The position numbers were made by a program, and so were the translations under genes. A model generated the notes under the pieces. That model ran no database searches. It worked only from the letters and a program-made list of their open reading frames with translations, and was not told the DNA's origin. From a virus, in the IMG/VR virus record IMGVR_UViG_3300025117_000028, positions 126,285 to 190,284 of that record: a stretch of DNA of 64,000 nucleotides, one strand, 5' to 3'. Shown here piece after piece: positions 1 to 64,000 of the stretch. Numbering within the stretch: position 1 is the first letter of the stretch; each line of letters begins with the position of its first letter.

Positions 1-1800
1 CTAGCCCTTTTTGGTTGGTCAAACGACTAATTTTTTTTTAGCCTAACTCTCCACGCTTTTGCTTAAAATCAAATACGGTGTTTCCATCCTCAGTATGAGT
101 GGAAACTTCCACGTTGCGGGCGCCTTGGCCGTTTACCGCAACAATAATTGCCCTTGCATCTTCAAGGGTAGCAGTGGAAGCGAGTTCATACGTTTGACCA
201 TTGTAACGTGCACTAACCATAAATCCTCCTTTTGGTTAACCAAACTTCAATATACTATGATCTATAGTAAAAGTTATTTCATTTTTATCGATGGTGATTG
301 TGCTTACATTTAAATTTGGTGTTCTAATTATTTCTGGAGTAGTTAAAGTAAAATTTTCTTTTAGTGTTGGTAATAATTGTTTTAGTTTTTCGTTATTAAT
401 AAGAATGATATATGTTTCATTAACTTCTGAAATTGTTAAGTCTTTATCTTCTAAGCTAGGATAAAGTTCTAATATCTTTTTTTTTATGTTATTTAACATT
501 TTTTAACCTGATTGTAAAACTAAAAAAAAGATTGAATATGTAAAAAGAACTCCACTCAAAAATGAAACTACATACCATTTGGTTTCGTTTATTGCCGGAG
601 ATTTACTACTAATTAATTGTTTCTTTAACAATATAAGATTATATTTCAAATTTTCGTTTTGTTTAATAGTTTGAGTATATTCAAGAATAAGTAAATCTTT
701 TAAATCTTTTGTTTCGAGAATTTGTAATACTTTTTCTCTTGATAATAAATACCCATTATAAGGACTATCTTCTCCTTTTTGTAAATAAACTGGTTCCTCT
801 GCAAAACTTAAATTGCAAAAAAGAAATAATGAAATAAGTATTAATCGCATGTTTTTGCTTCTCGTACCTTCTTGATCATATCTAAAAGTAATTCATTCAT
901 TTCCCAAGACGCATCTTGATCTTTTTTTGTGAAGACTGTTAGAAGATATTGATAATCTTTGTCTTCAAGTTTAACATCTAAAGATTTAGATTTATCTTTA
1001 TCCCATTGAAAATGATTATTAGAACTTTCAAGTTCTATCTCTTTTGCTTCTTCTTCGCTTATTGTAATCTTTTTTAAAATTTTTAATCCAGATTCTAAAT
1101 CTTCTGTACTACCTTTTAGTCCTCTGACTAAAGAAGTAATATATAAGCGTTCATAAATACTAAGTTCTTTTATTTCTTTCATATAACCTCTTAGATTATT
1201 AATCCTAATTCTGCAATGGCTTTTTGTAACTCTATATATTCTTCTTCTGATACTTCTTCCAGCTTGTCTGGATAAATTAAATCTATAATATTCCAAGCAA
1301 AACGAGCTTCAGAGACCTTCATTGGGTATTTATTTAAATAAGGAATATTTGTTGTTCCATCTAATACCAAACAATATATAGTATCTTGATGTTCAAATAC
1401 CATTTGTAATCTTACAGATGTAATTTCTCCAACTTCATTATGGAGATATGGATATTTTAATCCACCAGGAGTAAAATATGTTTTCTTAAGATCCTTTTCT
1501 TTTGCATTCCAAATGATTTTCATTTATCCCTCTTCTTTTTCGTTTCTGGAACAGGGGCTTCTGTCACTTTACATACCATTTCAAATGTTGCTACATTGCC
1601 TGTTAAATCACGTACCATAGCATAATGAGTAGGTGTGCTATCAACGGTTTTGATGATATGAATTAGTCGCCACTTATTCTTACAAGCTTCACATTGAATA
1701 TCTGCCATGTAATCAAAAGTGGCAGAGATTTCTTGTCCACATCTAGCTTCTGAATTAGACCCTTCTTTATGTTTACATCTAAACTTTACATTAAACTGCA

Positions 1801-4770
1801 TTAAGCCTCCTGGTTAATAATATCCATTTCATCTTTAATATAAGAAAGCATTTGATTTTGGAAAAACAAATGAACATCCTGATGTTGTAACGCTTCAAGA
1901 TTGAATTTGTATCCGTTGGTCATTCCAACAATATTGCTTACTAACTCTCCAATTTCGGTTTCATGGAGTTTTGTGATCTTTAAAAATGTTTTTATTTTTT
2001 CTTCTGATAAATTAAACTTTTGTAATGTATTAATGACGTACTCAATATTTTCTTTTTTAAGAATATTTTTCAGTATGAAAGGCGTAAAGAATTTACTCCC
2101 GCCCTCAACATGTTTGATACCTCGGACTAAACAATCTTGAACTAATCTTGCATATATGAAAATTAATTCATGCATTAATTCTTTATCGATGTAATTTTTG
2201 CCATAGGTCCATTCGCATAAGCCATACCATTCCCATAATTGTAATGTTCCAAATCCCATAAGGGTTTTAGCAATGGCGCTGTCTGCAAATATTTGTTTAT
2301 ACTTATCATAATCAATATAGTACCATCTAAAAGGTTGGAAATCAAGAGCTGAATTACTTAGTTCTTTTTTTGTATATTGTTTAATCCAGTCTATCTCATA
2401 TGGTCTTAGGTTTTTATCGGGATCTGTAACGTATATCTTTTCTAATAAATTTTGTCCCTCAATACTACTAGGAGCTAATATTGGGAATATATCTCCGTCG
2501 CAATCGCTTTGGTCATTAAGACAATCCAATGGATTACGTAATATAATAGATGCGCAAGCTTGTTTGTCAATAACATCGTTTATATTCCAGCCTATTTCAT
2601 TTAAGTAATACTCAAAATCATCGGCTGTCATAATCTTTTGAATAAATATTTGTCCAGGCCATATAACTGGATTTCTTGTTCCACAATGATAGGTTAGCCC
2701 ATTTTCTATTACAAGTTTATTAAAAGTAGGATGAAAAATAACAACATGTGTGCGAGGAACTCTCCAATCGTAAAGTTGTTTTGCTGATAGTCCGAATATT
2801 CTAGTTGTACAGTTAGCACTTATAAGTTTATTCTTCCCTATCAATTCGGATTTGATAGCATCTAAATATGCTTCATGAGCATTTTCTATTTGTTTTTTAT
2901 TGGTTATAAATTGATTGTTAGTCTTTTTCCCTCTTAGGGATAAGAGTAATCTATTTGCTCTACTAAAAATAGTTGTGTAGCGAACTTCTCCGCTATAAAT
3001 TTCATCAGATAATAGCCTGAGCATATATGCGCTGGGAAATCTGATTGTCAATCCATTGTGTTTATAAATAAAACCGTTGTTATCAAAATTTAAAAGTCCT
3101 TCATTCGGAACTTTATCTCCAAAAGTAATAATCGGGAATTTAATTCCTTCCATCCATTGGAGTAAATCTTCATGATTGAAAACAGGAATGTCTTTATTAT
3201 ATTGTTGAAGAATTTTAATAGATTCAACAACGCAATCTTTCTTAATTTTATTATCTTCTTTCTCCATGAGATGAAGAGCTAATTCATCGTATCCATAATG
3301 ATGTAAATATTTAATAACTTCTGGTAGAACCTTATGATCATCTTTTACACGACAATATTCCGAAGCTAATTCTGTAATTTGGATGGGTAATACTCCAGCC
3401 CATACTGTTTTAGTTACCCATTTATTATTAATTTTTCTAACCCAAGTAACTTTTTCAATCTTAGATTGAATATCGTTAATTTGTTCTTCGGACATATTGT
3501 TAATGTTATACGAACTGCCTTTAACCATTGCGTCTAGCCCTAATTTTGCCAAGGCAATGGTATTATATTTGGCTTTGATACTATTATGTCCCATTCTTAG
3601 ATCAATAGGATATGTTTTGTTTTGATAAATGATATAACCTAAATCTATAACAGGTTTAGTCATGCCCTTGATACCTGTATCTGAAACTATGCGCGTAGAA
3701 TTTAAACGGGCACGACTTTCCCATATAACATGGTAACTATTACGATAGGTTAAATTAGGATGTACCTCTAATACTGTTGCAGATAACAATCCTTGAGGGA
3801 TATGAATATCTTTACCATCTTTATCTTGAGCGATAACAGTAGAGCTATGTACTTTTTGACCTACAATTAATGGTAATTCTATCCCATCGGATAATTCTAA
3901 GTCTTGAGAACGAATTGGTTTGACTATGTTTTGAGTAAATGAACGAGCAGCTTCAATTTCTCCGCCTAATAAATCGTAAGTAGTAGTATTGATTTCGTCA
4001 AATACTATTAAACAATTTTTAGTGTGTGTAGTTTCATCAGGATTATCTTCCCATGATAAAACCGGTTTTGACTGTTTGATGAACTCTATGTGGTCATTAG
4101 CTACACACGATTTATGCCTTGACAGGAGTTGAGAAGCGTTTTTATCAGTATTAAAAATAGTCTTTACTTGACTTCCCTCAAAGTCATAACCAATAGCTTT
4201 ATAATTTTTCTTATTTAAATAAAGAGTAAAAAGACCACGAGTGGGTCCACTTTCACTACCACATAGTACTGGTAGTTCAGTTAGGATTTGTTTCATGAGG
4301 ACAACATTAAGTGATTGCCATTCTGTGCGAAAGGCATCACCTAAACATTGCCATTTTTCACCTGTCGTAGGATTGCTAGGGTGAATGAACTTAACTCTGT
4401 TCTCAAATTTTAATTTACTGTTGTCAGAAATAGGGATACTCGAAGCGCCTATTTCAACAAAACGTTGAATATCGTCTTTTAATAAATTAATAAAAGGTAC
4501 TTTTTGTTGTAAAATTTGTTCGAGTCTTTGATCTAAGATTTGACAGAATATATCCTGGGCACTATACCAGGCTTTAGTATTGTCTGTAAACATAATCATA
4601 GGCATGACTCGATTACAGACAAATTGTCCGTCAATATTCATGGGGAGAGTAAGAGAATAAACTCCGTTCGGGGAAGTGAATAATAATTCTACTTTTTTAT
4701 CATTAATGAGATATCGAAATATATGGGGATAAATTTGAGCATAGTAATCCAGAAGTTTTACAAGATTCAT
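1801..4770 (-). CDS. Putative single-chain two-barrel (double-psi beta-barrel) RNA polymerase, beta/beta'-like cores in one polypeptide
   Basis: DQSDCDGDIF (2491-2505) matches the catalytic DxDGD; upstream GTRNPVI resembles the beta' NRxP motif; RIVSDTGIKG (~3664-3693) resembles beta K..RHGQKG. Start moved to MNLVKLL behind an AAGGAGG RBS. Confidence 0.7.
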   Translation of the reverse strand: MNLVKLLDYYAQIYPHIFRYLINDKKVELLFTSPNGVYSLTLPMNIDGQFVCNRVMPMIMFTDNTKAWYSAQDIFCQILDQRLEQILQQKVPFINLLKDDIQRFVEIGASSIPISDNSKLKFENRVKFIHPSNPTTGEKWQCLGDAFRTEWQSLNVVLMKQILTELPVLCGSESGPTRGLFTLYLNKKNYKAIGYDFEGSQVKTIFNTDKNASQLLSRHKSCVANDHIEFIKQSKPVLSWEDNPDETTHTKNCLIVFDEINTTTYDLLGGEIEAARSFTQNIVKPIRSQDLELSDGIELPLIVGQKVHSSTVIAQDKDGKDIHIPQGLLSATVLEVHPNLTYRNSYHVIWESRARLNSTRIVSDTGIKGMTKPVIDLGYIIYQNKTYPIDLRMGHNSIKAKYNTIALAKLGLDAMVKGSSYNINNMSEEQINDIQSKIEKVTWVRKINNKWVTKTVWAGVLPIQITELASEYCRVKDDHKVLPEVIKYLHHYGYDELALHLMEKEDNKIKKDCVVESIKILQQYNKDIPVFNHEDLLQWMEGIKFPIITFGDKVPNEGLLNFDNNGFIYKHNGLTIRFPSAYMLRLLSDEIYSGEVRYTTIFSRANRLLLSLRGKKTNNQFITNKKQIENAHEAYLDAIKSELIGKNKLISANCTTRIFGLSAKQLYDWRVPRTHVVIFHPTFNKLVIENGLTYHCGTRNPVIWPGQIFIQKIMTADDFEYYLNEIGWNINDVIDKQACASIILRNPLDCLNDQSDCDGDIFPILAPSSIEGQNLLEKIYVTDPDKNLRPYEIDWIKQYTKKELSNSALDFQPFRWYYIDYDKYKQIFADSAIAKTLMGFGTLQLWEWYGLCEWTYGKNYIDKELMHELIFIYARLVQDCLVRGIKHVEGGSKFFTPFILKNILKKENIEYVINTLQKFNLSEEKIKTFLKITKLHETEIGELVSNIVGMTNGYKFNLEALQHQDVHLFFQNQMLSYIKDEMDIINQEA

Positions 4771-5473
4771 GTGAGCCTCCTTTGTCGCACTCGCAATTAT
4801 CTTCTTCGTAGCTTTCTTCTGCATAAAGATTGATCTGACGTTTTTTTACCTTAGGCTTATTAGTATATGTTACTTCTTCTACTATAGCTTCAGCTAAGCC
4901 TTGGCTTAATGCATCTTCTGCCGTGAACCATTGATCTGTTCTTAACCATTCTTCAACATCAAAAACAGGATGGTTTACTCTTTCGGAAATAAGTGTAAGA
5001 AATTTTTGACGCTGATAATTTACTAAATGTAAATGATTTTGTAAATTTGAATATGTTTCTGCGGCATATAAGAAGATATCATGTAACATGATATGAGCTG
5101 AAGGGTAAATTAGTCGATGGGGCATTGATAGAGCAATAATACCTGCTGCACTAGCGGCTTCTCCCTGTATTACTGCTGTTGCATTTTGAGAGGAAAGAAG
5201 GATGGAATCTATTATTCGATACATAGCATCTACATCTCCTCCTGGACTATCTATTAATAATAATGGAGGTTCCTGAGGAGTTAACATAGATAAATCTTCT
5301 TCAATTTGTTCCGCTAATTCTTGGCAAATTTCACCATAGACTTTAATGGTTTTGTCATTGATAGTAATATGGACACGTATGTCATCAGGTACAATACCTT
5401 TTTCTCCGGTTTTTTTTAGTTCTTTAATTATGCTCTTTTTATAATTAACTTGTTTAGCATGTGTGTTAATCAT
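4703..5473 (-). CDS. ClpP-like serine protease
   Basis: IDSPGGDV, GEAASAAG (catalytic Ser), IMLHD (catalytic His), DQWFTAEDALSQGLAEAI. Confidence 0.88.
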   Translation of the reverse strand: MINTHAKQVNYKKSIIKELKKTGEKGIVPDDIRVHITINDKTIKVYGEICQELAEQIEEDLSMLTPQEPPLLLIDSPGGDVDAMYRIIDSILLSSQNATAVIQGEAASAAGIIALSMPHRLIYPSAHIMLHDIFLYAAETYSNLQNHLHLVNYQRQKFLTLISERVNHPVFDVEEWLRTDQWFTAEDALSQGLAEAIVEEVTYTNKPKVKKRQINLYAEESYEEDNCECDKGGSHESCKTSGLLCSNLSPYISISH

Positions 5474-6055
5474 GTCTCTCCTAAAAAAATTAAAAATCTA
5501 AATCAATTTCATCATCCTCTTCATTATCTTCATCGTATTCTTCTTTTTCTTCTGGTAAAGTTTCTTCCTCGTCATCCTCACCTAGAAAATCTTTTAGTAA
5601 TTGTTTAGTTTCGTCGTCGAGTTGATCAACTGTTGAAGATTTCTGAACTTTTTGCGGAGAAAGTTCTTCTAACTTATTTCCATCAACAGTAATTAGCCCA
5701 TAGTAACTATGGCTGACCACATAAATATCTCCAGTTTTAGCTGTAATTTCTACTTCGTCATTACCAGGAGGAAGAGTCTTTAGTCTGGCTTTGTTCCCAA
5801 CTTTCATTTTTTTTCTCACATAAAAGGTGTTTTATATTCAAAACATCGAACGATATTTCTATATTATCAACGAAGATTACTAAATCTTCAACTCTTTTTT
5901 TATACGATTGAATAATATTTGTAATTAATCCTTCATTTTGTGGAAGTAATTCCTCAAAAAGTGGAATAGACTTATGATAAAGTCCTAAAAATATTGGTTG
6001 TTCGGGATTTTTCATAGGTAAGTGGGGAGGGGACTCACCATCCCCTCCCTTCTCC

Positions 6056-6244
6056 TTAAATAGGATTTGTTGTCCAGCTACCATGTTTTGCGTAGCCGTT
6101 AACATCTTTCATAGCAGTTTTTTGATTACAATGGGGGCATGTGGTGAGATCCCCAAATTGTAATGTCTCATTTGTTAAAATTTCAAATTGTTGTCCCTTG
6201 GTAGGGCAATCTGAATTTTGACAAACAAAGTTGTAGATTTTCAC
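6056..6244 (-). CDS. FmdB-like zinc-ribbon protein
   Basis: MKIYNFVC..C...FEI...TTCPHC pattern. Confidence 0.6.
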   Translation of the reverse strand: MKIYNFVCQNSDCPTKGQQFEILTNETLQFGDLTTCPHCNQKTAMKDVNGYAKHGSWTTNPI

Positions 6245-6538
6245 TTGATCCCCTGGATATATTTTACTGTCGAGATCTCTTTACCTAGTGTTCTGCTCAC
6301 CAGTCGAGCACGAATAGATAGCTCCTTCATAACCCCCTTTTTATAAGTAGGGTTCTTCAGGTAGCTATTTTTCAGTAATTGGTCAGAGCATAAATAAATG
6401 GGCCATCCACAACAAGGACCCTCACGGAGAGCTGTAGTATGACCTCGCGCTTCGTTATTTTTCAAACGAGAAGTAATCATACGCCCACGACTTTGAAACA
6501 ATGAATTGCTTTCCTTCTTCTTCGTCATAGTCCTCCTA

Positions 6539-7069
6539 TCATGTGAACAGTTCTTCTGGGGTCGTAGCCCCTTCAATCAGATTCAGCTCCATTTTGCCCG
6601 CATTGTGTTGCGGTCTTTCCGGAGCAAGAACCTTAATCTCTTTGAGTAATGGGAGTGAGTCAATTGGACAATCTGCAGCAAAGCTTGCGAGTGTGCGATA
6701 CTTAGCCGTAGCGACCGATAGAATTGCATTAAGCAAATATGGGTCATTGATAACCCAAGTGGGTTCCCAATTTCCTTTGGTCGTGACAGTTGATCCGTCG
6801 CCTAAAGTACGACTGGTTTGAGACCTCCCGTTCTGATCTTGAGTAAAACGTGGTGTAGAATTAATAAAATAACTAGTTTGAACTACGTCGTTTTCATCCT
6901 TTTTGACATAAGATACGAGTCGCGCATCATTTAAAGTGATAAGCGATTCATCTACATGAAGTTGAATGTCAAAGTGACAGATGTTATGACGAGGTTTAGC
7001 AAAATCAACTGGAGCATTCCAAGTAGGATCCAACGTAAAGTTCTTGAGTGTTGCGATGTGCTTGTCCAT
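6539..7069 (-). CDS. Hypothetical protein, possibly ssDNA-binding
   Basis: Strong RBS (AAGGAGA), beta-rich core, acidic/aromatic tail PEELFT; function is a guess. Confidence 0.3.
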   Translation of the reverse strand: MDKHIATLKNFTLDPTWNAPVDFAKPRHNICHFDIQLHVDESLITLNDARLVSYVKKDENDVVQTSYFINSTPRFTQDQNGRSQTSRTLGDGSTVTTKGNWEPTWVINDPYLLNAILSVATAKYRTLASFAADCPIDSLPLLKEIKVLAPERPQHNAGKMELNLIEGATTPEELFT

Positions 7070-7816
7070 TGTGTGTCTCCTTGTTTTGTGTTTATCTATA
7101 GTACATAATGTACTGATAGCTTAGTCGATTTGAATTTCTGTCACTGTATCGGCTGTTAATGATCCCTTTTTTACCAAACGCATTTTGTTAATTTCCGGAT
7201 CATATTCGCACACAACAATATAAAGACCTGGATCTTGAGAAGAGATCCCTAATTCAATAGGATCAATAAAAAAATTATTTTCGGTTTTGTTAAATGCTTC
7301 ATGTTCCCAAACTTCTAAAAAGATGTCAGTTAAGTCTGCAACATCACATTCTCCAAATTCTATAGGATAAATACAATCAAATTCATTGTAAGCAACAGTA
7401 TATGATAGAGAAGTTTTTGTCACTTGATATAAATTACAAGCTAGTTGTAACCAATTAAGCGAACAAGAAGGAAGAATTGACTTAGGAGAATCCATTCCTT
7501 CAATATAAAAAAAATTTCGTTGAAGAGTCATATTGAGAATTCTAATTTCAGGAATTGATGCGTTAAATAATGCCCATAGAATTAAAGCTTCAGTTTTTTC
7601 TGCTGTTCCTTCACTCTCTTCTAAATATGTTAATAGAGTTACATGGTCTTTACTAGAAGGATGATAGTTAACTAAAGATTCAAGCATGGCAACTCCGTAT
7701 CAATTTCAAACCCACAAAAACGTTTTGTTATATCCAAAAAATTTTTGTCAAAGAAAACAAGGATATTATCTCTTAAAATTTATATCTGAAAATATTCTTC
7801 TTATAGAATTTTGATT

Positions 7817-8206
7817 TTAAGACATATCTTTTATACAGCGTACAAGATTAAGACGATTTTTATCTTCAGGATGCATAGGATAATTACGAATAATAGTTAC
7901 GGTCCACACCAAATCATCATTATAATAGTATGGAATTGAAGACCAAAAACTCTCTTTTTTCATTATATTAGTAATTCTTTTAGGTCCAGTTTCGAATAAA
8001 GTAAATAATTCCAATCGGGTAGGTAATCTTCCTCCTTGCGCTTCAACCCAATTTTGAGCTTCATACCAAGTCATTTTTTCTTTAGAGACAGGACTCCATA
8101 TTAATCCAGTTTGAGGATCTTTTTGCCAAGTTGCTCTTTTGTATTCTTTTTCTAGATATAACAATTTTGGTTCTTTATAAAACATTATATGTTTATTTTG
8201 TTCCAT
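7817..8206 (-). CDS. DUF1566/Lcl C-type-lectin-fold protein (paralogue without GC-rich VR)
   Basis: DPQTGLIW, MTWYEA, GGRLPTRLEL, FWSS, VRCI. Confidence 0.85.
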   Translation of the reverse strand: MEQNKHIMFYKEPKLLYLEKEYKRATWQKDPQTGLIWSPVSKEKMTWYEAQNWVEAQGGRLPTRLELFTLFETGPKRITNIMKKESFWSSIPYYYNDDLVWTVTIIRNYPMHPEDKNRLNLVRCIKDMS

Positions 8207-9463
8207 TTAAGATACCTCTTCTGTATCTACATAGTCAGCTGATTCTTTAGCTCTTCCTTCTAATACATTAAACTCAAATGACTTATACTTAAGGATATTT
8301 CTTTCTTCGACTCTTAAGCATACTCCCTCTTTAATATGAAGAGGAGTTAATATCGAAGGTGTTTGGCAATGGGTTTCACAACGTTTTACCAAAGAATCAA
8401 TAGAATTTTGTGTCAAAACAAAAGTTTCGAGTTCTGGTACTGGTTTAAGACCAAGTTCTTGGCAACGCTGTTTGACTTGAGGCCAATTTAATTCTATTTC
8501 TTTATCATCTGGAGTTACCTGAACAATACGATAGATATATGCTTCGCATGTTTGATTAGGACAACCATAATGAAATGGCATTGCTTGTAAATGGACATAA
8601 TCAGGGAATAAAGATTTATCTTTTGGTTTTATTGTAATAGGTCCTTGAATGGCCTTTCCGTTAGGCAAATAGCCTACGATTTCGTAATAAAGGATCTCTC
8701 CTTTTCTTAGCCCTGCTGTTTTAATTTTGTTATGCCAATCTTGGCGAAATTGATTAGATCCATAATATCCTGTTCCTTCTGGATTTAATATGGTTCTACG
8801 TGTTCCAGAAATATATTCCCATTTGGAATAAGATAAGTCAAATTTCTCAAGAATTTTTGTCCCCCAAGAGGGTTTATTAATCTTGATATATCCGGTCCTT
8901 GCGCTGGTTCCGTGCAATTTCTCGCTAATTACAATGACTTGTCCTTCTTTCAAAGAATGTAAATTCTTTTGAAGGTGAGTTGTTTCGAAATGTTCTTTTA
9001 ACATTTCGTAAGAAAACTTTTTCTTGTTTTTCTTTTTGTTGGTTGGGCCACTCATTCTTTGCAGAGTGGCAGGAGTATAATACTTTTGACAAATCAATTT
9101 ACCGTTGACAGTATCAATTAAATCTCCTTCATCAAAATCTGTTTTTCCTGTCCAAAATAAAGATTCTATTTTAGTCCAATAGCCATTACTTTTTTCGCCT
9201 CGTAGGGTTAGGGCTCTGACTCTTCTATTGTCCTCGAAAAATCCTCCCATCGGTTCACCTGTGGTAGGATCTTTGCGGTATAATTTATTAATAAGACACA
9301 TTTCATGCGAAAGTTGTCCATCAGGACCAAAGTAAACACCTAAATCTCCTTCTTTTGCATTAGCAAAAATAATAGTTTCGCCACAAACTGTAGCTAATTG
9401 TAATTTATCAGCGTTTGGGTGAGGTCTTACATTTCTTAAGGCTACAACTATTGCCGAATACAT
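8207..9463 (-). CDS. ATP-dependent RNA ligase, DRB0094/Rnl2-like, with N-terminal OB-type domain
   Basis: HPNADKLQL, motif I SEKLHGTS, YYEIVG, KEGVCLR, LKYKS; start MYSAIV behind AAGGAG. Confidence 0.82.
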   Translation of the reverse strand: MYSAIVVALRNVRPHPNADKLQLATVCGETIIFANAKEGDLGVYFGPDGQLSHEMCLINKLYRKDPTTGEPMGGFFEDNRRVRALTLRGEKSNGYWTKIESLFWTGKTDFDEGDLIDTVNGKLICQKYYTPATLQRMSGPTNKKKNKKKFSYEMLKEHFETTHLQKNLHSLKEGQVIVISEKLHGTSARTGYIKINKPSWGTKILEKFDLSYSKWEYISGTRRTILNPEGTGYYGSNQFRQDWHNKIKTAGLRKGEILYYEIVGYLPNGKAIQGPITIKPKDKSLFPDYVHLQAMPFHYGCPNQTCEAYIYRIVQVTPDDKEIELNWPQVKQRCQELGLKPVPELETFVLTQNSIDSLVKRCETHCQTPSILTPLHIKEGVCLRVEERNILKYKSFEFNVLEGRAKESADYVDTEEVS

Positions 9464-9474
9464 AATTTTCTCCT

Positions 9475-9726
9475 TTACAGTATTTCTTTTTGTAGTTTTT
9501 GAAGTTGATAATAAAAGTATTGCCATCTAGAAATATTTTTACCACTTAGTAAATATACCCCCCACTCATATACGGCATTTACTGTATATATTTCATTGGC
9601 TTTTAAATCACTTTTGCCATAATGTTTTTCACGGTTAGAAGAACATGAATAAACAGTACTATCTGTTAGTAATACCTTATCTCCTTTTTGGAATAATTTC
9701 CGATGATCAATTGTTGGACTGTTCAT
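9475..9726 (-). CDS. Small F.IGD.V (KOW/SH3-like) family protein, paralogue of 23762, 25218, 25461
   Basis: FQKGDKVLLTD...Y shared with three other ORFs. Confidence 0.5.
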   Translation of the reverse strand: MNSPTIDHRKLFQKGDKVLLTDSTVYSCSSNREKHYGKSDLKANEIYTVNAVYEWGVYLLSGKNISRWQYFYYQLQKLQKEIL

Positions 9727-10076
9727 AGCATCTCCAGTGTAATACCCAACTCTTTTAACATAGATAAGTCAAAAGCTTTTATATACCGTACTGGATAAAC
9801 AAAACTTTTTACACGACTTTGTATTGAATATTCACTAGAACATATACGATACATATAATCTTCACGAAAAAGATCACGCGATGAGGACCAATAATAACAT
9901 TCTGTAAATCCAGGAACTTTATCTATAAATGCTTGTCTTAACTCAAAAATTGTTGGTAACCTCCAGCCATTTTCTTCTGAGTCTTTGGCTTGATTCCAAG
10001 TCATTAGTCCTTGGGTTGGTCCCCAAACCCATCTGTTATTGAAGTCAATTGTAAAACCATTGATTTCTTTAAACAT
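9723..10076 (-). CDS. DUF1566/C-type-lectin-fold protein (divergent paralogue)
   Basis: MTWNQA, GWRLPTIFEL, YWSSS, PVRYI. Confidence 0.8.
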   Translation of the reverse strand: MFKEINGFTIDFNNRWVWGPTQGLMTWNQAKDSEENGWRLPTIFELRQAFIDKVPGFTECYYWSSSRDLFREDYMYRICSSEYSIQSRVKSFVYPVRYIKAFDLSMLKELGITLEML

Positions 10077-10085
10077 ATTAGATCT

Positions 10086-10340
10086 CTAAAATTTATTTTT
10101 TCTGTATTTTTCTGCTAAACGTACTAATACTTTCTTTTTTACAGAAAGCAATTGACTAAGAGGCTCATAATATCCTTGTTCAAAAGGGAAAGGGCTTACT
10201 TTCCCCGATTCTATTTGTTGATAATATGCAGGAGAAATATCTAAATTTTTTGCAATAAAACTTTGTGTCAAATGTTGTTCTTTGCGAAGAACTCGTATAA
10301 AAGTTCCAAAATGTATTGGTCTTTTCATTTTATTTTCCAA
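10086..10340 (-). CDS. XRE-family HTH regulator
   Basis: FGTFIRVLRKEQHLTQSFIAKNLDISPAYYQQIESG. Confidence 0.85.
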   Translation of the reverse strand: MENKMKRPIHFGTFIRVLRKEQHLTQSFIAKNLDISPAYYQQIESGKVSPFPFEQGYYEPLSQLLSVKKKVLVRLAEKYRKNKF

Positions 10341-10346
10341 GATTAT

Positions 10347-10724
10347 TTAACGTACACAACGCGCATAGTGATAAAAATCTTTAAGATCGAAGTTGGAGAA
10401 ACCTCTATTAAAATCAATAAGGTAAACACCACTGGGAAGAACATTACAAGATGTTGTTGTCCAAAACTTTTTATTTCTCATTGATTCGATGATTTCTTTA
10501 GGTCCATCATCAAATAGACTAGTAAGTTCTGATCTTGTAGGAAGTTTTCCCCCTTGTTTTTTTGCCCAATCCATGGCTTCGTCCCAAGTCATTGATTTTT
10601 CTGCAATTGGTCCCCACTCTAATCCGGTCGCAGGATCTTTAATCCAAGTTGTTTCTTTAACAGGTTGATTATGTTCGCATTCTTGACATAGTTCCTGTAG
10701 TTTTTCAAGTATTTTACAAGTCAT
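10347..10724 (-). CDS. DUF1566/C-type-lectin-fold protein with MTCKILEKLQELC leader
   Basis: DPATGLEWGP, MTWDEA, GKLPTRSEL, YARCVR; retains GCGCGTTGTGT at the 3' end. Confidence 0.88.
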   Translation of the reverse strand: MTCKILEKLQELCQECEHNQPVKETTWIKDPATGLEWGPIAEKSMTWDEAMDWAKKQGGKLPTRSELTSLFDDGPKEIIESMRNKKFWTTTSCNVLPSGVYLIDFNRGFSNFDLKDFYHYARCVR

Positions 10725-10735
10725 GATTTCTCCTA

Positions 10736-11140
10736 TTAAAGTCGCACACAACGCGCAAAACTTCTATTTGTATAATCCCAATAAATTTTACCTTTACTAA
10801 AAAATACATACTCTGAAAGACCTTTTGTATTAGGATGAGGCAATGATGTCCAAAGATATTTATTTTTCATTCCACTCTTAATTTCTTCTGGACCATTTTC
10901 AAACAAATCAATGAGTTCTACTCTTGTTGGGAGTCTTCCTCCTTGTTCCTCAACCCAATCTTTGGCTTTTTTCCAAGTCGTTCTTTTTTTTAAAATTAGT
11001 CCCCATTCTAATCCAGTTCGAGGATCTTTATACCATTCTTTCATTACAATAATTGGTATTTCTAGATCAACTTCCTGGTCATATCTTTTGCATAGTTTTT
11101 CGCATAGTTCTTGGAATTCTTGAAGTATTTTGCCTATCAT
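10736..11140 (-). CDS. DUF1566/C-type-lectin-fold protein
   Basis: DPRTGLEWG, GGRLPTRVEL, FARCVR; retains GCGCGTTGTGTGCG. Confidence 0.85.
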   Translation of the reverse strand: MIGKILQEFQELCEKLCKRYDQEVDLEIPIIVMKEWYKDPRTGLEWGLILKKRTTWKKAKDWVEEQGGRLPTRVELIDLFENGPEEIKSGMKNKYLWTSLPHPNTKGLSEYVFFSKGKIYWDYTNRSFARCVRL

Positions 11141-11532
11141 AGGTCCTCTATTATGAAAGTTTGTTCATTCGTTGAATACTGTAATTTTTGAACTCCGTTT
11201 TTTCTTAGAGCTAGCATGCAAATTTCACAAGGCCTAGCAAGTCCTAGCAAACCAGAACTTCGTAATCTATATACAGTAGCCATATAAGGTATTTCTGAAC
11301 ACCTAGATAGGGCATGAGTTTCAGCATGTAAAGTAGATCTTAATGGATGTCCTGCTTGAATAGCATATTGAGAATGGAAAGGATGAGTCTTGGTCATAGA
11401 ATTATAACCAATTGAAAGAATTTTTCCGGTTTTATCCGTAAGAATACAAACTAAATTATAATGTTGATTAGAAATATGAGGTTTAAGGTTAAGAAAGGTC
11501 TTCAGATTGTTCTTGTATTTCTTCATTTTCAA
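11137..11532 (-). CDS. Zinc-dependent cytidine/dCMP-deaminase-fold protein
   Basis: SIGYN, HAE, ARPCEIC motifs. Confidence 0.8.
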   Translation of the reverse strand: MKMKKYKNNLKTFLNLKPHISNQHYNLVCILTDKTGKILSIGYNSMTKTHPFHSQYAIQAGHPLRSTLHAETHALSRCSEIPYMATVYRLRSSGLLGLARPCEICMLALRKNGVQKLQYSTNEQTFIIEDL

Positions 11533-11797
11533 GACATCCTATTCCTTCAAGATATTCTACTAATGTATCATAGGACATATCAATGACATATTTTCCAGGA
11601 CATACACAGTTATCTGCTCCTAGTCTTTTTGATAACCAGACTTGTTGAGCTGATGTGAGTTCATTCGAAAATTCTTCATCCCATCGATTTTTGTCAACAA
11701 AGAAAACGGTTAAGGAATGATCTTCGTCAAAGAAGAGTTCATTTCCTTCTAAAATAGAATAATAAAAACTATATCCTGAAATTTTTTCTTTTATCAT
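11489..11797 (-). CDS. Hypothetical acidic protein, FYY family (paralogues ~12247-12528 and 17679-17987)
   Basis: Shared S.FYY...tv.iv.K..w...L...Gf.EN pattern. Confidence 0.45.
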   Translation of the reverse strand: MIKEKISGYSFYYSILEGNELFFDEDHSLTVFFVDKNRWDEEFSNELTSAQQVWLSKRLGADNCVCPGKYVIDMSYDTLVEYLEGIGCLENEEIQEQSEDLS

Positions 11798-11847
11798 TCA
11801 ACTAGCTCCTTTAAAATATATGAATAAGTTTCAAATTTTCAAAAAGA

Positions 11848-12231
11848 CTAAGGCCGCACACAACGCGCGTAGAGGTGGTAAAGTTGATAGTCGTAGAGAA
11901 CGAGACCGTCGTAAAAACTCACGTAAAACGCGTCGTTCGGTCTGAGAACACATGAAGTCACAGACGACCAGAATGTTTTATCTTTCATTGGTTTTTTGAT
12001 TTCTTCTGATCCGTTTTTAAATAAATCAAAAAGTTCTATTTGAGTTGGGAGTCGTCCTCCTTGTTTTTTAGCCCAAGCCATAGATTTTTGCCAAGTCATT
12101 CGTTCTTTTGCAATTGGTCCCCACTTTAGTCCAGTCGCAGGATCTTTGATCCAGACTGTTTCTTCAACAGGTTGATTATGTTCACATTCTTGACACAGTT
12201 CTTGTAATTTTTCAAGTATTTTGCAAGTCAT
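11848..12231 (-). CDS. DUF1566 protein, DGR target with partly drifted variable repeat (11848-11973)
   Basis: CLec motifs; NNC-rich 3' end finishing TACGCGCGTTGTGTGCGGCCTTAG, followed by TCTTTTTGAAAATTTGAAACT. Confidence 0.85.
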   Translation of the reverse strand: MTCKILEKLQELCQECEHNQPVEETVWIKDPATGLKWGPIAKERMTWQKSMAWAKKQGGRLPTQIELFDLFKNGSEEIKKPMKDKTFWSSVTSCVLRPNDAFYVSFYDGLVLYDYQLYHLYARCVRP

Positions 12232-12903
12232 GATTTTTTCCTGTTGTTATAGAGGTAATTCTTCTTTAATACTATTATTCTCTTTAAATCCTAAATCATT
12301 AAGAGTTTTACGGATTTGATCTGCTGACCCATCCATCCAATAGGTATTACCAGTAAGGATGGTTTCATCGAAAATATTTTCGAGTAAGAAGATTTCATCT
12401 TCATCAAGATCATCAAGTAAATCAAAAGATAGATCGAATGTATCTTTTCTAACAATGGTGACTGTATACCCTTGTCTATTCTCTGCCTCAAAATTGTCTA
12501 AGCAATAATAGAAATCTGAATATTTCATAGTTCCTCTCTTAAGAGATTGATTTTCGTTATTGTTTAATTTATTTTTTTCATTTTTCAATAGATATAAAAT
12601 ATGTTCTTGAGAAACTTTAATGTTTACGAAGATTTTTGACAAGAAATTTAATCCACTTATGCACAATGAAAGGAAAGCACATAGGCCACAATAAAGATAA
12701 TAGTAACAAAACACACGAAAGTTCTTCATATGGTTCTGTTCCTTTTAGTTCGTATAAAAAATATAAATGGCCAAATCTATATATAACAATTCCTATAAAG
12801 ATTGTTAACAACCATAAATACAATGGAATTTCTGGAGCATTAAACATTAATATAAATGCCATGCCCACAAACCAAATAACATTGATTAATTTATATAGAA
12901 TAT

Positions 12904-13173
12904 TCATTCGGCTATTCTTAATAAAATTAGATACCCAATTAAATCTAATAGAGTATCTTCATTGTCTTCGGTTTGATTTAATATTCGACTTAGTTTATCA
13001 TCGATTCTGACCTTTAATTGTTCTATTTTGTCGGCTTTTGAAAATATACGAACAGGATCAAAGGCAGCGTTTCCATATTTCTTATTTTTCTCAATTAGTA
13101 ACTCAAGAACTCTTTCTAACACAAGTTTAACTTTTTCTATAGTTTCATTGTGTTCGTCTCTGAAAATTGCCAT
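12904..13173 (-). CDS. Nucleotide-modification-associated domain 1 (Nmad1/DUF1599-like) protein
   Basis: KNKKYGN, VRIDDKLSRI, DTLLDLIGY. Confidence 0.75.
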   Translation of the reverse strand: MAIFRDEHNETIEKVKLVLERVLELLIEKNKKYGNAAFDPVRIFSKADKIEQLKVRIDDKLSRILNQTEDNEDTLLDLIGYLILLRIAE

Positions 13174-13460
13174 TAGTAGATAACCTCATCTAGGTTAATT
13201 TCTTTTGGAGTCTCTACATATTGAGTTTTACGGAGTGGGTTTCCTACGGATTTTGTTGTAATATTTGCGGCACATTGTTTACAAAACAAGCCCTCTTTAT
13301 TTACTTCGTGTCCTTTAGTAACCTTAAGAGTTTCGTATGTCTCTTTATCTTTTACTGTATACTCTACAAGACGAATTTCTGTAATAAGTTTTTCGGGTGT
13401 ATCATGAATAACATGATTACATTTTTCACAACGGAAACACATACTTTTTCCCTCCCAGGA

Positions 13461-13787
13461 TTAGTATTTTACGCAGATTACATTACCAATTCCACTTTTA
13501 ATAATATTATTAACGTTTTCGTATAATAATCCTATTTGATTAGTTCCTAATATTTCAGGTTCATTAGGAAGTGACCAAAAATATTTACCTTTCATACGGA
13601 GTTGAATTTCTTTCGGTCCAAATTGAAATAAGTTAAAGAGTTCTATCTGTTTAGGGAGTCGTCCTCCTTGCTTTTCAGCCCAATCCATGGCCTCTTTCCA
13701 TTTCATTAATTTGTCTGCGATTGGTCCCCATTTTATTCCAGTTTTATAATCTTCATCCCATCCCCGATAATCATTTTCTTGAATCAT
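13461..13787 (-). CDS. DUF1566/C-type-lectin-fold protein (divergent C-terminus)
   Basis: DYKTGIKWGP, GGRLPKQIEL, FWS, VICVK. Confidence 0.8.
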   Translation of the reverse strand: MIQENDYRGWDEDYKTGIKWGPIADKLMKWKEAMDWAEKQGGRLPKQIELFNLFQFGPKEIQLRMKGKYFWSLPNEPEILGTNQIGLLYENVNNIIKSGIGNVICVKY

Positions 13788-13788
13788 T

Positions 13789-14169
13789 TTAATCTCCACA
13801 TATGCAACGTACACGATAAAGGTTATCTTTGTTATCATAGTATAAATGATTAAGATAAAAATTTGCAGCCCAAACACTATCGCTATCACCTACATGAGAT
13901 GATGACCAATAACGATTATCTCCCATTCGTTTTTGAGTCTCTTCAGTTTGGTTATTGATTAGTTCAAGGAGTTCTACCCTTGTTGGAAGTCTTCCTTTTT
14001 GTTTTTCACACCATTTTACAGCTTCATCCCAAGTCATTTCTTTCTTAGAAATTGGTCCCCATTTTAACGTAGAAATGGGTATCTTGATTTGGTTTACTTC
14101 TTTAACAGGTTGTTTATATTCACATTCTTGACATAATCCTTGTAGTGTTTCAAGTATTTTGCAAGTCAT
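13789..14169 (-). CDS. DUF1566/C-type-lectin-fold protein with MTCKIL leader
   Basis: WGPISKKEMTWDEA, GRLPTRVEL, YWSSS, YRVRCI. Confidence 0.85.
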   Translation of the reverse strand: MTCKILETLQGLCQECEYKQPVKEVNQIKIPISTLKWGPISKKEMTWDEAVKWCEKQKGRLPTRVELLELINNQTEETQKRMGDNRYWSSSHVGDSDSVWAANFYLNHLYYDNKDNLYRVRCICGD

Positions 14170-14780
14170 AAAGTTCCCTTTATTGGAAATAGTTAATAAT
14201 GTAATAAGAAGTAATAAAAATAATTATTGATATATAAAAACATAAGTAAATAGTTCCTATCATATATACTTGAATAGTTCCATGAAAGCACGAATTAAAA
14301 TTATAGTTGGAATAATTAATAATAGGTAAGGAATTGTATATATGATTATTAATATTATTATTGAAAGGACTATTAACCCTAATAAACCTATATGTATTTT
14401 CATTGTTTTTTATTAAATTGTTTTATGGAAATCATATTCTAAAGGAATAGTTTCCCAATTTAAGACTTTTTTATAATAGCTATTAAAGTCTTTACAAGGG
14501 TCTTTTGCATTATCATCAAAGTAAGAATTAATAGCATAAAGTAAACTAGGATATTTATTATAAAGATGTTGATAAGTTTTTGTTAGTGTCATCCCTTTCT
14601 CAACTAATTCTTGAGCTTTTTGCGCTCTTCCAAGCGCTATTTTTGTTCCTAATTTCTTTGAAAATTGATCTGGTTTTGTGTTTTTATTACCCGAATGAGA
14701 TGCGGCCCATCCAATAATTCCATTATTTAAAATGACACAAGTTAAGTAGTTTTTATAATAAAATACTTTATATGGTGTAT

Positions 14781-15227
14781 TCATATTGCTTCTCCTATGG
14801 ATGTGGGTATAGGCCAAGATAATGGCCAATTCATGAGTAGTTCATCTAAATTATTAGATTGTCGAACAAGAGTATGACGAGGAACAGTATGAACATTTCG
14901 GGCAAGAGCAGCTTCTACACTTATACCAAAGTAACAGAAATTAACTTGATAATTTGCTTTTATTGCGGCATTATAATAAGGTTCAATTGCCCATTTAGTT
15001 AGATTTGTATTATCTATGATAATAGTTTCTGCTTTAGCAAATAATGCTAAATGAAATTTATTTTGACAAGCTTTATGAGCTTGTTCAAGTTTTGTTGGAT
15101 CCCAATTATATGTCCCATCTTTTTCAAAGAAGTGATCTGCAGAACATATTACTGCATTGGGAAAATTTTTAGCGTAAGTACTTTTACCCGAACCAGATAT
15201 ACCAATGAAAATATTTACAGTTTTCAT
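14781..15227 (-). CDS. P-loop polynucleotide kinase (AAA_33/N4BP2-like)
   Basis: GISGSGKST, CSADHFF, IIIDNTN, ARNVHTVP. Confidence 0.8.
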   Translation of the reverse strand: MKTVNIFIGISGSGKSTYAKNFPNAVICSADHFFEKDGTYNWDPTKLEQAHKACQNKFHLALFAKAETIIIDNTNLTKWAIEPYYNAAIKANYQVNFCYFGISVEAALARNVHTVPRHTLVRQSNNLDELLMNWPLSWPIPTSIGEAI

Positions 15228-15261
15228 GGCGTTAAACTCCAACTTTAAATTTTCAAAAAGA

Positions 15262-15642
15262 CTAAGGCCGTACACAACGCACCGCGTAGTCACGTATTTT
15301 ATCGTTGTTGTTAGTATCACTATAGTTAAAGTTTACATACCATGCATTATAGACGTAATAGAAGCAAGATAACAAGGACCAGAATTTATTTGATTTCATT
15401 GGTTTAACAATATTTTTTGGTCCAAAATCAAATAGTTGGAGAAGTTCTGCTCTTGTTGGAAGTCTTCCGCCTTGTTTTTCAGCCCAGTCCATGGCTTCTT
15501 CCCAAGCCATTGGTTTTTCAGCAATTGGTCCCCATTCCAGTCCTGTTTTAGGATCTTTTTGCCAGATGACTTCTTTAACAGGTTGATTAGATTCACATTC
15601 TTGACATAATTCTTGTAGTTTTTCAAGTATTTTGTAAGTCAT
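15262..15642 (-). CDS. DUF1566 protein, DGR target with ameliorated variable repeat (15262-15384)
   Basis: FWS..AWYVNFNY..VRCVRP; contains AACAACAAC; conserved downstream TCTTTTTGAAAATTT. Confidence 0.82.
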   Translation of the reverse strand: MTYKILEKLQELCQECESNQPVKEVIWQKDPKTGLEWGPIAEKPMAWEEAMDWAEKQGGRLPTRAELLQLFDFGPKNIVKPMKSNKFWSLLSCFYYVYNAWYVNFNYSDTNNNDKIRDYAVRCVRP

Positions 15643-15668
15643 GGTTTTCCTCTTGATTAATTAATTAT

Positions 15669-15907
15669 TTAGTTGTTTTCAAATACAATCTTTTCTTGTA
15701 CTTTTGTACCGTCAAAATAACACAGATTTCTTTTTGCTTCTTCTAGGGAAGAGAAAGTATTTTTGGATCGGGGATCTAATGATATGAAGGAATCATAGGA
15801 CGACGCGTCATCCCACCACGACCACGCAAACAGATTAATCTGCGTTGGATGACATATGTAACGCTGCCGTATATGCTCGTTCTTTCGACAATGCGAACTT
15901 TCTTCAT
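15669..15907 (-). pseudogene. Frameshifted small hypothetical ORF
   Basis: MKKVRIVERTS... continues in another frame as ...LFAWSWWDD...EKIVFENN*; shift near 15830-15845. Confidence 0.35.
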
Positions 15908-15921
15908 TTTTTTTCTCTTGA

Positions 15922-15995
15922 TGGTCCCACTAGGATTTGAACCTAGACTCTCTGCTTATAAGGCAGAATAGCTAACCAATTACTACTATGGGACC
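15922..15995 (-). tRNA. tRNA-Ile(UAU), no encoded CCA
   Basis: Acceptor GGTCCCA/TGGGACC, anticodon arm TCTGC-CT TAT AA-GCAGA, T arm CTAGG TTCAAAT CCTAG. Confidence 0.85.
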
Positions 15996-16301
15996 CTGTT
16001 TAAAATTATTAATAATATTAGAATTGAATTTCTTTTTTATAATGGATAATGCCATTTTGACACAAATAACCTAATTGATATGAAGGAATTATAGGATGAA
16101 ATTTTTCCTTAGATATATATTTGCAATGATTTTTTATCAAGAATTCTTCCGTAATATAAGAATTTGTTTCATGATAAAAATTAGATTTCATTTTAATTTC
16201 AAAACCAACAAGTAAAATTACAAAAATTATAGCAATGATACCTGCTACTTTTACAATTTTAGTTTGATTTATTTTTAACTCATTTTAGATTTTAAAAAGG
16301 A

Positions 16302-16369
16302 TGACCATCGGTGGAACTGCCCCATCCCTTCCTACGTACCATGTAGGGCTCTCTCTTGAGCTGATGGTC
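16302..16369 (-). tRNA. Aberrant tRNA-like gene (Thr GGT-like)
   Basis: Acceptor GACCATC/GATGGTC, D arm GCTC/GAGC, CCTAC-AT GGT AC-GTAGG; non-canonical T loop. Confidence 0.45.
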
Positions 16370-16379
16370 TTTTGAAGAG

Positions 16380-16446
16380 TGGAGCCGTTGGAATCGAACC
16401 AACCTCCGTTCATGACCGTAGCCAAAAACGTCTCCCAGAGTGCCCC
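16380..16446 (-). ncRNA. tRNA-Ala/tmRNA-TLD-like mini RNA without an anticodon loop
   Basis: 5' GGGGC pairs with 3' GCTCC-A (G3.U70-type pair), canonical GTTGG TTCGATT CCAAC T arm, central hairpin capped by C(UACG)G. Confidence 0.5.
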
Positions 16447-16539
16447 ATAAAATTAGTATGTAGCCCCTTCCGCGCTCATACTATATATCCTCTAGCTTTT
16501 TGAGTCAAAAGCCAAGGGTATTTACCTATGTAAGAAAGT

Positions 16540-16668
16540 TTATTCTTTGTGGAGATGTTCTTTGATATGTCCGCATGTTCGACTAGCGGCATCTAAGCCT
16601 AAAATGCCGACAATAGTCCCCAAGGCAGTAACTCCGATCCAGATTAGAGTATCTACGGCCCATTGCAT
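16540..16668 (-). CDS. 42-aa single-TM protein (not in ORF track), paralogue of 28250-28441
   Basis: AAGGAG RBS; MQWAVDTLIWIGVTALGTIVGILG vs MQFILDSIIWLVITALGTFLGLLG. Confidence 0.65.
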   Translation of the reverse strand: MQWAVDTLIWIGVTALGTIVGILGLDAASRTCGHIKEHLHKE

Positions 16669-16682
16669 ATGTACTCCTTGAT

Positions 16683-17279
16683 TTAACCCTCTAGCAGAGG
16701 AAGGCGAGCATCATTAGTCGCTAAACCAAGACTGGTTTCGTTTGGATACTCAAGGCTTTGGAGATACTTGTCCAAGTCTTTTCCGTCCTTGGCATTGGCA
16801 AGATTGTAAATTTTTACCCCTGCTTTCTTAGCCAGACGGCAAAGTTGCGCAGTGTCACCAGTAGGATCTTTCTCGAAACAAGTGATCATAAAAGAACTAG
16901 GATCGTTCAAGTTGTCTCCAAGAATCATGTAGCTAGTGCGTGCCATGATCTTGCGAGTCGGCGTTTTGAGATGAGACCAGTTGATTTCGACATTGTTGCC
17001 TTCTTCATTGACACCAAGTCGATACCAATTTTGCTCTGCAATACAGTAGGCTTGACGGCTAATCCTATTGTGTTGACTGGGATGGTTATTGAAGTTTGTC
17101 CAAGGCAAATATACGCTACACCTAAAGCCCGCTCCTTCTTCAAAGGCTTTCGAGACATTCGTTTCTCCACCAAGTCGAGCAATAAATCCCAACTTAGAGA
17201 GACGTTTGGCAAACGCCGTAAAACGGTCCAAATTTTCTTGACTCACTTCCCGATCTGCTGAACCAGTGTAAAAACGCAT
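16683..17279 (-). CDS. SLOG/DprA-like Rossmann-fold protein (degenerate paralogue of 27368)
   Basis: YTGSADRE, AFEEGA, YLPW.NFN.H, ILGDNLNDPSSFMI, IYNLA. Confidence 0.65.
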   Translation of the reverse strand: MRFYTGSADREVSQENLDRFTAFAKRLSKLGFIARLGGETNVSKAFEEGAGFRCSVYLPWTNFNNHPSQHNRISRQAYCIAEQNWYRLGVNEEGNNVEINWSHLKTPTRKIMARTSYMILGDNLNDPSSFMITCFEKDPTGDTAQLCRLAKKAGVKIYNLANAKDGKDLDKYLQSLEYPNETSLGLATNDARLPLLEG

Positions 17280-17356
17280 GGCTTACCTCCTCAGGTAGCT
17301 TTTTAAACAACACAAAGCATTAAATCTTTGTGTCAATACTTGAATTTTCAAAAAGA

Positions 17357-17677
17357 TCACGGCCGCACACAACGCGCGTCGTAGTCGTTATCCTTATTGT
17401 CGAGGCCGACGTAGCCGTAGTCGAAATTCACGTACCACGCGAAGACGGAGTTGTAGACGTAGGACGACGACGACCAGAATAGACCTCTCAATCCCTCCAG
17501 CCCCGGAGCTGTCTTCCCGGTTTCCCTATCAATGGCATTCATTAATTCATTGACTCCCGGAAGATACCAGTCGTCAAAGCCAAGGTGCTTCTCTGCGTTG
17601 AGCTTGGTTGGAAGGTTTATTGCCTCTTGCCAAGTGCATTGAAATTGTTTACTAATTTTGTTGGTATAGTCTTTCAT
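17357..17677 (-). CDS. DUF1566 protein, DGR target with intact variable repeat (17357-17479)
   Basis: LGFDDWYLPGVNEL, FWSSSS..AWYVNF.YG.V...ARCVRP; VR codons almost all NNC. Confidence 0.9.
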   Translation of the reverse strand: MKDYTNKISKQFQCTWQEAINLPTKLNAEKHLGFDDWYLPGVNELMNAIDRETGKTAPGLEGLRGLFWSSSSYVYNSVFAWYVNFDYGYVGLDNKDNDYDARCVRP

Positions 17678-19020
17678 ATTAGATATAACCTCCTGAAATG
17701 AAAGCTGTATAATCTGAATTAGTTTGGAAACCTTCTTGGTCTAACGCTATTCTTACCTGGTTAATATCAAAAGGATCCCAAAATACTTTATCAAAGCTAT
17801 AACAAAATTCCATTTCTTTAACAAGTCCAATACTTTCAAAATATTTAAATTCTTGAAATGTTTCCTCGCTTTTACAATAACGATATTTATTCCAGAATTT
17901 AACCGGACAAATATTTATTGTAAACATTCCAGGGTTATCAGGATCATCAAGAAAAACATAATAAAAATCTGAACCTGTAGTTTTCATATTAATCCTTACA
18001 CAGGAATATTATTTATGGTATTTTTTGTCAATTCTTCTTTTACCATTTGCTCTATTTCTAGATTGAAGCTTTTAACTGTAATTTCAAATGCTTCGTCAAA
18101 ATCAGGATTTTGTAATTTTTCTTTAATTTCTTTCCATGTCATATTTTTGTACGCCAAACAACATAGAAAGGCATAAGTATTTATTAGCGTAAGTAGTCTT
18201 TGTTCAATTGAATTAGGATCATTTCTATTATCTAGTGCGAGAGAAGCAGCCATGTGTTTTGCATCAAGAATCATTTTTTGTACTTCTTCGTTATTTTTAA
18301 AAATAAGCATATTTGCTCCTTATTGATGAAAGCGTTTTTGATAGTCTTTTCCATATTTGCAAAGTTCAACAATATATTCTTCTGTCAACAAATCACGAAC
18401 TTCTTTCTCGAAGTCTACATTGTCAATGTTTGCGAGTATAACGGCTTTGATAAATCCTTTGATAAGACCACGGATAAGAAATGGGAAAGGTACTGTCATC
18501 CATAACGGATGTTGAGATGTCCAAGTAGAAAACGCAGCACTAATTGTTTGAGAGAGGCTTTCTTCAACTAAAGTATACATATAATCCTCCTCGGATTATT
18601 GGCCTAAGCCTGCTTCATATTGCAATACATAATCTAAGGCATGTTGAAGATCTGCATCATTGAAGTTAAGATTGTTTAGTTTAGTTTTTAAATCATCAGG
18701 AACGAAGACCCATCCAGGTCTACTTTGTAAATATTCAATATAATTTTTGTCCATTTTTTGTGCAACATTATCTTTCATAGCTAGAAAAAGTCTTGACGCA
18801 CAAACCCATTTTGTTTTTAGATTGTCTTGTAACCTAGCAAAAGTTCCTGGTTGCCAAGAATCAATGAAATTTTTATTTTTTAGTAAATTTTTGCACAAAG
18901 ATTTTTTGTCAAGATTTATATCGAGATTAAGATTATAACAATCTAATACATATTTATCTTTATTATAAAGAGTGCATGTAATCATGATTCTCTCCAAGTT
19001 TCAAATTTTCAAACTGATCA

Positions 19021-19328
19021 CTACCGCACACAACGCGCGTAGAGGTAGTTAACCTTAAAGTCGTAGTTGACGAAGCCGTAGCCGAAACCCACGTACCACG
19101 CGTAGTCGGTGTCGTTGACGTGGGACGACGACGACCAGAAATTCTTATCGCGCATGGGCCAACTATTTCCTCCGGCCACTCGTCACAGAGTTGTACCAGT
19201 TCCCACCGTTTGGCTACACGTCCTCCTTGCTTTTTTGCCCACTCCTGAGCCTCGTTCCATGTCATTCTTTTCTCAGAGATTGGTCCCCATTCTTTTCCGG
19301 TTTCCATATCTTTGATCCACTTGCTCAT
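19021..19328 (-). pseudogene. DUF1566 DGR target with a 1-nt frameshift just upstream of an intact VR (19018-19140)
   Basis: MSKWIKDMETGKEWGP...EEIVGP then MRDKNFWSSSSHVNDTDYAWYVGFGYGFVNYDFKVNYLYARCVR* in a shifted frame at GGCCCATG (~19153-19160). Confidence 0.75.
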
Positions 19329-19801
19329 GGCGCGGTCCTCTTGGTTATATCGATTTCGTCGCGCAGTTTGTTGATCTTGTGAGCAATGTCGTTGATAGAA
19401 CAAACAAGGTCCAAGGCAATATTGATTCCAATCGAATCAATAAGCTCATCCAACAAACCCTGATAGTGTCCCAACAGGTACGCCTGGTTTGACGATGTTT
19501 TTACGTCGTAATTGTAACGCCAATTGTGTCCTCCACTTTTCCTGCACCTCATGTATTCGTTGAGTCTCTCGCTCATGGAGCAGTCCTCCTGGCCTGATTT
19601 AGCTTTTTCAGAAGAAAGCCTATACATCCAAAGATGTCAAACTTGTTTATTTCTATTGGATTTTTATGCCACCTTCCGATCCAATAGCTATTCTTTTTTA
19701 GGATTCTTGGCCACTCGTCAGGGCCAATGATGATGTGCCAAATTATGATACGAATGTTGACGAAATCGCCACTCATGGCTCCTCCCAGGTATCAAGACCG
19801 A

Positions 19802-20110
19802 TCACGGCCGCACACAACGCGCGTAGTTGTAGCTATCCTTACTGACGTAGTCGACGAGGCCGTAGTTGAAATTCATGAACCACGCGCAGCCGGTGTGGCC
19901 ACCGTCGTATGAGGACCAGAATATTTTCCCCTTCATTGTTACTTTAATCTCTTCTAGGCCTTCATGAAAGAGGTAACACAACTCCCAAGGTTTAGCCTGC
20001 TTTCCACCCAGTTCCTTACACCAGGCTTCTGCCTCATCCCAGGTCATCCTTTCTTTAGATTCAGGTCCCCATTCTAATCCGGTTTTAGGATCTTTCTGCC
20101 AGATTGTCAT
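19802..20110 (-). CDS. DUF1566 protein, DGR target with variable repeat (19802-19921)
   Basis: DPKTGLEWGP, FWSS, AWFMNFNYGLV, YARCVRP; NNC codons. Confidence 0.88.
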   Translation of the reverse strand: MTIWQKDPKTGLEWGPESKERMTWDEAEAWCKELGGKQAKPWELCYLFHEGLEEIKVTMKGKIFWSSYDGGHTGCAWFMNFNYGLVDYVSKDSYNYARCVRP

Positions 20111-20525
20111 AAGTTTTCCTCATTGTTTTGACTATGTGTTGGTTAGGTATGATATTAGGATTCCGTTCTTTGAAAACTGAGTATTCCTCTCCGTGAAGAT
20201 CATTAAGAAATGTTCCGACTGCTCCAGAACGAGAAATTCCAGCAGCACAATGTATGACAAAATTTTCTGTCTCATGTCCTTTAACAAAATCTAAGATTTG
20301 TTTGGCATGTTCTTCTTGAAAAAGAATATACTCAGGATGTTCCGGAACAGTTTCATCAATATCGAAGAACACTAGAGAAAGTATTCTTATATTTTGTGCG
20401 AGAGTTTTTATTACTTCGGCTTCTTCTAATGTATCATTGATAGAAATGATATTAATATTAGGACGAAATTCTTGTTTTTCAAGTATCTCTTTTACGAAAG
20501 TTCTTGGGAATATCCAAATCTTCAT
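20085..20525 (-). CDS. Cys-dependent PTP/dual-specificity phosphatase
   Basis: VIHCAAGISRS (CX5R), FFDI, PN.H. Confidence 0.85.
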   Translation of the reverse strand: MKIWIFPRTFVKEILEKQEFRPNINIISINDTLEEAEVIKTLAQNIRILSLVFFDIDETVPEHPEYILFQEEHAKQILDFVKGHETENFVIHCAAGISRSGAVGTFLNDLHGEEYSVFKERNPNIIPNQHIVKTMRKTYDNLAERS

Positions 20526-22690
20526 GATTCTTCTTCTCCATCGCTCGTTCTTTTCCGCATTGCTTCGCTTGTGCTTAATTATGGCGCAGTCCTCCTGATG
20601 TCGGTGGCGGCGAGCTTGTCCGGGCCGATGCTTCCGTCTGGCTGGAGGTAGCCTGGTTTGCAATTTTCAACCAAACAAGATGAGCAGGGCATGAGGTCAC
20701 CTAATGTACACCCGTTGTCACACTCGTCTTCATTGTACAACCCACCGAAGTTGTTGGTGGTCAGATGTTGGAGTGTTATTCCTTTGACGTTCATGTTGGC
20801 TCCCTCTGGATTGTCCGGGCCGATCTTGCCGTCGGGCTGGAGATAACCGTATTCGCAACCTAACATGAAAGCACATCTCTCCATCGCCGTGCAGGAACAC
20901 ACTACTTCCTGTGTTTCTCTCGCCATCCTGTAGAGCCCGTGGTATCCGTTCGCGTCGCGGTGTTGCCGTGCGGCGTCGATCACGTACATGCTATCTCCTT
21001 GGATTACTTGTTTCTTGGTACAGTTTCACGGCATCGTCGGCGACTTGTGCCTCCTTGGCTTGTTTGATCTTGCGGTACACTGTTACCGCGTTGTCGGCGG
21101 TTTCCCAGGAGATGTCTCCCCCGTTGTACCGCAGTGTTTCAATGAACGCCGCCGCCCATATCAGCCGCTCCATGTCGATGGATGTGGTTGTGGGCCTTTG
21201 GTTTTCCTTGAAGTCATCGATAATATTTTCAGTAAAGCTCATTTCGCCTCCTTGTCTTGTTTATCTTCTTCTTCATTTTCTTCTCTTTCTTGTATCGCAT
21301 AGAGAATTGCTTCTCGAATAGTCTTTTTCCATTGTTCTTTTTCAATAATGAAAGTCGTAACAAGGTCACTTGGAACTTCCATGGGACATTCTTGGAAACC
21401 AGAAGAAGAAATAGCCCAATGTCCTCTGTCGTCAGAGATAAGAGCATAGCCTTCTTGATCTTCTAACCAATTAATCAATTCACTATCAGTATAAGTATTC
21501 ATGGTTTTTCCTCAAGGTTAAACTTAATTTTTTTCATGTGTCTTATAATATTGATAATAGAGAGGAAGAACTTGCTGTATAAATTCACTTGGGAGAACAA
21601 TATTCCATAAAAGTTTATAAACACTTGAAATAGCAGACGGACCGCGTATTTCTCCTGAAGTCAGCATGTCCATTATTTCTTTATAGGCCATATAATGTTT
21701 ATCATAAAAAGTTACAGAAGTTTTTTCCTTCCAATATGGGCCTTCGTTTTCTGGAAATCTTTGTTCTTTAAGTGTTACTTGAAAGTAAGACCCTTGATTC
21801 CAATAACCGAATTCAAAAACTAATTGTTGTTGATCTACATAATATTTAGGTTCTTGTCGTGGAGGAGCAACATCTGAAGATAAGTCTTGTATGAACTGAA
21901 TACTTAATCTCATAATTTACTTCTATTATAAAAGGTTGTTTCTTTTGTCATAAACTTTTATTTTTCCCAGCCTACATTTTTACTGGCTTGGACATGATCA
22001 CATGTCCGTTTTTTTTCTACTATTACTTTACTGTAATACTTGCCAGTTTCACCTTGAAACCAAGGATCACCGGCTGGTGCAAATCTCCATTTATATAATA
22101 ATTCTTCATACGAAGCATTTCAATCCGTTGTTTTTGTTGCTCTGTCATATTTCCTCCATAGAAACAAGAGAGTTGATAAAGCCTATATATCCCTTGTCTG
22201 AAAAGGTCTGCTTTATATATTGATACCTTTTATTGTAAGCCAAATAATATCTGCCATCAGAACTACATTGTTTAAGAAGTCTAAGAATAATGTCAAATTT
22301 AGTTTCAAGCAGGCCAAACTGATCCTTGCTGATTGCCTTTGCTTCTTCTTCGAATTCATCAAATAAGTCCAAAATAGCTTGTTCATAGCCACATTCATTG
22401 CACATATTAGCCTCTATTTTTCTCTTTAATTTCATTAAGAAGTTCTACAATTGTATCCGCCTCACTTTTTTTACGTGGAGGTGGTGGAGGTGGAGGAGGT
22501 GGCTTTGGAAAAGATGGCGGTGGATTTATCCGATACCCTTTATAAAAAGATTTTGGGAGAGTATAAAGTAAACATATATAAATAAAAAAGATTGAGACAC
22601 CAATAAACATGATTGTTAAAAAACATGAAAACATAATTTCTCCTAAAAGTTAAGTTTATTTTTATTTCCTTTTTCTTAGCATCTCCAAAT

Positions 22691-23060
22691 GGTATTTATT
22701 GCATAAATTATTGTGCCGCAAATTATTCCAGTTATAGCAATCCACATGCGAAGTTTATCTTCACTTTGATGTAAAAGACGAAAACGCTATAAGCAGCATA
22801 ATAAATATAGTTAAAAATGCTAGTGCTTCGCTACATCCCATAATTTTCTCTTTTATACCTGAATTTTGAAATTCTTCTTTAAAAGCTTTTCGTTCTCCTA
22901 AATATATAATTATAAGGACAAGTAAAATAGGAATTATGGAACACCAAAAACACATAGTTTCTCCTAGAATTTATCCCCAAAGGGTGTTTATTGTATAAAT
23001 TATTGTGCCACAAATCATTCCCGTTATAGCAATCCACATACGAAGTTTATCTTCACTTTC
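22691..23060 (-). repeat. Duplicated ~75-bp segment encoding a small hydrophobic peptide (SEDKLRMWIAITG.ICGTIIY)
   Basis: Near-identical copies at ~22691-22767 and ~22983-23059. Confidence 0.75.
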
Positions 23061-23761
23061 CATATTTCTCCTTTTAAGTAAGGAAATATTCCTAGTTATC
23101 TAAAACAATACGATGATTTACTTGTACAAGTTTAAATTCTATAACTTCAAGAATAAATAAAGGCTTAGTTAGGCGCAAACATCGTTGAGTATATTCATTA
23201 TTCAAACAATGTTTAGCCCGTCTTTCAACTACAGCAAGTTTTGTTGAAGGAATATAGGTCATGTAATCTGAAGGATTACGTGCATGGTCGTTATACCATA
23301 AATTAACTTCGGGAAACCAAATGCCATAGACATTTTCAGTTTGCATATCGTTTTAACTCTCTTTTATTTTATTAGAGATATCTATAAGTTTAATTTTTTA
23401 AAGCGCAAATACTTGTTTTATTAACTTCACTGAAAAATCATTTTTACAATTAAAGAGTATAGATAAATAAGTAACTATTGTTTTATCAAAAATAATTTCA
23501 TATTTGATTTCTTCTTTAATGTTGTTATCTACAACGTATTTAGATACTTCTTGTCTTAAAATCTTTGCAATTTTTTTATATACATTATCAGTAGGGATTT
23601 TATATTCAAGGTCTTTTAGTAAAAATTCTATCTTCATAATTTCTCCTAAAAGTTGAATTTATTTTTTTATTAAAAATTATCTTAAGCAGTAAGAAATATA
23701 ATAAGAAAAACTAAAACAACACATATTATGATGTATGAAAAGATACACATGTTTTTCACCT

Positions 23762-24025
23762 TTATAAGGTTTCAATTTCTAGTTGTTCAAAATGTATAAG
23801 TTGACTATTATGATACCAATATCCCCATTCACTAATTCGATACCAATTCGGTATGTGATGGGACTCTCTTATATAGCTTATTCTTGGCTCTAGTTTTTCA
23901 CAACGCGGTTGGAAAAGAGTGTGTTCAGGTATTCTATTTCCACGATTTTCATCTTTTAATACGTATATATAAGGATCTAGTAAAAGAACTTTATCTCCTA
24001 TTTCAAATTTAGTTTCTTGAGACAT
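23762..24025 (-). CDS. F.IGD.V family small protein
   Basis: MSQETKFEIGDKVLLLD behind AAGGAG; ends YHNSQL...EIETL like its paralogues. Confidence 0.55.
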   Translation of the reverse strand: MSQETKFEIGDKVLLLDPYIYVLKDENRGNRIPEHTLFQPRCEKLEPRISYIRESHHIPNWYRISEWGYWYHNSQLIHFEQLEIETL

Positions 24026-24859
24026 ATCTCTCCTTAAAACGATAAAGTCTCCCTTCTCTCTCCTGACCACTCTCATCCCTCTAAAGGATAAAAATGCGCA
24101 CAAAATGTTATTATTGTTGATTTTATTGAGGAGAGAAGAAAGGAAGAAATGATTTATTTGAGAGGATGATCCCATAGTTGATCAAACTCTGGTCTCCATC
24201 CTCGGGGAGTTGTTCTGCAATGTAAATGAATGACGATGTCTTTACTTACTGTATGATAACAACGATGCCCTTTAAGATAAGGGCGTGAAAAAGAACCCTT
24301 AGAATTCATTTTGAATTTTGTTGCAGTATCTATATTGGAAACAATTAATGGATTTCTTTTAAGCATACATTTTAAGTATGAATCTCGATCGTCAAGAAAT
24401 GCGCAACTAGCGCTTCTATTAAGATTAAATGATCTCCCTTGCCCCATTAATGAAATTGTAATCAGATTATTACTCATTGTATGAATTTCATGAACGAGTA
24501 ATCGTTCTTTATAATGAGTAAGAAATCTCTTACATTCTATATGGTTACCCTTTACAACAAAGGGTTGAGAATTTTTAGAAAAGCAAATATAAATATGCGG
24601 AGCATCGAATATTCCTTTTTTAAGAGGAAATTCGGCCAGTACTTTATATTGAGGATAATTTTTTCTTTTAGTTTCTTCTTTTAAGACTTGATGGTATAGA
24701 TTTTTTTGTTTTTGAATAAGCATAGTTACTCCAAGAAAATGGGTCAGATGGAGCTTCAGTATGCAGTATTAATCGAAGCCCACCCAACCCGTTATGGAAT
24801 CTTGCCTTCAGTATTTTATAAATATATTAGCGAAGGCAGTATTTCCTTTTTTTTGAAGA

Positions 24860-24930
24860 CGGCATCACTAAGATTCATACTTAGATCTTCTGGTAGACAC
24901 CAGAGGCTCTCTCCTTTGAGCTATGATGCC
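24860..24930 (-). tRNA. tRNA-like gene with non-standard anticodon arm (copy X1)
   Basis: Acceptor GGCATCA/TGATGCC, D stem GCTC/GAGC, TCTGG-TGTCTA-CCAGA (6-nt loop), T arm CTAAG TATGAAT CTTAG. Confidence 0.5.
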
Positions 24931-24938
24931 ATTTTTTA

Positions 24939-25018
24939 TGCCCGAAGTCGGGTTTGAACCGATAGGCTCATTAGCCAGGATATTTTAACCCTGGAGATAC
25001 CATTCCTCCCATTCGGGC
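24939..25018 (-). tRNA. Variant duplicate of tRNA-Leu with remodelled anticodon arm
   Basis: Same acceptor GCCCGAA/TTCGGGC and similar T arm as 25131-25213; CCAGG-GTTAAAATAT-CCTGG arm. Confidence 0.5.
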
Positions 25019-25040
25019 TACTTTTTTTTTAAGAAAAAGA

Positions 25041-25115
25041 CGGCATCACTAGGATTCGAACCTAGATTTTCAACAGCATAAGGGCCGGACGTTCTCCCTT
25101 TTAAACTATGATGCC
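25041..25115 (-). tRNA. tRNA-like gene with disrupted anticodon arm (copy X2)
   Basis: Acceptor GGCATCA/TGATGCC, canonical CTAGG TTCGAAT CCTAG; no 5-bp/7-nt anticodon arm. Confidence 0.5.
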
Positions 25116-25130
25116 CTAATTTTTATGTAA

Positions 25131-25213
25131 TGCCCGAAGTCGGACTTGAACCGACACGACCTATTGGTCAGAAGATTTTAAGTCTTCCGGGTATACCATT
25201 CCCCCATTCGGGC
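25131..25213 (-). tRNA. tRNA-Leu(UAA), no encoded CCA
   Basis: GAAGA-CT TAA AA-TCTTC, long variable arm, GTCGG TTCAAGT CCGAC. Confidence 0.92.
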
Positions 25214-25217
25214 TACT

Positions 25218-25454
25218 TTATAAGGTTATAGTTTCCATTTCATTAAGAAGTTTAAATTGACTTCTATGATAATAAGCTGGACTACCATTTAACATAACCC
25301 AATCAGGGTATTTTTCGTAACAACTCATTACAGTATATATTTGATAAGGTTTTAAGGCTCCTTCTCCGTAGGATCTTCCTCGCTTTGTAAGAGTCACACG
25401 ATAAATATTTCTATTTGTAAGAAATACTTGGTCTCCAATTTTAAATTGCGGCAT
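25218..25454 (-). CDS. F.IGD.V family small protein
   Basis: MPQFKIGDQVFLTN...YHRSQF. Confidence 0.6.
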   Translation of the reverse strand: MPQFKIGDQVFLTNRNIYRVTLTKRGRSYGEGALKPYQIYTVMSCYEKYPDWVMLNGSPAYYHRSQFKLLNEMETITL

Positions 25455-25460
25455 ATAACC

Positions 25461-25709
25461 TCATAGAATTATAACTTCTATTTCTGTGATAGGAATGAAT
25501 TGACTAACGTGAATCCAATATGTGTTTCTGTTCAATCGATACCAATGTAGAAAGTCTAAATTTTCACCGGTTTGTGTTATTGTATATTTTTGCTGATTTT
25601 TTAGATAATCTTTTATAATTAGTGTCCCTTTGACTTCATCTGTATTCATGAGATAGACGTTACCATCGGTTAAGAATACTTCATCTCCGATTTTGAATTG
25701 TTGGCGCAT
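25461..25709 (-). CDS. F.IGD.V family small protein (start MRQQFKIGD; ORF-track extension overlaps tRNA-His)
   Basis: GGAG RBS; paralogy with 25218. Confidence 0.6.
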   Translation of the reverse strand: MRQQFKIGDEVFLTDGNVYLMNTDEVKGTLIIKDYLKNQQKYTITQTGENLDFLHWYRLNRNTYWIHVSQFIPITEIEVIIL

Positions 25710-25745
25710 ATCATTCTCCCAATCGAAGATGTTTTGTTTAATTAA

Positions 25746-25818
25746 TGTGACCGGTGGGAATCGAACCCACATCTTTGGGACCACAACCCAAAATTCTAGC
25801 CGTTGAACTACGGTCACC
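25746..25818 (-). tRNA. tRNA-His(GUG) with genomic G-1, no encoded CCA
   Basis: G-GTGACCG/CGGTCAC-A, TTGGG-TT GTG GT-CCCAA, GTGGG TTCGATT CCCAC. Confidence 0.92.
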
Positions 25819-25827
25819 ATCTATAAA

Positions 25828-26111
25828 AGTAGTTATCAGGTGTGCTATTACGCCAAAGGCCAGTCTACCATTAGTAGGTTAACACCCCAAATTGTCAGTT
25901 TAACTACCTACTTAAACATCCTGACAATCCCATTTTCATGGCTTGAGTCATCTGTTCCGTCGAACAGACGAGCAGTACGCATACAAGCTCAGGTCTTGTT
26001 TTTATTCACTGACGCGCCAGCAAGCTGCCGAACTCTTAAACGCCTTTGCAATGTTAAGGGGCCACTCTTTAAAAGATGGCTGCTTCTAAGCCCACTTCCC
26101 GGATAACCACT
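25828..26111 (-). ncRNA. Structured ncRNA containing a split mimic of the 23S rRNA uL11-binding domain (H43-H44)
   Basis: GGAAGTGGGCTTAGAAGCAGCCATCTTTTAAAGAGTG ... GCGTAATAGCACAC, enclosed by a 10-bp terminal stem AGTGGTTATC/GATAACTACT. Confidence 0.8.
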
Positions 26112-26139
26112 ATTTTTTAGTTTCAAATTTTCAAAAAAA

Positions 26140-26520
26140 TCACGGCCACACACAACGCGCGTAGAAGTCGATAGTCTTATTGTCGTAGCGGACGTAGCCG
26201 TAGTTGAAATTCACGTCCCATGCGTAGTCGGTGTAGCCGACGAGGAACGACGACGACCAGAATATCTTTGGATACATTGATATAATAATATTTTTCAAAT
26301 TAGAATCAAAGAGTTGAATGAGTTCACCTCTTTCGGGAAGTCTCCCTCCTTGTTCTTTTGCCCAATCCATGGCTTCTTGCCAAGCCATTGGTTTTTCAGC
26401 AATTGGTCCCCATTTCAGTCCTGTTTTAGGATCTTTTTGCCAAGTTGTTTCTTTAACCGGTTGATTGTGTTCGCATTCTTGACATAGTTCCTGTAGTTTT
26501 TCAAGTATTTTACAAGTCAT
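26140..26520 (-). CDS. DUF1566 protein, DGR target with intact variable repeat (26140-26262)
   Basis: MTCKILEKLQELC leader, FWSSS..AWDVNFNYGYV...YARCVWP; NNC codons; conserved downstream TTTTTGAAAATTTGAAACT. Confidence 0.9.
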   Translation of the reverse strand: MTCKILEKLQELCQECEHNQPVKETTWQKDPKTGLKWGPIAEKPMAWQEAMDWAKEQGGRLPERGELIQLFDSNLKNIIISMYPKIFWSSSFLVGYTDYAWDVNFNYGYVRYDNKTIDFYARCVWP

Positions 26521-27367
26521 GATTTTCCTCGTAAAATAAAGAGTTTTTTATTTTTTTTGAAGAATATAAGTATTTTATATTAATTAAAATTATCGTATTC
26601 ACTATCACAATAGCAGATGCACGTTATAGCTATAATACTAATAAATAAAACCGCAAAAACTGTTAAAAACGCCAACGCGAAATGTATTTCTATAATTGCC
26701 AATCCTATAGTTATTGGAACTATAGTTACTATGGTTTGTTTTAATAGATATGGTAAGCTTTTCTTTATTCCTTCTATTTTAGGTAATTCGTTAAAAACGA
26801 CCATTTTATTTACCTTTTTATAAAATGAGTGAATAAGGTAAAAAATTACACCTATAGTAATAAATGCTAAAAGATGTGCAGCCATTATATGGTGTCCTTA
26901 TTTATTGAGTAATACTTTAAGAATTATATGTATATAGTTAACTCGGCTCGTGAAATTTTTTTATTTCAGAGTCTCGCCGGGGTTCGTTTCATCTATTCCT
27001 TGTAAGTTTGCTTGAGTTTCTTGACATACTGGTTTTGGATAGATACTTACGAAGAACAATCCCATTGTGATACTGAAGAGAAATAGGAAGATGAGAATTT
27101 TATTTGTTTTCATTTGATTCCGAATGTTGGTATTGTTGTTTCGGTATTGTTGACACGAGTATCGTGGTGAATATGAGAAATGTACCAAGAATGATTGATG
27201 CTACAGCGAGGAAGTATTTTTGTGGGTTCATTTGGTCCCCTGATCGTCAAGACATTGACATTGTTGTGTTGGTTTTCTTAATTCTATTATGTTTTTTGCT
27301 GTAGTCAAAATAAGTGTAAGGAGAATAGTAGTGAGAATGACCATGATGATGATGAAGTGGTCATCTT

Positions 27368-27871
27368 TCATTTGTTTTCCTCTACGTATTTCTTGGCTTT
27401 TGCCAGGGTTTCTGGGTCTGCCAAGTTGTAGATTTTGATGTTATAGTGTTTGGCCATTCTGAGAGCTTGTTCTGTCCCTCCGACTTCTTTTGCATTTTTG
27501 GTCCAGCAGATTACGAATTTTACAGGTTGGTCTAGGTTTGGTCCTAGAATTTGGTTACAGGTTCGTGCTTGGAGTTTTTTGCCTCCAAGTCGTAGTGCAT
27601 CCCAATTTGGGTGAAATGATTTGGCCATCTTGAGAGCTTCTTCGGTTATATGGAAGTCGCTCGAAGTGTGATCATTAAATTTTGGCCAAGGAAGGAAGAT
27701 GTTTTTGTTTTCTGGATTACTTACGCCTGCTTCAAATGCAGCATCGGCTCCTTGTGCTGCTCCGCTGTAGAGTGTATAACCCTTCGCCTCAAATACTTTG
27801 GCAATTTGGGTCATGAAGTCACAGATTTCTTTTGGAGTTTCGCGCGAGCCAATTCCTGCGTAAGCTTTCAT
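27368..27871 (-). CDS. SLOG/DprA-like Rossmann-fold phage protein
   Basis: YAGIGSRETP, LYSGAAQGADAAFE, QILG, FVICWT, GGT.QA. Confidence 0.8.
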   Translation of the reverse strand: MKAYAGIGSRETPKEICDFMTQIAKVFEAKGYTLYSGAAQGADAAFEAGVSNPENKNIFLPWPKFNDHTSSDFHITEEALKMAKSFHPNWDALRLGGKKLQARTCNQILGPNLDQPVKFVICWTKNAKEVGGTEQALRMAKHYNIKIYNLADPETLAKAKKYVEENK

Positions 27872-28249
27872 GGTTTACTCCTTGGAAAAAAGGCAAGTGA
27901 AGGCTCGGATTTACTTTTTACCGAGATCTCATACTTTGATGTGTTTTAGCTTTAAACTACCTTCACTTGTTTTTATATCATTGAGAACTCTTAGTATTAT
28001 AACTATTTATGCTCCTTGCTGAGCTTACTTAGCCGTCGGGTAGTGTCATAAGGGTTCCTCCCCTGGCGTTCTAGACATTTCTACACGAGGTTTCAATTCT
28101 CCACCCCAGGGCCTTTTATGTCATACCCAGGACAAAAAGTGATAAGAGCCCCCTCCCGCTCGTTATCGTGGCTTTCCTGCCTGAACGACCTTTTGAGTGA
28201 TCAGTTCTAAGGTGTAAGCCTTGCCTTGCGAGCTTTTGCCCGCTTTTTT

Positions 28250-28441
28250 TTACAGAGTTGGTGGCGTTGAGTCGCCTTGTTTTTCAGGGAATTTTTCGTT
28301 GAGCTTATCCCTGAGTGGTTTGCCTACTTGCGATGCTTTGACGGCCAGTGGACCGCCTACTGCCTTGAATCCTAGAAGTCCTAGGAAAGTTCCAAGCGCT
28401 GTTATCACCAACCAGATGATTGAGTCTAGGATGAACTGCAT
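28250..28441 (-). CDS. Small single-TM protein, paralogue of 16540-16668
   Basis: GAGGTG RBS; hydrophobic N-terminus. Confidence 0.6.
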   Translation of the reverse strand: MQFILDSIIWLVITALGTFLGLLGFKAVGGPLAVKASQVGKPLRDKLNEKFPEKQGDSTPPTL

Positions 28442-29175
28442 CGGACACCTCGTTTTGTTTAAATGCCAGAAATTTTTTGTCACTCAACGACGTGAAGTTT
28501 GTTTTGTCTTTCTTGTTCGAGACTTTTGTACATGCTCTTGATAACTGCGTTTCTATTGTGAATGATAGCGTAGATAGCGCCTGTGATGCCTCCGAGGCAC
28601 GCCATACCGATGCTGATAGCAACCAGTGCCCAGTATGAGAATGTTGCTAACCACCAGATGATGTAGGGTCCAGCGAAGATCATGGTGAGCATATATAGGA
28701 TCCATGCTACTACTACTTTAGTGCTCATGATTTTCTCCTGTTAGGTTTCAAGTTTATTTTATGTCAATCTTGACATTTGCAAGTGCCGCATTGACATTGT
28801 TCGTCTTCGTAGTTGTCGTAGTATTGTTGAAGTTGTTTGAGTTCCTCCTTGTAAGAGCGCGCAAGGTTTAGTTCTTTGAGGTAGAGACTTGGGTGTTTTC
28901 GCGCCGCAAGCTCTTTCTCCTTGATGAGATCCATGAGATGCGATAGTGTTCCTTGATATCCTAGGCCACAGTTGAGTAATTTCATTGCGGTACGTGGCTC
29001 GATTTTTTCTCCGATCATATTGTCGATGATCTTGGAGATGTAGCTCATATTTTCTCCTTGTATGGTGTCTGGAATTTCTTCCAGTGGTACGAAGCAAAGA
29101 TCAACGATCATTTTTTCCCTTGTTGTCCTAACCAGCAGATTGCTAAGCCAAGTACAATTGTTGTTGCAACACTAA

Positions 29176-29697
29176 TTATTGTGGCCATTCTTCGTCCTTT
29201 TCGAGGTCGATTTTGGTTGGTTCAGGAACGTATGGACCAGTGATCGTTTCGACGATATCTTTGGCGTCTTTCAAATGTGTGTTGGTGAGTTGCTTGTAGT
29301 TTTTGATCCAGATGATCTTTTTGTTGCGTGCCTCACCGTAGAAGTAGTCGTAGAGTGTTTTTGCGATCAGTTTGTCGGTTGCGGTTGAGGGGGCGAGTGT
29401 CATGATCAAGCTGATGAGTAACGGGTATTGGTTGTCTGTAATAGCGTTGCTTATTCTTTTTTTGAGGTTTGTGATTGTCTGGTAGTATTGGTCACCTTTT
29501 TTTTCTTCTTGTATTAGCGAGTATTTGAGTGATTCGATGACATCTTGTTGGCTGTCAATTTTATCGAGTAAAGTTTTGTTTTGTTCGGGAACTTTGTTGG
29601 AAATGAGTTCTTCATTGGGCCAGAATCCATGCTCCTTGAGCGTGTTGGTGATCTCTTGAATGAGCGAGAGGATGTTTTGTGCTTGGGCGATGTCCAT
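29176..29697 (-). CDS. Coiled-coil protein with C-terminal ribosomal bL12 (L7/L12) CTD-like domain
   Basis: NKKIIWIKNYKQLTNTHLKDAKDIVE resembles bL12 KIAVIK.VR..TGLGLKEAKDLVE. Confidence 0.55.
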   Translation of the reverse strand: MDIAQAQNILSLIQEITNTLKEHGFWPNEELISNKVPEQNKTLLDKIDSQQDVIESLKYSLIQEEKKGDQYYQTITNLKKRISNAITDNQYPLLISLIMTLAPSTATDKLIAKTLYDYFYGEARNKKIIWIKNYKQLTNTHLKDAKDIVETITGPYVPEPTKIDLEKDEEWPQ

Positions 29698-30016
29698 GGT
29701 ATTCTCCAGTGAGAAATCGTGGTTATTTTCTGTTACATCGGAAGGTCGTTGATCGTATTGAGAGACGGAATTTTCTTGGCGAATTCTTTCATTCTCTTGA
29801 AGGTGGCTTCCATAGCAAGGTCGGCTTCTGGAAGATTAATTATCTTCTTGAGGTCTTCCCATCCGAGAATGGGGAATTCGGTGATGAAACATGCCGCGAG
29901 AGAAGTCATGAGCGTAGGAAAGTAGTTGATGAGATCCATCTCAGGGAAGTTTTTGCCTAAGATAAGGATGATCTCGCCTGCTGCCTTGTGCATGTTGACG
30001 TCGTTCATGTTGTCGT

Positions 30017-30334
30017 TCATGATTTTACCTCTTGGTTAAGATATTCTGCGATAATGTCGCCGTGGCAAGGTTTTGGTTTACAGAAGCAACCCAAGATCTT
30101 ACCGCGTAATCCTAGTATTAAGTCTTTGAATGCCTTGTCAAAATGAAGGCGCGATTCAAAGTATTGTCTATAACATTGAAGAGTGTCGCCATCATTCCAG
30201 TGAATTTCTCCACATTCTTGGCATTTTTTTCCGCGAATGATTGGATTACCGAAGTAGCCACTTTTGCCATGACCAGCTCTTCCGATGTAAACATCGTATG
30301 CACTGTTCCGCAAGTTGACTACTGTAGTTTTCAT
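30017..30334 (-). CDS. DUF4326 family protein
   Basis: YDVYIGR, FGNP, LRGKILGCFCKPKPCHGD. Confidence 0.85.
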   Translation of the reverse strand: MKTTVVNLRNSAYDVYIGRAGHGKSGYFGNPIIRGKKCQECGEIHWNDGDTLQCYRQYFESRLHFDKAFKDLILGLRGKILGCFCKPKPCHGDIIAEYLNQEVKS

Positions 30335-30947
30335 TGTTTTACCTCTTTGTAATTCTCGTGCCAGAATTTACTACAGGTGTTGAAGATGCCCATGTAGTAC
30401 CCTTCACGAGTATCGGGCCGCTCTGCATGTTCTTTCGGAATGTGACGTTGGAGCAACCAGAAGCAGATTTTTTGCGCGAGTTCTGCGTTGAGTTCTGTCT
30501 GGTTGGTGATGCCAGTTTCGCCGATATAGATGTCACGGAGCGATTCGCTGCAATCGAATTCTCCGCATTTCTTTGCAACTTCAAGAGCTTCCATGTCGGG
30601 CTCGTAGAAGAACTCGTCTTCCATGTCTTGGAGTTCTTCAGGAGTGAGTTCTCGCATTTCTTCGTTATTGCAATTACAAGTGTCTTTGCAGTTTTCGTTA
30701 CACATAGAACACCTCATATCCTGTGAGATTTACGATATTTGGCGCTGTAAACAATGTTTTCTGTCTCATCCAGCGTTGGTTTTGCACCGGCGGTTGAGTG
30801 AATACACTCGTTAAAACCGTCGAGTGCTCCTTTCGCTAGTCCTTTGGCACTATATTTCACGCACACGATTTTGTTGCACTTGCAATCTGTGTGCTCTGTT
30901 CCTTTGCGTGTGACGATGATGCACATAACTTTCTCCTAGGTCGATTA

Positions 30948-31020
30948 TGACTCAGATGGGACTTGAACCCATGGCCACCTGATTAAAAGTCAGGTGCTCT
31001 ACCAACTGAGCTACTGAGTC
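30948..31020 (-). tRNA. tRNA-Lys(UUU), no encoded CCA
   Basis: GACTCAG/CTGAGTC, CCTGA-CT TTT AA-TCAGG, ATGGG TTCAAGT CCCAT. Confidence 0.95.
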
Positions 31021-32598
31021 TTTTTTTATTTTCAAAAATGATTTATGTCACAGGATGATGTATTCGCGGCAGGTGCCACAGGTGAAACCCTGGACTTTGC
31101 CGGTTCCGTTGCAGCTTGGGCAATCGGGATGAGCTTCGGTGAGATGGAGAATCTCTGTGAAAGCTTCTCCGACGTGAGTTAAGTGACCCGGTAGTTCGTG
31201 TACCTTTTCTTCGATGTTGAGATGGTACATACCTGCGGTCGCTTGTAGGAGCCATTGATTTTGTTCGTCGAAGTTCATGCCTTCGACCCAGTAGATACCA
31301 GTGAGGACGGTATTGCCATGTTGCCAGCAATTTGAACTTGGCGTAACAATGTAAAACATGGTATACCTCTTATTTTTAATTTCAATAATTATTTTTTGTC
31401 ACAATGAGTCATGACCCAAGTAATTGGCGCCACAATCCATATTGTCATGATGAAAAACATAAAATCGTGCCACATATTAACTTCGTGATTCTGAGAGCAT
31501 ATCAGCTATGAGACATCTTACTTTATGTTCTTCATGTTCTTTGGTTGTAAAGAAGTGTATTGACCAGATGAGTTCTGGAGTAAGCTGAACTTTGACGAGT
31601 CTAGCAAACCGAAGGCCAAGATTTGAAATCTCTGCGATTTCGACCTCTTTGTGTGTGCGAATGTTGATGATGACTTCATTTTCATCTTTCCAGGTATACA
31701 AATGGTCGCCGGGTAATGCCCATTTAGTGAAGCAGTCGGAGATGTTTTGGGATATTTCAGGAGAATTTTTCCCGGCTAATGTCAAGATGTAAGTGTCTTG
31801 AGGCATGATATTCTCCTGAGGAAGTTTTAACATTCAGCTATGCAGATTATGGTAGCTATTAGAGCCAATAAAAATGCTATGACGTCCATAGTTCCTCTTA
31901 TTTGAAATTGCGAGTGATTTTGTTGAAGGCGATGAGTGCGATAATTCCCGAGACGATAGCGTATGTGATTACTGTTCCTGCGATAACGAGGACGATGGTC
32001 AATAAATCGCTCATGGTATTCTTCTTAGTTTAGGATTGCTGTTAGACACACAATAGAGCCTAGCCCTATTATGATGTAAATAGCGCGTAAGGTTTCTATT
32101 TCCATTGTTTTTCTCTATTTTTAAATTTTATGATTCTTTTATGTCAAAAGTGAAAAACGCGCAAGAACTAATATCTAGTCAACCTAAAGAAAAAACGAAT
32201 AAGATTATTATTATTAGTGCGATAGAGAAAGCAAGAATCCACATAATTACCTCAACTTATTTAGAGTCCTTTCTTTATTGTTTCCATATATTGAAGTATT
32301 GTCTCTTGTAATTCAAGAATTTCTAGTGCAATAGGATTATTATTATTTGCTTCTAGCTTGATGAAGTTGGTTATTATTTGGAAGTTCGTTGATTGGATAC
32401 TGTAGTTTATGCATTCCATTAATTCTTTTATATTCAGTAAAGTTGCGCTTCGATGCCTTTTGGCAGTATTGGCTTTGCGTATCGCATTCTCAGTAGTGAG
32501 TTCTGCTTGGAGTTCTTTGATGTCTTTTAAAATTTCTGCGCTATTCATTGTAGAACTCCTTGTGCTTTTAAGAAAAAAAATCGCGCGCCATAATCTAC

Positions 32599-33108
32599 TT
32601 ATTTCTCAAGCTCTGCTTTTGTTGGTAATCTTCCTCCTTGTTTTTCCGCCCAGTCTTTGGCTTCTTCAAAAGTCATTTTTTCTTTTGATATTAAGTTTTT
32701 GCCTTCATGAAGCCATGAAATATATATATCAGGATCTGTATCTGAAATAGGAGTAACTTTATAACCCTGATCTCTTAGTTCTTGAATGAGTAAAGGAATA
32801 TCTGCCGGAACTTTACATCCAAAGTGTCCAACTCCAATGGCAGCCTGTATTGTATTAAAAATTTTGCGCCTTCTGTTCTCCAAGACTTGTTGGTAAGCAA
32901 ATTCCGCAGGATTATATGTAGTTTCTGTAACTCGTTTCAATTCTTTAAGTGAGTGATCCATTTTGTTATATAGTTCCCAGGTTTTTGCGCTTGTTTGTTT
33001 CCAAGCCTCTGTCTTCTTTATTTCCTTGCGACGGCTAATCTCGAGGTATATTACACTTACGATAAGACAAATTTTTAGACCTATCGAAAATAAAAAGTAA
33101 GTATCCAT
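32599..33108 (-). CDS. Membrane-anchored protein ending in a truncated DUF1566 fragment
   Basis: N-terminal TM; C-terminus ISKEKMTFEEAKDWAEKQGGRLPTKAELEK*. Confidence 0.6.
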   Translation of the reverse strand: MDTYFLFSIGLKICLIVSVIYLEISRRKEIKKTEAWKQTSAKTWELYNKMDHSLKELKRVTETTYNPAEFAYQQVLENRRRKIFNTIQAAIGVGHFGCKVPADIPLLIQELRDQGYKVTPISDTDPDIYISWLHEGKNLISKEKMTFEEAKDWAEKQGGRLPTKAELEK

Positions 33109-33893
33109 GTTATTTGCTCCTTTGAGTTTAGTTGAATTCAATTATTCCAGAGCCTCTACATCCCTTTTAGGGATCGGATGTTTAGTTTCGCAAATAAATC
33201 CAATTGTTAATTCTGTTGATAGACCATATCTAATTGCGCCATAGATATCTTCCATGAGTTTAACAGCAGCATGAAGGTCTGCCATTGAGTCATAGTTACT
33301 TAGTGAAACAAGATATCTATAACACATATTTCCCTCTATTGATTTGTTTATATTTTAGGGTATTTTCTATAATCAGAGAAAGAGCCTCCGGTATGGTTTT
33401 TGGTGGAGTCATCATAGTACTGTGCATGTCCGCCTCTTTGACGGCCAATGGAGTCTCCGTGGTATAGAGCTACTCCCATGAATAGGTTTCCGATGGTTTG
33501 ATCGTAATACCAAGCGCGCCCACCGTATTGGTTTCCGATGGTTTTCCCAAAGAAAATCCGGGTCATGCCATGTTTTACGTCAATTTCCCCCTCCAGTACA
33601 AAGTGTGCTTTGCACCAGGCAGGAAGTTTGGCGCGGCAAGCTTCTTCCATCTCTTTTGGATTAGCCCATTCCGGTAAATAAGTTTGATCCACATGGAATA
33701 CCCATTGTTCCAGTGGTAGGCGGTAATTTTCGTCAGGCGGTGTTATTTCGCAGCGAACCAGACCATTTCGTAAACCATCGATATGATTGAGATGATTCTC
33801 ATCAATGATATGCTCATGGCTATCACCACTTTCGGAGAAGAATACTTCGTTCTTCGTAACAACAAAACTTGCTGATTGACACATATTCCTCTC

Positions 33894-34020
33894 CTGCAAA
33901 AGTGCTTGTTTGACTACAAAACAGCCGTCTTACCTTGGCAAACAGCCGTCTTACTATAAAACTGCCAGTCTTATCTAGTTTTGGTCGGTTGTCTTCTGCA
34001 AAAGTGCCTATCTGACTACC
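33894..34020. repeat. Short direct repeats in an intergenic region
   Basis: AAACAGCCGTCTTAC at 33919 and 33940, variant at 33959; flanked by CTGCAAAAGTGC...TGACTAC twice. Confidence 0.6.
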
Positions 34021-34691
34021 TTCTCTACCCCAAGTCTTATCACTTTCTATGTGATTTTCTCAGGGAATCTGCTACTTTTCTTGTTTATGTTGCACTGCGT
34101 TAGGGAATCTTCCTGATCCCTACGGAGCCACACTCTTTTTCCCTCTCAATGATTTCTGACCCTTACGAAACCAAGGTATCAAAAATCCCTAAGGGGGAAT
34201 AAAAATGTGAAAATGCAGTGCGTCAAGGAAATCACTCGATCAGAGCGAGGAGGGCTTGGAGGTCGGGAGTGGCGAAAATTGCCCGGCCTAACACACGAGA
34301 GATGTGTTGCCGGTTTTGATCTGTTACGAGTTTGTTGTAAGCAGCGGATTGCGCTGCCCTAAACTCGTCACCTCCGAATTTATGAGCTTCGTCCATCGCT
34401 CGAGAAATATATTGTGGTTCGTAGCGCATATGTACCTCTCTATTTTAATTTTCGAAATAAGATTTATGTCACAGACCATACCCTGTGTAGTAACAGGGAT
34501 GATCTCCTGGATCTACGTCTTCGTCGATTTCTCGACAAAATACGAAGAGCCTATATAAATCGAAATATTTCTTTCTGCTCGCGTCGTCTATCAATGCGAG
34601 GAGCTTATGAGATTTTGCGCACGTATCTTCGTAAATCGCATTGTAAAGTCTCATGCGCGCCTCTTTTTCTTTTTTTATTTCACGGATATTT

Positions 34692-37600
34692 TTATGTCAA
34701 AGACGAATAACCGAGGAGAGCTTTTACTTTTTCAGCGAGCGAGCGCCAGCGAGCGAGCGCTGGTTTCTCTTTTTGAGTTTTGCTACTTTTCTTTTTTGTA
34801 GGGTTGGATACGGAGCGAATAGGTAGAGTCTCAGCCCTATAGGTGTAGGATAGCGACGAGCGAGCGCCAGCGAGTGAGGAGCGGTTGAACGAGAACCGAG
34901 GAGAGGTTACGGAGCGGGAGGAAGGGTGCGGTGACGGAGCGGCATTATATTCTGTATCGGTACTGGTACTTGTTTGCTTTAGAATATTGTTATAATCCAT
35001 TTCATTAAGAATCTTGGCGGCCATAAATACTGTTATGTGCTGCTTCTTTGCACTTACCAATAAATCTTTTACTCTATCCCATTGGGGTTTAACATTTACA
35101 AAAGGAGGTAAAACCATTAACTTTCCTCTAACTTTATAGTGTCGGATTACGTTGTAGTTTCTCCATAAAGCTGTTTGATATATTTTACTTTCATCTGTAT
35201 ATCGTTGACACATAGCTACTGCCCACATTTCTGCTATTAGTTCCAGTATGCCTACAGATTCTGGCGTTTCTGAATCTGTTGTAAAGTCTTGCCTCCAATA
35301 ATGGTTGGCCAATCTATCTAAATGATGTCCAACCTCATGGAAGAGAATTCTCTTGGTTGGGTCAGTTGCCAAGTCAATTGTTCTCATGGCAGGGTTATAA
35401 GCTCCATCGCAAAGGGTTAGGTATGAATTGATCCTCACCCTAAAGCCATAGTCATCAGCAAGAGATCTTGCCATATCTATAGTTATGGGGTCGTTTTCCC
35501 CTAACTTGTTAAGTTCTTGCTTGAGTGCAAGAATTTCTTCGGGACTCAATCCTTCTGAGCCATGGTAATTACGAGAGCGGCTCCACTCTGTCCAAGCTTC
35601 AAAAATCTCTTGATCTAAAGTAGAATCCATATGTCCCTCCGAGTAAAAGTCTTCGTCCAAAAAATCTTCATCTTCGTCGATCTTATCTTTTATTTGAGGA
35701 GTGTTAGGGTCTACTATATATTTCTTGACCTTCTTCAGTTGTTGAGCAAAGTCTTTAGAAGCAGAAGTGATCCGATTGCTCATGTCAAAACACTGAACTA
35801 CCTTGCCTGTCTGGACACTCACTTGCGCGCAGACAGTTCCTTTGCGGAAAAATAAGTCGCGCGAGTCTTTGTAACTTCCTAAACAATGACGCATCTCGGA
35901 TCCTATCTTTACCATGTCTAATTTTGTCTTGATCCTAAGATCTTCCCAACTTGGAGGCAGGGTCTTATTACATGGCATAACTTCATTGGGCATTGGAATA
36001 TTTGTAGAGAGATCGTTCTCTATTGCACGCTGATGATTCCAGATTGCCGTTTCTAATATTCTGACGGGAGATCCATTGTATCTGCGAGTACCAGGAATAT
36101 CGTCATTTAAGAGTTGAGCACCATCTTTAATAAACCTTATTAGCATATCCATCTTTTTCATAGATGGGATTGCTTTAACATGCAAGACTTCATTGCAGAA
36201 TTGTTTGTATGCAGTCTTGCTAGAAATAACCTTTAGCCCTATAACAGTAGCTCTTATCTCACGGGGAGTAAGCAAAGAGTAATCTGATGAAAGGTCGTAG
36301 TATCTAGTAGAATTAGTTAGAAGCCATACATAGTAATCATGTCTACTATTAAGAGCTTCAGACGGGATATCTATGCTAGGAATGGGTAAAAACCGCAACT
36401 TCTCTATGTTCTTAGGAGCGTGTTTTCCAAAAGGCATCTTGTTGCTTGCATAAAGAGAATCCCTTAGAGCTACTGTATCTATTAACCACCGAGCATAACC
36501 CGCTGGGACTTTCAATAAGTCCGTAGGATAGTCGAGGTCCCACATTGCTACATAGCAATCCTTAAACGGCTTCTGTGTCCGACAGGAAACTTGCAGTAGT
36601 TCTTTAAAACTAAGAGGAGAGAAACTATTCAATATAGAGGCCGCCCATTTAATATGGAAGGTCCTTATGAGAGGGAAGTCTTTTGGGAGTCGGCCTTTTT
36701 CCTTATCCTTTTTCATTCCTATATAGTATGAATTCTTATTTCTTACCATTGGATTATGTCCTAGATCTTTGTGCCTCCAGTGTCCAAAGAAGTCCTTTTG
36801 TTCGAGGTTGCTGGTGGTTAAGTCAACGTAAATGTCCTTTTCTAAAAGCACTAGAATTTTGTAGAGTGGTATATCTTTATCTGTAAGGGCTTTTACCTGA
36901 TCTTCTAGGCAAGATTCTTTTTGGCCCTCACAAATAGGGAACCAATAATATCTAGTATTTCGTAGGTGAGTATACATACACAAAGCCCAATACTTAACAT
37001 TGGCCTGTTCGGGAGGAGTTGGAGTATTAGGATGTTCATCTCCAATAAACAATCCATGTTTATTGAGTTGTTCAATTATCTTACTAATCTGATGTCCCTC
37101 CGAATTGAGTGAGATGCCAGCATTAAATAACTTATTTACATCAGTTTCGCCGGTTTCAATCTGATGCTCATAAGCCCTCTTGAGGATTAAGCCCATTTCT
37201 TTTCCTTGCTTATATCCCCTAGAGACTAAGTGTCTACCCATTAAGATAGGCTCGATTTTCCCTTCTCCGAACGATTCGAAATAGCCAAATGCCATTTGAG
37301 AAGGAATATGTGGATCGTTTAAGGAATAACCTTTCCGGCCGCAAGAATCTGCCTTAGACATTAATCCAATAACATCCAAGCGGATTCTATTGTGGAGACG
37401 ACGCCAAGCTGCAACTCCTGCCCCTGATTGGTGGAATTGACCGGGCATCATATGATTTCCAACAATGAGTTCAACCTTATTAATAAGATCGACTTCATTG
37501 GTCATAGATTCCATGAATTGACGAGCAATAGGTATACCTACTTGGTCATGCCCGTATGCCGTCAAAGTTTCGCGATCAGTGGTCTGTGGTTTACCTACGT

Positions 37601-40600
37601 CATGAAGCATAGCTCCAAACATGTAAGCAAGCTTCCAGGGCTCTGGTACTTGATCCTTGAGAATTGCCGCATTATCCAATACCATCAAGGTATGGACCCA
37701 AGCATCACCCTCAGGATGGTGCTCAGGATTTTGCTGGCAACCGATCAAGGCTTCCAGAGCCAAGAACCACTTAATCCAACCACAATCCTTGAGGAATTCT
37801 AATCCCATAGAAGGCTTATTAGCTTTCAGTAGGAGTTTCTTGAACTCTTCAAAGATCCTCTCCTTAGGCAGGGTAGGATATTCTGATTGCATCGAGCGAC
37901 ATAACTCGATGGTCTCAGAGGCTACCTTCTTACCTTTACGAGGCAGAAGTTGCATGATGCGCAAAACGCGCAATGGATCTTCAATGAAAGTTTCTGCGCA
38001 AGTGGCGCGCAAAATCCCTTCATTCAAATCCTTCATTCCACCGAAGTGATCTACAACTTCTCCGGTATGCAAATTTACATACATAGAGTTAATTGTAAGA
38101 TCCCTTCTCTTCCCCGCTTCTTCAGGAGTAAGATTGGGGAGTAACTCAACTTGGAAACCTTTGTGGCCTACACCACAACGATTCTCCAGTCGAGGAACAT
38201 TAAGATCTATGTCAGTAGTCCCGACTTTGACCTTAATAATTCCAAAGGCAGCACCAACCATATCTGCCTTATATCCCCATTCTTCCAGGTAATCTTGGAG
38301 TTGTTTCATTGAAAGTCCATAGACCTCAATGTCCCAATCCTTGATCTGTCGACCTTGGATGCGGTCAATGACTGCTCCTCCGATGAGGAGAGTCTTTGCT
38401 TTGACAGACCAAAGGTCTTGAAGCAAAACTTCCACATCACCAAGGTCAACCCCAAAGTCTTCGTCATGACCTTCACTGGCCATTGAGACGGTGATTTCAG
38501 TCATTTCTTCACCCTCCCAATCCCAAGTCTCTTCAGTCATGGTCAACCCCATACGATTAACTAATGACTTCACGATTGGGGAGGAAGTGCTCCTACAGTC
38601 CATTGTGACAGTCTTCACATTATTCTGCTTGAGTACCCGCATACAGCGAGTGATCAAGCGAGCAACGCAAGAGGAAGGAGATCCTGGAATTTTTGCCAGG
38701 TCAGCAATCTCTGCCTCATCTCCTTGGATGCTTCCAAGCAGATAAGCAGAATCGCCCTCTGTCATAGCCAAGATCTCACTGGGTTCACACTCCAGATATT
38801 CACAGATGCCTTCAAGGCTGAACTCTTCTGCCTTGTAGGATCGCATGAATTCTGGATATGCCAATTCCTCGATCCGAACGATCAGATCGAAGTTGATATC
38901 TTGGTGTCCCTCCGACGCCAGTTTCACGACACCCTCAGCGGTGTCGGTATAGTTAACTGGGGCCGATACCGGGAGACGAGTGACCTGGTACTCCTCTTGC
39001 AGCTTCTCGGAATACTTATTGTATCCGAGTCCGCAATAGACGGCGCCGATGCCGTCGGCCCTCACGGATTTTACTGCCCTCTTGAAGAGGTCATAAACCG
39101 TGGGGTCGCCACTTGCTCCTTCGATGTTATCAATAACAAGGATGCGGTTAGATACCCACACCCACGCCTGAGCAACAAGGCGTTTGCTATTGAATACCAC
39201 CCAGAAACAGCCATCTTTGCTGGCCATTCCATGGATAGCACACTCCGAGGCAAATCCTTCGTAGCTCTGACAACAGCCAGTATACCTACCAAGGAATGGT
39301 CCCCGGGGATCATTAACATCAAGAGTCTTCAGGGTGTAAGTCCCTTCAGAGACATTAACCCAAGGGATACTCTTGACTGGAGACTTATTGAACCAGTACT
39401 GAGTCAGCGTATTGAAGTCGCTAACTCCAGCCTGATAAGCCTCTGTCGCTAACGGGAGTAGTTCTGGAACTACTTTCCCGTAGGAGTTCTCAACCCCCTT
39501 CCTACAGATCTCTGCCTGTAGATCTTCTTTCTTGAGGAGTAGATACTCCTCAATGGGAATATCCTCAGTCCAAGACCGGAGGGGTTGCAACCAGTCCAGT
39601 TTGGAACAGTTGCGGAACTTCCAGTATAACTGGAAGATTTCCTTCTTTTCCAAAAGGTACACCTCGGTTTCCATTGTCTGGACTCCGACATCGTGTATTC
39701 TGGAGAGAAAGAGATCCACTCCTTCCTTGCCGTATTTAGCATATTTTGACAACATACGGGCAACGATAGCCGTCTGGTTGTCTTCCAGCAAAGATTTCCA
39801 ACCAAATTGGAAAAACCTCCAGTTCGATTTCAGGGCCACAATCTCCTTCCTGTCGCGAATGCCATCTATGATAGCTTTCGCCTGAGGAACACGCCCGAAG
39901 GTATTCATCCAATACGCTTCGACGTGATGTGGATTGTCTCTCCAGTTAAGCGCTCTCTTATAAGCGAGAACGCTTTGGGGGAGTTGACCATCCGTTCCCC
40001 AAGAGATGAGATTCCTAATGGAGAGAATCTCCACCCTGGAGATGTCTCCCAGAGTTTCAAGAGGAAGACCGGCATGTAACAATGTACCGGCCAAGAAGAT
40101 CCTCTCAAGCTCCGAGTACATTTGCATTGCCTGCCAGGCAACCAAATGGTCATCAAGGAATGAAAGAGACATCTCTAGTACTTTTTCTCCTTGCAAGGGC
40201 GTTGTTGCCCAATGGAAGGTTTCTCTCAGCATTTTCGCGATGCCAAGATACTTCCTCCTAGAGATGGGAGAGTCTATTTTGCTGGCTTTTTCTATGTTAA
40301 ACCAGCAACCTAAATTACTCCCATTGTATCCTTCGGCAATAAGCCAGTCAATATATTCCGAGGACAAATTTTGGGTCGTATATATCCCGTTTGTCAACCC
40401 TGGAATATAGTAACTGTAAATTGCCGAGACTACAGTTGCTCTGGTCTCAGAAGGACAGAGATATTCATCTGTCCTCTTTATCTCAGACAGGATATAGTCC
40501 CTTAGTTCCAGGGAGGGGTTGAGGACTATTCCCTTCTGCCAGACCAAGGCAATCTGTTGCCCTGGAGTAACGGTGTCCAAAGGAGAATCGATCTCCTCGA

Positions 40601-43600
40601 TATCCTCCTTGGACAACCCCTTACTCCTTAAGGGACGATTATGGATATGTTCACTCCCGTAAACAATCCAGACATCCCTAAAGACATGGATGTCATTCTC
40701 GTGCCCTTCACTGGCCATAGATGCCAAGGCGTTGAATTCCTCCTCGGACATCTCGGTCAGCCCACCGTGAGGCGGCTCAGGCGAACGACCTTTCTCGTTC
40801 GCGATGAGCACGTTCTCAGCGATGACGGCGTACTCCCCGCCGAACAGGTGGAACAGGTCACACCTGGTTTGAGGAGCAACTCCGATGTTCCGGAGGTCCT
40901 CAATCAGGTCAACCTGCTTCTCCGTCCGCTTCACAGCGTGGAGGGCCGCCTCATATTTTGCCCAACGCCTATCGTTGAGCAAAGCGAGAGCACCAATGGA
41001 CCGCAACACCTCGTCAGTCATGACGAAGGCGTAGAGGCCCATGGTGTCACGAGCCCGGAACCAGCGGAGAAGCTGGCGAGTCGTGAGACTACCGAGCATT
41101 TGGTGGTACATATCGTCCCACAACGCTTTCGCATGGAGACTCGTACCATCCTCAGCTCGGTTGACATATTCCAACCCTCCCTTGTGGAACCGATAACCCT
41201 TCATGTGGTTATACAGTTCGGGGAGGTCGAAGGACTGCACCGCCCGAAGAGTCCGGCGGAAGTACTTCTCGTTGGACTGCACCCCATGCTTGAGGGCAGA
41301 CACGAGATACCCCGCCAACTCGTTTCCGAGTGGGGCGTCCTTGTCAGTGGCCAGCGCATCGATGATAGGATCGAGCGCCAACCCTAACTGGCACATGAAT
41401 TTCGCTGCATCCTCTACCTTGACTTTCGCCAAAGTAGGCTCCGCAGTTTCCGCCAATTGGAACGCCTTCGCAACAAAGACACGTTGGAGATACGTGGCCT
41501 TGTCATCCTCGACATTTGTCCAGACTTCGAACTCACGTCCGTAGTCCTCTTGAGTACTCCTACTATAGGAGTTCAGGACTTCCAGACAACGTCCGAACTG
41601 GATCTCCGCGTCGATAGCCTTGAGCATCTGCCAAGGTTCGAGTGGGTTGGAGTTTGTCTCTTCCAGGAAGTTTTGCATCATTTCATTGATGCGCTCCTGG
41701 AAGTCGGGATCGTAACCATATTTGTTGCCATCAAAAACAACACGGTTACCCTGGTTCTCGATCTCGGTGATCTCCTGATCGGAGAAGATCCTATGCAACC
41801 ATGCCCGTTTGATTTGGACATGGTAGATCGAGAGGATGTCCACGACCTCACGGACCAGAGAGACGTTACTCTCTTTGATTATCTTCATCATTGCGATGAA
41901 GACTGGCCCGGTGAGTTTCTCGTTCCAGAGGACACCGAGAGGTGAGTCTCCCAGTTTGGTCTGAATGACCTTGCTGGTTGCCCAAGGCAGCACCTTAAGC
42001 AACTCGGAAGCGGTGTGTTTCTTGAAGCCGAGTACGGCATCATAGAAACGGCGACCGTCATTGGTCTTCGCTCCCAAGATTGCTTCCCTGTGCTGCCAGG
42101 GATTCAGCCTCTTGACTTGGACGGACTCATCTCCGCCCTCGAAGGAATTCAGGTCCGACAACCAGAACTCCTTCTCGTATTCGACGACAACAAGACGTCC
42201 CTTATCATCGTCGATGTACTTCTTGAACCCACGGACGGTACCAATGATGGCACCAAGTTCGCGGGTCTTCGGATAACACCGAGGAATGTCCCGACAGACA
42301 CCGTACTCATCGAAGAGAACTTCGTTGAGCCGGGTGAGATTCCCACGGTGTTCGCGGACGGCAGCGTCGAAGATCGCCTGTTCGTTGGCGTCTTCACTAC
42401 CTTCCTCAACCTCGTGAAGGATCTCACTGTTGTCGGGATCTTCCTCGTCGGGAACTTCCGACTTAATGGCGTTAACAACCCGATTCCACGGATTGTTGAT
42501 GCCTGCCAAGTCACGGAAGCTCTCATCCCACAGAATGTCAAAGTTGCTCATGGTAATTCTCCTATGAGCGTTAACCCGGTTACCCACCGGGATTGGGTCC
42601 TCTTTATGCCCCTCGGATTTGAAGGACGGCTTCGTCAATGGCTGCAAACGAGGCGCAACCAATAACTTACCATTCCCCTCGAACACCGTAATCGAGCCTT
42701 CCGACTCGCTATGGTGTCCGATTCCAATCGCCGACATGTTGAGTTCCTCTTTGTAGAGATACTCAAACCTCCGGCTACCGTTCGCTGCCTCGGGACGGTC
42801 CGACCACATGTCAATGGGCCGGATCCAACGTCCATAGTCGCCATACATCTTCATGTAGACGACATACGATTCGCCGAACATCCCCTCGGCAAACCCGAGG
42901 ACCTGGTATTCGTTACCCTTGAAGTGGCGATAGATGCCACCACGGATAACGTCATGCCCTTCCGAGCACAGGTCTAATTCCTCCATATCTAACTCAGCAT
43001 CGATCATGTTGATCTCCGACTGAGCGGCTTTGAGGACAACTGGATCTTCAGAGAAGTCCAACTCCCTCTGGAGGAACGTCAACCGCTTTTGAACCTGCTC
43101 TTGGCGACTGTCGGTCGTCACCAAGTACAGGGAGCGGTGTCCCTCGGAGGCCAGGACTGCGTCCTGATACTTACCATTCCTACGATGGGCTTCGTACCAG
43201 GCTTCAGCCTTCTTCCAGGAGAGGTCACGGACGACCAGACCTTGCCTGGTCCATCCGGACACACCTGCCCGGAAGTTCATCCAAGCGTCCGCAGCCACTT
43301 CGCTGCTGCCACGCAGGATGTGGCCAATCTCGTGGAGGAGGTCAGCCACGTTGGCGTCGGCGCGGTAGTAAGCAATGCCACCGGTCAGCCTGGCGGGAGC
43401 GTCAATGCTCTCGCTGTGCTTGAAGGTGACGTTGTACTTCCTGCCCAGGCGGTTGGCATTGGCCTGAAGTTTGGCCACGGCCTTGGCCTCAACCTTCTTG
43501 GCGAAGGTGAGGTTGGCGACGGCCTTCTCCCAAGACTGACGAGCCTTGGTGAAAGCCAGGGCCAAACCCTTGACTTCCGTCTTCCTTTGACGGAGGCAGA

Positions 43601-44474
43601 TCAAGAGCTTCCTGGTCTTTGTCAAGGCCAGGGTATTGACCCTGATCTCCCTGCGGAGATTGACCACCTTCTTCTCGGCTTTGATCATGCCGAGGTCGTC
43701 GTACCAGGCGTTGGCGAACTCCTGGACAGCGATTTCCTTGGCATTGACCAGAGCACTCTTGCTCTCCTCAACGCCAATGGTCAGGGACTTGACCATGGCC
43801 ATGGTCTCCCTGATTTTGGAAGAGATCTTGGGCAAGGTAGTGCCGGAGACCTCCAGGTTGATGGAAGTCATATCCATGACTTCTTTGATCTTGACGGTGT
43901 CGCCGGTTTGCGGATTGCGAACGGTTCGGGCGGCCCTCTTCTTCACCGTCCAGGTACCGAAGCCGGGATTGGTGAACCGCTTTGTCACCTTGGCGAGGTT
44001 AACCTCGCCCCCCCAGGTGAGGGTGGGGAGGGCGGCGACCATCTTCATCACCTTGGTGATCTTCTGGGTGCTCTTGACGCTGCTGATGCGTCGTTGACGC
44101 CTCACCCAGCGGCTCTCTTTCGTGATCTTGGAGGCCGGGATGACCTCCTTGATCACGGTCTTGGAGGCCGGGATGTCGATAACCGCGCCGGTCTGGGGAT
44201 TCCTGCTGCGCCGTCGCATGATCTGGTCTTGGGCCTTAGCCCTCAACCAGATTTCGTTCTCGATATCCTTCCAGGTGTGGCACGCCTTGGTCAACGTTAT
44301 CATGTGGCCACGGCTGACACTTAACCCGTTGAGAGCCGCAATGGCTCTCTTCACCTTGACCCAACTCCGGACCGAGGCCCGGGTGTCGAACAGGACGTCG
44401 CACACTTCGTTGATCACGGTCTTGGTCAGACCGTGATGTTTAAGGGTGTTACTTAAGACTAATTGCTGGTTCAT
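34692..44474 (-). CDS. Giant polyvalent/polyprotein (~3,260 aa): HU-like arms, zincin, DUF1653, PcfJ/GNAT-like modules, CCA-adding nucleotidyltransferase-HD, C-terminal zincin; SEGH-delimited
   Basis: Start MNQQL behind GGAGG; RNPQTG x2; HEIGH 43320-43334; GIYRHFKGNEY; GCCQ..AQAWVW..IDNIE; GGAVID/DWDIE/RRDLTIN/EDPLR/LHDVGKP; MRHCLGSY; HEVGH 35325-35339. Confidence 0.85.
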   Translation of the reverse strand: MNQQLVLSNTLKHHGLTKTVINEVCDVLFDTRASVRSWVKVKRAIAALNGLSVSRGHMITLTKACHTWKDIENEIWLRAKAQDQIMRRRSRNPQTGAVIDIPASKTVIKEVIPASKITKESRWVRRQRRISSVKSTQKITKVMKMVAALPTLTWGGEVNLAKVTKRFTNPGFGTWTVKKRAARTVRNPQTGDTVKIKEVMDMTSINLEVSGTTLPKISSKIRETMAMVKSLTIGVEESKSALVNAKEIAVQEFANAWYDDLGMIKAEKKVVNLRREIRVNTLALTKTRKLLICLRQRKTEVKGLALAFTKARQSWEKAVANLTFAKKVEAKAVAKLQANANRLGRKYNVTFKHSESIDAPARLTGGIAYYRADANVADLLHEIGHILRGSSEVAADAWMNFRAGVSGWTRQGLVVRDLSWKKAEAWYEAHRRNGKYQDAVLASEGHRSLYLVTTDSRQEQVQKRLTFLQRELDFSEDPVVLKAAQSEINMIDAELDMEELDLCSEGHDVIRGGIYRHFKGNEYQVLGFAEGMFGESYVVYMKMYGDYGRWIRPIDMWSDRPEAANGSRRFEYLYKEELNMSAIGIGHHSESEGSITVFEGNGKLLVAPRLQPLTKPSFKSEGHKEDPIPVGNRVNAHRRITMSNFDILWDESFRDLAGINNPWNRVVNAIKSEVPDEEDPDNSEILHEVEEGSEDANEQAIFDAAVREHRGNLTRLNEVLFDEYGVCRDIPRCYPKTRELGAIIGTVRGFKKYIDDDKGRLVVVEYEKEFWLSDLNSFEGGDESVQVKRLNPWQHREAILGAKTNDGRRFYDAVLGFKKHTASELLKVLPWATSKVIQTKLGDSPLGVLWNEKLTGPVFIAMMKIIKESNVSLVREVVDILSIYHVQIKRAWLHRIFSDQEITEIENQGNRVVFDGNKYGYDPDFQERINEMMQNFLEETNSNPLEPWQMLKAIDAEIQFGRCLEVLNSYSRSTQEDYGREFEVWTNVEDDKATYLQRVFVAKAFQLAETAEPTLAKVKVEDAAKFMCQLGLALDPIIDALATDKDAPLGNELAGYLVSALKHGVQSNEKYFRRTLRAVQSFDLPELYNHMKGYRFHKGGLEYVNRAEDGTSLHAKALWDDMYHQMLGSLTTRQLLRWFRARDTMGLYAFVMTDEVLRSIGALALLNDRRWAKYEAALHAVKRTEKQVDLIEDLRNIGVAPQTRCDLFHLFGGEYAVIAENVLIANEKGRSPEPPHGGLTEMSEEEFNALASMASEGHENDIHVFRDVWIVYGSEHIHNRPLRSKGLSKEDIEEIDSPLDTVTPGQQIALVWQKGIVLNPSLELRDYILSEIKRTDEYLCPSETRATVVSAIYSYYIPGLTNGIYTTQNLSSEYIDWLIAEGYNGSNLGCWFNIEKASKIDSPISRRKYLGIAKMLRETFHWATTPLQGEKVLEMSLSFLDDHLVAWQAMQMYSELERIFLAGTLLHAGLPLETLGDISRVEILSIRNLISWGTDGQLPQSVLAYKRALNWRDNPHHVEAYWMNTFGRVPQAKAIIDGIRDRKEIVALKSNWRFFQFGWKSLLEDNQTAIVARMLSKYAKYGKEGVDLFLSRIHDVGVQTMETEVYLLEKKEIFQLYWKFRNCSKLDWLQPLRSWTEDIPIEEYLLLKKEDLQAEICRKGVENSYGKVVPELLPLATEAYQAGVSDFNTLTQYWFNKSPVKSIPWVNVSEGTYTLKTLDVNDPRGPFLGRYTGCCQSYEGFASECAIHGMASKDGCFWVVFNSKRLVAQAWVWVSNRILVIDNIEGASGDPTVYDLFKRAVKSVRADGIGAVYCGLGYNKYSEKLQEEYQVTRLPVSAPVNYTDTAEGVVKLASEGHQDINFDLIVRIEELAYPEFMRSYKAEEFSLEGICEYLECEPSEILAMTEGDSAYLLGSIQGDEAEIADLAKIPGSPSSCVARLITRCMRVLKQNNVKTVTMDCRSTSSPIVKSLVNRMGLTMTEETWDWEGEEMTEITVSMASEGHDEDFGVDLGDVEVLLQDLWSVKAKTLLIGGAVIDRIQGRQIKDWDIEVYGLSMKQLQDYLEEWGYKADMVGAAFGIIKVKVGTTDIDLNVPRLENRCGVGHKGFQVELLPNLTPEEAGKRRDLTINSMYVNLHTGEVVDHFGGMKDLNEGILRATCAETFIEDPLRVLRIMQLLPRKGKKVASETIELCRSMQSEYPTLPKERIFEEFKKLLLKANKPSMGLEFLKDCGWIKWFLALEALIGCQQNPEHHPEGDAWVHTLMVLDNAAILKDQVPEPWKLAYMFGAMLHDVGKPQTTDRETLTAYGHDQVGIPIARQFMESMTNEVDLINKVELIVGNHMMPGQFHQSGAGVAAWRRLHNRIRLDVIGLMSKADSCGRKGYSLNDPHIPSQMAFGYFESFGEGKIEPILMGRHLVSRGYKQGKEMGLILKRAYEHQIETGETDVNKLFNAGISLNSEGHQISKIIEQLNKHGLFIGDEHPNTPTPPEQANVKYWALCMYTHLRNTRYYWFPICEGQKESCLEDQVKALTDKDIPLYKILVLLEKDIYVDLTTSNLEQKDFFGHWRHKDLGHNPMVRNKNSYYIGMKKDKEKGRLPKDFPLIRTFHIKWAASILNSFSPLSFKELLQVSCRTQKPFKDCYVAMWDLDYPTDLLKVPAGYARWLIDTVALRDSLYASNKMPFGKHAPKNIEKLRFLPIPSIDIPSEALNSRHDYYVWLLTNSTRYYDLSSDYSLLTPREIRATVIGLKVISSKTAYKQFCNEVLHVKAIPSMKKMDMLIRFIKDGAQLLNDDIPGTRRYNGSPVRILETAIWNHQRAIENDLSTNIPMPNEVMPCNKTLPPSWEDLRIKTKLDMVKIGSEMRHCLGSYKDSRDLFFRKGTVCAQVSVQTGKVVQCFDMSNRITSASKDFAQQLKKVKKYIVDPNTPQIKDKIDEDEDFLDEDFYSEGHMDSTLDQEIFEAWTEWSRSRNYHGSEGLSPEEILALKQELNKLGENDPITIDMARSLADDYGFRVRINSYLTLCDGAYNPAMRTIDLATDPTKRILFHEVGHHLDRLANHYWRQDFTTDSETPESVGILELIAEMWAVAMCQRYTDESKIYQTALWRNYNVIRHYKVRGKLMVLPPFVNVKPQWDRVKDLLVSAKKQHITVFMAAKILNEMDYNNILKQTSTSTDTEYNAAPSPHPSSRSVTSPRFSFNRSSLAGARSSLSYTYRAETLPIRSVSNPTKKKSSKTQKEKPALARWRSLAEKVKALLGYSSLT
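37104..38465 (-). other. tRNA nucleotidyltransferase (class II CCA-adding type) plus HD domain embedded in the polyprotein
   Basis: LIGGAVID, KDWDIEV, RRDLTINSM, EDPLRVLR, ERIFEEF, HHPEGD.WVHT, LHDVGKP, GHD; flanked exactly by SEGH motifs. Confidence 0.9.
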
Positions 44475-45099
44475 ATTTCCTCCATAAAGAGGGTTGACTT
44501 CTGGCCCCGAACCATTAGGTACCCAGAAGTTTGGGCATCTTGTGCCCGCCGGGGTTATGGACTCCCGGCAGCCTCGTGATTCTGGCTCACGTCGCCCTGT
44601 TTCGGATTCTCCACCGCTCATCATGAGGGAGAAATCCGCAACCACTCCTCCTTGAGTGGAGATATATGAGACGATTTTTTCTTCGGGGTTCGTCTCAAGC
44701 CCCTATTTTTCACCAGGAAGAGGGGGTAAGACCTAAGATGAGTGACTAGACGGTCTCACTCACCCTCCCTTCCCGGTGAAAACGTGGGGTTACTCTCATG
44801 CCTCTCCGGTAGCGCCCCAAAACTTCCGGAGAGAGGGGGGTGGGCATCGAACGCCGATGTTTCTCACCCTCATACTTCACTGGGTACTCCTTCTAAATTA
44901 TTTCCAGATTTATTTTCATATAGGAAAATTACAGATTCTTCCCCTTCTAAATTTATTTCAAACTTTATTTTCCGTAGGAATTTTTCACTCATGGGATCCT
45001 TCTCTAAAAGCATTCCATCCATGTAATTTGAATCTTGCCTCTCTCTATTTTCATTCATTCCCTACACTTGGGAATATCAAAAAATATTTTTCCTGGGTA

Positions 45100-45128
45100 T
45101 TTACTTTATAAGGGCGATTTAGTATAAT
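45100..45128 (+). promoter_or_regulatory. Sigma70-like promoter for the rightward arm
   Basis: TTTACT-17 nt-TATAAT upstream of ORF 45160. Confidence 0.55.
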
Positions 45129-45797
45129 ATTTACAATTGAACAACACTTAAGTAAACATATGACAACAGAACTTGCGAATTCTACAAATCTTGAAGGGAC
45201 AATAACTGCTTCAACTTTTACCAATAGTCCCCTCTGGACAGTATATGAGCATCCTCAGACAACAGCAGCAGAAGGTTATACAATAACTGGAACAACAGAG
45301 GACTATTCCCAAACTTATATAACAGGAGATCTCGTAATAGCTGCAGGCGACACTAACGCGATGAGCGCAGCAAGAATGCAATATATTTATATTGATGGTA
45401 CTAATAGTGGAATCGGTGCAGAAAGATATCCTTTTATTTATCAAGATGTGAATGGCGTCGAAACAGTTAACCTTAGAAGTTTCAATGCTACAAATTACTT
45501 AGCGAGGATGACAGAAAAAGAAACTGAAGTATTACTTGCCACTATGCCTGCAAAAATGCGTATTGCCTATTTTGAGATTAAGAAACATTTAATCGCTGGA
45601 GTATTAGTAGTAGAACGAAAATATACAGATCTTCTCTTTGCTTTACTAGGTTTGATTGGGTTTGTTCAAAACTTCAATAATATTGGTTACGAGAAGCAGC
45701 ACTTGTTTTCTATTGTTACGGGGCTAGTTACTACCGACGAAACATTTGTGAAAACCTTATATAAAATTGCTTTCAATGAAATAGAAGAGGAAATATT

Positions 45798-46250
45798 ATG
45801 ATGTTATATTTATCCATGTCGATGGGAGGTTTTGCTGAACCTCATCCTTTTGTTGAGTTTATTGAATCTGCTTTTCAGAGAGATTGTGCGATTTATAATC
45901 CTCGTTTAACATTAAAAGAAAATTGCACTCGATCTGTGTTGTTTGCTAATGTCATGAAAGATTCTCCTTTTATTGAACAAGAAACTCTCTATCCTAAAGA
46001 TACTAGTCTGATCCAGGAATATCAACAGCATCTTATAGATCTATCAAATGTCTTTATTGTCGAACTAGATAGGATGTCTCAAGGATCTAAATACCTAGAA
46101 ATCGCATATGCTAGGTCTAAAGATATTCCTATCGTTGGGATACTAGATACCATGACTATTACACCTTGGGTTTGGAATTCAGTCGGTTATGTATGTAAAT
46201 TACAAAACGCACCGAAGCTCATTCAACTAATTCTTAATGACATGTTATAA
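45798..46250 (+). CDS. Nucleoside 2-deoxyribosyltransferase-like protein
   Basis: LYLSMSM, YNP, SQGSKYLEIAYA..KDIPIV. Confidence 0.5.
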   Translation: MMLYLSMSMGGFAEPHPFVEFIESAFQRDCAIYNPRLTLKENCTRSVLFANVMKDSPFIEQETLYPKDTSLIQEYQQHLIDLSNVFIVELDRMSQGSKYLEIAYARSKDIPIVGILDTMTITPWVWNSVGYVCKLQNAPKLIQLILNDML

Positions 46251-46273
46251 TAAAAAGAAAAACAGAGGTTTGT

Positions 46274-46636
46274 ATGCGATTTTATGAGTTTTTCCGAGAT
46301 AGAAGAGAACAGATAGAACCTGTATTAAAAGACTTTGCAGAATTAGTGGGGATGGATACTGGTAATCTTTCTAAACTAGAGAGAGGATTAATTGACCCTC
46401 CTAAGTGGCCTAATGTTTTAAATAGACATGCCGAAGCTCTCCAGTTAAGACCTTTAACTCCAGAATGGTATTTATTCTTTGATTTAGCCTATGCAGAAAA
46501 TGGGCGCATACCATCTGATTGTTTATCAGAAGAAATATTTGATTGGTTGCCCACTCTTTTTTGTTTATTCCGTGGTCATAAAGTAGAAGATGAGAAATAT
46601 AAAGAATTCGTAAAATTTCTAGGCCGGAATCAATGA
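46274..46636 (+). CDS. XRE-family HTH regulator
   Basis: LKDFAELVGMDTGNLSKLERGLIDPP. Confidence 0.85.
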   Translation: MRFYEFFRDRREQIEPVLKDFAELVGMDTGNLSKLERGLIDPPKWPNVLNRHAEALQLRPLTPEWYLFFDLAYAENGRIPSDCLSEEIFDWLPTLFCLFRGHKVEDEKYKEFVKFLGRNQ

Positions 46637-47629
46637 AATGGGATTTGAGAATGGCTATCAAGATGGAGATTCTGTAACTCTCAAACTTTTATACGAACAT
46701 CAATATACTCTCTGCAAGTTTAAGACTCTAGAATTCACTGAAGATGATAATATCTGTATTGGGATCGGACGCCCTACCGGAGTTAGTTTTGGGTTTCTCA
46801 CAACAATTATGCCCGAAAAAAATCATTCATCTTATTTAGATGAAACGTATAGTGTTGTAATAGTAAAACAAGTCGGCGAAGACACTCTCTATAAGATTGC
46901 TTCAGAAATTTTAATTTCTGATCCTAATGGAGACCCCATCCGATTAAGAGACTTTACTTCTATCGGAGAAATAATGTTTCTTGGAAAATGTTTTTCTCCT
47001 TGGCTTCCTTATAATTGCGTATCTCCCGTTTGGTCTTGGAACGGTCAAGAAGTTGGGCAAGTGAAAAGTTTAACATTATTATTTAAATCTTTTCAACTTA
47101 ATGCTAAAAGCATCTCTGGGTTTATGACTGTTAAAGATTATAATTTCGGCAATTTTGTCTGTATTGGAGATATAGATATCAAATACTCAATGGATTTTGG
47201 ATATTTGCATTTAGAGAATGTAGTTTTAAGAAAAATAGATACAGATGAACAAATTGTCTATTCTAGACAGATCCAAAAAAATGAAACTTATAATTTTACA
47301 GCTAACCTATTATTGGCAGAAAGTGAATAAATGGAAGATCTACATTATATAGAATATTTAAGAAAAAAGTTAGAAGGACAAACTCCTAAAGACTTATTAG
47401 AAGAATTAATACTAAAACAACCTCATAGTGAAAGATTCAGTACTTTGTACAAGGGAAACAAAAAATGCCAACTTGTAAAAGTAGTATATAATCATTACTC
47501 TATGATGGATATTGGCGCATCTGTATATTTTACGTGGTTAGACGAGAAATATAAAGGATATACCTGTAAAGATCTATTCAAAGAACTAACAAAAGACAGA
47601 GAAGAATATCAAGAATTATATAGGTTATT

Positions 47630-48421
47630 ATGTCAGAATTAAATGAAGAGACTTTTGGAGTAAATGCTTTAGTAACAACTACTGAAGATCCTCATCCTCA
47701 TTCTCCAGAATACTATCAAGCAATAAAAGAAATAGAAGCGGGCAAATATGCCGATATAAGTCTTACTAAAGAAGAAGTAAGAAGAATAAAGGTTTCTATA
47801 GCAAGAATGTCCACAGGAGTATTTGCTTCTTTACCTCTTACTTGTCTAGGCGAAAAATGTCCACATGTATCTGATTGCCCCCTTTATGAGATAAATAAAC
47901 TCCCTATAGGAAGAAAATGCCTCATAGAACTAAACATGATAGAAGACTTCTATAAGAGATATATAATCGAATTTGATATTCAACCAGGAGAATTCGCGCA
48001 ATTATCTTTAATAGATGATTTAGTAACCATAGATATTCTCTTAAAGAGAGCTTATAACTCCTTAGGAAATCCTGATATGCGTCAAGCTCAATTCCGACAT
48101 CTAGGATTAGAAGATCACGAAATTCCCATTAGAGAGTTCCAAGATGGAACTATCATGACAACTATGGAAACAGAGATAGGAAGAACCTATGAATTAGCCA
48201 CTCATCCTTTATTATCTCTTATTGATAAACTGACCAATAAGAAACAAAAGATTTTGAGTAGTCTTGTAGGGACTCCACAAGAAAAGTACAAGCGCGATGC
48301 AGCCTTAAAACAGAAGAAAGATAGTGATGCTTCTAAGAATATGACTGCAATGAGAGAATCACTTAATAAGATATTGGAATCAAAACAAATAGATGCTGTT
48401 TCCTCAACTTATACAGAATAA
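47630..48421 (+). CDS. Possible terminase small subunit with Cys cluster
   Basis: C..C...C..C zinc motif, helical core, HP..(K) motif, position upstream of TerL. Confidence 0.35.
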   Translation: MSELNEETFGVNALVTTTEDPHPHSPEYYQAIKEIEAGKYADISLTKEEVRRIKVSIARMSTGVFASLPLTCLGEKCPHVSDCPLYEINKLPIGRKCLIELNMIEDFYKRYIIEFDIQPGEFAQLSLIDDLVTIDILLKRAYNSLGNPDMRQAQFRHLGLEDHEIPIREFQDGTIMTTMETEIGRTYELATHPLLSLIDKLTNKKQKILSSLVGTPQEKYKRDAALKQKKDSDASKNMTAMRESLNKILESKQIDAVSSTYTE

Positions 48422-49310
48422 GCTCTATCAACATGAGCGGGATCAAAGAGACTATTATCCTATTAGAGCAACCGAAAGATTTGGTGCATCTTCGATTGGA
48501 TATAGTCTTGGAGCTATTCGAGGGCAATTAAGTGGTGGTGGTTCTTATGCTAGTGCGTTTTCACGCCAAGGACAAGGTCAACAGGATGAACCTTTGTCTG
48601 AAGCCGCCTTAGGAACGACACTCCATAGGTTTTATGAAGGTTTATTCCTAAAACAAGGTACTGCTCAAAGTGTCGAAGATTTCTCATATTACTATGAAGG
48701 TGGGATCGTCGGAACTTCAGACTACCAAACTAAAGCAGGTATTTTAGGAGACGTAAAATCTCTTAATGCCGGTAGTATGGAAAATTTGTTTCGGTATGGT
48801 CCTTCTAAGTCAGGTATCGCGCAAACAAATTATTATGCTGGAAGAATGGGATATCCTAATACGCAGCTTATGTATACTTTGCAAGATAATCCTGCCGTTA
48901 GAATTGGCATTAATACTAAGTTCGATCCAGAACTTTATAAAAAATCTGTAGAGAAAGTACAGAGAGCAAGAGAGCAAGTTGAGACAGAGCAAGACCTATA
49001 TGGGGTTAAGAAATATAGTCCCGGTAGAATGTCAGTCAAACAGTTGACAGAAACTTCTAGAGAAGAAACATATACTGCTCAAGCTAATTTAGAAGATCAG
49101 GCGTATCTATATTTTCATCAATTTCAAAATACAAGAATGCAAAGACGATTAAAACAATCTGGTATGCAAATATCACAAGAAGAGTTGGTCGCCAGGCAAG
49201 TTCAAAGTTGGTATAATGAAGAGATAGGGAATACAGCAGGGTTACCAATAGCATTATGGGAAAATCGCAACAAATTCCAACCAAATTCTTCTTTTTCTTT
49301 AAGCGAGTAA
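48393..49310 (+). CDS. PD-(D/E)XK (Cas4/RecB-like) nuclease
   Basis: ASSIG, GTTLH, GTSD, DVKS, QTNYY. Confidence 0.6.
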   Translation: MLFPQLIQNKLYQHERDQRDYYPIRATERFGASSIGYSLGAIRGQLSGGGSYASAFSRQGQGQQDEPLSEAALGTTLHRFYEGLFLKQGTAQSVEDFSYYYEGGIVGTSDYQTKAGILGDVKSLNAGSMENLFRYGPSKSGIAQTNYYAGRMGYPNTQLMYTLQDNPAVRIGINTKFDPELYKKSVEKVQRAREQVETEQDLYGVKKYSPGRMSVKQLTETSREETYTAQANLEDQAYLYFHQFQNTRMQRRLKQSGMQISQEELVARQVQSWYNEEIGNTAGLPIALWENRNKFQPNSSFSLSE

Positions 49311-49311
49311 T

Positions 49312-49938
49312 ATGAGTCAACAGTCAAGATTCGCAAAAGCTATTAGTGACTTCAAGTTAAATATGCAGATAGAAGTTGCTACTGCTGGTCTTCCTATCTT
49401 TGGTGGAGAAAACACTTTAGATAGTGTTAATATGGTTCTTGGTGGTTCTGCCGGTTATTATGCCGCAACAGGAGTCACTACACTTGGTGGAGCCACTATA
49501 GGTCGTGCATTTCCTAAATGGAGTGAGAAAACTCCAGGTTTTAATGGGAAGAGTGCTATGACAAACTTCAAAGAAGGAGTAGAGTCTTTCAAAGAAGTTC
49601 AAGGTCATGGCTTTAAAACTCCTGAAACTTGGAAGGCTATTAGACAAGGATCGAAAAGCTTTGCTAAAGGAGGATTAAGATCTCTTGGTTTTGGTGTTGC
49701 AAAAGCATTTAAATATGGACTACCATTCCTTGGATGGTATGCTGGATATAGTGGGTTGAGCTATGGATTTGATTTAATAAATAAGTCTACTGGTGTTAAA
49801 ATGTCTAAAACCGGTGGTAGTATGGAAACACTAAGAACTCAAGGTGAGTTTATTAGAAATATGCAAAAAAGTCAGGGTCTTTTCGCTATTAACTCTTTGA
49901 TGGGAAGAGAAGCTGAATTTTATCATGGAGGAATGTAA
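49312..49938 (+). CDS. Gly-rich hydrophobic protein (possible virion/ejection protein)
   Basis: Gly/Ala-rich hydrophobic segments; lies in the morphogenesis arm. Confidence 0.35.
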   Translation: MSQQSRFAKAISDFKLNMQIEVATAGLPIFGGENTLDSVNMVLGGSAGYYAATGVTTLGGATIGRAFPKWSEKTPGFNGKSAMTNFKEGVESFKEVQGHGFKTPETWKAIRQGSKSFAKGGLRSLGFGVAKAFKYGLPFLGWYAGYSGLSYGFDLINKSTGVKMSKTGGSMETLRTQGEFIRNMQKSQGLFAINSLMGREAEFYHGGM

Positions 49939-50936
49939 TGGCTTGGTATAATACAGCTTGGAATGCTGCTCAAGAGATCGCAGTAGGTCCAATAGGCAAA
50001 GGTATGGCTATTGGAGCAGGCGTAGGAGCCGTTGGTGGTGCTACCTACTCCTTAGGTAGCGATAGGACATCATTCCTTGGAGGAGCCTTTAAAGGTGCTT
50101 TACTTGGCGCTGGACTAGGGTCTGGTCAAGCTACTAAAGGTATCATGGGTGGCGCTATTGCTGGTGGTATTTATGGTGGTATCAAAGACAACCAAACTAT
50201 CCTAGGTGGGGCTGTCATGGGTGGTGCGATTGGTGGAGGTATCCATGCTGGAGGCACACACTTAGGTTGGTGGAAAAAAAAGGCCGCTGCTGCTGGTACT
50301 CCTGCTGCTGAGTCCTTAGCAAGTAAGAACCAACGAGACATTAATCGGGAAATGGGTTCTGAGGTAATGACATCTACACCAGGAGATGTCGACTATAGAG
50401 GTTTATTTGATGAAGGCCTGCATGGTTTTCTTGCTGACAAAAAGCGTCTTGCTGCCGAGCGTGCTGCTGCGGCTGCCGCTCCCGCTCCTTCTGCAGTCGC
50501 TTCTCCTGCTCCTGTTATTCCAACTGCTTCTAGTGTAGCAAATACAATTCAGGCAATTAAAGAAACTTCTACGGGAGTTTGGGGAGTTGCAGAGAGTCAA
50601 GAACTTATAGATTCGTCAACAAAGAGACTTAAAGATAAATATAGTAGTATGCTCAATAAAACATTACCTCCTGAGTTTGAAACAAGAAAGAATACTATTT
50701 TATCTCATATGCAACAGTCATTTTTGCCGACATATACAGAAGATCAAATAAACAAAGGCGTTGGAGATCTTGAGAGAGATTTATTTGATCTCTTTAAAGA
50801 TGTAAGTGGGTTGAAAGCTGCCAAAGAAGCAACTAAAGTGGCTACAAAGTCATTAAAGGAGGGAAATTTAACAAATAGTCCATCTCTTAAAAAACAGCGT
50901 AAGAATAAACAACCAAAAAAGAATCAACGTAGATGA
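49938..50936 (+). CDS. Glycine-zipper repeat protein
   Basis: Repeated G.A.GA..GG..G units, Ala/Pro linker, basic tail. Confidence 0.45.
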   Translation: MAWYNTAWNAAQEIAVGPIGKGMAIGAGVGAVGGATYSLGSDRTSFLGGAFKGALLGAGLGSGQATKGIMGGAIAGGIYGGIKDNQTILGGAVMGGAIGGGIHAGGTHLGWWKKKAAAAGTPAAESLASKNQRDINREMGSEVMTSTPGDVDYRGLFDEGLHGFLADKKRLAAERAAAAAAPAPSAVASPAPVIPTASSVANTIQAIKETSTGVWGVAESQELIDSSTKRLKDKYSSMLNKTLPPEFETRKNTILSHMQQSFLPTYTEDQINKGVGDLERDLFDLFKDVSGLKAAKEATKVATKSLKEGNLTNSPSLKKQRKNKQPKKNQRR

Positions 50937-52897
50937 AAATAAAAGACGAGTTTCTTCACCCATATTGTAAACAGTGTCGCAAGGAGCGAATAGTTCAAGA
51001 AACTGTCGTTCTAGAAGGCAAGGTTATACATAAAAAAGGAGACTTTGTTATCGACTGTAGTGGCATACCCAAAGATGGGTATGTACTATTTGACGGAAAA
51101 ATAATCTCTGAAGACGATTTAAAAAAAGTTGGACAATTCTCTGAAGACCATATAGATTTAATAAAACAAATTGGCAACCCTGCTCATTGGGCTTACAGAA
51201 ATATCATTAGACCAGATAAGACTCCTTGGGAATCACGAGTGGCTCAAAAAGGAACTGCTTGTGCTGGACTTAAATATCAAGAGATGATGCTCCGTTGTAA
51301 TGCTAATCGTATAGTGTGTAGACTAGGGCGGCGCAGTGGAAAAACGGATGTCCTTGCAATTAAAGCACTTTTTTATGCTTTCACCAATTCTCCCCGAGCA
51401 AGGAGAAAAGATAAGAGCAATGAATGGGCAAGAGGCTTAAGCGAAATAATGGTTTTGTGTCCATACAAAACGCAGGTAGATGAAGTTTTCAAACGAATCC
51501 GAGAATTTATAGAAAATAGTTCTACTTTAATGAATTCTATTGCAAGAGATGTCAAAACTCCAATTCAAGAAATTGTATTTAGTAATGGATCTCGTATTAA
51601 AGGATTCTCTGCCGGATCTAATAGTAATTCTGGTGCGGCATCTTCTCGTGGTCAAGACGTCCATTTCCTTATTATGGACGAAATGGATTATTTAAACCAA
51701 GAAGACGTAGATGCTATTAACCCTGTATTAGGTACTGTTAAAGATGGTTGTCTACTAGGAAGTTCAACTCCCTCGGGCGCGCGTGGGATTCTTTATAACA
51801 AATCTAATGATCCTACTTATAAAGAGTTTCATTTTCCTTCTCATGTTAGCGATACATGGACGCCACAATTAGATCAAGAACATAGAGTTCAATTAACAGA
51901 GAGCGCATATCAGAGAGAAATATTGGCACTTTTTGGAGAATTAGAAGCTGGTGTTTTTCAGCCTAAATATATTGAAAGCGCTCAGGCTCCGTATAATTAT
52001 GCGACTTGTGTCCCTAATAGAAATCTTTTCTACTTTATTGGTGGAGATTGGAACGACGAAAAAAATGGTTCTACTTTCACAGTTGTAGAATTTAATCCTT
52101 TTACTGCAAGTGCTAGAAAAGTACACGAATCTATCATCAGTAAAAAAGACTGGAACCAGTCTGCAGCAGTAAATGAAGTCATTAGGCTAAATACTTTCTG
52201 GAAACCAGAGTTTATATACTTAGACGAAGGTTATGGAGCCTACCAAATAGAAATATTAAAAACTGTTGGTATTGCGGCCTCTAACAATCCAGAACAACAC
52301 AATTTACAAACCGCACGTTTAAAAGACATTATTAAAGCTTATAATTTTTCATCTACTATTGATGTCATAGATCCTTTAACAACAGAAAAGATTAAAAAGC
52401 GCGCCAAACCGTTTCTTATTGAAAATATAGTCCGTTTTTTTGAACAACAAAAATGTTTGATTTCAGATATCGATACAACTCTCATTAAACAAATGGGAAA
52501 TTATATCATTAAACACGTATCATCTACGGGACAACCTATTTATGCTTGTAGAGATGCCAACATAGGCGACCATAGTCTTGACTCTCTAGCCTTGGCTCTA
52601 GTTGGGATTACTCTTGAGAATAGTGACCTTTTGAATATTAGAGTTACGGATACGATGCAATACATGGAAGATCATAATCTATATAAAGACAGAGAAGCAA
52701 CTGGTCAAGGACGCCCAGTAAAAGATGATATTTATAGTCGGCAATCTATAACAAATCAACCTAAAGAAAAACGGATTATTAATCATCCAGACGATTTTAC
52801 AAAAGCTTCTGATGAAAAAGATGAACATGGCAATTTTATTCAGTCATATATTGTAAAAAAACGCAATCAACCTAAGACACGTAGAACTAATTGCTAA
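50933..52897 (+). CDS. terL: Terminase large subunit
   Basis: Walker A GRRSGKT, Walker B LIMDE, STP coupling motif, GGDW, YLDEGYG, DHSLDS nuclease residues. Confidence 0.92.
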   Translation: MKIKDEFLHPYCKQCRKERIVQETVVLEGKVIHKKGDFVIDCSGIPKDGYVLFDGKIISEDDLKKVGQFSEDHIDLIKQIGNPAHWAYRNIIRPDKTPWESRVAQKGTACAGLKYQEMMLRCNANRIVCRLGRRSGKTDVLAIKALFYAFTNSPRARRKDKSNEWARGLSEIMVLCPYKTQVDEVFKRIREFIENSSTLMNSIARDVKTPIQEIVFSNGSRIKGFSAGSNSNSGAASSRGQDVHFLIMDEMDYLNQEDVDAINPVLGTVKDGCLLGSSTPSGARGILYNKSNDPTYKEFHFPSHVSDTWTPQLDQEHRVQLTESAYQREILALFGELEAGVFQPKYIESAQAPYNYATCVPNRNLFYFIGGDWNDEKNGSTFTVVEFNPFTASARKVHESIISKKDWNQSAAVNEVIRLNTFWKPEFIYLDEGYGAYQIEILKTVGIAASNNPEQHNLQTARLKDIIKAYNFSSTIDVIDPLTTEKIKKRAKPFLIENIVRFFEQQKCLISDIDTTLIKQMGNYIIKHVSSTGQPIYACRDANIGDHSLDSLALALVGITLENSDLLNIRVTDTMQYMEDHNLYKDREATGQGRPVKDDIYSRQSITNQPKEKRIINHPDDFTKASDEKDEHGNFIQSYIVKKRNQPKTRRTNC

Positions 52898-54360
52898 TTC
52901 TTCTCAAATATAGTAAAATTAATACTAGTCAATAATCATCTTCTAAATGAGGATTTTATGTTAAATATTTTCGAGCGAAATGTCGTTACTTCTGTTCTTC
53001 AAGAAAAAAGTGAAAATGGAGATTTTGACAATCCTATCGTTTTCAATCCCAATGGAGACTATGGAGATAAAGTAGACAAACAACTTTATCTAACAAATGA
53101 TGATGGTAATAAATACTATGTTAATGTTTTTCTTTCTGCTATCCCTAAAGAATTAGCAAGCAAAGGAAATCCTAGCTATCCTCAAGCTCCTTTTAAAGTC
53201 AAGATCTTAGTTCAAGCAGGAGAACCTACGGAATTAGAATGGGATGCCGTAGAGCCAGGAAACATTGCTTCTGTTGGGTCTATTGGAGCGATCAGCGCAC
53301 CAGATACTAGTGATCATAGTTTTTGGGTGCGGCTTGAAACTCCGGCCAATCTAAGAATCGGAGAAAACCGTAATATACAACTTCAACTTTCATTTGAAGA
53401 GTTCAGTGCATGACAACTAATAAATATATAGATGTTGTTATTATTTCTAGTCGAGGTTCTGCGGCAAAGCAGATATCCCAAGAGGATCGTTATAAACTAG
53501 AAAGGAATTTAGACTTTCAAATCAAACGTAGTGAAGTTTTAACAACTCAAACTATTCTTGATGAAAATACTATCAAAGAAGAAACGGGCGAAGATATTTT
53601 CAATCAAACAATAGAAATGGGAGAAGAGGTTTTAAAAGATTTTGATATCATTCTTAGGGAAATGGAAGATCGCGGCAAAAATCTAACCTATGTGTTTGAT
53701 GAAAATAAAAAACCAGATCTTTCCGTAAGTGTTACTGCAGTATTTGGTTCGAATCTTAGAGATAGAATAACTTTTGAAATGTATAAGAAAGCTATTGAAT
53801 TAAGACAAGAACTCGATCTCCTTTTAGGACAACAACAAATGGATGGGAGTTTAACAGCTTATGCCAGTTGATCCTTTAATTGCGGCTACTACAGCAGGTG
53901 AAGTTTCTAAAGATAGAGATAGTAAAACTTTAACTAAACTTAAAGCTGATACTGACTTTCTTAAAGAAATGATGAACCGAGGTGACTGTACCGAGTGTCA
54001 TAAATCTTTAAACAAAAAGATAGAAGAGATTGAAAATAAATACGAAACTGCTTTTTTAAAGTTTAGTCTAGAAATTACAACCCAATTGCAGGCTATTATA
54101 GGAGCTTTAAATGCTGCTGTTCTAGTTCCTCCTGTTCCTTCAGATGGAGGTGCGGCAAAATTCGTAGCATTAGGTACTGCCTTGAAAACTGTTATAGGAA
54201 AAGTTAATTGGACAAAACAATCTCAACCTGTTCTAGTCGAACCTCCAAAAACGAATCAAGATAAACTCTATACTAATGCTAAAACAGAAAATACAAAATC
54301 TAAAGCAGGACTTGTTGCAGTTGAAAATGCAACAGGTGGAAAAACTGAAGGTACAGTCGT

Positions 54361-56253
54361 ATGATTTCTCCTGCTTTATTAGAGATTCGCGCGCACGCGG
54401 AAAAAATCATAATAGAATACGAAGAGTTTATTCGATCTAAAGTGACAACTAGTCAAGATGCTATAAGTGTAGCTCTTTACCGAAAAACTAAAGATGCCCG
54501 CCATCTCACGTCTTTCCAAAATGATGTAGTTAAATTCTTGCGTGACCCCAATAATCCTTCTGCCTCTTTAAGTCTGTCTCCTGAAATACAAGCACAAGCC
54601 AAAGATAAAGCAACTGGAATATTAGATGTTGCTAAAGATAAAGTTAATAAAGAAATTGAAAAACTTCAAGATGCAGTTAAATCTAATTTAACCCCTGATA
54701 TTGATCTTCCTGGTCAAGATACATGGGATAAAATCATGGACTATGCAAAAGATAGAGGGAACAGTTTAAAGTGGGACAATATTAAAGAGAACTGTATTCC
54801 TTGTCTAGACCGCGATTGGGCCTTGTTCAAAGAACTTGGAGATTGGAAAAAACTAGGAAAAGATCTAGTCAAAGCAATGTTGGCTCCGTTCTTAAAATGG
54901 TATGAAGACATGAAGGCAATGATCCAGAAATTAAAGTCATTGCTAAATAATGATTTTTGGAAATTTAATATCTGTCGTTTATTGGAATTATTAAAAGACC
55001 TTTTTATGGGGCATTTTAATTGTATTCCAGATTTTATGGCGATTTTAGCCGCCTTATCTTTTCTTATGTTTCAATTGGCAAATAGCCTAAACATAGGAAT
55101 GGCTTCATTAGGAATGGCGTTACTCTCTACTTTGCTTGCTCCTTTATTCTTCAAAATATCTGCTTGGCTAAAATCTATTCTAGATAAATTAACTGCTCCC
55201 CTCGAATGCATTATCAATTCTATCGACCTCCAACTCTCTAAACTGCCAGAATTTAAACTTAAGTCTTTAGATGTAATGTTTAAAGGGACTCCAGAAACAG
55301 CTTCGAGAGAAGCTGAAGTAATTACGGCCGGTAGTGTAACTATGGCTCAACGTACAAGTGCTGATGGACAAATACGAAGAGCAGAACAAGATATGAGAGA
55401 GAAGCAAGCTAGGGATTTAGCTGAAAAAGCTAAAAATAATCCTGCTCCTCCAGAACCTAAAGAGGATTATTCAAACTGGGAAAAGAAAAGTGAAGCGGCA
55501 TTTCACCAAAAATTGATTGACCGGATCAATATGCCACAAAGAGCGGAAAACCTAACTCAAACAAATAAAGCCGCGACCCAAAGAATGGTAGATGACTGGG
55601 CAGTATTAAGTGAAACATCTATGGATAATGTTGCTTCCATATTATGGGTAGTCCGAGACGCAATTAAAACTTCCAAAGAATCAATCGTAACTTACGTGGC
55701 AAGTCTAGAAAGAATGTTGGCCGATATCCAATCTTCTCTTAAATCTCAGTTAGAAGAAGATTATAAAATTCTAACAACTATCCAAAGAATTATTAGTCTC
55801 ATTACCCTTCTTAAGACCCTCAAGGAAATATGGGACAAAGGACTAAAATTTTGTGATAAAGATAAATCAGATATTAGCAATGAAGAGATCGCCAATGAAT
55901 TAGTAAAAAAGGGATATTTTATAGAAGGAGGAACTAGCAACAGAAATAATCCTATTTCAGTAGAAGAACTTTATAGTCCAGAATCTAAAATCAATTGGAC
56001 TCCTATTGATAATTCTTCTTCTCCTGAGGAATTTTCTCCTCCCACTGAAGAAGAAATAAGAGACGGATTGGCCACCGATGGTCAGATAGATTTAACAACA
56101 GGATTAAAATTAAAAGTTGTGACTAATCCTTCAGGATTTAGTTCTTATCAGTTAGTCGTTAATCCAAAGACTTTTAAATGTACCGGCTCTCTAAGTAAAT
56201 CTGAGTTTGCCGAGTTGAGACAAATGATGAGTGAATTACAAGGTGTAAAATGA
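54361..56253 (+). CDS. Hypothetical virion-associated helical protein with hydrophobic segment
   Basis: 630 aa between TerL and portal. Confidence 0.4.
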   Translation: MISPALLEIRAHAEKIIIEYEEFIRSKVTTSQDAISVALYRKTKDARHLTSFQNDVVKFLRDPNNPSASLSLSPEIQAQAKDKATGILDVAKDKVNKEIEKLQDAVKSNLTPDIDLPGQDTWDKIMDYAKDRGNSLKWDNIKENCIPCLDRDWALFKELGDWKKLGKDLVKAMLAPFLKWYEDMKAMIQKLKSLLNNDFWKFNICRLLELLKDLFMGHFNCIPDFMAILAALSFLMFQLANSLNIGMASLGMALLSTLLAPLFFKISAWLKSILDKLTAPLECIINSIDLQLSKLPEFKLKSLDVMFKGTPETASREAEVITAGSVTMAQRTSADGQIRRAEQDMREKQARDLAEKAKNNPAPPEPKEDYSNWEKKSEAAFHQKLIDRINMPQRAENLTQTNKAATQRMVDDWAVLSETSMDNVASILWVVRDAIKTSKESIVTYVASLERMLADIQSSLKSQLEEDYKILTTIQRIISLITLLKTLKEIWDKGLKFCDKDKSDISNEEIANELVKKGYFIEGGTSNRNNPISVEELYSPESKINWTPIDNSSSPEEFSPPTEEEIRDGLATDGQIDLTTGLKLKVVTNPSGFSSYQLVVNPKTFKCTGSLSKSEFAELRQMMSELQGVK

Positions 56254-58268
56254 TAGAGCCTATTACCAAGTTATATTTAAACAAGTATTCTCTGTTAGAT
56301 GCGCCTGCTGCTGTTTATACTGTAAGGACTATTGCTGACCTCAAACCTGAACGTAAAAAGGTTGAAGGATTTATTGAAAATTCTGATATGTTCAGAAGTC
56401 CAGAATATAATTTTGCAGAAAATGGAAAGGCCGCAGATGTTGAAAGTCTAGTTAAACGATCTATAGAACTTAAACATACCTTGATGTTTAAGGAAGGGTA
56501 TGTATTAGTCGGTTCAAATGCAGATCGAGTCGATTATATTAGAGAGCGTTTTCGTCAGTTGGGTGTTGCTCAACAACAACCAATGGACTTATTAATTCGA
56601 GAATTAGCGCGCTCTTTTTTCAGAAATAGTAACGCTTTTGCATTAAAAGTTCGTAACGCAAAAAATTCTGGTGGCAAAGTCAGAAAAGCTAATGGAAAAG
56701 ATATTCAACCGATTTCTGCTCTTTTCGAAATTCCTTCTGAAACAATTTGTTATAAGAAGAAGAATAATCAAGTAGTAGCCTGGGGTCAAGACCCTCGGAC
56801 ATTAGATGGTTCTGATCAAGTATTATGGTCTACTTATACAGTCAGCAATAGAGACTCAGGTGTATGGGGTCCAGGTGACGTTCTACATTTCTATAGAAGT
56901 CGCAAAGCAGGGTTTGTTCTTGGAACTCCTGATTTAGTCCCTATCCTTGACGATATTCGTGCTCTCAGGCGTATAGAACAAAATGTTGAATTATTAATTT
57001 ATCAACACATTTATCCTTTATATCATTATCGGATTGGTACCGATGGAATGCCAGCGCGAGAAAATAAAGGAACAGATGGATATGATGAAATTGAGCGCGC
57101 AAAAGTTAAGATAGAAGATATTCCACCTGAAGGAATGTTTATTACCTCTCATCGACATGAAATAAGAGCTATTGGAGCAGAAGGAAAAGCGTTAGAAGTC
57201 CAAGAATACTTACAGTATTTCCTTAAGCGCGTAATTATAGGGTTAGGAATATCTGAGGTAGACCTCGGTCTTGGAGATTCGGCAAATAGATCTACAGCGG
57301 AAAATATTTCTAAGAATTTAGTTGACCTTGTAAAAGGTGTCCAGCGTGAATTCGAGATATTCATGAATGAGAATTTTATCTACGAGCTTCTATTGGAAGG
57401 TGGGTTCTCTGATCCTCTTTCAAAAGATAATATAGTGCATTTTCGTTTTAATGAAATCGATATAGACAAAAAGATTAAATTAGAAAATCACGAAATGACA
57501 CTTTATCAAGGCGGTTTGACAACTCAGGACGAAGCACGAGTGCAATTAGGTAGAGATGTATTGAATGAAAGACAGCAAAAAGAAACATTCGTTTATTTAG
57601 TCGAGATTCCTAAATTAAAGGTAAAACTAGAAACAAATGTAAATAAGACAGAAGGTGCAAGCAAAATGGCAACTTCTAGAGCAAAGCCTAGAAATCAACA
57701 TACAGATTTTATGGATAGTGCCACAGATTCAGTAATATCAGAGTTAGTAAAAGAACTTAAAGATATGTCAAATTATTCATCTTCTAAAGATTGGAAGAGA
57801 ATAATTATTGAAATGGCTGCCAGCAATTTAGCTGATATTTATCATGAGAATGTCTTGCTGACATTCAAAAATAACCTTAGACATCATGATCTAAAAAAAT
57901 CAGAAGTTCAATCTATGATAGGTATTGCGCAAAAAGAGATGGATAAAATCGTCTTGAGTTCTTTAGAATATTTCGCGACTAAATTGAGAAAAAAATTAGA
58001 AACAAATACTTTAATAGATTCTATTGATAGTCTTGATTATATGATTAAATTCCTTAATAATACTGTTCCTGCACAAACAAAAAATTATATAGTAGTCTTA
58101 GATCAGAGATTATTAGGTAAAGATTATGTTAAAATAGTAGCTTCGGATGGATGTCAAACTTGTCTAGATTATAAAGACAAGTTATTATATATAAAGAATG
58201 GGGTTAGTGTAACCGACATCCCTCCATGGCATTTTAATTGTAAATGTGAAATTACACCAGTAGGTTAA
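56250..58268 (+). CDS. Portal protein with C-terminal Mu gpF-like head-morphogenesis motif
   Basis: GDVLHF, GTPDL.P, ANRSTA, T.DEAR..LG portal motifs; C-terminal C..C...IPPWHFNCKC. Confidence 0.82.
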   Translation: MIEPITKLYLNKYSLLDAPAAVYTVRTIADLKPERKKVEGFIENSDMFRSPEYNFAENGKAADVESLVKRSIELKHTLMFKEGYVLVGSNADRVDYIRERFRQLGVAQQQPMDLLIRELARSFFRNSNAFALKVRNAKNSGGKVRKANGKDIQPISALFEIPSETICYKKKNNQVVAWGQDPRTLDGSDQVLWSTYTVSNRDSGVWGPGDVLHFYRSRKAGFVLGTPDLVPILDDIRALRRIEQNVELLIYQHIYPLYHYRIGTDGMPARENKGTDGYDEIERAKVKIEDIPPEGMFITSHRHEIRAIGAEGKALEVQEYLQYFLKRVIIGLGISEVDLGLGDSANRSTAENISKNLVDLVKGVQREFEIFMNENFIYELLLEGGFSDPLSKDNIVHFRFNEIDIDKKIKLENHEMTLYQGGLTTQDEARVQLGRDVLNERQQKETFVYLVEIPKLKVKLETNVNKTEGASKMATSRAKPRNQHTDFMDSATDSVISELVKELKDMSNYSSSKDWKRIIIEMAASNLADIYHENVLLTFKNNLRHHDLKKSEVQSMIGIAQKEMDKIVLSSLEYFATKLRKKLETNTLIDSIDSLDYMIKFLNNTVPAQTKNYIVVLDQRLLGKDYVKIVASDGCQTCLDYKDKLLYIKNGVSVTDIPPWHFNCKCEITPVG

Positions 58269-58269
58269 A

Positions 58270-60519
58270 ATGGAAAAATATTTAGAGCTTTTTGATAGGG
58301 TGCTTTTAAAACCTATCTCTAATTTAGAACCGCATAAACGATTCTTCTTTGAAACTAAAGATGCCACCTCTGAAACCGGCCACTCATTGATCGTTGAAAT
58401 GGCAGCTACGTTTGCCGGGGTGGTAACTTGGCATAATGCTTTATATCTGCCAAGTAGAATGCGCAATTCTGTTTATACAATGCTCCCTAATGCAAAAAGA
58501 GATTATTGTATTCCTATCCTAGTTGGACATGACGATTCTAAAGATCCAATTGGAAGAATCATATCTGCTGAATATATAGATACGACTAAAGGGTTAGGTA
58601 TTACAGATTCAGTTATAGAAGCAATTAATTATGGATCTCTCAGTGGAAAATCCTTACAAAAAGCCGTTAATCATTTTAGTAAAAATTATCTGACACAAGA
58701 CAATTGGCGTGGAATGGGCTTTATTTTAGTCAAAGCCAAGATCACCGATCCCGATGCCATCCGAAAAATACTAGATGAACGTTATTTGCCAGTCTCTTCT
58801 TCACAAAGGACTAACCAAGCTATTTGTTCTATTTGCTTTCAAGATTGGTTGGACGAAGACGGAATTTGTGAACACAAGCCCGGATCGGTTTATGATGGTA
58901 AAAAAGCCTTCTTAATTGCTGGTGATTTTTTCTACAATGAAATATCTTGCGTAAATCAAGGAGCCAATCCATTCGCTAAAATTATTGGCGTCTCTAAAGA
59001 TGAAATGCTGGTTGATTCTGTTAAAGAAACACCAATGCTTGAATATTCCTTTAAAGCTTTCCGCCAAAAAGGTAGTGATTTATTAGAATTGAATGATAGT
59101 CTTATATTAGGAGATAAACAGGAGGATTTGATGAACTTACAAGACAAAGTGCGCTCTCTCTATATAACCTTATACGGAGAAGATTATTCTTCTATCTCTG
59201 CTAATATAGAGAAGCCCGAAGATAAAGATCCGGGTGCAATATTGCAGGCTTTAATTAAGTTATTAGAAGTTGAAATGTCATCGATGGAAGAAAAAGATTT
59301 CTTAAAACTTCCTGAAGATAAGATGACTGAATTACTGAAGACAACCGTAGAAAAAATGACAACTCCTAAAGCTGAAGTAAAAGATGAAACTCCTAAGCTT
59401 TTAGTTGATGGAGAAAATGCCACCCAAATTATAGAGGATGTTTTAGCTGAATTTTATCCCACCAAAGACGAAGAAAAAGAATGTAAAGAATATTTAAATG
59501 CCCTTCCTCAAAAAGATGGAGTCGAAATTGCAGATCTTATTCTTACTTCGATAGAAGACTTTTTTATAAAGAAATATGGCGAAACTGATATTATGGACTT
59601 GACAGATCCAGAAAAAGGTTGGGATGTCTTTAAAAAAGAACTGATTCAGGCAGGATTATTCGATAGTTTAAAAGACAAGGATCTATATTCTGAAGACGCA
59701 AAGTTATCAGCCGAACAACGTAAGAAGTTGAATTCAAAGAGCTTCTGTGGTCCCAATAGAAGTTTCCCATGCTCTGACTGTCAGCATATCGTTGCGGCCA
59801 GACGTCTAATTGGGAGATATAAAGGTCCTGGCTCTAAAGAAGCAATTTTAGCCTGTGTTAATAGAAAAGCCAAACAAATGGGTTGTGATAAGAGTGAAGA
59901 TAAGGTTATAATTCCGAAAGAAGAAACCAAACAGGATACTATGCCAATTTTAACCCAGGAACAGAAAATGATTCTGATTGACTCCCTCAAGACCGAAGGT
60001 TTAATTAAAGCAAATGAACCCTGTCAGGAATGTTTAACTTTACAACAACATATAAAAGTGTTAAATTATTTACATGATAGCCTCGGAATGGAACTAGAAG
60101 AATTAAACAAAGAAAACAAGACCCTCCTTGTTGATTCGTTAATTCAACTAAAGGCTATTGCAGAAGGTCCTGAATCGGTAAAAGATCAGGTGGAACTTAT
60201 GAAAACTTTTGAAGAACGTACAATGGAATCCTTAAAAGACAGTATTAACGATTTGAGAAAAAAGGTTTCTGTTAATGAAATTCAGAAAAAGCTGAACCAA
60301 GAAACTCCTCCTGAAATTAAACCCGAAGATTCTCCTATTAAAGATACTGTTCCCTCAGTACCTAAAGTAGAAGATAAACAGGAAATAAAAGACGACGGTG
60401 ATAGTGAAGCACAGGAAGCGTTAAAGAAATATAAGCGCTTACAGAAGACCAATTCTATCAAAGCAGATAGGTTCCATCAGCTAATGGTAGAAAAGGGTAT
60501 TTTTAAATCAAAAAACTAA
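58270..60519 (+). CDS. Prohead protease fused to scaffold, with DUF6582-like insert
   Basis: PILVGHD..DPIGRI, AIRKILDERY..VS, EISCVN.GA; LSAEQRKKL...GPNRSFP..D..H..AA; acidic coiled-coil tail. Confidence 0.8.
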   Translation: MEKYLELFDRVLLKPISNLEPHKRFFFETKDATSETGHSLIVEMAATFAGVVTWHNALYLPSRMRNSVYTMLPNAKRDYCIPILVGHDDSKDPIGRIISAEYIDTTKGLGITDSVIEAINYGSLSGKSLQKAVNHFSKNYLTQDNWRGMGFILVKAKITDPDAIRKILDERYLPVSSSQRTNQAICSICFQDWLDEDGICEHKPGSVYDGKKAFLIAGDFFYNEISCVNQGANPFAKIIGVSKDEMLVDSVKETPMLEYSFKAFRQKGSDLLELNDSLILGDKQEDLMNLQDKVRSLYITLYGEDYSSISANIEKPEDKDPGAILQALIKLLEVEMSSMEEKDFLKLPEDKMTELLKTTVEKMTTPKAEVKDETPKLLVDGENATQIIEDVLAEFYPTKDEEKECKEYLNALPQKDGVEIADLILTSIEDFFIKKYGETDIMDLTDPEKGWDVFKKELIQAGLFDSLKDKDLYSEDAKLSAEQRKKLNSKSFCGPNRSFPCSDCQHIVAARRLIGRYKGPGSKEAILACVNRKAKQMGCDKSEDKVIIPKEETKQDTMPILTQEQKMILIDSLKTEGLIKANEPCQECLTLQQHIKVLNYLHDSLGMELEELNKENKTLLVDSLIQLKAIAEGPESVKDQVELMKTFEERTMESLKDSINDLRKKVSVNEIQKKLNQETPPEIKPEDSPIKDTVPSVPKVEDKQEIKDDGDSEAQEALKKYKRLQKTNSIKADRFHQLMVEKGIFKSKN

Positions 60520-60532
60520 TAGGAGTTAACTA

Positions 60533-62038
60533 ATGACTATTCAACGCCAATATTCTGGCATGATTAATAGTGCCAATGGTTATAATACCTATTCAGCTCG
60601 CTTTAAAGGGTGGAGAGAAACTACTCCTATCACTCCTAATATTGAGTTGAATGAAGGTATTCGTCCAGATTCTTTCGTGCCCGCTCCTTACCTTAAAGTC
60701 GTTCGTTATGACGACTATACTAGGAGTTGGGTTGTAATTGGAGCCGGTAAACCGGTTTGTACAGATTCTAACAGTTTCTTAGTTCCCGCAGGTCTTCGTC
60801 GTCAAGCTCAAATGCTTTTAGATATGAGTATTGCTGGCTTGACTTTCAGCGGTGGCGCTCTCACTGGTAATACTCTCGATTTCTCGGTTGATTATGCGGG
60901 CGCAACTCTAGACCGTTATGGTGCTGATGATACTACTACTGGAATGTTAAACTCTCGTGGGGTTGTCGTTACTACCAATGAACCGGTCATTTATTCATTG
61001 TTTACTGCAGCTGCTTACTCGGCAACACCATTAGACATTCATGCTATTGCTAATCCGTTCTCTTCGTGCCTTGGTATCGTACCTTACGATGTTAAGCAAG
61101 CCGCAGGTAGGACTAGCTCATATAATTCTTACAATCCTGCTACTTATCAATACCATAACTTAATTGAGCAAACTGCTGCTGTAGTTCTCTGTGATTACGT
61201 GATTCAACTTCCAGTTGAACCTTATAACCGTGCTCAGGCTTCATTCTGTGCATTACCCGCAGCTACTAGTGATGCTGATGTCACTTTAGATATTAGTGCT
61301 ATTGGTGCTGTAGATGTCTCTATCAGCGGTTCTTTGACTGGTTATACTACTACTATTCAGTCTAGTTTTGTTGTCACCAAGAACGGAGTCCGTTTACAAG
61401 ATAAGGGGTCTGCTTTAGTCGCCGGAGACGAAGATATTTATTACTATTGGACTGACGCTTCTCCTGACAAAGTTTTCTTCCTCGGAAACGCTGCTGATAC
61501 CTTCTTGGTCGATTTCATTTATCAAGTAAGTGCTACCTATAGTCAACCATATGCTGGCCTTACTACTTTCCGTGGGACTCCTACTGTCGGTGGAATGGTC
61601 ACTTATGATACTACTGGCAACTTTATTATGGATCCAGATTGGAGTTTTACAGCCGCCACTGATCTCGTATATGACGGTCATCATGGTTTTGTCACGGCAA
61701 CAAGTGCATTAGATGCCGGTATAGTAAGTGGAGCTTCTTTAGAAGAGTCTCTTGGAGCTGACTTTGTTCTGTTTGGAAATAGACTCAAAGCTAAATCAGC
61801 GGAAGTTTTAGGTCAGATTCTTCGCTATGACGTAGACTTCCCCAAAGATTATCTTGATCGTGTTCGTACCGCTTTCGATCCTAATGTTAATGGTGTCGTA
61901 ATTGATCCGTCAACTGGGGCCGAACGTACTGTTGATCGTATGCCCGGTAGTGCAACTGGTGGTCTACCTGCTAACGTGTATTTAGCTGGTGGCGATGCCG
62001 ATACCGGAGTCGTTCATATTAACCTCATAACCCGCTAA
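60533..62038 (+). CDS. Head decoration/minor capsid protein
   Basis: Between protease and MCP, Thr/Ala/Gly-rich, strong RBS. Confidence 0.5.
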   Translation: MTIQRQYSGMINSANGYNTYSARFKGWRETTPITPNIELNEGIRPDSFVPAPYLKVVRYDDYTRSWVVIGAGKPVCTDSNSFLVPAGLRRQAQMLLDMSIAGLTFSGGALTGNTLDFSVDYAGATLDRYGADDTTTGMLNSRGVVVTTNEPVIYSLFTAAAYSATPLDIHAIANPFSSCLGIVPYDVKQAAGRTSSYNSYNPATYQYHNLIEQTAAVVLCDYVIQLPVEPYNRAQASFCALPAATSDADVTLDISAIGAVDVSISGSLTGYTTTIQSSFVVTKNGVRLQDKGSALVAGDEDIYYYWTDASPDKVFFLGNAADTFLVDFIYQVSATYSQPYAGLTTFRGTPTVGGMVTYDTTGNFIMDPDWSFTAATDLVYDGHHGFVTATSALDAGIVSGASLEESLGADFVLFGNRLKAKSAEVLGQILRYDVDFPKDYLDRVRTAFDPNVNGVVIDPSTGAERTVDRMPGSATGGLPANVYLAGGDADTGVVHINLITR

Positions 62039-62050
62039 TAGGAGGAGTAA

Positions 62051-63397
62051 ATGGATAAGAGTTTTAAAGTAACTATTAGCGACAAAGTAGCCGTATATTC
62101 TGATGACAAAGTTCTACAGAATTTAGCGCGCAAAGAAACCAAAGGCGAAAACGGTAAATTAGTTGCTAAAGATGCTAACAAAGTTTATGAAGATCGCGTT
62201 GAATGGTGTTCACACCTATTCAGGAATGATGGTCTTTCTCCCGAAGGGGAATATGTTCCTATCACCGACGCTTTAAATGCTCAAGATGCTTCAATCGTTT
62301 TCCCGAAAACTATTGTAAATCTTGCTCGTGAAGCTCAGGAACCCCTTTTAATTGGTACTGCTCTTCTTGACCGTATCCAATGGAAACCAGGTATGCAGGT
62401 ATTTTTACCTAATGCTATTGGTGCTCTTGGCGGCGTAAAGAGAATGGCAGACATGGAAGAATATCCAGAAGTCAGCCTCCAGATGGGTGGCGGAACTGTA
62501 TTTGATAGTATTGGGAAATTCGGCTTAGCTGTTAAATTCTCCGATGAAATGCTTCGTTATTCGCAGTACGATATTATTGCTATGCATATCCGTGCTGTGG
62601 GTCGTGCCTTCGCTCGCGCGAAAGAATCAAATATTTTTGCCATGATTTCGAGTCTGGGTGAAACGGTATTCGATAATGCCACTCCAGCTAGTTCAGTATT
62701 TGGTATCACTACTGGCCGTGGCCTTACTGGCTCAGCCAATGGTTCTTTAACTGTTGATGACTTATTTGACGCTTATACTCATTTAGTCAGCAAAGGTTAT
62801 AGTCCCGATACTTTACTTATGCATCCTCTTACTTGGAACATGTTTATGCGTGATCCTATTATGCGTATGATGATGCTAAATTCAGGTGGCGGAACTTATT
62901 TCGCTACTTATAATGGTTCCTTCTCAAATACTAATCCTTGGGGCAGCCAACCTGCTAATGGTATTGGTATGGGTCGCGGAACTATGATTAATCCTAATTA
63001 TAGTGAAGTCGAGAATTACAGTCAGAACCTAACCAGTGCTCCTGTTCTTCCTTCTTACTTCCCGTTCCCGTTGCGCATTGTTGTTTCTCCGTTTGTAACT
63101 CATGATCCTATCCGTGATCTCACTGAGATTTATCTCTTTGAGTCAGGAGAATTAGGTGTCATTCTTCAAGACGAAGAACTCACTAGCCAACAGTGGGAAG
63201 ATCCTGCTCGTGATATTCAAAAGATTAAATTCCGTGAAAGATATAATCTTATGATTAAAAATGAGGGTCAGGCTGTCGCTACTTTTGCCAACATCAAAGT
63301 TATTGCTAACCAGGTAGTTCTACCTGCTCAGGCTCAGATTGAAGTTGGTTCGGGTGCTTCAATTGACGAACTTGATCTCCGTACTGCTGTGGTATAA
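62051..63397 (+). CDS. Major capsid protein (HK97 fold)
   Basis: FP..I, EYPE, KFGLAVKFSDEM, PDTLLMHP, IVVSPF, DIQKIKFRERY; AGGAGG RBS. Confidence 0.88.
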   Translation: MDKSFKVTISDKVAVYSDDKVLQNLARKETKGENGKLVAKDANKVYEDRVEWCSHLFRNDGLSPEGEYVPITDALNAQDASIVFPKTIVNLAREAQEPLLIGTALLDRIQWKPGMQVFLPNAIGALGGVKRMADMEEYPEVSLQMGGGTVFDSIGKFGLAVKFSDEMLRYSQYDIIAMHIRAVGRAFARAKESNIFAMISSLGETVFDNATPASSVFGITTGRGLTGSANGSLTVDDLFDAYTHLVSKGYSPDTLLMHPLTWNMFMRDPIMRMMMLNSGGGTYFATYNGSFSNTNPWGSQPANGIGMGRGTMINPNYSEVENYSQNLTSAPVLPSYFPFPLRIVVSPFVTHDPIRDLTEIYLFESGELGVILQDEELTSQQWEDPARDIQKIKFRERYNLMIKNEGQAVATFANIKVIANQVVLPAQAQIEVGSGASIDELDLRTAVV

Positions 63398-63422
63398 TAC
63401 CCCTAGGTAAGTGACTCTAGAT

Positions 63423-63458
63423 GGGGAGGGGGGACTTGCTTCCTCCTCCCCTTTTTTT
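63423..63458 (+). terminator. Rho-independent terminator after MCP
   Basis: GGGGAGGGGGGA-CTTGCT-TCCTCCTCCCC followed by T7. Confidence 0.85.
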
Positions 63459-63469
63459 ATGGGGGAAAA

Positions 63470-63997
63470 ATGAATCGAATTCTCATTTGTTTGAAAGAGC
63501 CTCCTTTGTGGGCTCCAAGACCAGTGTACGATAAATCTTGGTCTGATCTAGCAAAAAAATGTTTATTAACAATGTCTAATCCGGGTCCCATTGAATTAGA
63601 TTTAGATGATATTCCCGCTGAATTACTTAGACAGGTACAACAGGGTTTAAAAGAAGGTGTCTTAACCTCTGATACGGAAATCGCAAAAGTTTTAGAAAGT
63701 GATTTGCAAAAAATTAAGAAGCAAAAACAAAATATGTTTCTTACTGCAGAGCATAAAGCAAAAGCAGAAGAATTAATAAATAATTCATTAGGTAAATTAA
63801 AGAGGCTTATCCGAGATTTAGTAGATAATGACGAACTTATGGTTTTGCGTTGCATGTTAGATCTTGAACGTAAAAATCGCGCGCGCAAGACTGTCGTTTC
63901 CTTACTTATGAAAGCAATTAAAGATTCTATATCTTTTATAGAAATAAATGATAATACCGGTACTTATATGTTGAGTCAAACAATAGATTTTGAATAA
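63470..63997 (+). CDS. Hypothetical protein downstream of MCP
   Basis: LERKNRARKTVVSLL resembles the E..gk.RktV motif seen in phage head-associated proteins. Confidence 0.45.
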   Translation: MNRILICLKEPPLWAPRPVYDKSWSDLAKKCLLTMSNPGPIELDLDDIPAELLRQVQQGLKEGVLTSDTEIAKVLESDLQKIKKQKQNMFLTAEHKAKAEELINNSLGKLKRLIRDLVDNDELMVLRCMLDLERKNRARKTVVSLLMKAIKDSISFIEINDNTGTYMLSQTIDFE

Positions 63998-64000
63998 GGA

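Follow-up and report, generated by a model that had tools for sequence, protein, structure and literature searches.

Six GC-rich 3' ends of small lectin-fold genes in a 64,000-nt stretch of phage DNA (IMGVR_UViG_3300025117_000028:126285-190284, here called the window) are very probably products of DGR mutagenic retrohoming, four of them recent and two old. The template that wrote them is probably not encoded by the phage. The carrier is a large, probably lytic phage, and its likely host is represented by the metagenome-assembled genome (MAG) RIFOXYA12_FULL_61_11 of the Desulfobacterota. Beyond what had been described in the initial annotation of the window, the framework of the phage regions was also found in variable regions of this likely host, and because it occurs there in surface-protein genes, the writer probably resides outside the phage. 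The account preferred here as a whole, namely genuine DGR products, an external template shared with a host family and retrohoming in trans into the phage, is put forward tentatively, as somewhat short of an even chance.

Results

Variable 3' ends

All six variable 3' ends that the initial annotation had listed on small, signal-less proteins were located, at the positions given, in Lcl_C genes on the minus strand, each spanning TTCTGG to the stop codon (Table 1). The six copies are unequal, however, with four fresh ones (26140, 19802, 19018, 17357) and two old ones (15262, 11848). Their framework runs from TTCTGGTCGTCGTCG to GCGCGTTGTGTGCGGCCGTGA. In the three freshest copies (26140, 19018, 17357) 30 columns vary, distributed as 15, 14 and 1 over codon positions 1, 2 and 3, and the distribution becomes 17, 17 and 4 when copy 19802 is added. 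With 29 of the 30 columns at the first two positions and the framework invariant, the described pattern of variable positions 1 and 2 and a third position fixed as C or T was borne out. As judged among the copies, in place of a template, the 15/14/1 columns fit AAY codons changed at positions 1 and 2, i.e., confinement to adenine sites.

Base composition sets these ends apart from a phage of 36% G+C, since GC3 of the four fresh ends is 0.78-0.85 vs ~0.2 for native phage codons. Composition changes abruptly at TTCTGG, and in the age series of Lcl_C ends GC3 falls, by way of the two partly decayed ends, to 0.15. The 15-mer GCGCGTTGTGTGCGG occurs nine times at ≤3 mismatches, vs 0.15 expected by chance, and eight of the nine occurrences terminate Lcl_C genes. 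It is retained at synonymous sites of old, A+T-rich copies, which indicates conservation at the DNA level; the GC-rich 3' end persists even in phage paralogues that have otherwise become A+T-rich by codon drift, and the pair at 10347-11140 keeps the terminus GCGCGTTGTGT(G/A)CG despite A+T-rich ends. The GC-rich terminal stretch of 21 nt, a putative IMH, is invariant among the fresh copies and identical in several host copies.

The stop codon of the 26140 gene is immediately followed by an A+T-rich flank of ~22 nt (consensus TnnTTTGAAAATTTGAAAC), which is also found after the stops at 19020, 17356, 15261 and 11847; TTTGAAAAT has only nine occurrences on the minus strand in 125 kb. This flank differs from that of the host copies. 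No hairpin was detected 3' of the variable regions, DNA folds of the A+T-rich 3' flanks giving z-scores of -1.1 to +0.9.

Table 1. Lcl_C genes and associated features of the window (fresh, decayed: state of the variable 3' end).
Feature	Position	Strand	Remarks
Further Lcl_C paralogue, 129 aa	7817..8206	-	Beyond the range initially annotated
Lcl_C match	9780-9998		
Two adjacent Lcl_C paralogues	10347..11140 (10347-10751 and 10736-11140)	-	A+T-rich ends, GC3 0.15-0.24
Lcl_C gene, 127 aa	11848..12231	-	Half-decayed region 11848-11973, GC3 0.59
Lcl_C-like ORF	13461-13889	-	Assigned by eye, without separate family match; native composition, no trace of framework
Lcl_C paralogue, Pfam-supported	13789-14169	-	Native composition, no trace of template framework
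Lcl_C gene, 126 aa	15262..15642	-	Decayed region 15262-15384, GC3 0.49
Lcl_C gene, 106 aa, different N-terminal subfamily	17357..17677	-	Freshest region 17357-17479, zero framework changes
Broken Lcl_C gene	19021..19327	-	1-nt deletion near 19155; fresh region 19021-19140 in downstream frame
Protospacer for spacer 17 of MAG RIFOXYA12_FULL_61_11 (contig C209)	19381..19411		30/31 match
Lcl_C gene, 102 aa	19802..20110	-	Fairly fresh region 19802-19921, GC3 0.78; one-codon deletion and few framework changes
A+T-rich flank, ~22 nt after stop of 26140 gene	26118..26139	-	
Lcl_C gene, 126 aa	26140..26520	-	Fresh region 26140-26262, GC3 0.83 vs 0.23 upstream

Protein family and fold

The eight genes tested with the Lcl_C profile (PF07603, DUF1566) all scored above the gathering score (E = 3e-19 to 5e-9). 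The AlphaFold2 model of the 17357 protein (pLDDT 95.4) found its best PDB match in the C-terminal domain of Legionella Lcl (8q4e_A, E = 3e-4, TM 0.60), followed by the C-type lectin-like domains of snaclecs, CD94 and LOX-1. A single-sequence fold of the 26140 protein was uninformative (pLDDT 36). Pfam assignment, structural match and codon-position signature together support the proposed DGR-type variable regions on stand-alone proteins of the C-type lectin fold. The predicted size of ~100-130 aa without signal likewise agreed with the 102-127 aa measured and with the absence of a hydrophobic N-terminus, and the surroundings of the genes are non-structural and made up of small genes. At least 11 Lcl_C genes were counted in the window and 18 matches in the 125-kb record, best read as a birth-and-death family of small, signal-less lectin-fold proteins. 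A frameshift interrupts the gene of the 19018 copy in the window as well as in most assemblies, and one assembly (L051) has it intact (102 aa).

Variation between assemblies

Up to ten phage assemblies from different runs of public groundwater metagenomes (e.g., PRJNA292723), with four to ten covering each region, were 99.85-100% identical. Variation was judged at assembly level, and the sole change inside a variable region was a C-to-T at 19122 in one assembly; the host variable regions were identical in three assemblies. This identity gives no sign of ongoing diversification, and on present evidence the variable regions are to be taken as frozen products rather than as a phage system that can be shown to be active. 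Outside of them, the N-terminal part of the 15262 gene (15466-15613) carries 17-18 clustered differences in two assemblies, in which it resembles the 26140 gene; this looks like a conversion tract.

Search for template, RT and Avd

The search of the phage covered the 125-kb record and 53 kb reached by walking, together 94.2% of the 190,340-bp scaffold (scaffold_35 of ENA ERZ28563683), which is all of it but ~10.9 kb (about 36.8-47.7 kb) in the structural module, at its tail-fibre end. As the initial annotation had stated, neither RT nor template was found in the window. The template copy that it proposed to seek in the rest of the genome and in candidate hosts was not found in the sequences covered: no template repeat was detected in the 125-kb record (adenine-tolerant scan and blastn) or in the 53 kb, and neither a template nor a DGR RT in the host bin, GTDB species genomes, IMG/VR or JGI metagenome contigs. 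Short ORFs called over a template yielded zero candidates.

The sole RT of the 125-kb record is of retron type (best profiles RT_II-A/III-A and St85; motifs QGSPASP and YVDN). It was rejected as the writer together with its upstream RNA, as nothing there resembles the variable regions and the DGR motif is absent. Apart from it no RVT_1 match and no RT of the DGR clade ([ILV]GxxxSQ) was obtained, nor any match to the DGR RTs of the two complete cassettes described below; other assemblies of the structural module contained only large structural genes and no RVT_1 match. For bAvd, the single PF22296 hit, within an ORF of 402 aa, stayed below threshold (13.8 bits), and tblastn gave nothing.

Among the databases, IMG/VR had no match to the 5' and 3' framework patterns, and five matches to the exact 17-mer of the 3' end, all on high-G+C contigs, were judged to be chance. 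Protein queries of IMG/VR with capsid and Lcl_C yielded no relatives and one weak one, respectively, and an INPHARED megablast with the terminase region found no match. In JGI contigs the 5' pattern met only contigs of the MAG treated in the following and one unrelated gene.

Likely host and shared framework

In a framework scan of 185,579 species genomes the family was found only in MAG MGSU01 (RIFOXYA12_FULL_61_11, Deltaproteobacteria, ~60% G+C). At least five of its regions share the framework ends, two matching the framework exactly and the others differing by a few bases, and they lie in secreted or surface Lcl_C genes whose proteins possess signal peptides and collagen and PEGA-like domains. 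Spacer 17 of a CRISPR array of this MAG matches the phage at 30 of 31 positions (E = 1.4e-10), and the MAG is regarded as the likely host, where the placing of short contigs in one organism depends on binning.

Across the variable regions phage and host (hC287a copy) are 78-84% identical, vs 76-83% among phage copies, a star-like relation as expected of independent copies of one template. At the variable sites no phage region equals any known host region (70-84% identity; few host copies are known). Neither RT nor template was found in the host bin. A PF05635 four-helix-bundle gene of the host was rejected as Avd, as its neighbours are long ORFs (922-1305 aa) and its vicinity contains neither an RT nor a template. 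None of 60 relatives of the MAG showed the variable-region family, a template or a DGR RT. A related phage contig (P0003) carries a paralogue with another version of the same framework.

Discussion

Comparison with known DGR systems

The closest class is formed by the DUF1566/Lcl_C targets (CLec2, 'category d') represented by the Legionella pneumophila DGR with LdtA (Wu et al. 2018, PMC5758913). Both share a C-terminal variable region of ~120 nt with NNC/NNT codons, and in both A-R-C-V-R forms the end of the Lcl_C domain that carries it; about half of the category d targets are short, domain-only proteins (PMC5758913). The phage family differs in that no RT, Avd or template was found in the same genome, in its lack of lipoprotein or signal sequences, in its very high copy number (at least 18) and in its carriage by a large, probably lytic phage.

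Two complete cassettes of Desulfobacterota were found, in Desulfobacterium sp. N47 (L021) and Desulfobacteraceae Umea1_bin-2529 (L017), which share with the phage family the central framework GCGTGG..CGTG..TTTC..C.ACGGC..CGTC, Lcl_C targets (one of 143 aa) and the phylum of the host. At each locus a bAvd is encoded, the template contains AAC runs, and the RT shows IGNLTSQ, YVDD and a MutS_I tail. Both were rejected as the writer, their 5' and 3' ends being different from those of the phage family.

Dispersed targets as such are familiar, as Treponema denticola and other cellular DGRs have remote targets at distances above 100 kb (PMC5758913), with many targets per template recognised via a common 3' end, as would also be the case in the phage. 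Those targets, however, are on the replicon of the RT or at least in its genome, and for remote targets on the other side of a phage-host boundary the explicit expectation of Wu et al. was that there would be none (PMC5758913). With Bordetella phage BPP-1 (mtd, avd, TR, brt; Guo et al. 2011, PMC3240598) the present case has in common a 3' variable region, a lectin-fold gene and a GC-rich terminal element, whereas only BPP-1 has its target at the tail-fibre tip, its core next to the target, and a GC-rich hairpin on the 3' side of the IMH. The BPP-1 core acts in trans and short 5' homology suffices (PMC3240598), as is supposed below for the phage family.

Origin of the variable ends

The mechanism regarded as most likely is a DGR acting in trans. 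A G+C-rich template absent from the phage would have written the six ends, and the same template family would have written the variable regions of the secreted and surface Lcl_C genes of the host. The DGR core (RT, Avd and template RNA) would be located in the host cell, either chromosomally or as part of another mobile element, and its adenine-mutagenised cDNA would be copied into DNA bearing the GC-rich 3' end GCGCGTTGTGTGCGGCCGTGA and short 5' homology TTCTGGTC..., so that replicating phage genomes could qualify as targets. Trans action of avd-TR-brt has been reported, as has targeting for which an IMH, a hairpin and 5' homology of ≥8 bp suffice (PMC3240598, PMC5758913). The downstream GC-rich hairpin that BPP-1-type targeting requires is absent from the phage copies, which counts against trans retrohoming, as do, against the account in general, the static regions and the fact that template and DGR RT were found nowhere in the searches. 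We know of no report of a cellular DGR naturally acting on an infecting phage. Entry of the regions by retrohoming in trans, as opposed to capture, is thus rated as nearly but not quite an even matter.

It had been anticipated that a lack of template and RT in phage and host, combined with a lack of adenine-restricted variation, would turn the regions into relics of past capture, and part of this was encountered, no template or DGR RT being found in the sequences searched and the variable regions showing no assembly-level variation beyond the single substitution at 19122. Capture would mean that the DGR acted only in host genes and that the phage repeatedly took up host segments of ~125 nt, which recombined, by homology or microhomology, with the Lcl_C paralogues it already had, without reverse transcription on phage DNA. 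Recombination between paralogues is visible in the population as the tract of the 15262 gene in two assemblies, genes for two DprA-like proteins are present in the phage, one adjoining a fresh copy, and the framework common to host and phage, the missing hairpin and the unseen activity all suit this reading. It requires, however, at least four to six independent and precisely bounded imports on only 15-21 nt of flanking homology, both boundaries coincide exactly with the limits of the variable regions, as retrohoming predicts, and phage and known host regions are unequal at the variable sites, so that capture is considered unlikely, though it is the foremost rival. A DGR of the phage itself, with RT, Avd and template in the unread 6% of the genome or recently lost, and with the host regions as by-products of its action or of gene transfer, is less probable still. 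The unread 10.9 kb lie where the tail module ends, a place at which phage DGRs are usually found, and the age series of copies speaks of a long association, but framework codons such as TCG, GCG, GTC and GGC (GC3 ~0.85) suit a genome of 60% G+C and not a long-term resident of a phage with 36%, the host targets have the signal peptides and the collagen and PEGA-like domains typical of cellular DGRs, and the structural module lacks RVT_1 matches in the other assemblies.

That no DGR was involved at all, and that ordinary paralogues underwent diversifying selection at binding residues while gene conversion homogenised the rest, is very improbable. Gene conversion among the paralogues is real, and proof of adenine specificity would require a template; yet selection would not fix C or T at the third position of ~20 codons while positions 1 and 2 take all bases, nor can it account for a high G+C content at synonymous sites of an A+T-rich genome or for nucleotide-identical frameworks in a bacterium, and the central framework matches templates of the complete Desulfobacteraceae DGRs.

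Significance

The usual assumption is that DGR targets move together with RT and template, and tail adhesins are regarded as what phage DGRs diversify. In contrast to this, many DGR-written regions are found here on small, cytoplasmic-looking lectins, and 94% of the genome of the phage yielded no writer. Given the missing signal peptides, an intracellular binding role of these proteins, perhaps in anti-defence, is conceivable. The furthest-reaching version of the trans-acting account, in which the hypermutation machinery of the host rewrites the lectin battery of a lytic, jumbo-type phage during infection and the phage keeps the homing signal of the host DGR, is possible but on balance doubtful. 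If it were true, such cross-genome use of a DGR would provide the phage with diversified intracellular binders and spare it the burden of a retroelement of its own. If a cellular DGR does write into an infecting phage, DGRs would be a channel of host-phage interaction, and surveys that start from the RT would overlook an entire category of targets. If, more modestly, the phage only captured host segments time and again, hypervariable cassettes would still be seen to move between a host and its phage.

Results

Lcl_C genes and their variable 3' ends

The minus-strand block of small genes at 10.3-26.6 kb holds at least nine open reading frames (ORFs) whose C-terminus reads A-R-C-V-R or a close variant. 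All eight ORFs tested scored above threshold with Pfam Lcl_C (PF07603; E 3e-19 to 5e-9), and a scan of the 125,446-bp phage record containing the window (G000, in which the window occupies positions 129-64128 in reverse orientation) retrieved 18 matches to this family, 11 of them in the window. The proteins comprise 102-134 aa and are devoid of a hydrophobic N-terminus. For the 17357 protein (copies are named by their window start) an AlphaFold2 model based on a 50-sequence alignment reached a pLDDT of 95.4, and its top match in the PDB was the C-terminal domain of Legionella Lcl (8q4e), followed by C-type lectin-like domains. Neighbouring genes encode an RNA ligase, two DprA-like proteins, a dCMP deaminase, an AAA_33 kinase, a DSPc-like phosphatase and an HTH protein; terminase, portal and capsid genes are located further along on the opposite strand.

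Variable regions with their third-position G+C content (GC3), DprA-like genes and target genes of the likely host
Feature	Window position	GC3	Remarks
Copy 26140	26140-26262	0.83-0.85 (range of three copies)	
Copy 19018	19018-19140	0.83-0.85 (range of three copies)	
Copy 17357	17357-17479	0.83-0.85 (range of three copies)	
Copy 19802	19802-19921	0.78	
Copy 11848	11848-11973	0.59	
Copy 15262	15262-15384	0.49	
Paralogues without trace of framework		0.15-0.24	
Upstream part of 26140-type genes		~0.2	
DprA-like recombination-mediator gene	16683-17279		phrog_768; directly downstream of freshest variable region (17357)
DprA-like recombination-mediator gene	27368-27871		judged by eye
MGSU01 target gene			138-aa protein, signal peptide
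MGSU01 target gene			503-aa collagen-repeat protein
MGSU01 target genes			two PEGA-like proteins

Six dispersed 3' ends had been described in the initial annotation as variable repeats of a diversity-generating retroelement (DGR); their coordinates were reproduced, and they can be aligned from TTCTGG through the stop codon. The terminal 15-mer occurs nine times at up to three mismatches, where 0.15 occurrences would be expected. The claimed codon signature was likewise recovered, with variable codons of the form NNC or NNT and an invariant intervening framework. Among the three freshest copies (26140, 19018, 17357) 30 columns vary, distributed over codon positions 1, 2 and 3 as 15, 14 and 1, and inclusion of 19802 changes this to 17, 17 and 4. 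By their GC3 values, graded from 0.85 to 0.15, the copies form an age series, and the composition of the fresh ones is foreign and G+C-rich with a sharp onset at TTCTGG. The gene with the 19018 copy carries a 1-nt deletion near 19155 and is frameshifted in the window and four assemblies; in assembly L051 an extra A restores an intact 102-aa gene.

The GC-rich end is kept in old A+T-rich paralogues even at synonymous sites, which points to constraint acting on the DNA itself. Immediately after five of the six genes comes a common A+T-rich flank of ~22 nt, which accompanies the variable region across differing gene bodies; its core, TTTGAAAAT, has only nine occurrences on this strand of the 125-kb record. 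In BPP-1-type targets a hairpin follows the variable region (PMC3240598), whereas folding of the 3' flanks of the phage copies yielded none beyond chance.

Variation within and between phages

Ten assemblies from different runs, which cover parts of window 6.7-27.3 kb (4-10 per variable region), are 99.85-100% identical, and the sole change inside the phage variable regions is a C-to-T at 19122, a variable site, in L051. Among three assemblies of the host locus both variable regions were free of differences. Assemblies L049 and L052 display 17-18 clustered differences at 15466-15613, within the N-terminal portion of the 15262 gene, which there resembles the 26140 gene; the cluster has the look of a gene-conversion tract for which the population is polymorphic. 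Unlike assemblies of the same phage, related phages differ in their variable regions. A 126-aa relative on a JGI contig shares 65% identity with the 26140 protein and bears the framework in yet another version, and a second phage has an orthologue of the 17357 protein that is 55% identical but ends in an unrelated C-terminus.

Search for the DGR core in the phage

Absence of reverse transcriptase (RT) and template, initially reported for the window, was borne out for the whole 125-kb record with respect to a template or DGR-type RT. A template scan of G000 in which any mismatch was allowed where the candidate has A returned none, its top non-self matches being the Lcl_C paralogues themselves. 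The sole RVT_1 match in the 125 kb is a 261-aa gene (G000:C1:67970-68755), 3.8 kb beyond window position 1, with retron types II-A/III-A and St85 as best profiles; it was rejected as a DGR RT because it possesses QGSPASP and YVDN, not the DGR motif IGxxxSQ. In this retron-type RT, YVDN replaces YxDD; it is preceded by ~280 nt of non-coding sequence (~67690-67970; L001:1160-1440) in which inverted repeats are visible, and two further Lcl_C genes are situated ~2 kb downstream.

A longer scaffold of the same phage is available (ENA ERZ28563683 scaffold_35, 190,340 bp), and its part missing from G000 was read through other assemblies. This part is the capsid-to-baseplate module with large structural genes, in which no RT, Lcl_C gene, template, or DGR-RT or bAvd relative was detected. 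Phage coverage amounted to 94.2% of the 190,340-bp scaffold, the remaining ~10.9 kb lying at the distal end of the tail module. Three giant genes (2137, 1435 and 1939 aa) stand in a row in the tail module (contig L079, 10001-26414).

The framework in the likely host and in other Desulfobacterota

A scan for the central framework in 185,579 species, each represented by one genome, retrieved 13 stretches, most of them under names belonging to Desulfobacterota (Desulfobacteraceae, Desulfobacula, Desulfobacterium or 'Deltaproteobacteria') and two with no finer label than Pseudomonadota/Proteobacteria. Among these species the phage 5' and 3' ends were also present only in the MAG Deltaproteobacteria bacterium RIFOXYA12_FULL_61_11 (MGSU01, 4.6 Mb, ~60% G+C), which has at least five variable regions with both phage-type ends. 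Two of them contain the exact framework from TTCTGGTCGTCGTCG to GCGCGTTGTGTGCGGCCGTGA and others deviate by a few bases; the genes concerned are typical cellular DGR targets. Identity between phage and host (copy hC287a) is 78-84%, equal to the 76-83% between phage copies, a star-like pattern as expected of independent copies of one template. The 3' flank of the host copies differs from that of the phage. Host variable-region genes are followed by ~55-nt tandem repeats (contig L020, 866-976 and 1682-1853) with CTGCAGGGA(A/G)GCA units and self-matches of 95-98% identity.

MGSU01 possesses cas1 adjoining a CRISPR array with 20 copies of a 36-nt repeat (contig C209; L040 1817-3110), of which spacer 17 alone matches the phage record (window 19381-19411, 30/31 bases, E = 1.4e-10). 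The check proposed at the outset, a search for template and DGR-type RT in the remaining phage genome and the host, was carried out and recovered neither in 94.2% of the scaffold nor in the MGSU01 bin, where RVT_1 matches, bAvd and DGR-RT relatives were absent as well. The lone PF05635 gene of MGSU01 was dismissed as an Avd candidate, because its surroundings, with long ORFs of 922-1305 aa on either side, contain no RT, template or other DGR-like feature.

Complete DGRs were found in Desulfobacterium sp. N47 and the Desulfobacteraceae MAG Umea1_bin-2529, in the order target, bAvd, template, RT and small Lcl_C target, the RT showing IGNLTSQ, YVDD and a MutS_I tail. They have only the central framework in common with the phage family; they show how the missing core should be built. 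In Umea1_bin-2529 (contig L017; also L015, L018, L026) the variable regions number at least five, spread over four contigs, so that its DGR is a cellular one serving several targets, all with this central framework.

Discussion

The variable 3' ends are very probably DGR products, and their template is likely to be encoded elsewhere than in the phage. We favour trans retrohoming into the phage genome by a DGR core that the host cell would carry, because both boundaries coincide with the variable-region limits, no two copies are alike, the homing end has been conserved, and trans action with minimal target requirements has been demonstrated experimentally (PMC3240598; PMC5758913). Repeated capture of host segments by recombination is a serious rival, since recombination among paralogues is seen in the population. 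A phage-borne core in the remaining 6% of the scaffold is possible. The proteins might act as intracellular binders, as put forward in the initial annotation.

Remote targets across the phage-host boundary were not expected by Wu et al. (PMC5758913), and Roux et al. (PMC8144416) reported that, in those DGR clades that are mainly phage-encoded, viral targets are mostly tail proteins. In the literature we found no natural example in which orphan variable regions of a phage correspond to those of a host. The window contributes the freshest of the copies, a comparison across the population, the protein fold and an independent check of most of the genome.

Follow-up and report, generated by a model that had tools for sequence, protein, structure and literature searches.

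The GTPase-associated centre (GAC) of bacterial 23S rRNA comprises the top of helix 42 together with helices 43 and 44 (E. coli positions 1051-1108) and is the minimal domain that binds uL11 and thiostrepton. Isolated as an RNA of 58 nt, the domain is bound specifically and with high affinity by uL11, which reads its tertiary fold (structures 1HC8 and 1MMS; L11 gel shifts, 95-nt fragment), and uL11 is required for the activation of RelA. RNAs that imitate an rRNA protein site outside the ribosome are known among the ribosomal-protein leaders (for example the L10 leader, RF00557), which provide a precedent for a mimic that binds a ribosomal protein. These leaders act in cis within ribosomal-protein mRNAs of cellular genomes and mimic the rRNA site only in part, whereas the phage RNA described here lies among tRNAs and copies a whole domain. 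The ROOL and GOLLD RNAs share its setting, in that they are structured, phage-associated RNAs found near tRNAs with which they are probably co-transcribed, and their function is unsettled (PMC5737381). However, they have no similarity in sequence or structure to the phage GAC RNA and are not rRNA-like. Pseudo-ToxI of phage PhiTE (PMC3475682) is also a phage RNA, one that disarms a protein of its host by mimicking one of the host's RNAs; it imitates the antitoxin repeat of one defence system and belongs to one phage lineage, whereas the GAC RNA imitates a universal ribosomal domain and occurs in many unrelated phages. As far as we have found, a free-standing viral copy of a functional centre of the ribosome is not among the closest known systems.

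The locus and its likeness to ribosomal RNA

The window (the whole stretch of DNA that was analysed, 64,000 nt) comes from an IMG/VR viral record of 125,446 bp that is approximately 59% complete, has a G+C content of 36% and holds one copy of the element. The genes of the record include those for a major head protein, a portal, a large terminase, a DnaE-type polymerase, a ribonucleotide reductase, an RNA ligase and a CCA-adding-enzyme domain. These genes indicate that the record derives from a large tailed phage and that the element is not ribosomal contamination. The element itself occupies positions 25828-26111 of the minus strand, a 284-nt RNA locus whose ends are a copy of the 23S rRNA GAC. 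With its immediate neighbours, and read in the direction of the RNA, it is composed of the following features:

26146-26164, minus strand: terminator-like hairpin with a T-run, located where the upstream Lcl_C gene ends, from a consensus scan only; start of the non-coding stretch
26100-26111, minus strand: 5' strand of the closing stem, which replaces the top of helix 42; pairs with 25828-25839
26064-26099, minus strand: 5' half of the GAC copy, equivalent to E. coli 1055-1090, with helix 43 and the 1067 loop, the lone pair 1082:1086 and GAGU (1087-1090)
25858-26063, minus strand: insert of class B, 206 nt, closed by a GGCC/GGCC helix
25948-25971, minus strand: predicted 10-bp hairpin within the insert, in the minimum-free-energy and centroid folds; poorly alignable to other class-B members
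25891-25928, minus strand: hairpin of the pseudoknot domain, with the stem formed by 25928-25921 and 25898-25891 and with strand 1 of the pseudoknot (25912-25906) in its loop
25873-25879, minus strand: strand 2 of the pseudoknot; its partner is 25906-25912
25854-25857, minus strand: UUU linker and one purine (G), family-specific and absent from rRNA
25840-25853, minus strand: 3' half of the GAC copy, equivalent to E. coli 1091-1104, with the helix 44 tip and the 1095 loop, then ACAC
25828-25839, minus strand: 3' strand of the closing stem; pairs with 26100-26111
25746-25817, minus strand: tRNA-His(GUG), found by ARAGORN and Rfam (67.4 bits), 10 nt 3' of the RNA

The strings that an earlier, sequence-only reading of this DNA had quoted in proposing a GAC mimic are all present on the minus strand, and the 10-bp closing stem that it described is contained in a stem of 11 pairs with one C.U mismatch. 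Both hairpin loops (1067 and 1095) are intact, and the pair 1058:1080 is A-U. The same reading had the insert replace positions 1089-1090. This needs correction: nothing is replaced, the GAGU of the bacterial consensus is retained in the 5' half, and the insert and linker are placed between 1090 and 1091. The 7-bp helix that it had seen in the insert lies within the predicted hairpin at 25948-25971 in both folds, and tRNA-His is indeed directly downstream on the same strand. The upstream neighbour of the RNA is a gene for an Lcl_C lectin-fold protein, and a promoter scan found no sigma-70-like promoter between the terminator-like hairpin at the end of this gene and the RNA. The RNA and tRNA-His are likely to be parts of one transcript. 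Short plus-strand ORFs overlap the element, for example one of 88 aa at 25840-26106.

Among the models of Rfam, that of bacterial LSU rRNA (LSU_rRNA_bacteria, RF02541) aligned the 5' half at model positions 1097-1144, with 20.5 bits (E 3e-4) against a gathering score of 50. When Rfam 15 was searched at gathering and at E-values up to 10 with the window and three members of the family carrying inserts of class A (see below), only tRNAs and this partial LSU match were returned; the Rfam check that the sequence-only reading had named therefore yielded no full-length match to a described family. The insert of the window and the other inserts tested resembled no Rfam family at E-values up to 10, and none of them was rRNA-like. 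A second rRNA-like stretch, including a sarcin-ricin loop, was not found either. LSU rRNA was absent from the rest of the whole 125-kb record in a search that finds it in 13 of 14 control genomes, which upholds the earlier statement that no other rRNA surrounds the element.

Several known identities were tried and rejected. Identity with bacterial LSU rRNA was rejected on the score (20.5 versus 50 bits) and on the flanks, which are a lectin-fold gene and a tRNA and contain no helices 41/42 or 45. A ribosomal-protein leader was rejected in view of the lack of an adjacent ribosomal-protein gene in the window, of a uL11 (PF00298) or uL10 (PF00466) gene in the record and of any Rfam leader match; a gene for RelA/SpoT (PF04607) was likewise not found in the record. 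A group I or II intron within an rRNA exon was discarded on three observations, namely that no intron family matched at E-values up to 10, that inserts in the family go down to 25 nt and that there is no rRNA past the 50-nt core. Finally, ROOL, GOLLD and the other phage-associated RNAs of Rfam gave no match at gathering or at E-values up to 10.

The 5' half of the phage RNA is near-identical to the bacterial consensus, and the phage RNA has the same helices, lone pair 1082:1086, U1060/A1088, 1071/1072 triples and covariation pattern as the GAC of rRNA. The GAC of rRNA is embedded in 23S rRNA, whereas the phage RNA is free-standing. Unlike in rRNA, helix 44 of the phage RNAs is opened at 1090/1091 by an extra helix and the UUU linker, and U1101 of rRNA is replaced in the phage family by A1101, whose Watson-Crick partner at the new junction is U1090. 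The closing stem is free in sequence and does without the conserved helix 42 core of rRNA. In addition, A1067 and A1070 vary in the phage family, unlike in rRNA; both are conserved in the bacterial LSU consensus of the Rfam model, and A1070 has been called invariant in rRNA (PMC6239185).

A phage RNA family and the covariation of its core

BLAST of the region detected this core in cultured phages of unrelated kinds, in DNA that carries no annotation. A strict pattern of the 5' half was found at 21 IMG/VR loci, and the 5' half of the window RNA has zero mismatches to the pattern built from it; in approximately 186,000 representative prokaryote genomes it was found on four contigs, two of which carry real archaeal 23S rRNA. 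A pattern of the 3' half was found in at least 118 IMG/VR stretches. In all, 95 unique elements were parsed, and 93 were left after dropping two mis-parsed duplicates. A covariance model (R1) was made from 41 members, with the window and its nearest relative left out. The window RNA matched R1 over model positions 1-165 of 165 with 100.2 bits (E 1.9e-31), well outside what chance would give and compared with 49-62 bits for genuine rRNA, and the model gave a total of 103 matches in 100 loci. Exactly one copy was detected in each of five complete phages (Aeromonas 4_4572, Pseudomonas UNO-G1W1 and pf16, Cronobacter GAP32 and Pectobacterium CBB), and the elements of Pseudomonas Milchi, Xanthomonas XacN1, Ralstonia RSP15 and Acinetobacter ME3 were confirmed as well. 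Besides its R1 match, the window RNA has the 1090/1091 helix followed by UUU, the helix 44 tip and ACAC, a closing stem of at least 8 bp and a tRNA on the same strand.

The carrier phages belong to unrelated lineages, the G+C content of the R1 matches ranges from 0.33 to 0.65, and there is usually one element per genome. Hosts of the cultured carriers are Pseudomonas, Cronobacter, Pectobacterium, Aeromonas, Acinetobacter, Ralstonia and Xanthomonas. In nearly all records of these cultured carriers the element is without annotation, and one has a spurious small ORF drawn across it. Paenibacillus phage Pd_22F and two archaeal MAG contigs, which had been candidates for insert-less members, turned out to contain genuine 23S rRNA and were rejected, which removed the sole Gram-positive host. 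As judged from these pattern and model searches, the window RNA is a member of a large phage-specific family of well over a hundred RNAs, and not the single oddity that the sequence-only reading had presented. We found no description of this family in Rfam 15 or in the literature including full text, although it could sit unnamed in the supplements of a 2023 survey of viral RNAs.

To analyze the structure of the core, we wrote the proposed pairings on a tool-made alignment of 41 sequences (alignment A1) and used slid pairings as controls. In A1, 93.3% of the cells were paired, compared with 37-58% in the slid controls, and the covariation score was 0.58 versus at most 0.16, with 0 of 500 shuffles reaching the observed value. 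Both sides change in 18 of the 24 pairs. The pair 1058:1080 is U-A in 37 members, A-U in 27 and G-C in 27, and it is paired in 95 of 95 with six pair types, in agreement with the earlier proposal that the swap seen in the window is compensatory. In two Pseudomonas phages this pair is G-C, whereas it is U-A in the one bacterial 23S segment examined and, presumably, also in Pseudomonas rRNA. Since the phage copy differs from the host GAC at variable positions, recent capture from the host is unlikely. The closing stem consists in the family of approximately 8 to 9 bp of free sequence, and its first 8 positions are paired in 69-97% of cases (24-59% when slid) with many pair types. The insert always begins with a covarying helix of 3 to 4 bp, which in the window is the GGCC/GGCC boundary already recognised in the sequence-only reading.

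Covariation extends to the tertiary contacts. The lone pair 1082:1086 covaries (U-A in 58, C-G in 23, A-U in 10) and is correlated with position 1056. The triple 1072.(1092-1099) shifts as a unit: 91 members have C.(C-G) and two independent ones have U.(U-A), with no genuine exception; covariation of this triple is known for true rRNA as well. U1060 and A1088 show no variation in the family. Because the discovery patterns fix some positions, each half was scored for conservation only in members found via the other half. Scored in this way, G1059, U1060, G1063, G1071, C1079, A1084, A1085 and G1087 to U1090 are conserved in 68 of 68 members. In members found via the 5' half only, the UUU linker, G1091 to U1094 and A1098 to C1100 are conserved in 24 of 24, and A1095 in 23 of 24. 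By the same cross-half scoring, A1067 is conserved in only 74% and A1070 in only 81%, and positions 1096 and 1097 are variable. The phage homologues and covariation that the sequence-only reading had called for are thus at hand, with 93 members in which both halves are conserved and the helices covary. Covariation of the helices together with that of the lone pair 1082:1086 and the triple 1072.(1092-1099) indicates that the tertiary fold of rRNA is under purifying selection, and the strictness of the core compared with the relaxed A1067 and A1070 indicates that this fold is kept more tightly than the factor-facing bases. Altogether, the comparison of family members strongly supports the view that selection maintains this RNA as a copy of the uL11-binding GAC fold that stands by itself, outside any rRNA.

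These data also bear on whether the element is non-functional, that is, a captured or contaminating rRNA fragment, an intron-bearing rRNA, a site that acts as DNA (an attachment site, for example) or the gene of a small protein. Freely varying insert length excludes a conserved reading frame, even though short opposite-strand ORFs run over the element (25840-26106, 88 aa). Real rRNA fragments do occur in phage records, as in Pd_22F, but the record of the window has no other rRNA, and the UUU linker, A1101 and the insert helix are specific to the family and missing from rRNA. No intron or other Rfam match appeared up to E 10, compensatory changes are pervasive at the RNA pairs, and strand and tRNA context are constant over unrelated phages. 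We give this explanation almost no credence; at the level of sequence analysis, covariation and the breadth of the family refute it.

Inserts and genomic neighbours

The inserts measure 25 to 365 nt, with a median of approximately 135 nt, and fall into dozens of classes. In an all-against-all BLAST, class A accounted for approximately one-fifth of the members, and most others were singletons. In some members the insert is no more than a simple hairpin, 25 or 32 nt long, and the full core is nevertheless kept. The class-B insert of the window is common to L005, the L041 group, L128, L192, L209, L214 and L226. The last four are metagenome members that were added by a scan with the 3' signature of class B, a 15-base pattern that hit at least 120 stretches, mostly by chance, and contributed only these four new class-B members. 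With them, class B comprises seven lineages.

The sequence-only reading had marked a possible pseudoknot in the insert, and compensatory changes in six other lineages now bear it out. The pairing 25912-25906/25879-25873 is found in the seven lineages in seven different complementary versions at homologous columns. In the class-B alignment (A3), 83% of the cells were paired, compared with 29-42% in slid controls, and the covariation score was 0.74 versus at most 0.21, with both sides changing in 14 of 15 pairs. This holds for the hairpin, in which 8 of 8 pairs change on both sides and 82% are paired, and for the pseudoknot helix, in which 6 of 7 pairs do so. RNAalifold independently picks the same long-range helix, extended by an invariant 4-bp pairing, and reports additional helices with covariation in the 5' portion of the class-B insert. 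By this comparative evidence, the pseudoknot is a conserved feature of class-B inserts, supported by covariation.

The insert could be the working part of the RNA and the GAC copy a stable, nuclease-resistant scaffold or a protein handle that presents RNA modules. The high diversity of the inserts (25-365 nt, dozens of classes) would fit this arrangement, as would the conserved structure of at least two classes, class A with approximately one-fifth of the members and class B with its covarying pseudoknot. However, a scaffold would have no need for conserved base triples, for unpaired loop bases or for a fold identical to the ribosomal site, and the members with a mere 25- or 32-nt hairpin keep the full core all the same. 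We regard this explanation as improbable. Since the minimal-hairpin members keep the core, it is the core that must carry the common function.

Around the element, a tRNA lies within 500 nt in 51 of the 95 cases, and all 141 such tRNAs are on the strand of the element (141 versus 0). About one-fifth of the elements are within 20 nt of a tRNA on either side, like one more gene of the array. Within 3 kb of the 95 loci there was no recurrent protein family, the best being present at 7 of 95. No uL11 gene was found in five complete carriers (GAP32, CBB, pf16, 4_4572 and UNO-G1W1) and no uL10 gene in four of them (GAP32, CBB, pf16 and 4_4572). Without a recurrent neighbour protein and without a uL11 or uL10 gene in these searches, the partner of the RNA must be host-derived.

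An orphan protein of 173 aa is encoded in the window at 29176-29697, on the same strand and approximately 3 kb upstream of the RNA. Its residues 110-157 weakly resemble two helices of the C-terminal domain of bL12, so that half of the domain is covered. The match reaches 22 bits with Pfam, under the cut-off of 25.9, and E-values of 0.03 to 1 with bL12 chains of the PDB. No homologues of the protein were found, the bL12-like match is absent from the four other carriers checked, and a single-sequence AlphaFold model has a pLDDT of 39; we regard the protein as a lead only, confined to the window phage. Those two helices of bL12 were reportedly found by Helgstrand and colleagues in 2007 to contact the translation GTPases.

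Candidate ligands and biological meaning

We propose that the element is a stable non-coding RNA, probably sharing transcription and processing with the phage tRNAs beside it. The ends of this RNA would fold as the three-dimensional GAC domain, in which a short closing stem carries helices 43 and 44 and a variable extra domain projects from helix 44. Such an RNA would act in trans, off the ribosome. Put broadly, it would be a portable imitation of the GAC that captures a host ligand, be it uL11, a translational GTPase or a GAC-directed toxin, with interchangeable inserts adding lineage-specific functions; we consider it probable that the family is a new class of viral RNA of this kind. The likeliest ligand would be host uL11, which recognises exactly this fold, and its capture would change uL11 activity during infection, for example through loss of RelA activation. 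The combination of a strict core with a relaxed 1067 loop fits a fold-recognising ligand such as uL11. That the RNA is a trans-acting GAC decoy binding host uL11 off the ribosome is a reading that we put forward tentatively, as one that may well be right. Its stoichiometry is a concern, as a sponge would have to win uL11 from tens of thousands of ribosomes, to which uL11 is bound cooperatively with uL10, and what the phage would gain from the removal of uL11 is speculative. Moreover, uL11 binding accounts neither for the UUU linker, which is invariant, nor for inserts that are elaborate and conserved. The sequence-only reading had also suggested the L10-L12 stalk as a ligand. For its binding, uL10 requires almost the whole of helix 42 with its conserved core (PMC1635324), and the generic closing stem of the phage RNAs is without that core, which makes binding of uL10-bL12 the weakest of the functional suggestions; it may nevertheless occur, because the contacts of uL10 are mostly with the backbone.

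A1095 and most of the helix 44 loop are as conserved as in rRNA, beyond what the fold needs, which hints at a ligand that reads the loop. The RNA may also be a decoy or pseudo-substrate for an attacker of the GAC (a defence effector, a competitor toxin or a thiopeptide acting on helices 43/44), sparing the ribosomes that the phage needs. The Tre23 toxin ADP-ribosylates bases 1095-1098 of helix 44 in 23S rRNA (PMC8661411), and the helix 44 loop of the phage RNAs is nearly as in rRNA, but positions 1096 and 1097, which are within the target of Tre23, vary. Genes for an RNA ligase and for a CCA-adding domain are present in the window phage, and in XacN1 the element is adjoined by a 2'-5' RNA ligase gene; where phages carry such sets of tRNA and tRNA-repair genes, the common interpretation is that they protect the translation apparatus. 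Nevertheless, a decoy would be a poor shield against a catalytic enzyme unless its binding were inhibitory, thiopeptides scarcely enter the Gram-negative hosts of the cultured carriers, and we know of no anti-phage system that targets the GAC. On balance, we hold protection from an attacker, the main rival of the uL11 reading, to be unlikely.

The GAC is a docking site of the translation factors, and EF-G is said by Munishkin and Wool (1997) to bind an oligonucleotide copy of the domain. Away from the ribosome, the RNA might bind a translational GTPase (EF-G, EF-Tu or IF2) or the RelA-tRNA complex, serving as a sink or platform, perhaps in the window phage with a bL12-like protein, given the weak match of the orphan protein at 29176-29697. 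The factor-facing bases are, however, the least conserved of the core (A1067 74%, A1070 81%), and the other half of the factor site, the sarcin-ricin loop, is absent. The bL12-like match, in turn, is under the Pfam cut-off, covers half a domain and is absent from the four other carriers, and the orphan protein has no homologues. We therefore see little chance that a factor is the ligand, and retain host uL11 as the preferred candidate. The carriers include isolated phages of seven bacterial genera, which makes the question directly testable.

If the imitation reading is true, phages manipulate translation or the stringent response with an imitation piece of the ribosome, a strategy that is apparently undescribed. 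It would add mimicry of rRNA by viruses to the known mimicry of tRNA, antitoxin RNAs and promoters. The family would then also be a natural, evolution-tested minimal GAC, in which dozens of insert variants and the compensatory changes report on the fold. It would provide a handle on the role of uL11 and the GAC in infection, and might point to host defences that attack the GAC.

Conserved motifs in the insert and further carriers of the RNA

The insert is the variable domain of the RNA that mimics the GTPase-associated centre of 23S rRNA (GAC-mimic RNA), and its commonest type, class A, terminates in a conserved motif of approximately 30 nt, found in L002 (~1620-1665) and approximately 20 other loci, in which a 3-bp hairpin has a loop of GNRA-like type. 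A short motif, GGUA-purine-purine, lies close to the 3' end of the insert in several classes and was present in 32 of the 95 members, against a chance expectation that we roughly estimate at approximately 5.

The GAC-mimic RNA occurs twice at short distance in 2 viral contigs, L100 (3845-4337, minus strand) and L121 (1118-2363, plus strand). Within each pair the inserts differ, and in one copy of each pair the 1072 triple takes its rare form, U.(U-A). The sole match from an isolate assembly (L027, 591-872, plus strand) is on QZEE01000002.1 ('bacterium D16-76'), a 180-kb scaffold that is possibly a prophage or a large phage; this element is complete and is followed by 3 tRNAs on its own strand. 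In Pseudomonas phage Milchi (L283, 829-960), an annotated 'hypothetical protein', probably a spurious ORF call, crosses the RNA element on the opposite strand. In Xanthomonas phage XacN1 (L282, 793-1030, plus strand), the gene directly upstream of the element carries the annotation 2'-5' RNA ligase. The record of Paenibacillus phage Pd_22F (L279, MZ092003.1) was rejected as a carrier of the GAC-mimic RNA because the stretch concerned, at ~83.9-84.0 kb of 86.4 kb, near the record end, is genuine bacterial 23S rRNA sequence (H41-H45 region), which stems from host DNA or from an assembly artefact.

Protein genes near the RNA in the window

26140-26520, minus strand: Lcl_C (C-type-lectin-fold) protein gene, Pfam E 8e-14
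29176-29697, minus strand: orphan protein of 173 aa, weak likeness to the bL12 C-terminal domain

The Lcl_C gene is the immediate upstream neighbour of the GAC-mimic RNA, and the orphan gene shares the strand of the RNA at a distance of approximately 3 kb. Over residues 110-157, the orphan protein shows a weak likeness to helices 4-5 of the bL12 (L7/L12) C-terminal domain; the Pfam PF00542 score was 22 bits, below the cut-off of 25.9, PDB bL12 chains gave E values of 0.03-1, and no homologues of this protein were found.

Odd tRNAs and tRNA repair genes

24858-25018, minus strand: 2 neighbouring tRNA-like genes with abnormal anticodon loops (ARAGORN)
34692-44645, minus strand: single open frame of 3317 codons with a CCA-adding domain inside
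8207-9526, minus strand: RNA ligase (phrog_968, E 2e-59)

ARAGORN assigns the tRNA-like pair one 2-base and one 4-base 'anticodon', and the Rfam tRNA model scores just one of the two. A comparable odd tRNA comes after the L027 element. The window also holds 2 copies of tRNA-Ile(UAU). The 3317-codon frame, larger than is usual for a phage protein with a CCA-adding enzyme, carries a small DNA-binding-like domain close to its N-terminus, and its residues 2084-2495 form a tRNA nucleotidyltransferase (CCA-adding) domain. Together, this CCA-adding domain and the RNA ligase make up a tRNA-repair toolkit of this phage.

Follow-up and report, generated by a model that had tools for sequence, protein, structure and literature searches.

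The giant gene described here, which encodes 3,260 residues at 34692–44474 on the minus strand of a groundwater phage contig, is most likely a string of nine formerly separate proteins joined into one chain. The tetrapeptide SEGH occurs eight times in that chain, and its reading as a repeated consensus at protein boundaries is supported, with copies 4 and 5 uncertain. We propose that the chain is an early phage polyprotein, translated in one piece and then cut apart at the recognition site [LMF]-x-S-E-G-H, with one of the two zincins in the chain as the most likely enzyme. All coordinates refer to the window, meaning the whole stretch of 64,000 nucleotides that was analysed, unless another contig is named (Table 1).

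Table 1. Features of the giant gene, its surroundings and related contigs.
Feature	Residues	Coordinates	Strand	Remarks
Giant ORF	1-3260	34692..44474	minus	heads long non-structural minus-strand block; divergent from terminase/head module
Leader		44475..44900	minus	GC-rich, structured; 76-nt hairpin 44707-44782; folding z = -5.3
Module 0	1-442	43149..44474	minus	net charge +41; host-gene patchwork, predicted helical stretch, zincin
Host HU gene 1 piece	9-31	44381..44449	minus	in frame, 64/69 nt
Second host HU gene piece	88-107	44154..44213	minus	in frame, 57/60 nt
Host ATP synthase gamma gene, 5′ end	129-148	44031..44090	minus	in frame, 59/60 nt
Host HU gene 1, DNA-binding arm	165-197	43885..43982	minus	in frame, 94/98 nt
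N-terminal zincin	HEIGH 381-385 + E392	43155..43442	minus	Atlas M78/ImmA-IrrE 0.87-0.88; NF038122 E 0.057
SEGH copy 1	443	43137..43148	minus	directly behind N-terminal zincin; low-confidence model segment, zincin poorly modelled
Module 1	447-503	42966..43136	minus	acidic two-helix hairpin (model)
SEGH copy 2	504	42954..42965	minus	joint of helical hairpin and DUF1653; linker between segments of pLDDT ~90
Module 2	508-619	42618..42953	minus	DUF1653 and tail
SEGH copy 3	620	42606..42617	minus	within disordered stretch (model)
Module 3	624-1254	40713..42605	minus	no significant family or homologue
SEGH copy 4	1255	40701..40712	minus	acidic, Pro/Gly-rich stretch upstream; sequence only
Module 4	1259-1853	38916..40700	minus	C-terminal domain (1703-1804) matches cyanophage MaMV protein
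SEGH copy 5	1854	38904..38915	minus	at start of GNAT-like module; least secure boundary
Module 5	1858-1999	38478..38903	minus	probable RimI-like GNAT, weak HMM matches
SEGH copy 6	2000	38466..38477	minus	between final GNAT strand and CCA enzyme
Module 6	2004-2457	37104..38465	minus	complete CCA-adding/HD tRNA nucleotidyltransferase
SEGH copy 7	2458	37092..37103	minus	natural C-terminus of free-standing CCA/HD enzymes
Module 7	2462-2944	35643..37091	minus	C-terminal part PcfJ-like, E 0.0017, below cut-off
SEGH copy 8	2945	35631..35642	minus	DNA also reads GGAGG + 5 nt + in-frame ATG
Module 8	2949-3260	34692..35630	minus	zincin HEVGH 3046-3050 + E3078, then low-complexity basic tail
ClpP-like protease		4703..5473	minus	intact-looking, same strand as giant gene
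Presumed prohead protease/scaffold		58270..60519	plus	assignment from gene order (flanked by portal and capsid genes), not from an HMM
Proteins with ~40-residue TDFGSG repeat		L005 1860-6425; L011 4442-8245; L013 3160-6447; L014 5913-8468		in relatives

The SEGH motif

The eight copies were found exactly where a first-pass annotation had placed them; the 12-nucleotide coordinates given there cover SEGH itself, but not the two preceding residues of the six-residue labels. For the giant ORF the expected number is 0.023, in keeping with the earlier estimate of well below one. The runner-up among independent tetrapeptides has three copies, and in 2,000 shuffles no tetrapeptide of whatever kind rose above five. 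At the DNA level, all eight of the degenerate matches to SEGH in the window lie in the giant-ORF frame, against 1.07 expected, and none of 100 shuffles reached eight. Position −2 of the motif is Leu, Met or Phe in every copy (background 0.156). Neither SEGH nor a close variant was found in the other ORFs of at least 50 residues of the 125-kb contig.

The pairwise DNA identity of the copies averages 8.68 of 12 nucleotides, against 8.69 predicted from codon usage (P = 0.45), and the serine is encoded by TCC, TCG and AGT, thus by both the TCN and the AGT classes. An identity no higher than this prediction, together with the mixture of serine codons, points to selection on the peptide, and the earlier statement that the peptide and not the DNA is conserved therefore holds. 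The near-misses SEGS (residue 591) and SEGL (residue 2973) had also been listed and do exist, alongside an unlisted SEGT (residue 1709); with three observed and 0.95 expected, they are not clearly above chance.

Position of the motif relative to the modules

The CCA/HD enzyme provides the strongest test of the joints. Three free-standing phage homologues of it, 59, 50 and 43% identical to module 6, start at the equivalent of about residues 2003–2012, within some nine residues of copy 6. Two of them end at the equivalents of residues 2457 and 2458, at the beginning of copy 7, and the third continues for about 25 residues. There is no SEGH inside this multi-domain unit, so that the dividing lines it marks are those of former genes and not of single domains. 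Alignments of DUF1653 proteins mostly start at residues 505–513, directly behind copy 2. In AlphaFold models, copies 1, 3 and 6 fall within segments of pLDDT below 50, copy 2 joins two segments of pLDDT about 90, and copy 7 forms the loop following the last CCA helix; because unaligned regions are modelled poorly, the models give weak evidence of a boundary at copies 1 and 3 and no information at copy 5. A domain edge lies at most four residues away for five of the eight copies (P about 0.003, with the edges partly chosen by the analyst). Every SEGH stands between two modules, and neither end of the chain has one. Steps in third-position GC content (GC3) along the gene showed no significant coincidence with the motif positions (P = 0.06). 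The claim that the motif marks module joints is thus supported by homologue ends, alignment starts, models and the edge test; copy by copy the mapping is less uniform, as copy 5 may overlap what we take, by analogy with the RimI fold, to be the first GNAT strand.

Among the domains proposed in the first-pass annotation, DUF1653, the CCA/HD enzyme and both HExxH motifs were confirmed. The GNAT is weakly rather than firmly supported (PHROG E 0.018, RimI E 0.15), as is the PcfJ-like domain, whose match lies below the cut-off. The C-terminal zincin matches the metalloprotease family phrog_87 (E 0.007), and PDB sequence searches for the GNAT and the zincin confirmed neither. Residues 1703–1804 of module 4 are 34% identical to part of a free-standing 695-residue protein of cyanophage MaMV (pairwise E 2e-11).

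Integrity and relatives of the giant gene

The ORF is uninterrupted and begins with an ATG preceded by a GGAGG ribosome site; upstream of this ATG the frame remains open for 57 codons, as far as a GTG at 44645. Misassembly is unlikely, because the assemblies of several runs predict an identical 3,260-residue product. Four runs, with patchy cover, contained no indel, deletion or joint at any SEGH. The one long joint, 43982–44381, proved to be the host HU gene itself.

A word search with the full-length protein returned only the protein itself and an unrelated protein having a CCA domain. Members of differing length in its 90% cluster are the same gene under alternative start calls. When residues 1–1195 were compared by phmmer with 1.84 billion representatives, the best 150 matches were DUF1653 and HU proteins only, and single-module queries yielded either nothing or matches at the level of a domain, with no homologous giant protein in the databases searched. 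Relatives identified by their terminase (33–39% identity) share the overall layout of this phage, and no giant ORF was found in the flank examined; at the giant-gene locus, distant relatives carry separate, mostly small genes. The nearest terminase relative (56%) is on a 2.7-kb contig.

Recurring sequences between modules were also seen in other large proteins. In the relatives, large late proteins upstream of the terminase contain a between-module repeat of about 40 residues ending in TDFGSG (Table 1); this repeat is unrelated to SEGH, and its HMM matches nothing in the contig. An unrelated, tape-measure-like protein of 3,779 residues (L001 8–11347) embeds a whole CCA enzyme and has a recurring G-[FHY]-[VIT]-P-N-F motif between its modules.

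Host, gene position and leader

CRISPR spacers that match the phage make Deltaproteobacteria bacterium RIFOXYA12_FULL_61_11 (about 60% GC) its very likely host. Three of the 66 spacers in the array of this bacterium match the contig, over 35/35, 30/34 and 33/36 nucleotides, against at most 72% for shuffled spacers. Their targets (26039–26073, 34140–34173 and 34756–34791) all have one orientation with respect to the minus-strand block, and that of the 33/36-nucleotide spacer falls within the giant gene. Residues 9–197 of the giant protein (43885–44449) include four in-frame pieces of host genes, 60–98 nucleotides long and 93–98% identical. This patchwork at the 5′ end of the gene may represent a mode of gene building of its own.

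The giant gene is the first of a long block of non-structural genes on the minus strand and diverges from the module that holds the terminase, portal and capsid genes. Its GC3 declines along the chain, from 0.79 (module 0) to 0.38 (module 8), compared with 0.17–0.31 in nearly all other large genes and 0.22–0.31 in the structural genes. Its place at the head of the non-structural strand and its host-like codons make it a probable early gene, adapted to translation in the host. The leader region gave no family in an Rfam search, and no sigma-70-like promoter was found upstream of the gene on the minus strand.

The small genes downstream (5000–34700, minus strand) have a patchy GC3 of 0.15–0.66, with clusters of host-like genes, and several of them have a KDPxTGLxWG motif in common. 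Between 15922 and 31020 there are seven tRNA-like genes, with anticodons including Ile TAT (twice), Leu TAA and Lys TTT; two of the seven have irregular anticodon loops. This set, with its anticodons for AT-rich codons, suits an AT-rich phage whose host is GC-rich, and also a need for a CCA enzyme.

Candidate proteases

Four proteases of the phage are candidates for the cutting enzyme: the two zincins within the chain, the ClpP-like protein and the presumed prohead protease. Both zincins retain HExxH and the downstream glutamate, and for both the family leads, which lie below thresholds, are to M78/ImmA-IrrE. The N-terminal zincin ends three residues ahead of copy 1. A first SEGH directly behind this zincin, with none before it, matches the prediction for a self-releasing leader protease.

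The presumed prohead protease was among the candidates of the first-pass annotation and is now disfavoured. A different motif, D-S-[LIVMF], recurs in this protein (8 copies, 1.2 expected) and is enriched in four of six relatives and weakly in the portal, whereas the giant protein has one copy where 3.4 are expected. SEG does not occur in the portal, the protease/scaffold or the capsid proteins, and the virion module does not include the giant gene. That the head-protease motif differs, and is not enriched in the giant protein, favours self-processing by the chain's own zincins. The longer form of the head motif, hydrophobic-x-D-S-hydrophobic, is common to the presumed prohead protease and relatives L005, L009, L010 and L011, and may be the site of an Asp-specific head protease.

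Discussion

On the evidence of the sequence, it is likely that the giant protein is cleaved at SEGH; if it is, the enzyme would probably be one of its own zincins. The full proposal, an early polyprotein cut at SEGH and most likely by its own zincin, stands in our judgement at close to an even chance. The N-terminal zincin would be the prime candidate, freeing itself first and afterwards cutting the remaining chain. A single translation start would then yield equimolar amounts of a leader that binds DNA, an enzyme for the repair of tRNA ends, a probable acetyltransferase and several uncharacterised effectors. A scissile bond between Glu and Gly (SE|GH) is a guess borrowed from the chemistry of the T4/phiKZ proteases. 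We count in favour of a polyprotein the DUF1653 and CCA boundaries, the pLDDT profile, the separate genes of the relatives and the intact HExxH motifs. Counted against cleavage is the fact that the N4 virion RNA polymerase, ArdC and TraC1, all zincin-bearing, are delivered uncut (PMC5512222). A wider scenario is more tentative, possible rather than probable: the first early genes of the phage would have been fused into a polyprotein in the style of RNA viruses, which would stay out of the virion and be cut by its own zincin at a strict sequence code. New genes would be gained whole, with the code at their former stop codons, and the leader would have been put together from in-frame, almost identical stretches of host genes that are abundant.

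Several other explanations of SEGH have to be weighed. It could be the cleavage site of another enzyme, namely the ClpP-like protease, a host protease, or the prohead protease acting after glutamate on a packaged protein. The ClpP-like gene looks intact and lies on the giant gene's strand, the strongly basic module 0 could travel with packaged DNA, and in four copies an A-S-E precedes a small residue, matching the A-X-E motif and small P1′ residue of SPN3US gp245 (PMC10052503). We nevertheless consider this unlikely, given that the head proteins carry D-S-[LIVMF] instead of SEG, that gp245 chiefly takes off N-terminal propeptides (PMC10052503), that the GC3 of the structural genes is unlike that of the giant gene, and that the host genome is without a SEGH family, having about one match in a real ORF. 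SEGH might also be a tag that is left uncut, for docking, chaperone binding, packaging or as a metal-binding linker, on a protein functioning as a single chain. Its invariant His and Glu could hold a metal or a partner, and certain zincin-bearing polyvalent proteins do remain whole (PMC5512222). However, the modules are functionally unrelated and known as free proteins, and the motif is missing at the chain ends, where a tag could equally be placed, so that we regard this reading as improbable.

A role in translation, by stop-and-restart or internal initiation, or an origin as the read-through ribosome-binding scar of gene fusions, is more doubtful again. GGAGG lies within copies 5, 7 and 8, copy 8 is followed at normal spacing by an in-frame ATG, and anti-Shine-Dalgarno pairing of the copies is slightly above that of random recodings (P = 0.03); the ribosome site of the host HU gene likewise reads TCGGAGG, and the motif is located where the stop codons of free-standing genes fall. 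Yet seven of the eight copies have no in-frame start codon within the next four codons, a Shine-Dalgarno resemblance comes with any Glu-Gly codon pair, and a scar would not preserve the His, the Ser and the hydrophobic residue in frame across TCN/AGT switches. We know of no bacterial 2A-like precedent. An origin of the peptide in ribosome-binding sites is compatible with its later use as a cut site, and from its sequence the possible internal start at copy 8 (35626–35642, minus strand), a good ribosome-binding site, might also allow the C-terminal zincin to be made separately. Chance, or a short DNA repeat serving as a recombination joint, is very improbable: copies 4 and 6 are alike in their preceding Met-Ala and their AGT GAA codons, but the shuffle tests, the lack of excess DNA identity between copies, and the four runs of patchy cover, with no deletion or joint at any copy, largely refute this reading.

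Cutting of polyvalent phage proteins by zincins has been assumed since 2017 without defined sites, and the idea now gains eight exact candidate sites and two built-in candidate enzymes. The CCA enzyme provides an easily assayed reporter which, with the evidence against the head protease, opens the idea to direct tests in E. coli. Should it hold, it would mean polyprotein-style gene expression in the early region of a DNA phage and a new sequence-specific protease. Giant phage ORFs may need to be annotated as several proteins.

Comparison with known systems

In composition the giant protein compares with the polyvalent proteins of phages and conjugative elements, for which separation by zincins has already been proposed (Iyer et al., 2017; PMC5512222). 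Likenesses include unrelated enzymes in one chain, zincins, a RimI-like GNAT and DNA-binding parts. Where polyvalent proteins have 2–15 unrelated domains, the giant protein has the HU pieces, two zincins, DUF1653, CCA/HD, a probable GNAT and a PcfJ-like domain; the zincin-like MPTase, with its HExxH and a Glu further along, is present twice (HEIGH 381 with E392, HEVGH 3046 with E3078), and the portal-terminase phage origin is reflected in the terminase, portal and capsid genes of the window. Searches of Pfam, PHROGs and NCBIfam found no LPD family, DarB methylase-helicase, ART or PBECR, and modules 3 and 7 are largely without family. Capsid packing is the accepted view for the phage examples (PMC5512222), whereas the giant gene lies outside the virion module, looks early and is host-adapted; its position and codon bias argue against capsid packing. 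That paper has no recurring junction motif ('linker' gives 0 matches) and leaves CCA and PcfJ unmentioned (PMC5512222). Our search of the largely open-access literature on phage polyproteins and junction motifs found no paper describing such a junction code, in agreement with the first-pass annotation, but processing by zincins had been put forward before (PMC5512222).

Prohead processing of the T4/phiKZ type likewise uses a short Glu-containing motif followed by a small residue, at several sites per protein. In SPN3US, the A-X-E motif of gp245 is common to the capsid, the portal and the protease itself, and cleavage mostly removes propeptides (PMC10052503). A prohead substrate would thus be expected to share its motif with these proteins, which the SEGH protein does not: a single non-structural protein has SEGH, and the motif of the head proteins is a different one. 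The M78/ImmA/IrrE zincins, towards which both zincins of the giant protein lean, resemble the proposed enzyme in cutting one defined bond in a loop, as IrrE does in DdrO at L106/R107 (PMC6868357). Their known substrates differ in being repressors on separate chains, and the family assignment of the giant-protein zincins is below thresholds.

RNA-virus polyproteins contain a protease that cuts them at a consensus sequence repeated along the chain. The giant gene shares with them a single ORF, an embedded protease and a short consensus for each protein boundary, but it belongs to a dsDNA phage, its protease is a metalloprotease and its modules form a mosaic of swappable effectors, so that the parallel is a working analogy and not a kinship. 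What is new in this case is a probable early gene, a head-protease motif that differs, and a host identified by CRISPR spacers together with a patchwork of its genes. It stands apart from these known systems in that its motif is strict, coincides with the natural end of a protein, belongs to a non-virion setting and disagrees with the head-protease motif.
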